Shown here one piece after another: positions 1 to 37,978 of a stretch of DNA of 37,978 bases. Position 1 is the first letter of the stretch; every line of letters begins with the position of its first letter. The notes under the pieces were generated by a model. That model did no database searches and was not told where the DNA came from. It worked only from the letters and a program-made list of their open reading frames with translations. Source of the DNA: a virus. Lineage: Duplodnaviria > Caudoviricetes. Where the stretch lies: positions 1 through 37,978 of the IMG/VR virus record IMGVR_UViG_3300025018_000291; one strand, 5' to 3'. A program made the position numbers and the translations under genes.

Positions 1-12
1 CCCGGGGGCGAC

Positions 13-897
13 GTGATCTTCGCGGACCTCTGCTGCGGATCGGGTGCGGTGACCCTGCGCCTGATCGGCGGGCCGGCCGCGCGCCCGCCGGCCCCCTACA
101 TGGGGGGGAAGCGGAGGTTCGCGCCCGCGATCCTCGACCTGCTCCGGCTGCGGGGCCGGATGCCCGACCGGATCATCATGGCCGACGCCGGCCCCTGGGC
201 GACCTTCTGGCAGACGGCGATCGTCGACGGCCGCGCCGCCGAGATCGCCGATGCGCTGCGCGCCCTGGGGCGCCGGCCGGAGAAGCAGGGCGCGGCGCTC
301 TTCAAGGCGATCGGCGACGAGCCGGTGCCCGAAGACCCGGTCGCCTTCTGCGCGGTCTTCCTCGCCCTGCAGCATGGCAACGCGATGGGCCGGCCGGTGG
401 TGATCATCGACGGCCGGTGGCGCCGGCAGGGGTACGCCCATCTGAGCCGGACCGCCCGCGAGAAGGGGAGCTTCGGCGAGCGCCTTCGGCCCTGGCGGAT
501 CGCGCCGGAGGTGCTTCGCGTCGCCAGCTTGCCCTGGCCGCCGCTCGAGGTGATCGGCGGGCCGCTGCAGCAGGCCGAGCTGGACCTGGGCGCCGGCGCC
601 GGCGCCTACATCGACCCGCCCTACAAGGGGACGACCGGCTACCGCCCGGCGGTGCTGGGCCGCCGCGACCTGCGCTCGCTCGCCGACCGGCTGGTGGTCG
701 CCGGCGTGCTGGTCGGGATCAGCGAGGGCGAGCCGATCCCCTGGCGGGGCTGGCACCACGCCGATGTGCCCGACGGCGGAGCGTGGCAGGCCCGGAGCTT
801 CGGGCCGACGAGCGAGTGGTTGACGACGAGCGCGCCGCCGGCGCGCCTGATGACCCAGGCCCGGCTGGGCCTCGAGGAGGTGACCGATGGACGGTGA
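13..897 (+). CDS. DNA adenine methyltransferase-like protein (Dam/D12 class), permuted motif order
   Basis: FADLCCGSGAV (SAM-binding motif I), PYMGGK (motif X), YIDPPY (catalytic motif IV). Confidence 0.75.
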   Translation: MIFADLCCGSGAVTLRLIGGPAARPPAPYMGGKRRFAPAILDLLRLRGRMPDRIIMADAGPWATFWQTAIVDGRAAEIADALRALGRRPEKQGAALFKAIGDEPVPEDPVAFCAVFLALQHGNAMGRPVVIIDGRWRRQGYAHLSRTAREKGSFGERLRPWRIAPEVLRVASLPWPPLEVIGGPLQQAELDLGAGAGAYIDPPYKGTTGYRPAVLGRRDLRSLADRLVVAGVLVGISEGEPIPWRGWHHADVPDGGAWQARSFGPTSEWLTTSAPPARLMTQARLGLEEVTDGR

Positions 898-1282
898 GAT
901 GGCGACCAACCCGCTGCTGCTCCTGCAGGCCGGGCTGCAGACCGAGCGGCCCGAGCTGATCGAGGCGTTCGAGCGCGAGTGCATCGCCCGGCATGCCGAG
1001 GGGCCGCTGGACGCGGCGACGACGCGCGCACTGATCCAGGCGCTCAAGGTGCTCGCGATCGAGACCTACGACCTGCGCCGCGCGCTGCGCGCGATGGACC
1101 GGGCCGGCCGGCACATCCACGAGGCGCTCTCCGGCATCCGCCGGCACTGCGACGTCCAGCACCTCGTCGCCGAGCGGGCCGCCGCCGGCGAGCTTCCGCC
1201 GCACCACGCCGCCGACGAGATCCTCGCCGAGCTGAAGGCGGAGGTGAAGGAGGCGGAGTGGGTGGTCGACCCCGAAGACTGA
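887..1282 (+). CDS. hypothetical helical protein
   Basis: GAGGAGG RBS, GC3-rich codons, overlaps previous gene. Confidence 0.7.
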   Translation: MDGEMATNPLLLLQAGLQTERPELIEAFERECIARHAEGPLDAATTRALIQALKVLAIETYDLRRALRAMDRAGRHIHEALSGIRRHCDVQHLVAERAAAGELPPHHAADEILAELKAEVKEAEWVVDPED

Positions 1283-1362
1283 CTTGCGCTCGGGGCGAGG
1301 AGGCCCCAAGCTGAACATGCCGGCCGCGGAGGCCGGAGCGGAACCACAGGAGGACCCTGCCG

Positions 1363-1803
1363 ATGAGACGACTCGCCCTCCTCGCGCTCGCCGCCCTGGC
1401 GCTCGCGCCCTCGGCCCAGGCCGAGCCCCCCGACCCGATGGAGATCCACCAGCCCGCGGCCCCCGAGAAGGTGCCCATCGCGACCGCCGCGCTCGAGGCC
1501 CCCGAGGTCGCCAGCGCGGTGCTCGAGCTGGACGCCGGCGTGCACGACCTGATCTCGGTGGCGGTGCAGGTCCACGAGGACGCGGTGGCGCGGCTTGAGG
1601 TGGAGCCCGCCTGCGAGCTGGCCCAGGGGCTGGTGCTCATCGAGCCCGACGGCGTGGAGGTGCCGAGCCCCGATCAGTCGAGCCCGCCTGCGCCCGACCC
1701 GGATCGCCTGAACGAGCCCGACCGCCTGACGCTGCGCGGCGACCCCATCCACCCCGCGACGCCCGCCGGGGAGGTGCGGGCGCCGACCAGACCCGCGGCC
1801 TGA
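1363..1803 (+). CDS. exported Pro/Glu-rich hypothetical protein
   Basis: AGGAGG RBS; Sec signal MRRLALLALAALALAPSAQA. Confidence 0.7.
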   Translation: MRRLALLALAALALAPSAQAEPPDPMEIHQPAAPEKVPIATAALEAPEVASAVLELDAGVHDLISVAVQVHEDAVARLEVEPACELAQGLVLIEPDGVEVPSPDQSSPPAPDPDRLNEPDRLTLRGDPIHPATPAGEVRAPTRPAA

Positions 1804-1863
1804 CGCGGGCGCCGGCCGGCGCCGCAATCGCCCTCCCCGATCCCAGCGCCCTGCTGGGAAGCC

Positions 1864-1905
1864 GGAGGGGGCCGGGCTCTTGTACAGGGAGGCCCGGCCC
1901 CCTCC
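1864..1905. terminator. GC-rich hairpin between convergent genes, likely bidirectional terminator
   Basis: 14-bp perfect stem GGAGGGGGCCGGGC / GCCCGGCCCCCTCC. Confidence 0.55.
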
Positions 1906-1917
1906 AGGCCCCTTCGC

Positions 1918-2199
1918 TCAGATCCCCCGGAAGACCGCCTCGGCCCAGGCGTCGCGGATGTGCGGCCGGGTCTCCTTGATGATGGTGCCCGCCTCGACCC
2001 CGGTGTGCTCGGTGCCCTTCGCGGTGATCCGGTAGCCGCTCCAGTCGCCGCCGAAGATCCAGCCGGCCTCGCGCGCCGCCGTGAGGGCCTCGCTGATCGT
2101 CTCGTCGTCGAAGCAATCCATCGTCCCGCCGCCGGTGCCCAGCTCGTTGAGGAGGTAGCTGGCGAGGTCGAGGGCTTCGTTGTTCGCGTCGTGGGTCAT
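1918..2199 (-). CDS. small hypothetical protein, possible winged helix
   Basis: Start MTHD at 2199 with GGAG RBS after repeated promoter; ALTAAREAGWI...YRITAKG wing-like end. Confidence 0.7.
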   Translation of the reverse strand: MTHDANNEALDLASYLLNELGTGGGTMDCFDDETISEALTAAREAGWIFGGDWSGYRITAKGTEHTGVEAGTIIKETRPHIRDAWAEAVFRGI

Positions 2200-2224
2200 G
2201 GTGCTCTCCGTTCGTTCTGAGATG

Positions 2225-2253
2225 ACATTACCGGACACCGCGCCCGGCATCCA
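2225..2253 (-). promoter_or_regulatory. repeated promoter/operator copy 1
   Basis: TGGATG-CCGGGCGCGGTGTCCGG-TAATGT (17-bp spacer). Confidence 0.75.
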
Positions 2254-2308
2254 CGACAATCGACGCATCTCGCGAACAATCTTTCTGCGGTGGATCGTGC
2301 GAATCGAC

Positions 2309-2337
2309 TGGATGCCGGACGCTTCGTCTGCTAATGT
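2309..2337 (+). promoter_or_regulatory. repeated promoter/operator copy 2
   Basis: TGGATG-CCGGACGCTTCGTCTGC-TAATGT. Confidence 0.75.
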
Positions 2338-2362
2338 GGTCTCAGAACGAAGGGAGCCGAGC

Positions 2363-2608
2363 ATGAGCCGCATCACCGACACGATGGCCGACGAGTTCTA
2401 CAGCCACGCCGGGCTCGAGGAGGACGCGGCCCAGCGCGCCGCCCGCGCGGTGGCCAGCCGGGCGAGCTACCTGAAGCGCGAGCTGGACGAGGAGTCGGCG
2501 CAGGCGGTCGCGCACGCGATCGCGGCGAGCCGGCGCTACGCCGGGCTGACGGCGATCGGCAGCGGCTTCTACGACGGGACGATCTGCGCCTACACCGAGG
2601 CGCGCTGA
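2363..2608 (+). CDS. hypothetical protein
   Basis: ATG 2363 after AAGGGAG RBS downstream of promoter copy 2. Confidence 0.7.
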   Translation: MSRITDTMADEFYSHAGLEEDAAQRAARAVASRASYLKRELDEESAQAVAHAIAASRRYAGLTAIGSGFYDGTICAYTEAR

Positions 2609-2642
2609 CGAGCGGGGCCGCCGGCCCCGGAGGAGCGAGACG

Positions 2643-3182
2643 ATGAAGACCGTGGACGGATGGCGCCTGCGAGCGCTGGGGTGGCTCGAGAGCCTTCGCA
2701 GCATCGACGCCGAGGGCGAGGAGATGTCGACCTTCGAGCGCAACCTGCTCTGCGACCTCGAGGAGATGCTGGCCGACGAGCCGGCCGGCCCCCTCGGGGC
2801 GATCGGCGACCGCCCGCCGACCCAGGCGATCTACCCGACGGTGCTGGTGACCTGGGAGCCCGGCGACGCGACCCGCTACGAGGTGGTCGTCGTGTCGATC
2901 CCCGACGGCCGGACGCTGCTGGCCCTGCTCAACCACGGGCCGCCGCGCTCGGTGGTGCTGCCCCGGGGTGGCACCGGGCACGATGGTGAGGCGTGGCACG
3001 CGATCGACTACGTGCGCGAGAAGATGGACGTGCGCGAGCGGACCGCGGTGGTTGTCCTCGCGATGGCGCGCGCGGTGATCGAGGGCCTCGAGCCCGCCCG
3101 CTCCTGGCTGGCCCGGCTCCCCGCCGGGCGCGCCACCGACGACTGGTCGAAGCTCGAGGTGGCGACAGGGGCCGATCGGTGA
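2643..3182 (+). CDS. hypothetical protein
   Basis: GGAGGAG RBS, coding-like composition. Confidence 0.7.
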   Translation: MKTVDGWRLRALGWLESLRSIDAEGEEMSTFERNLLCDLEEMLADEPAGPLGAIGDRPPTQAIYPTVLVTWEPGDATRYEVVVVSIPDGRTLLALLNHGPPRSVVLPRGGTGHDGEAWHAIDYVREKMDVRERTAVVVLAMARAVIEGLEPARSWLARLPAGRATDDWSKLEVATGADR

Positions 3183-3442
3183 CCCGAGACGAGCTGATGG
3201 CGCACGCCGGCCGCGAGGTCAGGGTGACCTGGGGCTGCGAGGCTGGAGGGGGTGGGTTTCCGGGCACCGCCGACGTGCGCCTGCAGACCGTGATCGAGAT
3301 GAGCGGCGAGGCCGTGCTGGTCCGGCTCGAGAGCGGGATCGCCTTCCAGATCGCAGCCGACCGGATCGAGAGCGTTCGCAGGCTGGAGGGGCGCTGCCCT
3401 CACTGCGGCGCTCGGCGCTTCGAGGGCGAGGCCCCCTGGTAG
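3179..3442 (+). CDS. small hypothetical protein with C-terminal CPHCG knuckle
   Basis: GTGA start/stop overlap with previous gene. Confidence 0.6.
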   Translation: MTRDELMAHAGREVRVTWGCEAGGGGFPGTADVRLQTVIEMSGEAVLVRLESGIAFQIAADRIESVRRLEGRCPHCGARRFEGEAPW

Positions 3443-3456
3443 GGGCCGCGCCCGCG

Positions 3457-4110
3457 GGCCGGGACCCGGAGTCGGTGACGCGCACCTCGCAGCGCACCTT
3501 CCGGGCGCCGATGCGCTGGCACCGAGACCTCGAGCCCGGCGAGCGCCGGCTCGTCTTCACCTGCTCGCTGAGCGACTGGTTCCACCGGGCCGCCGATCCC
3601 TTCCGGGCCGACGCCTACGAGGTGATCCGGGCCTGCCCCGGGCTGACCTTCCAGATCCTCACCAAGCGCCACGGTCGGATCGCGGCGAACCTGCCCGACG
3701 GCTGGGGCGACGGCTGGGACAACGTCTGGCTGGGGGTCAGCGTCGAGGACGGCAACTGGCTCCGGCGCGCGGCCTCGCTCAACAAGGTGCCTGCGAAGGT
3801 CCGGTTCCTCTCGATGGAGCCGCTGATCGGCGCGGTCGACCAGACCGAGCTGCGCGCGGTGCTGCGCGACGGCATCGGCTGGGTGATCGTCGGCGGTGAG
3901 AGCGGCGCGCGCGAGAAGGTGCGTCCCTTCTACGAGCGCCACGCCATCGACATCGTCGAGGCGTGCGCCGCCGAGGGGGTCGCCTGCTTCGTGAAGCAGC
4001 GCGGCGCGATCACCATGAAGCTGGAGGGCGGCGTCGATCTGGTCGCCCACGACGACCTCGAGCACCTCCGGCCCGAGCTGGATGTGCGCGCCTACCCGGA
4101 GGTCGCGTGA
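3457..4110 (+). pseudogene. DUF5131 (phage Gp37/Gp68) family protein lacking the N-terminal Cys motif
   Basis: VFTCSLSDWFH, FQILTKR, NVWLGVSVE, RFLSMEPLIG, WVIVGGESG, FVKQ present; WNP..GC..CY region absent. Confidence 0.7.
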
Positions 4111-4634
4111 TGCGTACCGACGTTCGCGGAGCGATCCGCAACCTGACCAGCGAGATCCGAGCCGGCGAGGCGAGTTGGGACGACCCGGCTCACGGGTTCG
4201 AGGAGGCCGGCCGAACGATGACCTACGCCGAGGTGATCTCGGGGCTGACCGACCTGCTCGCCAAGGGGCAGCGCTACCTGCCCGATGCCCGTCGGCTGGC
4301 CGGCATCGGGCGACCGCCGCCCTGGGACGATCTCGACCCTGGGATCGTCGATCTGGTCCGGCTGCTGTGGGACGCCGGCTTCACGCCGACCGACTCTGGC
4401 GACGGCGTCTCGAAGGTCGGTGGATCGATGGACGGCGACGACGGCTGCGTGATCCCGCGCCCGCACGTCGCGCTCTCGGTCGATCGCCTCGACCTGCTCG
4501 TCGAGACCGACCGGGCGATCTCGGTGCTCGAGGCGAGCGGCCGGCCGATCGACCCGCTGACGGCGTGGCACGTCGAGGGCACCTACGCCGGCGGCGACGA
4601 CGCGCTGATCATGGTGTGGGGGCCGGAGCCGTGA
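4110..4634 (+). CDS. hypothetical protein
   Basis: TGATG coupling; LDPGIVDLVRLL..GF.PTDSGDG motif. Confidence 0.65.
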   Translation: MRTDVRGAIRNLTSEIRAGEASWDDPAHGFEEAGRTMTYAEVISGLTDLLAKGQRYLPDARRLAGIGRPPPWDDLDPGIVDLVRLLWDAGFTPTDSGDGVSKVGGSMDGDDGCVIPRPHVALSVDRLDLLVETDRAISVLEASGRPIDPLTAWHVEGTYAGGDDALIMVWGPEP

Positions 4635-5275
4635 TGGGCCTGCCGCTGACCCAGGTCCTTGAGCGCTACGGCTGCACCCACGAGCCGGCCGGTCATGGGC
4701 GCCGGCGCGTCATCGACTGCCACGGGCGGTTGATCTCGGCCGGGTGGACCGCGGACCAGACCTGGGCGTGGCTCCGGTCGACGGGCCGCTACCCGAAGAC
4801 GGGCCGGTCGCTGGGCACCGTCGAGCGATGCCTCTCGCTGCACCGACCCTGGGCGCGCGCGATCGTCCGGCTGGGCAAGGACGTCGAGAACCGCAACTGG
4901 AAGCACGCGCCGGGCGCGTGGCTGGTCGGCCAGTGGCTCGGCATCCACGCCGGGCAGACCTGGGACGGATCGGGCGCCGCCTCCATCGAGGCGGAGACCG
5001 GCGAGGCCCTCGACGAGACCCCGCTGGGGATCGTCGGCGCGGCGCGCGTGATCGGTGTGATCGGGGCCGGCCGGACCGTCGTCGCCGGCGACGAGAAGCT
5101 CGTCCGGCCGCACCTCGACTCGGTGTGGTGGATGGGTGGCTGGGGGATCGTCTTCGACGAGGCCCTCGAGCTGGCCGATCCGATCCCGCACAAGGGGGCG
5201 CTGGGGCTCTGGCCGCCGGCGCCGGCGGCCCTCGCTGCGTTGCAAGCTCTGGTCCAGGCGCGCGCGGCGGGCTGA
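4634..5275 (+). CDS. ASCH domain protein
   Basis: CLSLHRPWA..I..GKDVENRNW, GIHAG, PIPHKGALGLW. Confidence 0.8.
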   Translation: MGLPLTQVLERYGCTHEPAGHGRRRVIDCHGRLISAGWTADQTWAWLRSTGRYPKTGRSLGTVERCLSLHRPWARAIVRLGKDVENRNWKHAPGAWLVGQWLGIHAGQTWDGSGAASIEAETGEALDETPLGIVGAARVIGVIGAGRTVVAGDEKLVRPHLDSVWWMGGWGIVFDEALELADPIPHKGALGLWPPAPAALAALQALVQARAAG

Positions 5276-5281
5276 CCCCGG

Positions 5282-6244
5282 TCAGCAGCCGCCGGCCGCA
5301 GCGGCGACCCCAGCCCTGATCTCGCAGAGCCGGTCGATGACCCGGCTGCGGAGCCGGCGGTAGGCGCGCTCGGCGTGTCCGTCCCAGGTGTAGTTGATCA
5401 GCGTCTCGAGGATGCGGATCAGCTCGTCGAGGGCGTCTTCGTCGTTGGGCACGTCGATGACCACCTCGATCTTGCGGACCTTGGCGTTCCGGGTGGCGAA
5501 GGCCAGCCCGGGGTCTTCGGCGCGCGCGACGAGGCTGTCGAGCAGGTCGCGTCCGGCTGCGCCGCCGGCCCGGAGGCGCAGGCTGCCGTCGAAGGGCTGG
5601 GGCTGGTAGGTCAGCCCGTTGTCGAGCCGCTTCGCCGGCGCGGTCTTCTTCGCCGGCGCCGCCGGCTGCAGGCAGTCGTCGAATGCGGCCCGAGCCCGGG
5701 CGTCCTTGAGCCAGTCGATGATCCCCTCTCGGACGGCGCAGTCGAGGGGGTACTTGGTGCTGTCGGTGTAGCGGCCCTCGACCTCGGGCGCCATGACCTC
5801 GATGCCTGGGAGCAGCTCGGCCGTCGCCTCGAGGTAGAGGTCGCGCCAGGGCTGCTTGTGCTGGGTGCCCGGCTTCGCGCAGGCGTGTGCGATCTCGTGG
5901 AGGAGCAGCATCAGGGTGGTGGGCAGGTCGACCCGGACCCCGAGGACCCGGATGACGACCCGGCCGGTGCTCTCTCCGCCGGTCGCGTACCAATGGGCGG
6001 GTTTCGCCTTCGACCGGCTGACCCGGTCGAGCCAGGGCTGGTACTTGGCGCCCTTGGCGCGGAGGGCGGCCTGGAAGGTGGCCAGCTCGGCGACTCGGGC
6101 GAAGAGCAGCCGGAGGTCGTAGGTGGCGGTCTCGGTCCCGCCGTTCATCACGAAGGCGCGCGGCCTCCGGTCTCGGATCGCGAACCGCTCGCGCTCGCGC
6201 TTGGTCATGCGGGCGCTGGGGGTCAGGTCGATGCCGCGCGGCAT
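5282..6244 (-). CDS. zincin-type metallopeptidase domain protein (SprT-like)
   Basis: LLHEIAHA followed by H-K-Q-P-W third-ligand motif; GGGAGG RBS. Confidence 0.65.
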   Translation of the reverse strand: MPRGIDLTPSARMTKRERERFAIRDRRPRAFVMNGGTETATYDLRLLFARVAELATFQAALRAKGAKYQPWLDRVSRSKAKPAHWYATGGESTGRVVIRVLGVRVDLPTTLMLLLHEIAHACAKPGTQHKQPWRDLYLEATAELLPGIEVMAPEVEGRYTDSTKYPLDCAVREGIIDWLKDARARAAFDDCLQPAAPAKKTAPAKRLDNGLTYQPQPFDGSLRLRAGGAAGRDLLDSLVARAEDPGLAFATRNAKVRKIEVVIDVPNDEDALDELIRILETLINYTWDGHAERAYRRLRSRVIDRLCEIRAGVAAAAGGC

Positions 6245-6256
6245 GGTCGCCTCCCT

Positions 6257-6790
6257 TCAGGCGGCCTGCGCCGCGGTGGCGCAGGAGGCGTAGGTCCCGC
6301 GGGCGATGCGCCGGGCGAGGCCCTTGCGCAGCAGGCGGTTGATCGCGCCCCAGGCGGCGTCGCGGGTGAGCCCGGCGGCCTGGGTGATCTGCCCGGCCGT
6401 CGCGGCGCCGGCGTCGAGGGCCTCGAGGGTGGCCCGCTCGCTGCCGGGCAGCTCGCCGGCGGTGGCGAAGCGCAGGGCGCGCTCCCGAATCCAGGCGGCG
6501 CTCGCGGCGCTCCAGGCCGGGATCTCGGTGCTGGGGAAGGAGCGGGCGAGGTCGCCGGCCTGCTGGGCGCCGGCCTCGTCGTAGGCCCCGCTGACCGGCT
6601 TGTGGGTGGTCCCGCCCCAGGCCGGGTGGATCTCCCAAAGCTCGCTGGTGCTGATGGCGGCGTAGCAGGTCCCCTCGGGGGCGCCGATCCGGGCGTCGAG
6701 CCAGCCGCAGCTCCGGGCGCTCAGCTCGATCTCGAAGGTGAGGGCCTGGGCCAGCCCGGCGATCATCTCGTTGGTGAAGGTGGCGGTCAT
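6257..6790 (-). CDS. protein with C-terminal MarR-like winged HTH
   Basis: Start MTAT with AAGGAG RBS; AGQITQAAGLTRDAAWGAINRLLRKGLARRIARGTY. Confidence 0.75.
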   Translation of the reverse strand: MTATFTNEMIAGLAQALTFEIELSARSCGWLDARIGAPEGTCYAAISTSELWEIHPAWGGTTHKPVSGAYDEAGAQQAGDLARSFPSTEIPAWSAASAAWIRERALRFATAGELPGSERATLEALDAGAATAGQITQAAGLTRDAAWGAINRLLRKGLARRIARGTYASCATAAQAA

Positions 6791-6857
6791 GTTCGGCTCC
6801 TTGGTGGCTCGGGGCGCATCGCCCCTGGTTGGGTGCGTTCCCCAACCTTCTGACACC

Positions 6858-6886
6858 ACATTACCGGACGCGCCGTCAGGCATCCA
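6858..6886 (-). promoter_or_regulatory. repeated promoter/operator copy 3
   Basis: TGGATG-CCTGACGGCGCGTCCGG-TAATGT. Confidence 0.75.
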
Positions 6887-6941
6887 GTCGAATCGACGTG
6901 ATTCTGTGCGAAAGATTCCGCCGATTCATGGTCAAATGTTC

Positions 6942-6970
6942 TGGATGCCTGACGCGGTAGGCGGTAAAGT
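6942..6970 (+). promoter_or_regulatory. repeated promoter/operator copy 4
   Basis: TGGATG-CCTGACGCGGTAGGCGG-TAAAGT. Confidence 0.7.
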
Positions 6971-7022
6971 GGTCACAGAAGGTTGGGGATGGCCCCCAGC
7001 CACACCAACCGGGGAGGCCCCG

Positions 7023-7466
7023 ATGACCCGCTCCACGAAGACCCGCAGCCGCCGCGCCCGCCCGCACACCTTCCACGCGATCGCGCACGGGATCGGCAAG
7101 GTCAGCTACAACGACCGCCGGCTGATCGACGGCGAGTTCCGCGAGGTCCACGAGGTCTACATGACCACGGTCGCCGGCGACGCCACGGTGCGCTTCAACA
7201 TGCGGACCGAGACGCTCGAGCCCTTCCAGGGCGAGGTCGAGCTGACGGTCGAGCAGGCGCGCGAGGTCCTCGCCCGGACCTACGAGATGATCGCCGAGGG
7301 CCGCGAGGCCGCGATCAAGGCCGGCGCGCCCGAGGGCGAGCCCATCAACCCCGGCGACGCCTTCGGCTGCGTCTACCGGAACACGGCCTACGGCCTCTAC
7401 GACGGGCGCCGGCCCCGCTGGATGGACAAGGCCCGCTGGCAGGCGAAGGTCGCGGCGAACGCCTGA
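7023..7466 (+). CDS. hypothetical protein
   Basis: ATG 7023 after GGGGAGG RBS; strong GC3 bias. Confidence 0.75.
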   Translation: MTRSTKTRSRRARPHTFHAIAHGIGKVSYNDRRLIDGEFREVHEVYMTTVAGDATVRFNMRTETLEPFQGEVELTVEQAREVLARTYEMIAEGREAAIKAGAPEGEPINPGDAFGCVYRNTAYGLYDGRRPRWMDKARWQAKVAANA

Positions 7467-7506
7467 TCGGGTAAGATCGCCTCCGCACCCACAGCGGAGG
7501 CTCCCC

Positions 7507-8337
7507 ATGATCGACTTCCACGACGCCCGGCCCGGCACCCCCGAGGCCCTGCCGAACAACCCGAGCAAGAGCTGGCGCCGGCGAGCGGTCGAGCGCCTGC
7601 TCGGCTTCGCGATCCACCACACCGCCGGCGGCGACGACCCGCGGCGCACCGCCGAGTACCACGTGGGCAAGAGCCACACGTCCGACGACGGCATGCCCGG
7701 CCTCGCCTACACCTTCTTCCTGCCCAAGGACGGGTCGATCTGGTGGGCCTGGGATCTCGATCAGCAGACGTGGAGCCAGGGCGGCAAGACCGTGCCCGAC
7801 GCCGACGGCGACGGCGATGTGGATCGGGACGACGGCCTGGGCCGCGCGAACAGCACCTACCTCGCGATCGTGCTGGGTGGGTCCTTCCGCAGCCGCTGGA
7901 ACCGGACCGAGCAGCGTCCGACCTTCCAGCAGTTCCTGAGCCTGCAGGTCCTCATCGGCCACCTCACCGGGGCCGTGCGCTGCGACGACATCCCGGCCGA
8001 GCTGTTCGGCGCGGTCGGCCACCTCTCGACCGGAGACGTCTGGCCGCACGCCGCCTTCGGCAAGGCTGCCTGCCCGGGCGAGGACACCGAGCAGCTCCTG
8101 CTGCTCATGCGCGAGACCGCTGGCGACGCCGTGCGCGCCGACCGATCGGCCTCCGACTGGCAGCGTGCGCTCGTCGATCGCGGCTACGACCTCGGGACCT
8201 GGGGGCTGGCCGGCGACGGGGTGGATGGGGATTGGGGGTCGGCGTCGAAGCAGGCCCTGCTCGCATTCCAGCGCGATGCGGGTCTGCCGGCGACCGCCGA
8301 GCGCGACCTCGTCACCGAGGCCGCGCTCTTCGGGTAG
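7507..8337 (+). CDS. endolysin: N-acetylmuramoyl-L-alanine amidase (Amidase_2) with C-terminal peptidoglycan-binding domain
   Basis: IHHTAG, WPH...ACPG Zn ligands; WQRAL..GY..GVDGDWG..S..AL..FQ PG-binding motif. Confidence 0.85.
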   Translation: MIDFHDARPGTPEALPNNPSKSWRRRAVERLLGFAIHHTAGGDDPRRTAEYHVGKSHTSDDGMPGLAYTFFLPKDGSIWWAWDLDQQTWSQGGKTVPDADGDGDVDRDDGLGRANSTYLAIVLGGSFRSRWNRTEQRPTFQQFLSLQVLIGHLTGAVRCDDIPAELFGAVGHLSTGDVWPHAAFGKAACPGEDTEQLLLLMRETAGDAVRADRSASDWQRALVDRGYDLGTWGLAGDGVDGDWGSASKQALLAFQRDAGLPATAERDLVTEAALFG

Positions 8338-8339
8338 CG

Positions 8340-8461
8340 CTACTCCTCGATCTCGATCTCGATGATCTCGGGCCAGGGCTGGCGGTGGAAGCCGCGCGCG
8401 CTGACCCGATGCGCCGCTCGTCCTCGTCGATGCGCAGCCGCAGCCCCGTCTCCTTCTCGAG
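8340..8461 (-). pseudogene. 3' remnant of a minus-strand gene (frameshifted, no 5' end)
   Basis: LEKETGLRLRIDEDERRI then shifted VSARGFHRQPWPEIIEIEIEE-stop. Confidence 0.45.
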
Positions 8462-8688
8462 GCCCAGCCCGAGCCCGAGGCCCAGCCCGAGCCCGCCGAG
8501 GAGATGAGGCGCCGGCCGGCGACAGCGAGGCGGCCTGCCTCGAGGCGATCCGCGCCGGCGCGCAGCGCACCAAGGATGTCGCCATCGCGACCGGGCTGAC
8601 CCGCAACGCCGCCTGGGGTGCGATGAACCGGCTGCTCGGCAAGGGCGCGATCGAGCGGGCCGGCCGGGGGATCTACCGGGTCGCCTGA
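8456..8688 (+). pseudogene. 3' remnant of a winged-HTH gene paralogous to 6257-6790
   Basis: GLTRNAAWGAMNRLLGKG vs GLTRDAAWGAINRLLRKG; EAQPEP linker upstream in another frame; no good start. Confidence 0.55.
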
Positions 8689-8725
8689 CGCCACCAACTT
8701 TCTGCATCAACCGGGCAGAAAGAGG

Positions 8726-8754
8726 TGGATGCCGGACGGGGCGTCTGGTAATGT
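8726..8754 (+). promoter_or_regulatory. repeated promoter/operator copy 5
   Basis: TGGATG-CCGGACGGGGCGTCTGG-TAATGT then CAGAACGAAGGGGAG, like copy 2. Confidence 0.75.
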
Positions 8755-8781
8755 GGTGACAGAACGAAGGGGAGAACGAAG

Positions 8782-9015
8782 ATGACCGCCACCGCCACCG
8801 CCCACGCCCACCGCCAGATCACCGCCGACCGCCGCTTCGGCCTGACCACCGCCCCGGCGGTCTACGACTGGAACCTCGACATCGACTGCGGGAAGACCGG
8901 CCGCTTCACCACCTTCCGCGGCACCAAGGTCGCGGCGAAGCGCGCCGCGGTCCAGCTCGCCGCCCGCGCCGGCGCCCGCATCCACATGAGCGCGGTCAAG
9001 CTGACCGGCTGCTGA
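8782..9015 (+). CDS. small basic hypothetical protein
   Basis: GGGGAG RBS, MTATAT start, GC3 bias. Confidence 0.7.
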   Translation: MTATATAHAHRQITADRRFGLTTAPAVYDWNLDIDCGKTGRFTTFRGTKVAAKRAAVQLAARAGARIHMSAVKLTGC

Positions 9016-9025
9016 GAGGAGGCCC

Positions 9026-9610
9026 ATGAGCAGGTTCAGGCAGGTCAACGGCCGCGAGTTCGACCTCGCGGCCCCGGACCCGGAGGCGATCAGCCCGGAG
9101 ATGATCGCGCACGCCCTCGCGATGATCTGCCGCTACGGAGGGCACGTCCCGAGCCACTACAGCGTGGCCCAGCATTCGGTGGAGGTGGCTCGGCTTCTCC
9201 CCCGGCCGCTGCAACTCGCCGGGCTGCTTCACGATGCCCACGAGGGGCTCGGGATCGGCGACATCATCGGTCCGGCGAAGGCGCTGCTGAAGCCGGCGAT
9301 CAAGGAGGTGGAGGCGCGCGTCGATCGGGCGGTCGCCGAGCGCTTCGGCCTCCAGTTCTCCGAGCTTCGGGCGCCGCCGGTGAAGCGCGCCGACCTGATC
9401 CTGCTGCGGACCGAGCAGCGCGACCTTCGTGGGTTCGGCCCGCACCTCGGCGAGGGCGATGGCGTCGATGGGCTCGAGCGCCGGCTTCGGCCCTGGCGCG
9501 CGGCTCGGGCTCGCCGGGCGTGGCTGGCGATGTTCTACGACCTCACCCGAACGGGCGAGCGCGCGCCGCTGGCGCTTCGGATCGCGAGGCGCATCCCGTG
9601 GATGGCGTGA
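9026..9610 (+). CDS. HD-domain phosphohydrolase (YfdR/YfbR-like 5'-deoxynucleotidase)
   Basis: IAHALAMICRYGGH..HYSVAQHSV, LLHDAHE, VKRAD. Confidence 0.85.
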   Translation: MSRFRQVNGREFDLAAPDPEAISPEMIAHALAMICRYGGHVPSHYSVAQHSVEVARLLPRPLQLAGLLHDAHEGLGIGDIIGPAKALLKPAIKEVEARVDRAVAERFGLQFSELRAPPVKRADLILLRTEQRDLRGFGPHLGEGDGVDGLERRLRPWRAARARRAWLAMFYDLTRTGERAPLALRIARRIPWMA

Positions 9611-10107
9611 CCCCGACGATCTACCTCACCAACGCCGGATCGGTCGTGCAGGTCCGGCGAGGCCGGGCGACCGACGAGACCCGCGCCTGTGTCGGCCCGC
9701 GGTCGCAGATCACCATCATGGCGAAGCCTCGGGCGCAGTACGGGGAGGACGGCATCGGCCGGGTCGAGGCGCTGACCCCGCCGGCGGAGATGGTCGACGA
9801 CGCGAAGGCGGGCTGGCTCGGGATCGACGAGTACCGCGAGGCGTACACTGGACCGCTTCTTGCGGCGGGCACCGGGCGGCTCGAGCCCGGCCGGCTCGCC
9901 TATCAGCCCTGGGGGAGCGGGCCTCCGATGCTCGTCGAGGACTGAGACACCTTGACATGCGCGTGCGGGAGAGCTTCCGCTGCACGAGGGGCGTGCCATC
10001 GGGTGTGGGCCGCTGCTATGCTGGTGCTCGCCGGCTGGCGCGTCGTCCTCGACGGGCGCGAGCTGGACGCCGGCGGAGCGCAAGAGGTACTCGCGCTCGA
10101 TCCCTGA
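9607..10107 (+). pseudogene. DUF488-like protein interrupted by in-frame TGA (9943-9945)
   Basis: Same frame continues DTLTCACGRASAARGACHRVWAAAML...LDP-stop after the TGA. Confidence 0.55.
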
Positions 10108-10147
10108 TGCGCTATGATGCGCCCGGAACATCGACGAGGAGTCCAAC

Positions 10148-11242
10148 ATGGCCACGCACCGCGCCACCCTGCTCGCCGCCGCCGGAGTCGATCGCTTCGC
10201 CTACAAGGAGTGGTCGTGGCCCCAGGTCGGCGCCTCCCAGGTCATCGGCGACGACGCCAAGACCTACCTCCTGGCCAACCGCGCCGGGTGGTTCAGCTAC
10301 GCCGTCGAGGACGGCGCCGCGACCATCGAGACGCCGGACTACGCCGACAGCACGCGGCTGAGCCCGACCGAGCGCGAGCAGACCCGCAAGCTGCTCGAGA
10401 GCACCCCCGACGACAGCAACCCGCTGCCGCTGCAGGTCCCCCGGGTCGCCGACGCCGCCGCGCTCGCGGCGCTCACCGGCGTCCACGACGGCGACCTCGT
10501 CTACCAGCTCGACACCGACGTGCTCTACCTGCGGCACAGCGGCGCCTGGGTGGCGCTGCGCACCGCGCTCGACGCCGCCGCCGGCACCTTCGCGGTCCCG
10601 ACCGTCGCCGACGCCGCCGGGCTCGCCGCCCTCGGGGCGGTGGACGACGGCACGATCGTCTACCAGCTCGACACCGACGAGTATCAGATCCGGCTCAACG
10701 GCGCGTGGCATGTGATCGCGACCGAGGCCGCGTTCGCCGCCGGCGCCCTGGCCATCCCGGCGGTGGCCGACGACGCCGCGAAGACCGCCCTCGGGGCGGT
10801 GGACGACGGCACGATCGTCTACCAGACCGACACCAACGTCTTCTATCTGCGCCTCGGCGGGGCCTGGAAGGCGATCCTGACCGAAGACGACGCGGTCGCC
10901 CACATGACCATCGCCGCCGCGCTCGGTGCCGAGGCCGGCAACGTCATCCGCGCGACCCTGATGGTCAGCGAGGCCGCCGGCGACGTGCTCTGCGAGCTGC
11001 TGACCGGGGGCTGCGTGGCCGCCGACCCGGTGGCCGGGCAGGCGCTGGACGTGGTGACCGGCACCGCGCTCAGCGACGACGTGCCCGGGTCCAACGGCTC
11101 CCTGCTCATGCAGGCCGACGCGGGCTCGATCGTCCTCGACATCATCGACAAGTCCGCGCTCCTGGCCGGCGACGTCTGGCTCAAGTCCACCCAGATCTCG
11201 CAGCCCGGCAAGCCGCTGATGACCAAGGTCACCTTCGCCTGA
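10148..11242 (+). CDS. probable virion decoration/fibre protein: YqbF-like N-domain, three 53-aa repeats, C-terminal beta domain
   Basis: GAGGAG RBS; repeats (V/I)PxVADxAxxxALxxVxDGxxVYQxDTxxxxxRxxGAW. Confidence 0.65.
   Translation: MATHRATLLAAAGVDRFAYKEWSWPQVGASQVIGDDAKTYLLANRAGWFSYAVEDGAATIETPDYADSTRLSPTEREQTRKLLESTPDDSNPLPLQVPRVADAAALAALTGVHDGDLVYQLDTDVLYLRHSGAWVALRTALDAAAGTFAVPTVADAAGLAALGAVDDGTIVYQLDTDEYQIRLNGAWHVIATEAAFAAGALAIPAVADDAAKTALGAVDDGTIVYQTDTNVFYLRLGGAWKAILTEDDAVAHMTIAAALGAEAGNVIRATLMVSEAAGDVLCELLTGGCVAADPVAGQALDVVTGTALSDDVPGSNGSLLMQADAGSIVLDIIDKSALLAGDVWLKSTQISQPGKPLMTKVTFA
10436..10880 (+). repeat. three tandem 159-bp coding repeats
   Basis: Period 159 nt (10436/10595/10754); 41-bp exact identity 10626-10666 vs 10785-10825. 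Confidence 0.85.
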
Positions 11243-11259
11243 TCTGAGGAGGCCGGCCC

Positions 11260-11865
11260 GTGGCGACCTACAGCGCGACCCTCATCGCTGGCCGCGGGCC
11301 GACCACCTTCGGCTACGAGGTCTACAAGTGGACCGCCGGCGGCAAGTCCGTCGTGGTGGGCGAGGCCACCAAGACCTACATCGAGACACTCATCAACGAC
11401 GACGGCGAGGCGCTCTTCGCCATCGTCGTGGCCGACCCGGACGGCAGCATCATCCTCGTGGACCCGCCGAAGCCGGTCGGCTTCGTCGAGATGACCTTCG
11501 AGGGCGACTTCGACGAGTGCCCTGACGTCAGCGGATTCACCAGCAGTTCGATCAGCGTCAACGTACCGTTCAAGCGCTGGGTGCTGACCAAGATCGATCT
11601 GACCAAGATTGCCGGCGACTACGCCGGAGCGCTCTCCGGTAACTTCTTCTTCCAAGTCAGCGTCGAGGCCACGCCCCGCAGCGTCGAGCCGATGTTCCTT
11701 TTCGGCGATGCGCTGCCGGCGGAGTACAGCAACGGCGAGATGGTCTTCGTGTCCGACGACACGACGACCGTCGACCTGACCCTCGAGTACAACATCTTCG
11801 GCCCGGCCGGGGAGTCGCTGCAGGTGCGGGCGACCCTGACGGTTCACGCCTTCGTGGAGGTCTGA
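11260..11865 (+). CDS. probable virion decoration protein: YqbF-like N-domain plus beta-sandwich
   Basis: N-terminus MATYSATLIAG..SVVVGEATKTYI parallels the upstream gene. Confidence 0.6.
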   Translation: MATYSATLIAGRGPTTFGYEVYKWTAGGKSVVVGEATKTYIETLINDDGEALFAIVVADPDGSIILVDPPKPVGFVEMTFEGDFDECPDVSGFTSSSISVNVPFKRWVLTKIDLTKIAGDYAGALSGNFFFQVSVEATPRSVEPMFLFGDALPAEYSNGEMVFVSDDTTTVDLTLEYNIFGPAGESLQVRATLTVHAFVEV

Positions 11866-11866
11866 G

Positions 11867-12193
11867 ATGGCCAGCGTCACCAAGGTCATCCTCGGGCGCC
11901 TCTTTGGAGCGCCGTTCGATGTTGAGATGCCGGTCGGGGCCGAGGTGCTGGGCCTTCGGCTCGAGCGACCCAACTTCGTCCTCGACGTGCTCGCAGACGA
12001 CCCGGGCGACACCGAGACGTGGACCGTGGCGCTGATCGGCCCCGGGCAGAGCATCGACCCGATGCCTGCCTCTCGGATCGAGGGGGCGAGCATCGACGGT
12101 GGGCGTCGCGTGTACGCGGTTCGGATGGCCGACGCCTCTCGGGCTGGTCGAGGCCCCATCTCGGCCCCCCCAGGTCAGATTTCCCCTCCATAG
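11867..12193 (+). CDS. phage hypothetical protein
   Basis: GGAGGT RBS; EMPVGAEVL...IGPGQ pattern common in phage small proteins. Confidence 0.6.
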   Translation: MASVTKVILGRLFGAPFDVEMPVGAEVLGLRLERPNFVLDVLADDPGDTETWTVALIGPGQSIDPMPASRIEGASIDGGRRVYAVRMADASRAGRGPISAPPGQISPP

Positions 12194-12196
12194 GGG

Positions 12197-12226
12197 TTGA
12201 ATGCCGGGCGCGGAGTCCGGTAAGGT
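12197..12226 (+). promoter_or_regulatory. repeated promoter/operator copy 6
   Basis: TTGAATG-CCGGGCGCGGAGTCCGG-TAAGGT. Confidence 0.7.
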
Positions 12227-12257
12227 TGGCGCTGAAGCAACCCTCGCGAGCGCCACG

Positions 12258-13121
12258 ATGAAGCTCTCCGACGCGACCCTCTTCTGCTTCGACCTCGAGA
12301 CGACCGGGGTCGAGATCGGCCAGGACCGGGTGGTCGAGCTGGGCGCCGCCTACTCGGTGGCCGGCGAGCCCGGCCCGACATTCAGGACGCTCGTCGACCC
12401 GGAGGTCCCCATCCCGCCGGAGGCGACTGAGATCCACGGCATCGGCGACAAGGACGTGGAGGGGGCGCCGACGTGGCGCGCGGTCGCCCAACGCCTGATC
12501 CACCACCTCGCCGGGCACTACCTCGAGAGCGTTGACCCCTGGCACGAGGGCCGGCCGGTCCTCGTCGGCTACAACGCCGTTCACTTCGACGCGCCGTTCA
12601 TCAACGCCGAGCAGGAGCGCATCGGGCAGGGGCCGCTCATCGACCCGGCGATGGTCATCGACCCGATCATCTGGATCAGGTGGTTCCAGCGTGCCGGCTA
12701 TCCTGGGCCGAATGGGAAGCGCAGCCGCCGGCTCGGCGACGTCTGCTGGCACTTCGGGATCGACCTGAGCCGGGCGCATTCGGCCGACGCCGACGCCGCC
12801 GCCACCCTCCGGCTGCTCCTGACGCTGATCGACCGCGGCGTGCTGCCCGACAGCGTCGACGAGCTGCTCGAGCGCCAGCGCGGATTCGAGCGCTGCCTCG
12901 CCTTCGAGCATGCCGAGTGGGCGCACTACCTCTATCTCGACCGGGACGCCTGGACGAGCTTCCCGCCCGAGGCCCAGATCGATCGGCTGCGGCTCGGCTT
13001 CGGGAAGCATTCGGGTTCGCGGCTCGTGGATCAGCCGAGCTACGTCGCCTTCTGCCTGCAGAAGTTCGGCGCCGACATCCCTGCGCCGGCCCGGGCGCTG
13101 TTTGAGGAGGTGGTGCGTTGA
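12258..13121 (+). CDS. DEDDh 3'-5' exonuclease (DnaQ/ExoX-like)
   Basis: FDLETTG, EIHGI, GYNAVHFD, AHSADAD, C-terminal FGKH. Confidence 0.88.
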   Translation: MKLSDATLFCFDLETTGVEIGQDRVVELGAAYSVAGEPGPTFRTLVDPEVPIPPEATEIHGIGDKDVEGAPTWRAVAQRLIHHLAGHYLESVDPWHEGRPVLVGYNAVHFDAPFINAEQERIGQGPLIDPAMVIDPIIWIRWFQRAGYPGPNGKRSRRLGDVCWHFGIDLSRAHSADADAAATLRLLLTLIDRGVLPDSVDELLERQRGFERCLAFEHAEWAHYLYLDRDAWTSFPPEAQIDRLRLGFGKHSGSRLVDQPSYVAFCLQKFGADIPAPARALFEEVVR

Positions 13122-13336
13122 TCCGAGACGACCTTGAGACGATCGCCGGCGACCTCGCCGACCAGGGCGACGCGCTCGCGCGCGCTGCGGAGCTGGTCGG
13201 AGACGGGTCCGGCCCGGAGGAGATCGCCGCCGCGCTGATCCAGCTCTCGCTGGCCCGGCGCATGATGGAGCGCGCCCTCGAACAGTCGGGGGCGCTGTTG
13301 GATCGGCTCGCTGTGGCCGCGTCCGAAGTGACTTGA
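13118..13336 (+). CDS. small helical hypothetical protein
   Basis: TTGA overlap, GAGGAGG RBS. Confidence 0.55.
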   Translation: MIRDDLETIAGDLADQGDALARAAELVGDGSGPEEIAAALIQLSLARRMMERALEQSGALLDRLAVAASEVT

Positions 13337-13361
13337 CGCCGGCCGCTGCGTCCGGCAACGT
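13333..13361 (+). promoter_or_regulatory. repeated promoter/operator copy 7
   Basis: TTGACG-CCGGCCGCTGCGTCCGG-CAACGT. Confidence 0.65.
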
Positions 13362-13390
13362 GAGCGAAGGCCGAAACCCAGAGGTGACCG

Positions 13391-13741
13391 ATGGCCGATG
13401 TGGACCTGAACCTGCTGACCGTCAACAAGGGGGCGCTCGAGCGGCGCTTCCAGGGCGCCCTGAAGACGGTCGCCGCAACGATGGGCGACAAGGAGTTGGT
13501 CGGGAAGACCCGCACCATCACCCTGACGATCAAGATGACCCCCGACGACGACGAGTTCGTCAAGGTGGAGACGAGCTGCCAGCTCAAGCTGCCGGTGACC
13601 ACCGACGTCGGCACCGGCTGGGTGCAGAACACCGAGTCGGACGAGGCGAGCTTCGGCACCAAGGAGTACGGCGTCGACCCCCGTCAGGAGGAGATGCCGG
13701 GCATCGAGCGCGTGACCCCGATCCGCCGGGGCAAGGACTGA
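13391..13741 (+). CDS. YfdP-like phage protein (typical upstream partner of DUF2303)
   Basis: GALERRF..AL..V...RTITLTIKMTP pattern and position. Confidence 0.6.
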   Translation: MADVDLNLLTVNKGALERRFQGALKTVAATMGDKELVGKTRTITLTIKMTPDDDEFVKVETSCQLKLPVTTDVGTGWVQNTESDEASFGTKEYGVDPRQEEMPGIERVTPIRRGKD

Positions 13742-13792
13742 GGAGCGCCGCCGGGCGCACCTCGCTGACCAACGAGAAGGAGCGAGAGACCG

Positions 13793-14608
13793 ATGCAGAT
13801 CATCAAGGCTCTGCTGGGGCACATCACCGAGCTGGCGAAGGCCGCCGGCCCGCCGAGCGAGCCGATCAAGCCCGGCGCGCTCAGCGTCTTCCTGAAGCGC
13901 GACGGCTACCAGCCCGCCACCGTCGACCTGCGCCCGCCGCGGAAGGTCCACACCGTGGGTGACGTCGTCAGCCTCTGCGACTACCTCAACCGCCACGGGG
14001 TGCCCGGGCAGACCACCGTCTTCTGCACCGCCGAGCGGTTCATCGCGGTGATCGACGACCGCACCACCGAGGACGGCGGCGTCGACCGCGACTGGATCGA
14101 CCTCGTGCCCGAGCCCTCGACCGCCTTCGAGGACTGGAAGGGGGCGTTCCGCAAGGGCGTCTTCACCCACGTGGCCTTCCGCAACTTCCTCGAGGACCAC
14201 AAGGCCGACGTCGTCACCAAGAGCATGGTGGCCGCGGTCAAGGGCTTCGCGGTCGACCAGAGCGTCGAGTACTCGTCCGACCTCAACAAGGGCGAGGCGA
14301 TCGTGCTCAAGACCCGCGTCGAGCGGGGGCAGAAGACCGAGAGCGGCATCGTCGAGCTGGACCGCAGCTTCGAGGTCGAGATCCCGCTGCTCGTCGGCTG
14401 GGAGAAGACATACCGCCTCGAGGTCCGCGTCGAGGCCGACCTGCAGGGCGCCGGCGTCCGCTTCGCCATCTCGCCGAAGAACCTCACCGAGGTGATGCAC
14501 CAGCTCCTGAACGATCAGGTGGCCCACCTCCGCGAGACGCTCGGCGACGGCTGGCTGGTGGTGCGTGGCGTTCCGAAGCTCGAGGCGCCGAGCGGGCGCG
14601 GCTACTGA
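13793..14608 (+). CDS. DUF2303 (YfdQ) family protein
   Basis: SLCDYLNRH, AVID, FRNFLEDH, FEVEIP pattern; ~270 aa. Confidence 0.7.
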   Translation: MQIIKALLGHITELAKAAGPPSEPIKPGALSVFLKRDGYQPATVDLRPPRKVHTVGDVVSLCDYLNRHGVPGQTTVFCTAERFIAVIDDRTTEDGGVDRDWIDLVPEPSTAFEDWKGAFRKGVFTHVAFRNFLEDHKADVVTKSMVAAVKGFAVDQSVEYSSDLNKGEAIVLKTRVERGQKTESGIVELDRSFEVEIPLLVGWEKTYRLEVRVEADLQGAGVRFAISPKNLTEVMHQLLNDQVAHLRETLGDGWLVVRGVPKLEAPSGRGY

Positions 14609-14612
14609 GCCG

Positions 14613-15689
14613 GTGCCTCGATCGGAGGTCCTTGACCGGGTGATCGAGACGATCGCCCGGGCCGGCGGCGCGATGCACACCTCCGACATCATCAAGGCGC
14701 TGCCGGACCTCTCCCCCCAGCAGATCTACGACTCGGTCGCCGGAACAGCCCGGGCGAAGCACCGTCCGAAGCTGCGGCGCGGCGACCACCGGGTCTACAG
14801 CCTCACGGAGCACGGCCGGAAGCGGGCCGCCGAGCTGGGGATCTTCGTGACCGCCAGCCGGGTCGGAGACCGCCGGAACGACGTGATCCGGGCCGCCGCG
14901 AACAGGCAGCGCCGGCGAGAGGCCGCGCGCTCTCGCCGGCGGCACTTCGAGAGGGTCTGGCGCGACGAGGGCAGGGTGGTCCAGCCGAGGGGCGTGCTCG
15001 AATGGCGCCGGCGGCATCTGCAGGTCCAGCTCGATCTGCCGGAGGAGTTCGTCGCCGAACTGGATGCCGAGCTTCGCCGGCGAGGACTGCAGCGTGGCCG
15101 CAGCCCCCTGATGCGGCTCGCCTGGAGGATCGCGCGCGACACCATCATGGGCTGGCCAACCCTCCGGCTGCCCGGCCCCGAGCCCGAGCCCGAGTACGAG
15201 CCTCCGGCGGTGGACCCTCCGCGCCGGCCCGAGCTGGAGCCCCCCGTGTTCCGCGACCTCATCGAAGACCGCCGGGCGTCGATCCGCGAGACGGAGATGC
15301 GCGCGGAGCGAGACCGCAGGGTGGAGGAGGCGTGCGCCGGCGCACTGCAGGCCCTGGCCGACGGCCCGGCCCCGGCCTGCAAGCTGATCAGCGCGATGGG
15401 GGTGGGGAAGACGACCGGGTTCGCCCGGCTGAAGGCAGCGGTGGAGATCGGGATCGTCGACCGGGTCGGGCGCGGGGTCTACGCGCTGCCCGACGCCGAT
15501 GCTGACGTCGCTGCGCCGCTGCGAGACCGGATCGTCCGGGCGCTTGCAGCAGACACGATGAGCATCGCCGAGGTGGCCCGCGCTCTTGGCGAGGATCGGA
15601 TCAGGGTGAAGGAGGCGGTCCACCGTCTCGTGCGCCAGGGTCGGGTGGAGCGAGTCCGCGCGGGCGCCTACAGGAGCAGACCGAGATGA
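14613..15689 (+). CDS. multi winged-helix DNA-binding protein (start uncertain)
   Basis: Three wHTH-like segments ending RVYSLT, VDRVGRGVYAL, VERVRAGAYR. Confidence 0.6.
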   Translation: MPRSEVLDRVIETIARAGGAMHTSDIIKALPDLSPQQIYDSVAGTARAKHRPKLRRGDHRVYSLTEHGRKRAAELGIFVTASRVGDRRNDVIRAAANRQRRREAARSRRRHFERVWRDEGRVVQPRGVLEWRRRHLQVQLDLPEEFVAELDAELRRRGLQRGRSPLMRLAWRIARDTIMGWPTLRLPGPEPEPEYEPPAVDPPRRPELEPPVFRDLIEDRRASIRETEMRAERDRRVEEACAGALQALADGPAPACKLISAMGVGKTTGFARLKAAVEIGIVDRVGRGVYALPDADADVAAPLRDRIVRALAADTMSIAEVARALGEDRIRVKEAVHRLVRQGRVERVRAGAYRSRPR

Positions 15690-16557
15690 TCGAGAAGACC
15701 AAGGCCCGGCCCTTCCTGAAGTGGGCCGGCGGCAAGCGCCGGATGGCAGAGCGCATCCTCCAGATCGCGCCGCCGGAGGTGCCGATCTACATCGAGCCCT
15801 TCATCGGTGGCGGGGCGATCTTCTTTGCCCTGGCCGCCGCCGGCCGGCTGACCGGCGAGGTGATCCTGGCCGACCGCACGACGCGCTCGCGGAGGCGTGG
15901 CAGATGGTCCGCGACGCGCCGCACGCGGTGATCCGGCTGGCCGAGCGGTGGAGCTACGACGAGGAGACCTACTACCACGTCCTCGACAAGCTCGACCCCG
16001 AGGGGCCGGTGGAACGCGCGGCCCGGCTGCTCTGGCTCAACCGGACGTGCTTCAACGGCCTCTACCGCCTCAACTCGAGCGGGAAGTTCAACGTCGCCTT
16101 CGGGCGGTACAAGAATCCCCGGACGGTCGACGCCGAGAACATCCTGCGCTGCGCCCGCGTGCTGCAGGACTGCCGGATCATCGCCGGCGACTTCGAGGAG
16201 GTGGTCGAGGAGCATGTTGGCTCGGGCGCCTTCGTCTACCTCGACCCGCCCTACGTCCCGCGCAGCGAGACGTCGAGCTTCACGTGCTACGACGGCACGC
16301 GCTTCCTCGAGCCGGACCAGCGCCGGGTCGGCGCGCTCGTCCAGCGCCTCGGCGCTCGGCGCGACGTGACCGCGGTGGCGCACAACTCCGACGTCCCGCT
16401 GACCCGCGAGATCTGGTTCGGGCTCGACGGGGTGGCGCTCGAGACGGTGGAGGCGCGCCGCAACATCAGCCGCAACGGCCAGGGGCGAGGCCCGGTGGCC
16501 GAGCTGATCATGTCCGTCCGTCCGAGGCCGCGCGCGACAGAGCGTAAGTCCGCGTAA
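15686..16557 (+). pseudogene. dam: Dam family DNA adenine methyltransferase with a 1-nt deletion near 15878
   Basis: PFLKWAGGK, YIEPFIGGGA, ILAD in frame 1; LNRTCFNGLYR.N..GKFNV.FG and YLDPPY in the shifted frame. Confidence 0.8.
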
Positions 16558-16601
16558 TCCCGCTAGAATGTCGATTGTGGGCATCTTTCTCGAATAGGGG
16601 G

Positions 16602-16630
16602 TGGATACCGGACGCGGTTTCCGGCATATT
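16602..16630 (+). promoter_or_regulatory. repeated promoter/operator copy 8
   Basis: TGGATA-CCGGACGCGGTTTCCGG-CATATT. Confidence 0.7.
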
Positions 16631-16701
16631 GGTAGACACAAAGGGGGACGGACCCCCTACCAACCCCGGGCGAGGCGCCCGGACAGACCAAGGAGCCAGC
16701 C

Positions 16702-17421
16702 ATGACCGCCACCGCCATCACCCTCGCCGGAGCCCGCGCGACCCTCGAGACCACCGACCGCGAGAACCTGATCGAGACCCTCAAGGCCGCGAGCTTGGGC
16801 AACGTCCGCGAAATCTACGAGGCCGCCGGCTGCGAGCCGAACCGGAGCCCCAACAAGACCTTCCTGGCCCGCCGGATCGCCGACGCCATCGAGGCCGCCA
16901 TCGAGGCCGAGGCGAAGGCCGCCGAGACCGAGAAGCAGATGGCCGAGGACGCGGCCTTCGAGGACCGGCAGAAGACCCGGGCGGCGACCGCCGACCCCAC
17001 CGACGGCCTGACCGACGAGGAGATCGCCCAGCGCTACGCCGCCGGCGACGACAACCTGAAGCCGCGCCACCTCAACGTCGAGCAGCTCCGCCGCGCCTAC
17101 GAGATCGCGGTCGGGCGCACCACGGGCTCCACGGACCGCGGCTACCTCGTCTGGAAGATCCGCGAGGCCCTGAAGGGCAACATCACGGTCGGCGCCATCG
17201 AGCGGAAGACGACCAGCTCGAGCGACCAGATGGCCCTCCCCTTCCGGGTCGCCCGGGATGACGTCCCGACCCTCGACGCCGCCTGGGAGGCCCTGGGCTT
17301 CAAGAGCCGGATGGACTTCCTGCGCCACGCGGTCGCCTTCACCCTGAGCTACACCGGCAACGGCATCCCCGCGGCCCTCGCCGGCTGGTTCGACGCCGAC
17401 AAGGTCGAGACCAACGGCTGA
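16702..17421 (+). CDS. regulator with C-terminal ribbon-helix-helix (CopG-like) domain
   Basis: QMALPFRVARDDVPTLDAAWEALGFKSRMDFLRHAV; AAGGAG RBS. Confidence 0.7.
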   Translation: MTATAITLAGARATLETTDRENLIETLKAASLGNVREIYEAAGCEPNRSPNKTFLARRIADAIEAAIEAEAKAAETEKQMAEDAAFEDRQKTRAATADPTDGLTDEEIAQRYAAGDDNLKPRHLNVEQLRRAYEIAVGRTTGSTDRGYLVWKIREALKGNITVGAIERKTTSSSDQMALPFRVARDDVPTLDAAWEALGFKSRMDFLRHAVAFTLSYTGNGIPAALAGWFDADKVETNG

Positions 17422-17441
17422 GCCCAGGGGGCTCCGAACAG

Positions 17442-17463
17442 AGGCCGGCCTCCGGGCCGGCCT
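17442..17463. terminator. hairpin downstream of the RHH gene
   Basis: AGGCCGGCC-TCCG-GGCCGGCCT. Confidence 0.4.
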
Positions 17464-17483
17464 TAGCCATGAAGGAGGACGCC

Positions 17484-18494
17484 ATGAAGGCGATCGACGT
17501 GATCTTCCTGCTCTCGGAGGCCGGGCAGCGGGAGAAGATGAAGCGCGGGCTCGACCCGACTCAGCGTGTGGTCTGCCCGGTGGATGAGGGGGCCGAGGCA
17601 TGGGGGCTCGCGGTGGACCTCGCGACCTTCTCGCCCGATGGGAAGGCTCGTGTCGAGGTCGGCCATCGCGACTGGACGGAGGATGGGGCCGCGCCGGTTC
17701 CGGTGGTGGATGGGGCCGCCCTCGTCGAGCGGGTGACGCTCTTCGACACCCACAGCCCGGACCTCTGCGCGATGCTCGAGGACGAGCGCCGCCGCCGCGA
17801 TGCGGTGTCCGACTACGAGGCGCGCGCAGCCGAGGTCCGAGCCCGAGCCGAGGAGGCCCGCCGGCTGAAGACGGAGGCGGCTCGGCGCGAGCGGGCCGAC
17901 CGCCTTCGCGAAGGCATCGAGTCTGGCATCGCCGAGATCGAGCGCATCGGCGGAGACGCGACGGCGATGCGCGAGTCTCTGGCCGCCGCCGGCCCGTCCA
18001 ACCAGCTCGAGCGACTCGTCGACGGCGAGATCACCCTGCTCCGCGAGCAGATCGCCGAGAAGGCCCGGGTCGACTGGATCATGGAGCACGGCTCCGATCG
18101 GCTGAAGACCTGCGTCGCCGAGGGGTTCGAGCACCGGGCCGCCTACCTCGACGAGCGCATCGCCGCAGAGCGCCCCGGATGGACGAAGGCCAGCCGGAGC
18201 CGGCGCGTCTCGATGGCCGAGCCGCGCAACCCGCCGGCCGGCGCCCTGGCCCTGCTGATGGAGGCCAGAGCCTCCGACCCCCTCGCCCAGCTCAACTACA
18301 CGACGATCGAGCGACGAGGCGCGGTGGAACGCCGGGCCGGCGAGAAGGCGTCGAAGTTCGCCTGGATCGGGTTCACGGTCACCGGGCGCATCGACGCCGA
18401 GCGCATCGTCTTCGGCGAAGCCTGGGAGGAGCCCGGGCAGCATGGGCGGAAGCCCGGTCGCGTCCCGATCCGGGTCCTTCGGGACCACCTCTAA
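17484..18494 (+). CDS. hypothetical protein with central coiled coil
   Basis: AAGGAGG RBS before ATG 17484; E/R/A-rich middle. Confidence 0.7.
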   Translation: MKAIDVIFLLSEAGQREKMKRGLDPTQRVVCPVDEGAEAWGLAVDLATFSPDGKARVEVGHRDWTEDGAAPVPVVDGAALVERVTLFDTHSPDLCAMLEDERRRRDAVSDYEARAAEVRARAEEARRLKTEAARRERADRLREGIESGIAEIERIGGDATAMRESLAAAGPSNQLERLVDGEITLLREQIAEKARVDWIMEHGSDRLKTCVAEGFEHRAAYLDERIAAERPGWTKASRSRRVSMAEPRNPPAGALALLMEARASDPLAQLNYTTIERRGAVERRAGEKASKFAWIGFTVTGRIDAERIVFGEAWEEPGQHGRKPGRVPIRVLRDHL

Positions 18495-18511
18495 GAATTG
18501 CCGACTTCCTC

Positions 18512-18540
18512 TTGATGCCGGACGCGCCATCCGGTACGGT
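18512..18540 (+). promoter_or_regulatory. repeated promoter/operator copy 9
   Basis: TTGATG-CCGGACGCGCCATCCGG-TACGGT. Confidence 0.7.
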
Positions 18541-18581
18541 GTCCATGTGCCCTGGAGGCCGGGGCAGGGGAGGAGAGCCAG

Positions 18582-19193
18582 ATGCGGCAAGACGCCAGCG
18601 ACCGAGTCCAGACCTTCACGCGCGCCGAGGTGGCCCGACTGCTGAAGGTGACCGCCGACCACGTTCGGGGCGCCCGGGACCACGTCATCATCTCGATCGC
18701 CCTGGCGACAGGGCTGCGCGAGTTCGAGATCGCAGCCCTCAACTTCGGCGACCTCTTCAAGCCCGGGCAGCGCCTTCCTCGCAAGCGGGTCCGGCTCCGG
18801 GTCTTCAAGACCTCGAACACGCGCGCCGAGCAGCAGGTCATCACGCTCAACGACCGCGTCCGCGAGAAGCTGGTCGCGCACCGGGAGAGGATGGAGTCGG
18901 AGGGGTTCGAGACCGGGCCGGACGACCCGGTCTTCTGCTCCAACCGCCGCAAGCGGATCTCGGAGCGAGCCATCCGGCACAACTTCGGGATCTGGCAGCA
19001 GCGGGCGGAGATCGATCGGCCGCTGACCTTTCACAACCTCCGGCACACCGCCTGCACCAACCTCTGGCGCCGGCACCGCGACATCCTGCTGGTCCAGATG
19101 TTCGCCCGGCACGCCGACATCAGGTCGACCCAGCGCTACACCCACCCCACCGCCGAGGACCTCGAGGCTGGGGTCAGCGACCTGCCATGCTGA
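18582..19193 (+). CDS. tyrosine recombinase, catalytic domain only
   Basis: TGLREFE (R), HNLRH (HxxR), ARHADI (H), TQRY (Y); 203 aa. Confidence 0.88.
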   Translation: MRQDASDRVQTFTRAEVARLLKVTADHVRGARDHVIISIALATGLREFEIAALNFGDLFKPGQRLPRKRVRLRVFKTSNTRAEQQVITLNDRVREKLVAHRERMESEGFETGPDDPVFCSNRRKRISERAIRHNFGIWQQRAEIDRPLTFHNLRHTACTNLWRRHRDILLVQMFARHADIRSTQRYTHPTAEDLEAGVSDLPC

Positions 19194-19764
19194 TCAGCTC
19201 GTCGGCGCCGGCCTCGATCTCGGCGTCGATGCGCTTCGGGTTCCGAAGGATGAGGTAGGGCAGCCGGAAGCCGCCGAGCTTGTGGCTGGGCTTGGCTCTG
19301 GTCTGGCCGGCCGCTCGACGGGTGGCCAGCTCCATCGCCTCGGCCTCGATCTCGACCGCGAGGCGGAAGCTGTTGGACCAGAGCGCGAGCCCGAGTCCGG
19401 CCGGCAGCAGCAGGAGCATCCAGGGGGAGGCGAAGGCCAGGGGGGCGCCGGCGAGCATCATCAGCGCGCCGAGGACGCCGAAGACGAGGTAGCGGGTCCC
19501 CCACCACATCCGCTTGACGAGCCGGCCGGCCTGCTGTTCCACGTGGTGGCCCTCGTGCGCGAGCAGCGCGAGCAGATCCACGTCGCTGCTCGAGCCCGGC
19601 TCGAGCATCCCGGCCCGGAGGGTGATCACCCTGGTGATCGGGTTCGTCATCGACCGGGTGGGGTGGGTGCCACCGCGGATCGAGTAGCCGCGCGCCTGGA
19701 TCTCGCGGGTGACCATGAGGGTCCGGGCGGCGATGCTAACGCCGGGGGTGAGGTGCTCGTACAT
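19174..19764 (-). CDS. membrane-anchored HExxH zinc metallopeptidase-like protein
   Basis: LAHEGHHVEQ, two hydrophobic helices, EIEAEA; GGAGG RBS. Confidence 0.65.
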   Translation of the reverse strand: MYEHLTPGVSIAARTLMVTREIQARGYSIRGGTHPTRSMTNPITRVITLRAGMLEPGSSSDVDLLALLAHEGHHVEQQAGRLVKRMWWGTRYLVFGVLGALMMLAGAPLAFASPWMLLLLPAGLGLALWSNSFRLAVEIEAEAMELATRRAAGQTRAKPSHKLGGFRLPYLILRNPKRIDAEIEAGADELISMAGR

Positions 19765-19829
19765 GGGGGTCCCCTCCATACCGGCCGGCCCGTCTTGCAA
19801 CAGGCGGTCCAGATCGCGATGATAGCGGC

Positions 19830-21326
19830 ATGAGCCACGCTTCGCCTCAGATCATCGTCCGGCGTGACGAGCAGGAGTTCAACGACTGGATCGCGACCGA
19901 GGCGGGCTTCCTCGAGGCGTTCGGCCGGTACGCCGACGACGAGCTGCAGCTCGAGGCGTTCCAGCGCGAGTTCCTCGACTTCACCAAGGGCGACGGCCGG
20001 CGGCCCCGGTTCCGCCACGCCAACAAGAGCCGGCGGATCGGCTTCAGCTTCATGTGCTCGCTCGAGGGGCTGGCCCGATGCCACCTCCGCGAGCGCCACA
20101 AGGCGGTCTACGTCTCCTACAACCTCGCCGACGCCAAGGAGATCATCCACGAGGCGCGCGCGGTCCACGAGGATCTGCCGCTGGCCTACCAGAAGCGGCT
20201 CGCGGTGGACACGAAGACCGAGCTGGCGTTCGAGCCGAGGACCGGCGGGCGCCGGCACCAGAGCCGGATGATCTCGCTGCCGGCGAAGGCCCCGCGCGGC
20301 AAGGACGGCGACTGCTACCTCGACGAGTTCGCGCACTGCCCGAACGACGAGGAGATCTACCGCGGCGCGACGGCGCTGATCGCGCGGTCCGGCGGGCAGC
20401 TCACGATCTGCAGCACGCCGCTCGGCAAGCGGGGGAAGTTCTGGGAGATCTCGTCGCGAGAGGGCGGGCGTCATCGGAAGTTCAGCCGGTTCAGCTACCC
20501 CTGGTGGCTCTGCGAGCAGTTCTGCCACGACATCCTGCGGGCGAGCCTCGAGGTCAACCGGATGCCGACCCACGAGCGTGTGGCCCGGTTCGGCACGGAG
20601 GCGATCCAAGACCAGCTCGAGGCCCTCGGGGTCGAGGCGTTCCAGCAGGAGTTCGAGTGCGTCTTCATCGACGAGAGCACCGCCTTCCTGCCCTACGACC
20701 TGATCCTCTCCTGCATGCTCGACGAGCCCGAGCCCGGCGAGCCGCTGACTCGGGAGCACATCCTCGTGGCCGAGGAGCCCGAGATGGTGCCCAAGCCGAT
20801 CGGCCGGCTGGTCGCCGGGGTCGACATCGGCCGGAAGCGCGACCTCACCTCGGTCACGGTCATGGAGAGCATCGGCGGGCACTACTTCACACGCCTGCAG
20901 GTTGAGATGGCTCGCACGGCCTTCCGCAAGCAGCGCGAGTACCTCCGCCGGCTGCTGAAAACGCTGCCGCTCGCTCGCCTCTCCATCGACAGCACGGGCA
21001 TGGGCCTCCAACTCTCCGAGGAACTGGTGGAGGAGTTCCCGTTGATCGTTCGGCCCGAGACCTTCACCCTGGCGAGCAAGGAGCGCTGGGCCATCCGCCT
21101 CAAGACGCTCATGCAGGAGCGCCGAGTGCTCCTGCCGCGCCGCCGCCGGCTGGCCGCGCAGATCCACGCCGTGCGCAAGCAGGTCACGGCATCCGGCAAT
21201 GTGCGGTACGATGCCGGTAGAACCGAGGGTGGCCACGCCGATATGTTCTGGTCGGTGGCCCTCGCCTGCCAGGAGGAGCCCGCGCCGCCGAGCCGAGGGC
21301 GCGTGCGGGTCAGGGTGTTCGGATGA
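19830..21326 (+). CDS. terL: terminase large subunit (Mu gp28-like)
   Basis: KSRRIGFS Walker A, YLDEFAH Walker B, CSTP, GVDIGRKRD, HADMFWSVALA. Confidence 0.92.
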   Translation: MSHASPQIIVRRDEQEFNDWIATEAGFLEAFGRYADDELQLEAFQREFLDFTKGDGRRPRFRHANKSRRIGFSFMCSLEGLARCHLRERHKAVYVSYNLADAKEIIHEARAVHEDLPLAYQKRLAVDTKTELAFEPRTGGRRHQSRMISLPAKAPRGKDGDCYLDEFAHCPNDEEIYRGATALIARSGGQLTICSTPLGKRGKFWEISSREGGRHRKFSRFSYPWWLCEQFCHDILRASLEVNRMPTHERVARFGTEAIQDQLEALGVEAFQQEFECVFIDESTAFLPYDLILSCMLDEPEPGEPLTREHILVAEEPEMVPKPIGRLVAGVDIGRKRDLTSVTVMESIGGHYFTRLQVEMARTAFRKQREYLRRLLKTLPLARLSIDSTGMGLQLSEELVEEFPLIVRPETFTLASKERWAIRLKTLMQERRVLLPRRRRLAAQIHAVRKQVTASGNVRYDAGRTEGGHADMFWSVALACQEEPAPPSRGRVRVRVFG

Positions 21327-21526
21327 AGGCGACCGTCGAAATCTTCATGGTCAGCAAGCGCACGAAGCAGGCCCGGAAGTCCGAGCGGACCTTCGAGGTC
21401 GAGGGTCGCACGCAGGACGACCTGCGCGCCGCCGCCCGGGCTCGGCTGGAGAGGGGCGGGGCCGCCATCCGAAGCATCTCGCATGGCGCGCGCGGGCTGA
21501 TCGTCTACGTGGAGGTCGGCCGTTGA
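21323..21526 (+). CDS. small basic hypothetical protein
   Basis: ATGA and TTGA overlaps with terL and portal. Confidence 0.65.
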   Translation: MKATVEIFMVSKRTKQARKSERTFEVEGRTQDDLRAAARARLERGGAAIRSISHGARGLIVYVEVGR

Positions 21527-23334
21527 GCGCCGCGGAGGTCATCAACGAGGCAGACGGCACGAAGACCGCCGTCGTCAAGGTCCGGTCGATCGGTCTGAGC
21601 AAGCCGAAGACCGTCGGCGGTGGCGAGAGCCAGGGGCCGTTCGCCAACGTCGGTTCCATCCCGCCGCCCTACGACATGGCCGTCCTCTTCCGCTGGGTCG
21701 AGGACAGCCACACGCTCCGCCCGAACATCGACGCCTACGCGAACAACATCGACGGCTTCGGGCACCGGCTCGAGCCGGCGATCGACCTGCGGGCCGAGGG
21801 CGCGAAGGACGAAGTCGCCGAGGCGGTCTTCGCCAACCTGCTGCTGACCTCCGGCATCGAGCCCGCCTTCCCCGAGGGCGATGCCTTGGATGCGGAGGTC
21901 GAGGCGATCCGGCGCAAGGCCCGGATCGAGAAGGCGCGCGCCGAGGCGTTCTTCGCCAACTGCGCCTACGAGCCCGGGCAGAGCTTCGCCGGGCTGCGTC
22001 GCGAGACTCGCCGGCATCTCGAGGGGACCGGCAACGCCTTCTGGGAGGTGCTGCGCAACCGGCGCGGCGAGCCCTCGCGCTTCAAGCTGGTCCCGCCCCA
22101 CCTCTGCCAGCTCATGCCGCTCGACGACGACTTCACGATGGTCGACGATTGGGAGCGGACCAGCCAGATCCACGTCACGAAGACCTCGCTGCCGAAGCGC
22201 TGCCGGCGCGTCGTCTACATCGAGGATGGGACGACCGAGGAGGTCTACCTCAAGGAGTTCGGCGACCCGCGGGTAATGTCGCCGAGGACCGGGCGCTACT
22301 ACTTCAGCCCCGAGGATCTGGCCCGCGATGAGGAGGGCGTCCAGCCCGCCAACGAGTACGTCCATTTCAAGATCGAGGCCCCCGACACGCCCTACGGCGT
22401 CCCGCGGTGGATCGGCGCCCTGCCCGACGTGATGGGGCTCTACAAGGCCGCGAAGGTCAACCTGCTCTTCTTCGACAACAAGAGCATCCCCCCGATGGCA
22501 CTGCTCGTCTCGGGCGGCACCCTGGCCGACGGCGGCGAGGAGCGGATCAAGAAGCACATCGAAGAGAACATCAAGGGGGTCGACAACTTCCACAAGATTC
22601 TCGTGATCGAGGCCGAGTCGGACGGCAAGAGCGGCACCGCGATGCGGGTCGAACTGAAGCCGCTGACCGACGCGATCCAGAAGGACGCCCTCTTCCTCAA
22701 CTACGACGAGCGCGGCACCGACAAGGCCGGCGGGCAGTTCCGGCTTCCACGACTGATGCGAGGCGACACCCGAGACTTCAACCGGGCGACCGCCGACGCG
22801 GCGATCCGGCTGAGCGAGGATCAGGTCTTCGCGCCCGAGCGCGACGACTTCGACTTCTACATCAACCGCCGGGTCATGCCGTCGATCGGCTGCTCCTTCT
22901 ACATCTTCCGGTCGCTGACCCCGGTGACCCGCGACCCCGAGCGGCTCTCGAAGGTGGTCAAGGAGCAGGTCGTGGCCGGGACGATCACCCCGCGCGATGG
23001 CCGGGCGATCATTGAGGACGCATTCAACCGCCGGCTGCCGCCGATCAACCGCCCCTGGATGGACCAGCCGATCGCGCTCACCCTGGCCGGCATTCAGAAC
23101 GACATGGCGCCGGGCGCCGGCGACTCAGACGAGGTGGACGTCGATCAGGAGGCGCGCCGGATGCTCGAGGTGAAGTCCCGCCTGGACCGGGCGAAGGCCC
23201 AGCTCGCCGACCGCCGGATGGCGCTCGCGCGCCAGCAGCAGCTCGGCGGCGACCTCGACGAGATCACCCTGCAGGTCCCCGCCGGCGAGTTCCGATCGTG
23301 GTTCAAGCCGACGGGGGAGGGGGCGGGCGAGTGA
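21523..23334 (+). CDS. portal protein (PBSX XkdE-like)
   Basis: IPPPYD, GTGNAFWEVLRN, YGVPRW, FFDNKSIP, DFNRATAD; TTG start with GGAGGT RBS. Confidence 0.9.
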   Translation: MSAAEVINEADGTKTAVVKVRSIGLSKPKTVGGGESQGPFANVGSIPPPYDMAVLFRWVEDSHTLRPNIDAYANNIDGFGHRLEPAIDLRAEGAKDEVAEAVFANLLLTSGIEPAFPEGDALDAEVEAIRRKARIEKARAEAFFANCAYEPGQSFAGLRRETRRHLEGTGNAFWEVLRNRRGEPSRFKLVPPHLCQLMPLDDDFTMVDDWERTSQIHVTKTSLPKRCRRVVYIEDGTTEEVYLKEFGDPRVMSPRTGRYYFSPEDLARDEEGVQPANEYVHFKIEAPDTPYGVPRWIGALPDVMGLYKAAKVNLLFFDNKSIPPMALLVSGGTLADGGEERIKKHIEENIKGVDNFHKILVIEAESDGKSGTAMRVELKPLTDAIQKDALFLNYDERGTDKAGGQFRLPRLMRGDTRDFNRATADAAIRLSEDQVFAPERDDFDFYINRRVMPSIGCSFYIFRSLTPVTRDPERLSKVVKEQVVAGTITPRDGRAIIEDAFNRRLPPINRPWMDQPIALTLAGIQNDMAPGAGDSDEVDVDQEARRMLEVKSRLDRAKAQLADRRMALARQQQLGGDLDEITLQVPAGEFRSWFKPTGEGAGE

Positions 23335-23570
23335 AGCTGGTCGGCCACGACTGCATCGAGTGCCTCGAGCCGGGGGAGGGCATGCGATCTCCCCGGCCGG
23401 CGGCGATGCCGCTGGTCGCCTACTTCCTTCGCTGCCCGAAGTGCGGCTGGAGGAACATGGCCAGGAAGGCCAAGGAGGAGGGCGGCAAGGCGACCATCAA
23501 CGCCGGGTGCGTTCGGTGCGGGAGCGACATCAGCGTCCGCGGCGTCGAGATCCCAGGGGCTGCGTCGTGA
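23331..23570 (+). CDS. small zinc-ribbon protein
   Basis: CPKCG and CVRCG pairs; GTGA overlaps on both sides. Confidence 0.6.
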   Translation: MKLVGHDCIECLEPGEGMRSPRPAAMPLVAYFLRCPKCGWRNMARKAKEEGGKATINAGCVRCGSDISVRGVEIPGAAS

Positions 23571-24628
23571 TCCGCTTCGACGTGGTCAGCGCCGGGGCCG
23601 ACGCAGCCGGCGAGATCCTGGCCGGGTGCTGTGGCGTCCACGCAGTCGCCAAGGCGATCAACCTCGGCTCGAAGGCAGGCTTCGATCGCGCCGTGGCCAG
23701 CTTCGCCAGCGCCCTGCGCCGGCGCGCCGCCGAGCCGGAGCGCGACGCGGTGGCCGAGGCGCTCAAGGTGCTCGACGTGGACTGGCAGGCGACGACGGCT
23801 GCCCAGCGGAGCGCCCTGGTCAACGACGCGCTCGTGGCAGCCGGGCGCGCGACGGCCGTGATCCCCGTCCGACACGAGGAGGTCGTCGTTCCTCGGGCTC
23901 GAGATGTGGTCGAAGCTGGGCGCGCCGACGTGCGCCGGGCCGGCCTGACCATCGGGGCCGACTTCAACAGCGTCGACGAGCGGATCGTCGAGCACCTCCG
24001 CGACAGCCACGTCCTCTACGTGACCGACGAGTACGGGCGCCGGATCGACGCCTTCGGCGCCTCCGCGCGCGGGATCGTCGCCGACGGGGTCGAGCTGGGC
24101 CTCGGCCGGGCCGACATCGCTGGCCGGCTGCAGGCTGCGGCGACCAAGGATCTGGCGGCCCGCTCAGGCTTCTATTGGGAGGTGGTCGCTGCGGCCTTCA
24201 CGACCCGCGGCAGGTCGTTCGCCCAGGTCTCCGGCTACGCCGAGGCCGGCGTCGAGAAGTACCGCATCGAGGCGGTGCTCGACGAGGTGACGACCAACTT
24301 CTGCCGGTCGATCCACGGCACCGAGTTCTCCGTCGGAGCGGGGCTCCAGGCGTTCGCCGACGCCGAGCGACTGACCGCGCCGGAGGAGATCAAGGACGCG
24401 GCGCCCTGGGTGCGCGAGTCGAAGAACGAAGACGGCACGACCGAGATGTGGGTGAAGCGCGGCGCGGAGCGCATCTCGGTCGGGACGGTGGTAGACTCCG
24501 CCGTCGGGCGCGCAGATGAGATCGGCAAGTTCAAGGGGCTGCGATCAGCCCCCGACCTTGGCTCGCTCGGGATCGGACTGCCGCCATACCACGGGCTGTG
24601 CAGGACGACGACCGTTCCCGTGTTGTAG
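23567..24628 (+). CDS. minor head protein (MuF / SPP1 gp7 family)
   Basis: AVLDEVTTNFCRSIHG ... PPYHGLCRT; follows portal. Confidence 0.85.
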   Translation: MIRFDVVSAGADAAGEILAGCCGVHAVAKAINLGSKAGFDRAVASFASALRRRAAEPERDAVAEALKVLDVDWQATTAAQRSALVNDALVAAGRATAVIPVRHEEVVVPRARDVVEAGRADVRRAGLTIGADFNSVDERIVEHLRDSHVLYVTDEYGRRIDAFGASARGIVADGVELGLGRADIAGRLQAAATKDLAARSGFYWEVVAAAFTTRGRSFAQVSGYAEAGVEKYRIEAVLDEVTTNFCRSIHGTEFSVGAGLQAFADAERLTAPEEIKDAAPWVRESKNEDGTTEMWVKRGAERISVGTVVDSAVGRADEIGKFKGLRSAPDLGSLGIGLPPYHGLCRTTTVPVL

Positions 24629-24705
24629 TCTGAGGCGAGAGACGACAAGATGGTGGCGTCGCAGACGCCCCAATCTGCTACCCTCACCGCGAGGAGGTCT
24701 ACGAG

Positions 24706-25023
24706 ATGAGCTTCAAGCACGTGATCGACGGCATCGTCGACGCCGCCAAGCAGATGGACGAGGCCGCCAAGACGGACCTCGCGACGCAGCTCGCCGACGC
24801 GGCGAAGGCGCTGGTGCCCGAGAAGGCCGAGCCCGAGAAGGGCGATCCGGCCGACGCCGGCGCCAAGGGTGAGGAGGCCGAGGAGAAGGCCACCGGCGGT
24901 GCGGGCGGTGGCGCGGCCGGCGCCGACGGCGAGAAGCCCGAGGACGAGGAGGGCATGGACGGCGAGAAGTCGAAGACCTCCAAGGCGGCGACCATGCCCT
25001 GGCCGCTCGACATCAACGACTGA
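24706..25023 (+). CDS. acidic scaffold-like protein with C-terminal WPLDIN motif
   Basis: GAGGAGG RBS; E/K/G/A-rich; motif shared with 26899-27831. Confidence 0.7.
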   Translation: MSFKHVIDGIVDAAKQMDEAAKTDLATQLADAAKALVPEKAEPEKGDPADAGAKGEEAEEKATGGAGGGAAGADGEKPEDEEGMDGEKSKTSKAATMPWPLDIND

Positions 25024-26906
25024 TGTTCGGGCCGGGGCTCATCGAAGACCTCGCCCTCGAGGCGGCTCACGAGGTGCAGATCGCCAAGGTGGCGATTTGG
25101 GGTTCCCCGGCGGGCAAGGCTCGTCTGGCGAAGCGCCTCGTTGCGATGATCCCCGAGGGCGTCACCAAGTACTGCGAGCCGTTCTTCGGGGCCGGCTCGG
25201 TCTTCTGGACCTTCTGCGAGGGCCGCGACGTCACGCCCGAGGCGTGGCTCAACGACTACGCGACCGACATCGCCGAGGCGCTCAAGATCCTCAAGGGCAT
25301 GCGCCCGAGCGACTTCGCCCGTCTCAAGGCGATGGACTGGACCGGCCGCAAGACGACCTTCCACAAGGTCTACGACAGCCGGCCGACGACGGCCCTGGCC
25401 AAGCTGCACCGCTTCCTCTACGTCGCGCGCTTCAGCTACGGCTCGATGCGGAAGCGGTCCTTCGACCCTGGATCGGAGGGGAAGACCGGGAAGATGGCCG
25501 AGCGCGCCGAGCGCTTCGCTCCCCGGCTGGCCAACGCCCATCTCTACCAGGGTGACTACGAGCGGGTGATGGTCGACGCGGACAGCCGCGAGACCTTCCA
25601 TTTCCTCGACCCGCCCTACGCCGGCTACAACGCCGCGGTCCACGAGAGCGAGTTCGACGAGGAGCGCTTCTTCGCGCGCCTCAAGGCGCTCAAGGGGAAG
25701 TTCGTGCTGACCTACGGCATCCGGGGCAAGCTCCCCGCGATGGTGAAGGGACACGAGGGCTTCAGCGTCCGCACGATCACCCCGCCCCGCAGCATCCGAA
25801 CGATGCGAGGCGTGGCCGGGCCGAAGGTGCTGCCGACCCTGGTGGTGACCAACTTCGACGCGACCTTCAAGGCCGCCGCCGCGGTCGACGAGATCTTCCG
25901 CTCGGAGGGGTACGAGGTCGGCGTCTGGACCGAGAAGACCGACGCGGATCTCGACAAGGTGGAGGCCGGGTCCGTCTGCGCGATCATCCCGATCCGCGGC
26001 GCGCTCAAGGGGCAGTTCCCCAGGTCCAACGAGCCCGACGTCGCGCCCGGCGATCGCATGCCTCCGCACGTCACCGTGCTGTTCCAGAGCGATCCGAAGG
26101 CCGCCGAGGTCCCGAAGATCAAGGCCGCCATCGAGCGGGCCGCCGCCAATGTCCAGCAGTTCGAGGTGCAGATCGGCGGGCTGGGGCACTTCCACGGCGA
26201 CGAGCACAGCGTCGCCTACGCCAAGGTCGCCGGCGACGGCGTCCAGGCCCTGCGCCGGGCGATCGAGCTGGAGCTGCAGTCGGAGGGCATCGAGGCCGAG
26301 ACCCACAAGGACGGCTTCACCCCGCACGCGACGATCCAGTACATCGAGGCCGGGTCCGAGTGGGATGGGGCGGTGCCGTCTGGCACCTCGGTGGTCAAGA
26401 CGATCGAGGTCTGGACCTCCGAGGGCCGGACCGTCTACAGCCTCTCGGCGCCGGCGGCGAAGCGCGACCGGGTCGAGATCAAGATCGACACCATCGTCAA
26501 CGGCGCCGACGGGGTCGTGCTACCCTGTGCCAAGGCCGCGGACGAGCAGTACGTTCTCGGCATCGTGCTCAAGCCGGAGGAGACCGACACCCAGGGCGAC
26601 ATCTACGACGAGGACGCGATCCGAAAGGCCGCCTTCGGCTACATGGCCAGCTTCTCGAACGGGAGCGGGCGGCTCGGCCTCCAGCACAAGATGCGCCTCC
26701 ACGAGCAGGTCGTCCTCGTCGAGAGCTACCTCGCCCCGGTGGACTTCACCGTCGGCGGGCGCGAGATCAAGAAGGGGACGTGGCTGATGGGCTGGCTCGT
26801 CAAGAGCGAGAAGCTCTGGCAGGAGATCAAGGCTGGGAAGTGGACCGGCTTCTCCATCGGCGGCACGGCCCGGAAGACCCCGGTGAAGGAGGCCCCCGAT
26901 GCCTGA
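25023..26906 (+). CDS. fusion: DNA adenine methyltransferase + 2H phosphoesterase + XkdF-like prohead serine protease
   Basis: GSPAGK, EPFFGAG, LND, DPPY(196); HVTV(349), HATI(435); DTQGD, GLQH(555), VESYLAP, KGTW, GFSIGG(S611). Confidence 0.85.
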   Translation: MFGPGLIEDLALEAAHEVQIAKVAIWGSPAGKARLAKRLVAMIPEGVTKYCEPFFGAGSVFWTFCEGRDVTPEAWLNDYATDIAEALKILKGMRPSDFARLKAMDWTGRKTTFHKVYDSRPTTALAKLHRFLYVARFSYGSMRKRSFDPGSEGKTGKMAERAERFAPRLANAHLYQGDYERVMVDADSRETFHFLDPPYAGYNAAVHESEFDEERFFARLKALKGKFVLTYGIRGKLPAMVKGHEGFSVRTITPPRSIRTMRGVAGPKVLPTLVVTNFDATFKAAAAVDEIFRSEGYEVGVWTEKTDADLDKVEAGSVCAIIPIRGALKGQFPRSNEPDVAPGDRMPPHVTVLFQSDPKAAEVPKIKAAIERAAANVQQFEVQIGGLGHFHGDEHSVAYAKVAGDGVQALRRAIELELQSEGIEAETHKDGFTPHATIQYIEAGSEWDGAVPSGTSVVKTIEVWTSEGRTVYSLSAPAAKRDRVEIKIDTIVNGADGVVLPCAKAADEQYVLGIVLKPEETDTQGDIYDEDAIRKAAFGYMASFSNGSGRLGLQHKMRLHEQVVLVESYLAPVDFTVGGREIKKGTWLMGWLVKSEKLWQEIKAGKWTGFSIGGTARKTPVKEAPDA

Positions 26907-27831
26907 CCCGCAGCACCGCCTGGACGAGTTCGAAATCGACGAGGTCAGCGCGGTCGACCGCGCCGCCAACGGAGAGAAGTTCGTGATCACCAAGCGCGAC
27001 GAGCAGCAGGCCGACGGCGAGAAGGCCGCCGAGGACACCAAGGACGGCGAGCAGGCCCAGGCCGAAGGCGAGAAGGCCAGCGCCGAGCCCCCGAAGGACG
27101 GCGAGCAGGCCCAGGCCGAGGGCGAGAAGGCCGAGCCTCCGGCCGGTGGCGGTGGGGCCGATGAGCCCGCCTCGCCCGAAGACGAGGAGCAGGGCGACGC
27201 CGGCGAGGATGGGGCCGAGGCCGACAAGGCTGCGCCGGCGCACATGGCGCTGCTCAACGAGCAGGCCGCCGCGCTCAAGGCCACCGTCGACAAGGTGCTC
27301 GCGTCCATCGACGGTGAGGACGTCGACTTCAAGGCCGCGATGGACCACCTCGACTCCGTCTGGACGCTGATCTACAGCATGCGCGAGTCGGCGGGGGTGG
27401 TCCGGCTGATGAAGTCGGCGGGCGGCTCCGACCCGTTCGCGCCCATCGAGCGCTCGATCCTGACCAAGCAGGCCGAGCTGATCGCCGAGGCGCGCAAGGC
27501 CCCCGATGACGAGCCCGGCATGGGCGGCGATCCCGGTGCGCCCGAGGGCGAGGGCGGCGAAGAGGCGCCCGCGGGCACCGAGGGTGACCGCTGGGCGATG
27601 GTGCTCGAGAAGCTCGGCGCGCTCGACGAGAAGCTCGACCGGCTGCTCGAGACCCAGGCCAAGGACGCGGTGGGCAAAGCCCTCGGCGAGCTGCAGGCCC
27701 GCGTGACGAAGATGGAGGCGGTGCCGGTCGCGCCGTCGACCGGGGGCTCCGGTGGGGGCGCCCGCGCGAACGCTCGCAAGGGGGTCGACGTGGACTGGCC
27801 CTCGGATCTGAACGCGCCCGAGAAGGGCTGA
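26899..27831 (+). CDS. capsid scaffold protein with N-terminal EVSAVDRAAN protease strand
   Basis: Acidic/coiled-coil; 39-bp repeat 27040-27078/27094-27132; ends WPSDLN; precedes capsid gene. Confidence 0.75.
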   Translation: MPDPQHRLDEFEIDEVSAVDRAANGEKFVITKRDEQQADGEKAAEDTKDGEQAQAEGEKASAEPPKDGEQAQAEGEKAEPPAGGGGADEPASPEDEEQGDAGEDGAEADKAAPAHMALLNEQAAALKATVDKVLASIDGEDVDFKAAMDHLDSVWTLIYSMRESAGVVRLMKSAGGSDPFAPIERSILTKQAELIAEARKAPDDEPGMGGDPGAPEGEGGEEAPAGTEGDRWAMVLEKLGALDEKLDRLLETQAKDAVGKALGELQARVTKMEAVPVAPSTGGSGGGARANARKGVDVDWPSDLNAPEKG

Positions 27832-27918
27832 TCCAGCAAGCGCTGGTGAAGACCTCGGTGGCGTAGTAGGCTACAACGGCCGGCAGCGGTCGGCTCACAG
27901 CAGGAGAGGTACAGAGCG

Positions 27919-28863
27919 ATGTCGAATCGGCAGCTCATCCAGAAGGCCGACCTCGCCCTCGACGAGATCCGCGACGGTGGCGGGCTGCTCGAGCCGGCGA
28001 AGGCCAAGCAGTTCATCAAGGAGATGATCCAGTCGAGTGACCTGATGAAGAAGGTCACCGTCACCCCGATGGACGCGCCCAAGCAGCGCATCCCCCGCAT
28101 CGGGCTGAACAGCCGGATCATGCGACGCGGCACCTCGGCGACCGCCCTGAACAACGAGGCCGATCGGTCCAACCCGGACTTCGGCTTCGTGGAGTTGGAC
28201 GCGCAGCTCCTGAAGGGCGAGATCCGCATCCCCGACGAGATCGTCGAGGACAACATCCAGCGCGGCACCTTCCCCGCCCTGGTGACGGCGATGGCCCGCG
28301 AGCGGGTGTCGGCGGATCTCGAGGAGCTGGTCATCAACGGCGACGTCGACTCGGCCGACGACTACCTCGCCACGCTGGACGGCATCCTCAAGCAGGCGAC
28401 GCTCCACGTGGTCGACTTCGGCGGCGACCGGGTGAACCGGCAGAACCTCACCCTGATGCACCGGGCGATCCCCAAGCCCTACCGCCGGCTCAAGAGCAAG
28501 ATGGAGTTCCTCACCTCGGACAACGCCGAGGAGGACTTCCGCCTGCTGTTCGAGGACCGCGAGACCGACGCCGCCGACAAGCAGCAGTCGGACGCGACCT
28601 CGATCAAGCACCACGGCACCCTCATCACCCCGATCGGCCTCTGGCCCGAGGACCTGGGGGTGGGCGAGGACGAGACCAAGGTGCTGCTGACCGTGCCGAA
28701 GAACATCGTGGTGGGCTTCTGGCGGAACATCCGCTTCGAGGTCGACCGCAACGTCCGGGCCGGCTACATCAGCATCGTGATCACCTGCCGGATGGACGTG
28801 AAGTTCTCCGACCCCAACGCGGTGGTCGTGGGCGACAACGTCCTCAACCAGGGCTTCGCCTGA
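27919..28863 (+). CDS. major capsid protein (XkdG-like, HK97 fold)
   Basis: MSNRQLIQKA, GGLLEP..A..F, EDNIQ, DLEELVINGD, DGILKQA. Confidence 0.9.
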   Translation: MSNRQLIQKADLALDEIRDGGGLLEPAKAKQFIKEMIQSSDLMKKVTVTPMDAPKQRIPRIGLNSRIMRRGTSATALNNEADRSNPDFGFVELDAQLLKGEIRIPDEIVEDNIQRGTFPALVTAMARERVSADLEELVINGDVDSADDYLATLDGILKQATLHVVDFGGDRVNRQNLTLMHRAIPKPYRRLKSKMEFLTSDNAEEDFRLLFEDRETDAADKQQSDATSIKHHGTLITPIGLWPEDLGVGEDETKVLLTVPKNIVVGFWRNIRFEVDRNVRAGYISIVITCRMDVKFSDPNAVVVGDNVLNQGFA

Positions 28864-28871
28864 TCCTGATT

Positions 28872-28892
28872 CGCCGGACGCTTGATCCGGCG
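28872..28892. promoter_or_regulatory. operator-like palindrome after the capsid gene
   Basis: CGCCGGAC-GCTTG-ATCCGGCG, same arms and spacing as the repeated operator. Confidence 0.45.
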
Positions 28893-28919
28893 TCCGTTCT
28901 GAGCGACGATGCTGTGTGA

Positions 28920-28941
28920 CCCCCGGGGGATTCCCCGGGGG
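28920..28941. terminator. hairpin between capsid gene and YqbF-like gene
   Basis: CCCCCGGGG-GATT-CCCCGGGGG. Confidence 0.45.
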
Positions 28942-28968
28942 CAGACCACCCAGCCCTGGAGCAGCTCC

Positions 28969-29364
28969 ATGCCCAAGTACATCGCCACGATGGTCGAGGG
29001 TCCGGCGAAGGACTACCCGACGCAGACGATCACCGTCTTCGAGCCCAGGCCCGATGGCGCGAAGCCCCGGTCGCGCCGCAAGGCCCACCCCTTCACGCAG
29101 GGGCAGTCGCGCGAGGTCTCCGCCGATCTGGCCGCGATCCTCCGCGAGAAGCGACAGCCGGTGACCCGCGGCCCGCGCATGTTCGAAATCGAGGTGATCG
29201 ACGACAAGCCGAAGCCGGTCCCGCCCCGGCCCCGGGCGACCCGCGCGGCGAAGGCGGCCCCGGTCGAGGCCCCGGCCCCGGCCCCGGCCCCGGCCCCGGC
29301 GAAGCCGAAGAGCAGCGGTCGCAGCCGCCGGCGCTCGACGAAGAAGGCCAGCCCCACCTCCTGA
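28969..29364 (+). CDS. YqbF-like head-associated protein with PA linker and basic tail
   Basis: MPKYIATMVEG...FTQGQSREVS; directly after capsid gene, as yqbF is in the skin element. Confidence 0.6.
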   Translation: MPKYIATMVEGPAKDYPTQTITVFEPRPDGAKPRSRRKAHPFTQGQSREVSADLAAILREKRQPVTRGPRMFEIEVIDDKPKPVPPRPRATRAAKAAPVEAPAPAPAPAPAKPKSSGRSRRRSTKKASPTS

Positions 29365-29422
29365 TCCCACACCTCGCCGGGCTCTGCTATCCTGAGTCCG
29401 CGCCAACCGAGCGAGGTGCCTC

Positions 29423-30442
29423 GTGGTCCAGATCAACAGGGGGGAGTCCAGCTCGTTCGAGAATCCGACCCTCGATGTCTACCTCGAGCGCTCCGGCATC
29501 CCCTTCGCCCCCTTCACCCTCGAGTTCGAGATCTGGAGCACGCCCGACGGCGGCCCCGACGTGCAGACCTACCCGGTCGCCGGCCGGGCCGCGGTCGACC
29601 TCGACGCAGACGCCCTCGAGGTCGGCCACTACGTCGCCGACTGGCTGGTGCCCGACGACGAGGCCCTCGGCCCGCACGAGATCCGCTGGTTCTTCGTCGC
29701 CGAGGATGGCGACCCCGAGTCCTCCTTCACCGAGGATTTCTCGGTGGGCGATGCGGTGGCCGCCCGCGCAGACCGGCTGCGCGGCTACTGCACCGTCGAG
29801 GACTGCCGGGCGGAGTGGCTCACCGTGGCGATGGTCAGCGACGCCCGCCTGCGCGAGATGATCGAGGAGGCCAGCCGCGACCTCGACAGCTACTGCCGGT
29901 GGTGGTTCGAGCCCCGGATGCGCACGCTCCGGCTGGACGGCACCGGCACCCTCCGGCTCTACACCCCGGCCCCCCCTCTCCGCATCGACTCGATCTCGGT
30001 GGGCGACACGACCTACGACCCGGCCGACATGATCCTCGTCGAGGGCGGCCCGATGGAGGGGACGCGCTTCGAGGACGCGCCTGGGTTCCGATGGGACCCG
30101 GAGGCGACCGACGCCCAGCGCTGGCCGAAGGGCGAGCAGAACATCGTGGTGACCGGGGTCTTCGGCTACACCGAGGCCGACGGATCTGCCTTCGGGCGAG
30201 TCCCGCTCCCGATCAAGCGTGCCTGCATCATGCTGGTGGCTGGCCGGCGCACCCCGATCGCGACCGCGCTCGCCGGCGGTGGCGGTGGTGGAGGTGGCGC
30301 CGGGCAGCTCATCTCGATCCGCACCAAGACGCAGAGCGCGGCCTGGGCGCAGCGCCCCGCGAGCGACGCGCCGTTCACCGGCAACGCCGAGGTGGACCTG
30401 ATCATCAAGCGCTACCGCCGATCCGGCATCGCGAGCGTGTGA
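29423..30442 (+). CDS. head-tail adaptor with N-terminal Ig-like extension
   Basis: GYCTVED, ASRDLDSYC, NIVVTGVFGY, VPLPIKRAC, TGNAEVD. Confidence 0.7.
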   Translation: MVQINRGESSSFENPTLDVYLERSGIPFAPFTLEFEIWSTPDGGPDVQTYPVAGRAAVDLDADALEVGHYVADWLVPDDEALGPHEIRWFFVAEDGDPESSFTEDFSVGDAVAARADRLRGYCTVEDCRAEWLTVAMVSDARLREMIEEASRDLDSYCRWWFEPRMRTLRLDGTGTLRLYTPAPPLRIDSISVGDTTYDPADMILVEGGPMEGTRFEDAPGFRWDPEATDAQRWPKGEQNIVVTGVFGYTEADGSAFGRVPLPIKRACIMLVAGRRTPIATALAGGGGGGGGAGQLISIRTKTQSAAWAQRPASDAPFTGNAEVDLIIKRYRRSGIASV

Positions 30443-30443
30443 C

Positions 30444-30950
30444 GTGTTTCGAGGCTTCCTGATCTGCCCCTTCGTGGTGGAACTGGCCCGTCTGGACCCG
30501 GCCGGCATCGAGGCGGTCGATCCGCCCGGGCCGGCGACCAAGGGGTACGACACCCTCTACGACGAGCCCGCCCTCGAGGGGGCCGCCGACGCCGGCGTCC
30601 CGATCCGGCGAGAGCTGGACCCGAACATCCGGCTGCCGGCGCAGATCGACGATAAGGCGTTCGAGGGGCTGGCGATGGTGGAGGCGGGCAACGTGCCCGA
30701 CTCGGACATCGAGCTGACCCTGCACTTCGCCGACCTCGAGGCCCAGGGGCTGGTGGGCGCCGATGGCATGGCCGCGATCCGCGCCGGCGACCGGCTCGTC
30801 TCGATCTCTCGAGAGGACGGCACCGTGGTTATGACGCCGCGCGAGCCCGTCTACGTCACCGAGGCGCGCCCCGAGGGGTTCGCCCTGGCCCTGGCCAACC
30901 CGCACCGCAACCTGCTGTGCCTCAAGCTGGCGCCGCGACCGCAGGGTTAG
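30444..30950 (+). CDS. head closure/stopper protein (putative)
   Basis: Position, size, beta-rich, GDRLVSI. Confidence 0.55.
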   Translation: MFRGFLICPFVVELARLDPAGIEAVDPPGPATKGYDTLYDEPALEGAADAGVPIRRELDPNIRLPAQIDDKAFEGLAMVEAGNVPDSDIELTLHFADLEAQGLVGADGMAAIRAGDRLVSISREDGTVVMTPREPVYVTEARPEGFALALANPHRNLLCLKLAPRPQG

Positions 30951-30970
30951 CGCGCCCGGGGGACGACCTG

Positions 30971-31555
30971 ATGGCTGTGCGCCGCGTAGGCCAGTGGGAC
31001 CGGGCTCGTCGCGTTCTCCGCGCCGGCGGTGGGCCGCGCATGCACCGGGCGATCAACCTCGCTGTGCGCCGGGAGGCGCAGCGTCTGCGCCGAGAGATCG
31101 TCGTTGGGCTTCGAAAGGGGTCCAAGGAGTTCGAGCCGCTGTCGCCCCTCACGCGGGCCGCACGCCGGCTAAGCGGTTTTCGAGGTGGCAAGCCCCTGAT
31201 CCGCAGCGGCGAGCTGCGCAACTCGATCTCGGTGGTGGCCCGCGGCGACCGGGCCTTCGTCGGCGTCCCGCGGAAGGCCGGCGACAAGCTGGTCCGCATC
31301 GCCGAGATCCACGAGTACGGCACCCAGCCGTTCGTGATCCCGATCACCCCGAAGATGCGGAAGTTCCTGGGGGCGCTCTTCTCGCGCGAGCGAGGCCGGC
31401 GCAAGCGCCGCCGCGGGTCGTCCGGGCCTGCAGGCGTCGTCGTGATCCAGATCCCCGCCCGTCCCTTCCTTCGGACCGCCTTCGACCGCTGGAAGAGGAG
31501 CAACCCGCAGCGCAGGATGCTCGCCGAGATCGCGAAGGATATGGGGTGGACCTGA
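30971..31555 (+). CDS. phage virion morphogenesis/neck protein
   Basis: PLIRSGELRNSI, AEIHEYG, IPARPFL. Confidence 0.8.
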   Translation: MAVRRVGQWDRARRVLRAGGGPRMHRAINLAVRREAQRLRREIVVGLRKGSKEFEPLSPLTRAARRLSGFRGGKPLIRSGELRNSISVVARGDRAFVGVPRKAGDKLVRIAEIHEYGTQPFVIPITPKMRKFLGALFSRERGRRKRRRGSSGPAGVVVIQIPARPFLRTAFDRWKRSNPQRRMLAEIAKDMGWT

Positions 31556-32479
31556 ATGGCGGTGCCCTCCATCACGCTGATCACGCCGAACGCGGCCGTC
31601 GCCGACGGGACCGAGCTGGCCTACATCACCGGCGTCGACTTCGCCGACAGCGTCGAGGTGCGCTTCGGCGAGGCGGTCGCCGATGTGCTCGGGGTGATCG
31701 ACGAGGGGCCTGACCGCGTGGCCCTGGTGCGGGTGCCGAAGTTCGAGCCCGATCCGGCCGACGATCCGAACACCGCTGGCCCTGGTCTGGTCGATGTCTC
31801 GATCCAGAACCTCGACGCCGGCGGCCTGCCGGTCGTTGGCGAGGTGGACGTCTCGGCCGACGCCTTCACCATGACGAGGACGCCGACGACCCAGCCGAGC
31901 GAGCTGAGCCGGCTGATCGGGCGCCTCATCCTCCTGCTTCGCCGAGAGGTGGTCGCGCGGGTCACCCCCGGCGTCGCGGTCGACTTCGACCCGGACACCG
32001 GCGACGGACTTCGCGTGGTCGAGGTCGCCGAGACCCCGGCGATCATCTTGGCCGGGCCGAAGATGACGCCCGCCCTCCTCTGGCGACAGCGGGATCTGCG
32101 CGAGGAGGATGTCCCCGTCGGCCCAGCGGACGTGCTCGAGACGCGAAGCCAGGGGCTGGCGTACCACCTCGAGTTCGCGCTCAACCTCGTGACCGAGGCC
32201 GGAGCGAAGCGCCAGCTCCACAACATGATCGCCGCCGTCGGACGCTTCTTGAACGCCAACCGGCGGCTCTCTATGCTCAAGGTCGATGGAGACCCAGACT
32301 CTGGTACACTGCGGTGGCCGATGGTCGCGGGGCAGGTGCGAACGACCATGAGCACGGACCAGCGGCCGAACGTGGCCGTTTGGGAGGTCACCATCCTGGG
32401 GGTCCAGATCGACTCGGGACGCCCGCTGAACCGAAGCCGAGTCGTCGACGACGTGGTCGTCGAAGACGAAGCCCTGTAG
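31556..32479 (+). CDS. tail terminator-like protein with N-terminal IPT/TIG domain
   Basis: PSITLITP..G....ITGVDF...VEVRFG (TIG); precedes sheath. Confidence 0.65.
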   Translation: MAVPSITLITPNAAVADGTELAYITGVDFADSVEVRFGEAVADVLGVIDEGPDRVALVRVPKFEPDPADDPNTAGPGLVDVSIQNLDAGGLPVVGEVDVSADAFTMTRTPTTQPSELSRLIGRLILLLRREVVARVTPGVAVDFDPDTGDGLRVVEVAETPAIILAGPKMTPALLWRQRDLREEDVPVGPADVLETRSQGLAYHLEFALNLVTEAGAKRQLHNMIAAVGRFLNANRRLSMLKVDGDPDSGTLRWPMVAGQVRTTMSTDQRPNVAVWEVTILGVQIDSGRPLNRSRVVDDVVVEDEAL

Positions 32480-32490
32480 GGAGAACGCGC

Positions 32491-34698
32491 ATGGCCGCCA
32501 CCGAGCTTGCTTCCAAGGTCGCCGTCATCGAGACCCCGCCGGCGGTCCGTCAGATCCAGGGGGCCGCGACCGCGGTCTTCGGGATGGTGGGCGTCGCCGA
32601 GCGCGGCCCCATCGGCACCCCGGTCCTCGTCACCAGCTTCGCCGAGTACACCAAGCACTTCGGCGGCTACCTGAACATCGCCACCGCGCACCTCGCGCAG
32701 GCGGTCCGGGCCTTCTTCGCCGAGGGCTCCGGGCAGCTTTGGGTGGTGCGCACCGCGCACTACACCGACGTGCTGGACCCGACGACCCTGACGGCGGTCC
32801 GGTCGACGAAGAACCTCGTCACCCCCGGCGCGGCGACTCCGGCGCGGATCTCCGGCGGCGCGGCCCCCTTCGCCATGGTCGACGGCGACACCCTCGTCTT
32901 CTCGGTGGACGGCGGCCCCGACGACACCGCGACCTTCAACGGCACCGCAGAGCAGGTCCAGAGCGCCGGCGTCTTCCCCCTGGCCCTGGCCGACGGCCAG
33001 ACCCTGCTGATCACGATGGACGGCGGCGCGCAGCAGACGGTCACCTTCGCCGCCGCCGACCCGCTGATCGCCGTCATCGGCGCGGTCACGTTGGGGGAGG
33101 CCACCGCGGTCATCGCGCAGCAGATCAACGACGCGAAGGTCTGGAACGACGGCGCCGACATCTTCATCGAGTCGGAGATCGAGGGCACCGACAGCTCGGT
33201 CTCCGTGGACGGTGGCACCGCCGCCGCCGCCTTCGCCTTCGCCGAGAGCGTGGCCGGCGCCGGCAGCGTCGCCAACCTCGCCGCCGTCACCGCCGACGAG
33301 GTGAAGACGCTGGTGGAGGCCGCCGCGCTGCCGGGCGAGGTCGTCGTGGACGAGTCGGGCGGGCTGCTCCGCATCTCGACCGGCGACACCGGGCTGGCCG
33401 CCACCCTCGAGGTGAAGGGGGCGACCGCGGATGCCTTCGGCTTCGTCGAGGACGTGGTGCAGACCGGGGCCGACAGCAGCTCGGTCGACGTCTACACCGT
33501 CGAGGGCAAGACCCACGGGACCTACGCCGACGGCGCCGCGGTGGCGGTGGCCGCCGCGACCTCGGGGGAGGCCGCGCGCTTCAACACGACCGTCACCATC
33601 GACGGCGTGGTGAAGGAGACCTTCGTCAACCTGAGCCCGGACCCGACCGACGACCGCTACGCGGTGGACATCGTCAACGCCGGGTCGGACCTGATCCGCC
33701 TGACCGACCTCGACGTGGTCGGCAACCCGCGGCCGGACAACCAGAGCATCGTGCTCGCCGGCGGCAACGACGGGCTGGTCGACCTCGACGACAACGACTT
33801 CCTCGGCGGCTCGAGCGACGCCGGCCGGACCGGGCTGCGCGCCCTCGACCTGACCCTCGACCTGACCGTGATCGCGATCCCCGGCCGGGCGAGCGCCGCG
33901 GTGGCCAGTGGGATGCTGGCCTACTGCGACAACACGCGCGACGGCGAGGTCTTCGCGGTCATCGACGTGCCCCAGGCGCAGGACCGCACCGAGGTCATCA
34001 CGTGGGTGGAGACCACCGCCGCGCTCATTGGCGCGAGCGAGCAGGGCGCGGTCTACTGGCCCTGGTGCAAGGTGCTCAACCCGTCGAAGTCGATCTTCGG
34101 CAACGAGGACACGATCACCATCGCGCCGAGCGGGCTGATCTGCGGTCGGATGGCGAAGGGCGACGGCGCCCGGCCCGGCGGCGTCTACGACCCCCCGGCC
34201 GGCTCCGACGGCCCCGGCGTGCTGCTGAGCGTGCTCGGTGTCGAGGACGAGGCGGTGCTCGAGGAGGCGACCAGGGACCTCGTCTACCCGAAGCGGATCA
34301 ACCCGATCACGACCGCCCCGGGCCGGTCCTACTACGTGGACGGCAGCCGGACGCTCAAGGGGGACGGCAACTTCCCCAACATCAACGAGCGGCGCGGCGT
34401 CAACTTCATCAAGCGGTCGCTGCGCCGGGGCCTCGACTTCGCGCGCTTCAAGCGCAACGGCGAATCGCTGCGCGCCTCGGTGCGCCGGACCATGATCAGC
34501 TTCCTCGTGACGCAGATGCAGCGGGGTGCCTTCCGCTCCGAAGAGCCCGAGGACGCCTTTCAGGTGGTCTGCGACACGACCAACAACTCGACCGCCGACG
34601 AGTTCGCCGGGCGGCTGAACGCCAAGGCGCTGCTGGCCACCGCCAAGCCGACCGAGTACGTGATCATCGAGATCACCCAGGACACCCGGGCGCTGTAA
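32491..34698 (+). CDS. contractile tail sheath protein
   Basis: GVAERGP..PVLVTSFAEY, AFFAEG, YWPW, PSG, INPI, GSRTL, INERR, KPTEYVII. Confidence 0.92.
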   Translation: MAATELASKVAVIETPPAVRQIQGAATAVFGMVGVAERGPIGTPVLVTSFAEYTKHFGGYLNIATAHLAQAVRAFFAEGSGQLWVVRTAHYTDVLDPTTLTAVRSTKNLVTPGAATPARISGGAAPFAMVDGDTLVFSVDGGPDDTATFNGTAEQVQSAGVFPLALADGQTLLITMDGGAQQTVTFAAADPLIAVIGAVTLGEATAVIAQQINDAKVWNDGADIFIESEIEGTDSSVSVDGGTAAAAFAFAESVAGAGSVANLAAVTADEVKTLVEAAALPGEVVVDESGGLLRISTGDTGLAATLEVKGATADAFGFVEDVVQTGADSSSVDVYTVEGKTHGTYADGAAVAVAAATSGEAARFNTTVTIDGVVKETFVNLSPDPTDDRYAVDIVNAGSDLIRLTDLDVVGNPRPDNQSIVLAGGNDGLVDLDDNDFLGGSSDAGRTGLRALDLTLDLTVIAIPGRASAAVASGMLAYCDNTRDGEVFAVIDVPQAQDRTEVITWVETTAALIGASEQGAVYWPWCKVLNPSKSIFGNEDTITIAPSGLICGRMAKGDGARPGGVYDPPAGSDGPGVLLSVLGVEDEAVLEEATRDLVYPKRINPITTAPGRSYYVDGSRTLKGDGNFPNINERRGVNFIKRSLRRGLDFARFKRNGESLRASVRRTMISFLVTQMQRGAFRSEEPEDAFQVVCDTTNNSTADEFAGRLNAKALLATAKPTEYVIIEITQDTRAL

Positions 34699-34722
34699 GG
34701 CCCCGCTGCAGGAGGACGACAG

Positions 34723-35175
34723 ATGGCCGGTGAGCCCCTCGACTTCTACACGCGCCACGAGTACCTCGTGGAGATCGACGGCATCCAGCGCGCCGGCTTC
34801 CTGACCATGTCGGAGCTGGCAGTCGAGGTGACCGTCGCCTCTCTCATGGAGGGCGGCCGGGCCATCCCGCACAAGCGCCCCGTCAAGAAGAACTACCCCA
34901 ACGTCACGCTGGGCCGGGGGGCGACCGACGACCGCGACATCTACGACTGGATGGAGCAGGTCTCGAAGGCGTCCACCGGGACCGGCCTGAACGAGAACAA
35001 CTACAAGCGGACCATCGACGTGGTCCAGCGGGACCGCGACGGCTCCGAGCGCCGGCGGTGGACGCTCTACGGCTGCTTCCCCGTCCGCTTCGTCGCGGGC
35101 GATTGGGACGCCGACAGCGACGACCCGCTGATCGAGAGCGTCGAGCTGGCCTACGACTACTTCGAGATCGGATGA
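34723..35175 (+). CDS. tail tube protein (T4 gp19-like)
   Basis: VEIDGI..AGF, EGG, YPNVTLGRG, RRWTLYGCFP, IESVEL. Confidence 0.9.
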   Translation: MAGEPLDFYTRHEYLVEIDGIQRAGFLTMSELAVEVTVASLMEGGRAIPHKRPVKKNYPNVTLGRGATDDRDIYDWMEQVSKASTGTGLNENNYKRTIDVVQRDRDGSERRRWTLYGCFPVRFVAGDWDADSDDPLIESVELAYDYFEIG

Positions 35176-35215
35176 TCCAAGGCGCCGGCCCGGCGCCGCA
35201 CACCCAGGAGGACCC

Positions 35216-35965
35216 ATGCAGACCACGCTCCCCACTGGTCTGGTCTTGGACCTCCGCGGCATGAAGGTGCGCGAGCAGCGCATCTTCTCCGATCGTCGCC
35301 TCGCGAAGCGCGGTGGTACGATCGGGAAGCTCGTGGAGGACTGCACCGAAGGCGTCGTGGACGCCGGCCCCTACACCCTCAACGCCGACGGCTCGCTGCC
35401 GTGGCCGAAGGTCTGCCAGGGCGACCGCTTCGCCGCCGCGCTCGCGATCCGCGCGGCGACCTACGGCCCGCACTACGACTTCCGCTGGCACTGCGACGCC
35501 TGCCGCGAGCGCAACGACTGGCGGGTCCACATCCTCGAGGACCTGCCTCGCCGCGTGCTCGACCCGGCCGACCTCGAGGTCTTCATCACGACCAACCGCT
35601 TCGAGTTCGAGGTGGCAGGCGGGGTGGTCGTCTTCAAGGTGGCCGTCGGCGCCGACGAACAGGCGATGGCGCAGAACGCCCGCCGGTTCAAGGACGCCCC
35701 GATCTCCGGCGCCCTCATGACCCGGATCGTGGACGTGGTGGTCGACGGCGAGCCGCTCAAGCCGAAGGACCGGATGCCCTGGATCGAGGACCTCGGCATG
35801 GCCGACGTACTCGCGATCATCGAGGAGATGGAGCGGCGCGACTGCGGCGTCGAGACCACGATTGGGGTGGAGTGCCAGGACTGCGGGGCCGAGCAGGAAC
35901 TGGACATCCCTTTCGACGAGGGGTTCTGGCTGCCGAAGAAGCGTCGGTCGACGCAGGGCCGGTAG
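35216..35965 (+). CDS. tail assembly chaperone (two CxxC motifs)
   Basis: GDRFA...IRAATYG, CDAC, CQDC; between tube and tape measure. Confidence 0.7.
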   Translation: MQTTLPTGLVLDLRGMKVREQRIFSDRRLAKRGGTIGKLVEDCTEGVVDAGPYTLNADGSLPWPKVCQGDRFAAALAIRAATYGPHYDFRWHCDACRERNDWRVHILEDLPRRVLDPADLEVFITTNRFEFEVAGGVVVFKVAVGADEQAMAQNARRFKDAPISGALMTRIVDVVVDGEPLKPKDRMPWIEDLGMADVLAIIEEMERRDCGVETTIGVECQDCGAEQELDIPFDEGFWLPKKRRSTQGR

Positions 35966-36249
35966 CTGGCTTCCTCGGCGAGCACCGGGTCGACCTCTAC
36001 GCCCTGGCCGGAGCCCTCAACACCGCCGAGATCGACGGCGGTGTCTTCGTCGGCCTGGACATCGAGAGCTGGCGCAACCGCGCCTTCGAGCTATGCTGGA
36101 CAGCGCATGGTGGCTCCGGCCTCGGGCTTTCCTGGCAGGACGTGCTCGAGCTGGACGCCGCCGACGCCAACTGGCTCTACGAGGCGGTGGACCGGAGGCG
36201 CCACGAGGAGGCGAAGGCGATCAAGGCCGCAGCGAAGTCCGGCCGGTAG
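35908..36249 (+). CDS. -1 frameshift extension of the tail chaperone (gpGT-like)
   Basis: C CCT TTC slippery heptamer 35908-35914; -1 frame open to 36249 with GLSWQDVLEL motif. Confidence 0.6.
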   Translation, partial: PFRRGVLAAEEASVDAGPVAGFLGEHRVDLYALAGALNTAEIDGGVFVGLDIESWRNRAFELCWTAHGGSGLGLSWQDVLELDAADANWLYEAVDRRRHEEAKAIKAAAKSGR

Positions 36250-36291
36250 CGGTAGGATGGGGGTCGGCTCGAACCGACCCGGAGGTCGCGC

Positions 36292-37978
36292 ATGGCGCTC
36301 AACAACATGGGGCTGGGCTTCATCTTCACCGCGCGCGACGCGGCGAGCGCGAAGTTCGGTCGCGTGTCGAGCAGCTTCGGCGCCCTGGACCAGCGGGTCT
36401 CCGCTGGCACCGCCTCCATCAAGGCCAACCTGGGCAAGCTGAAGGTCGCCTTCGGCGCCTTCGTCGTGGGCGCCGCCGCCCTGGGCGCCGCCTTCGCCAT
36501 CGCCAACCCGGCTGGGAAGTTCGATCAGGAGATCGCCAAGGTCGGTGCGATCAGCCGTGCGTCTGCCGCCGACCTCGGGCTGCTGGAGACAGCCGCGCTC
36601 GACGCCGGCCTCGCCACGCAGTTCAGCCCGAAGGAGGCGGCCGAGGGGCTCGGCAACCTCGCAGCCCAGGGGTACAACGCCCAGGAGTCGATGGCCGCGC
36701 TGATCCCCTCGCTGGACCTCGCCGCCGGCGGGCAGATCAGCGTCGCGGAGGCGACGGCATCGACCGCCGCCGCGCTCAAGATCTTCGGCCTCGAGGTGGA
36801 TCAGGCGGGCATCACCACCGACAAGCTCCTGCGGATCTCGAACGTCACCGCCCTGCAGGCCAAGGACCTCTCGCTGGCCCTGGGCACCGTGGCCCGCGGC
36901 GCCGGCGCCGCGAAGCAGAGCATCGACGAGATGCTGCCGGCCGTCGGCCTCGTGAAGAACACCGGCGTCGACGCCTCCGTGGCCGCGAGCAGCGTCTCGA
37001 GCGCGCTGCTGTTCATGGCCAAGAACGCCGACAAGTTCAAGCAGGTGGGCGTCAACGTCGCCGACGCGAACGGCAAGTTCCGCCCCTTCATGGACATCGT
37101 CCTCGAGACCGATGCGGCGCTCGCCGGGCTGACCGACACCAAGCGCGTGGCGAAGATGACCGAGCTGTTCGGTCGCTTCGGCCTGACCGCCCAGAACGCG
37201 ATCGCCGGGCAGCTCGCCAAGGGCGTCCGCAACGCCAAGGGCGAACTGCTTCAGGGCGCCGCCGCGGTGGACTTCCTGCGGAAGTCGATGGCCAACGCGG
37301 GCGGGGCCGCCGGCGAGTTCCGCGACAAGCTGCTCAACAACTTCGAGGGGCAGAAGACGCTGCTCAAGGGGTCGATGCAGACGCTCGCCATCACCATCGG
37401 GCAGCCGCTGGCCCAGGTCCTCAAGCCGATCGTCTCCGGGCTCGTCACCATCATCAACGGGCTGATCAAGCTGATCCGCGCCATCCCGGGTCCGATCAAG
37501 CGGTTCGCCGCCGGCCTCTTCGTGGCGGTCGCCGGCATCCTAGCCGCCGTCGCCGGCGGGATGGTCCTCAAGATGGTGTTCGGCTTCGTGGTGGTCGCGG
37601 TCAAGGCAGCCATCGCCGCCTTCATGGCGCTGCTCGCCGCCGCGTGGCCCGTGATCCTCGTGATCGGGCTCGTGGTCGGTGCGGTGCTCGCGCTGCGCTG
37701 GGCGATCCAGGACAACCTGGGAGGGATCGGCGACGCCTTCCAGCGCATGTGGAAGCGCACCAAGCTCGCCTGGGAGGCGGTCAGCCAGCTCATCCGAGAC
37801 GGCGCCTTCTCGGGCGCGGTGCTCGAGGAGCTGAACAAGGTCGAGAACGCCGGAGTCAAGGGCTTCGCGAAGTCGATCTTCGGCATCTTCTACCGGCTCA
37901 AGAGGTTCGTCGAGGGCCTCGCCGGCGCCTTCAACGAGACACTCGGGCCGGCGATCGATGGCATCTCCAGCGCCTTCA
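36292..37978 (+). CDS. tail tape measure protein (TP901 type), runs off the window
   Basis: MALNNMGLGFIFTARD, TQFSPKEAAEGL, open to the end; GGAGG RBS (absent from ORF track because no stop). Confidence 0.9.
   Translation, partial: MALNNMGLGFIFTARDAASAKFGRVSSSFGALDQRVSAGTASIKANLGKLKVAFGAFVVGAAALGAAFAIANPAGKFDQEIAKVGAISRASAADLGLLETAALDAGLATQFSPKEAAEGLGNLAAQGYNAQESMAALIPSLDLAAGGQISVAEATASTAAALKIFGLEVDQAGITTDKLLRISNVTALQAKDLSLALGTVARGAGAAKQSIDEMLPAVGLVKNTGVDASVAASSVSSALLFMAKNADKFKQVGVNVADANGKFRPFMDIVLETDAALAGLTDTKRVAKMTELFGRFGLTAQNAIAGQLAKGVRNAKGELLQGAAAVDFLRKSMANAGGAAGEFRDKLLNNFEGQKTLLKGSMQTLAITIGQPLAQVLKPIVSGLVTIINGLIKLIRAIPGPIKRFAAGLFVAVAGILAAVAGGMVLKMVFGFVVVAVKAAIAAFMALLAAAWPVILVIGLVVGAVLALRWAIQDNLGGIGDAFQRMWKRTKLAWEAVSQLIRDGAFSGAVLEELNKVENAGVKGFAKSIFGIFYRLKRFVEGLAGAFNETLGPAIDGISSAF

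Follow-up and report, generated by a model that had tools for sequence, protein, structure and literature searches.

A DNA methyltransferase, a 2H phosphoesterase and a prohead-protease half on one chain: a candidate head-cargo polyprotein in a phage head operon

Why should a phage build a DNA methyltransferase (MTase) and a 2H phosphoesterase into the same polypeptide as its prohead protease? The question is raised by a 627-aa reading frame in a linear virus record (the window, that is, the entire stretch of 37,978 bases analysed here; 43% complete, 71% GC, contractile-tail genes present) whose host, to judge only from its relatives, is probably a myxobacterium. The best explanation, held at slightly better than even odds (roughly 0.55), is that the protein is head cargo, tethered to the scaffold and processed by itself. 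This explanation starts from direct observations (the fusion, its position in the head operon, the intact catalytic motifs, the protein family and the statistics of a short motif) and continues as a proposed series of steps. One chain joins the MTase and a LigT-like 2H domain to the capsid-maturation protease; the first strand of the scaffold protein is predicted to complete that protease and to tether the chain within the procapsid; the polyprotein likely cuts itself after [ILV]-x-K sites, releasing its enzymes; the freed enzymes would be packaged and then probably ejected along with the DNA. The MTase would methylate incoming DNA against restriction and the 2H domain would act on a nucleotide signal or on cyclic-phosphate RNA ends.

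One reading frame in the head operon

The genes of the region run in the order terminase, portal, MuF-like protein, a 105-aa acidic ORF, the polyprotein gene, scaffold and major capsid protein. After the terminase these are:

21199..23334, + strand: portal protein, with a conserved [ILV]-x-K near its start (the true start is probably further in)
23360..24628, + strand: MuF-like minor head protein, with a conserved N-terminal V-x-K
24706..25023, + strand: 105-aa acidic ORF, its stop overlapping the polyprotein start; conserved in the sister phage L001
25023..26906, + strand: 627-aa polyprotein (leader, D12/Dam-type MTase, 2H phosphoesterase, XkdF protease half; from Pfam and PHROG domains)
26899..27831, + strand: putative scaffold protein, 310 aa (from its position and N-terminal matches to PHROG 13975/3017)
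27919..28863, + strand: HK97-fold major capsid protein, with a conserved [IL]-x-K9

An earlier note on this DNA had located the polyprotein between the MuF and the scaffold/capsid genes, which is borne out; the 105-aa ORF went unmentioned there. The polyprotein start overlaps the upstream stop and the polyprotein stop overlaps the scaffold start by 8 bases, an arrangement that suggests coupled translation. The C-terminus of the 105-aa acidic protein (WPLDIND) resembles that of the scaffold (WPSDLN); possibly the two share a capsid-binding tail, or the ORF encodes a second scaffold-like protein. Directly upstream of the terminase gene lies that of an integrase-like protein (PHROG 216; 18582-19193, + strand), which suggests a temperate phage.

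The polyprotein itself is made up as follows:

25023..25088, + strand: leader of 22 aa, closing with I-A-K22 (predicted cleavage site); L001 has a similar one
25089..25862, + strand: D12-class DNA methyltransferase, aa 23-280, motifs intact (PF02086, PHROG 13242)
25863..25958, + strand: acidic linker ending in L-D-K312, a predicted cleavage site ahead of the 2H domain
25959..26444, + strand: LigT-like 2H phosphoesterase, about aa 313-474, with H349-V-T351 and H435-A-T437
26445..26534, + strand: linker with A-A-K480 and C-A-K504, predicted cleavage sites that are imperfect in the window copy
26535..26903, + strand: XkdF (S78_2) prohead-protease half, with H555 and S611 (PF14550)

The frame is uninterrupted, as had been claimed: it holds zero internal stops, its GC3 is 0.82-1.00 across all 40-codon blocks, and the domain-by-domain profile comparison that the earlier note had proposed places all three domains over their Pfam cut-offs (PF02086, D12 MTase, aa 31-208, E 6e-15, 56 bits against a cut-off of 22; PF13563, 2H, aa 343-440, E 2e-16; PF14550, XkdF, aa 504-618, E 7e-30, 104 bits against a cut-off of 24). 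All motifs lie where they had been placed (GSPAGK at aa 27, EPFFGAG at 52, DPPY at 196, HVT at 349, HAT at 435, H555 and S611), and H555 and S611 are invariant across 26 aligned XkdF relatives. By its profile, its His/Ser residues and its gene position the XkdF half is a member of the prohead-protease family, with proteolysis itself a candidate activity; a search of PDB sequences with the XkdF profile returned no relative at E<=10. Internal translation restarts were considered and rejected: the sole Shine-Dalgarno-like site before an in-frame start is at aa 18, with none before the 2H domain or the protease.

An assembly join as the origin of the fusion is ruled out. In run X2, which comes from a study other than that of run X1, a single contig covers 24500-27065, and its sole indel within the ORF is an in-frame loss of 3 bases. 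No stop or frameshift, which the earlier note had named as contrary evidence, separates the domains on this contig, an assembled one as distinct from raw reads.

An exchangeable slot ahead of the protease

The protease, used as query against 1.84 billion representatives, matches 5020 protein clusters, and in 126 of the best 150 XkdF cluster representatives at least 100 residues precede it. Cargo found in a Pfam scan of 131 proteins of at least 200 aa (130 representatives plus P0123, the three known MTase fusions being left out) comprised D12 MTase (24), InPase (27), DNA ligase (5), 2H (4) and Tad3-like domains (4, of which 3 over the cut-off), as well as single MBL, Hint and DUF matches. The survey of other enzymes fused to XkdF that the earlier note had called for thus finds many interchangeable enzymes in one place: the slot is an exchangeable cargo bay. 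Should the proposed mechanism be true, thousands of phages, those behind the 5020 clusters, would share one readable rule for loading enzymes into the head; and because many of the 131 scanned proteins, long as they are, show no Pfam match ahead of the protease, the slot would also be a guide to unknown counter-defence proteins. The family extends to giant chains of 736-1851 aa with an ATP-dependent DNA ligase, some of which add MTase, MBL or Hint domains (L002-L006; P0167, P0173, P0183, P0213 and P0248). In P0136, P0215, P0234 and P0253 the Tad3-like matches (PF25185, anti-Thoeris) sit between InPase and the XkdF protease.

Nearly all of the best 120 of 137 homologues of the polyprotein are D12 MTase-XkdF fusions, with a 2H domain in P0002 only. 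Counting the query (121 proteins), 76 carry one MTase, 26 carry two and 19 carry three, many of them different, and DPPY is kept in all 185 MTase domains of these close family proteins. Among the relatives from named genomes, the 32 best loci (L013-L044) belong for the most part to Myxococcota prophages, and these share the gene order of the window. The family MTase has a dN/dS of 0.03-0.26 in 15 of 15 pairs drawn from 11 Myxococcota prophage loci and, by this measure, is under purifying selection.

The MTase of the window matches PHROG 13242 (E 3e-117), has 7m6b as its best PDB sequence match, carries its SAM-binding motif and DPPY in alpha order, and is 51-56% identical to the best MTase-XkdF relatives. 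Dam proper, which is GATC-specific, is rejected: TIGR00571 gives 62.4 bits against a cut-off of 114.85, and the region of the target-recognition hairpin is, in alignment, unlike that of E. coli Dam. GATC is not avoided (147 copies against 108 in shuffles); six 6-bp palindromes are missing altogether from 14.6 kb of coding sequence, where shuffles give means of 4-9, and their absence suggests restriction pressure. Over the window as a whole AGGCCT, CAGCTG, GAGCTC, GGATCC, GGGCCC, TCCGGA and ACCGGT are absent, and CTAG and GTAC are depleted.

A tree of the protease (44 rows; bootstrap not fully settled) groups the window protein with P0124 (from L001), P0122 and P0123 at support 98/90; P0122 and P0123 are MTase-free 2H-XkdF proteins, and a scan of viral contigs with P0122 found nothing. 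The window copy would seem to belong to a 2H-XkdF lineage that additionally carries the MTase module of the Myxococcota MTase-XkdF family, with close kin losing the module. The 90% cluster of the polyprotein has 4 members, and all 3 of the others show an MTase that carries lesions or is deleted, in each case in a single assembly that may contain errors. P0002, the protein matching the X2 copy (626 aa, 98% identical), has P29L, M261R and G266W, all at invariant or near-invariant positions, two of these lesions lying 15 bases apart; P0270 (624 aa, 92% identical, likewise three-domain) has lost the three residues G201-N203 right after DPPYA, including the invariant G201 and Y202; P0271 is missing aa 48-303 in frame, which may be an assembly error. 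The catalytic residues of 2H and protease are intact in 4 of 4 members. In L001, a similar leader leads straight into 2H: its protein P0124 has no MTase, the 2H domain has lost half its length and its frame, and the protease, which is all that L001 retains, begins at a start codon of its own. Modules appear, on these comparisons, to come and go at the leader boundary. Of the two-way payload proposed in the earlier note, then, the presence of both enzyme domains stands; its stability was overstated.

Such losses are what one would see if the MTase of this lineage were a recently gained passenger on its way out, the cargo being close to neutral and the protease alone mattering, and the placement of the window protein among MTase-free proteins fits the same picture. 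The window copy does add little beyond the family, since its MTase is unstable among close kin. This reading is nonetheless unlikely: purifying selection acts on the family MTase, the catalytic residues of the other two domains have survived throughout the cluster, the lesions come from single assemblies, and an independently assembled protein (L120) combines the 2H domain with an MTase and XkdF in another sequence of domains. The window also has a stand-alone Dam-like MTase gene (about 15690-16557, + strand), with a frameshift near 15877 that is shared by run X1. This shift is absent from X2 and X3, and X2 instead has the lesions in the head-fused MTase, a pattern seen in two strains only. 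Run X11 gave no match over 15500-16700, a result that is silent on expression.

Proposed punctuation by [ILV]-x-K and predicted completion of the protease

If the chain is to release its enzymes it must be cut, and a candidate mark for cutting is conspicuous. Of 147 representatives that allow the comparison (3 others lie too near the start), 140 have [ILV]-x-K within 15 residues ahead of the protease, compared with 27 for [ILV]-x-R and a background of 0.29, in counts whose family rows are related and not independent. Motif and protease are spaced anywhere between 2 and 14 residues apart, and the residue that follows the motif is A, S, G or T in 105 of the 140. In the close family 177 of 180 MTase domains likewise have the motif ahead of them, 5 further ones being too close to the start to count; among diverse representatives it stands before 18 of 22 MTases (2 truncated ones dropped) but before only 10 of 24 InPases (3 dropped). 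Portal, MuF, scaffold and capsid proteins all keep the motif close to their N-termini. The proportion of lysines in motif context is 0.39 in capsid, 0.38 in scaffold, 0.32 in MuF and 0.29 in the polyprotein family; in the proteins compared with these it is 0.07 in sheath, 0.07 in tube, 0.16 in terminase, 0.18 in portal, 0.18 in adaptor and 0.30 in neck proteins, and terminase likewise has a conserved V-x-K near its start. The window polyprotein has IAK22, LDK312, AAK480 and CAK504; in relatives the counterparts of the last two, which are imperfect sites, read V-A-K, V-E-K, V-R-K, I-S-K or I-A-K. The pattern suggests that [ILV]-x-K ahead of the protease is a self-cleavage mark. HK97-type proteases are able to cut after lysine. 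T4 gp21 cleaves at the analogous I/LxE (text of PMC12991175), a specificity that makes a lysine counterpart plausible.

The protease domain of the chain is a half, and the other half is predicted to come from the next gene:

26899..26994, + strand: N-terminal 32 residues of the scaffold (EVS-VDRAAN strand, invariant K32), predicted to complete the protease near S611

The first residues of the scaffold are highly conserved, and a model of their complex with the protease scores 0.81, while the best of 3 controls scores 0.00; the mark of 0.81 is attained by 116 of 157 solved pairs and 2 of 215 mismatched pairs, a calibration that is roughly applicable here. Separate runs agree on at least 91% of contacts with partner pLDDT of at least 70, and V16/S17 of the scaffold lie against S611. 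Since the modelled partners together make up a single fold, the pair may score well through its resemblance to prohead proteases of solved structure; the model supports a completed fold, or that likeness, as distinct from measured binding. In four relatives (P0090, P0105, P0118 and P0125) both protease halves are in one chain, and in P0125 the protease-strand junction gives a weak match to PF04586 (E 0.066). A scaffold strand in this position would give a tether and an activation switch at once, and the predicted contact offers a route into the procapsid.

It is tempting to extend the scheme to XkdF phages in general, with the split protease as a loading device that is active only in the procapsid, [ILV]-x-K punctuation freeing whatever enzymes are strung ahead of it, and the 2H domain removing a nucleotide alarm that the protease itself triggers; in so complete a form the proposal is tentative and rather doubtful. 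Delivery faces difficulties. Most often a prohead protease degrades the proteins that it cleaves, and the cargo may be lost in this way; and a folded 29-kDa MTase has to pass the tail.

The 2H domain, the place of action and known relatives

A model of the 2H domain built from five sequences (pLDDT 84.5; a single-sequence fold, pLDDT 41, was not used) finds its closest structural matches in 1iuh (Z 15.2, rmsd 3.0, 153 aligned), 5h7e (Z 15.0) and 1vdx (Z 14.6), which are of LigT/ThpR type; viral 2',5'-phosphodiesterases follow at Z 12-12.5 and Acb1 (7t26) at Z 9.4 (rmsd 3.5, 125 aligned). TIGR02258 is matched weakly, below its cut-off, and PF23474 (Acb1) does not match the 174-aa domain at E<=1. 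By its two HxT motifs and modelled fold the domain is LigT-like and not of the Acb1 family, and the link to Acb1 suggested in the earlier note finds no support. The substrate could then be RNA ends, with the domain serving as a 2',3'-cyclic phosphodiesterase or RNase and not as a destroyer of immune cyclic nucleotides. This is a real possibility, if somewhat short of an even chance: the top structural matches and the TIGR02258 hit point that way, and an RNase role is one option offered in the text of Iyer 2017 (PMC5512222), but a common fold does not fix a substrate, the viral 2',5'-phosphodiesterases are not far down the same list, some relatives of the domain match Acb1 weakly (P0247, L105 and L125, each below cut-off; 27% of one Atlas cluster), and the subset of window ORFs scanned includes no RNA ligase.

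Where the enzymes act is a separate matter. The 25 nearest 2H relatives, ORFs taken from 32 metagenome loci after removal of near-duplicates and of the record of the window itself, include 12 that are head-fused (6 to portal, 3 to a Mu-type protease, 3 to XkdF), in keeping with the group of 2H domains fused to head proteins in Iyer 2017; a word-index search found no stand-alone relatives of 92-296 aa among 57 candidates, which is weak evidence. With interchangeable enzymes in the slot and a predicted scaffold contact, these fusions make a head-associated cargo protein, as the earlier note had it, the best reading. The closest GenBank phage relative of the window 2H domain is carried by a 2039-aa 'hypothetical protein' with InPase, DUF7178 and DUF5661 (L095:709-6828; Virus Rctr197k gene 173).

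The enzymes might instead work late in the infected cell and never be delivered, the MTase marking progeny DNA before packaging, 2H quenching protease-triggered signals, and both then being degraded or discarded, with fusion to the protease setting time and place. In favour of such a scheme, the late cytoplasm offers plenty of replicated DNA and SAM, both of which are scarce inside a filled head, and Tad3-like domains too occur in the same slot (4 of 131). It also draws support from the activation of CBASS late in infection by prohead proteases (text of PMC12991175). This timing makes any anti-CBASS action of 2H more likely during assembly than on entry, and the earlier proposal that CBASS is countered before any phage transcription doubtful. 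Late expression, however, requires no fusion; related 2H domains also ride on portals (6 of 25), which stay in the virion; the lineage has its separate Dam-like gene for cytoplasmic methylation; and 2H is not of the Acb1 family. Purely late action is on balance unlikely. Scaffold-tethered cargo, for its part, has a precedent for the injection of anti-restriction head proteins in the Dar proteins of P1 (text of PMC12810830).

Much of the layout is known already. Protease-anchored cargo is in print (Iyer 2017), the general arrangement is a common one and goes back to a prediction of 2017, and two-domain forms are found in PHROGs 13242, 1530 and 14859. The text of Iyer 2017 (PMC5512222) places assemblin-like peptidases at the C-termini of polyvalent proteins, which the window chain resembles in its at least two unrelated enzyme domains, its head-gene context and its C-terminal assemblin-like peptidase; packaging and injection are a prediction of that paper as well, which calls the assemblin-like forms limited in distribution. 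Iyer 2022 (PMC9503650) mentions, in its text, fusions to a capsid-processing peptidase. XkdF, D12 MTase stacks, a cleavage motif and scaffold complementation are not named in the text of either paper, though Fig. 4A and the supplement of Iyer 2017 may list such architectures. The literature searched, as far as its text was accessible, does not describe the motif, the scaffold strand or the MTase stacks, which is no proof of novelty since most subscription papers lay outside its scope; the available text of a myxophage preprint (10.64898/2026.09.14.751636) has no occurrence of 'protease'.

The nearest of the known forms differ from the window in instructive ways. PHROG 13242, PHROG 1530 and the Myxococcota MTase-XkdF proteins have the same MTase family, C-terminal protease and MuF-scaffold slot, but the Myxococcota proteins lack 2H and many have two or three different MTases. 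PHROG 14859 and the proteins of two isolated phages, Arthrobacter phages Laroye (gp18) and Ottawa (gp87), both annotated 'RNA ligase', have 2H followed by XkdF downstream of the portal, with [LI]-T-K ahead of the protease; the Laroye and Ottawa proteins lack the MTase, are about 25% identical and come from phages of actinobacterial hosts. Acb1 (T4 gp57B; FBB1, PDB 7T26/7T27; text of PMC9117128) has the 2H fold and two HxT motifs, but is stand-alone and compact, with a C-terminal lid and aromatic residues that stack on the bases. P1 Dar/DarB (texts of PMC12810830 and PMC5512222) are head-packaged, co-ejected with DNA and anti-restrictive, and DarB holds an adenine methylase; DarB is, however, a methylase-helicase of about 2000 aa that is loaded through DarA/Hdf, whereas delivery in the window is a prediction and the D12 MTase is anchored on the protease. 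Cultured forms of the family are at hand in Corallococcus and Myxococcus prophages (MTase form) and in Arthrobacter phage Laroye (2H form).

A further peculiarity of the Myxococcota prophages concerns their capsid genes. In four of them (Citreicoccus, Corallococcus and two Myxococcus; L022:8881-8910, L025:10608-10640, L027:10606-10640 and L029:10591-10625) the capsid gene changes frame at one shared place, at CTC-TTA-C with its rare TTA, and two sheath genes are split at a similar CTT-TTA-C (L025 about 16605, L029 about 16597). The shared capsid frame change is possibly a conserved programmed -1 frameshift, a TTA-linked control or an old shared lesion.
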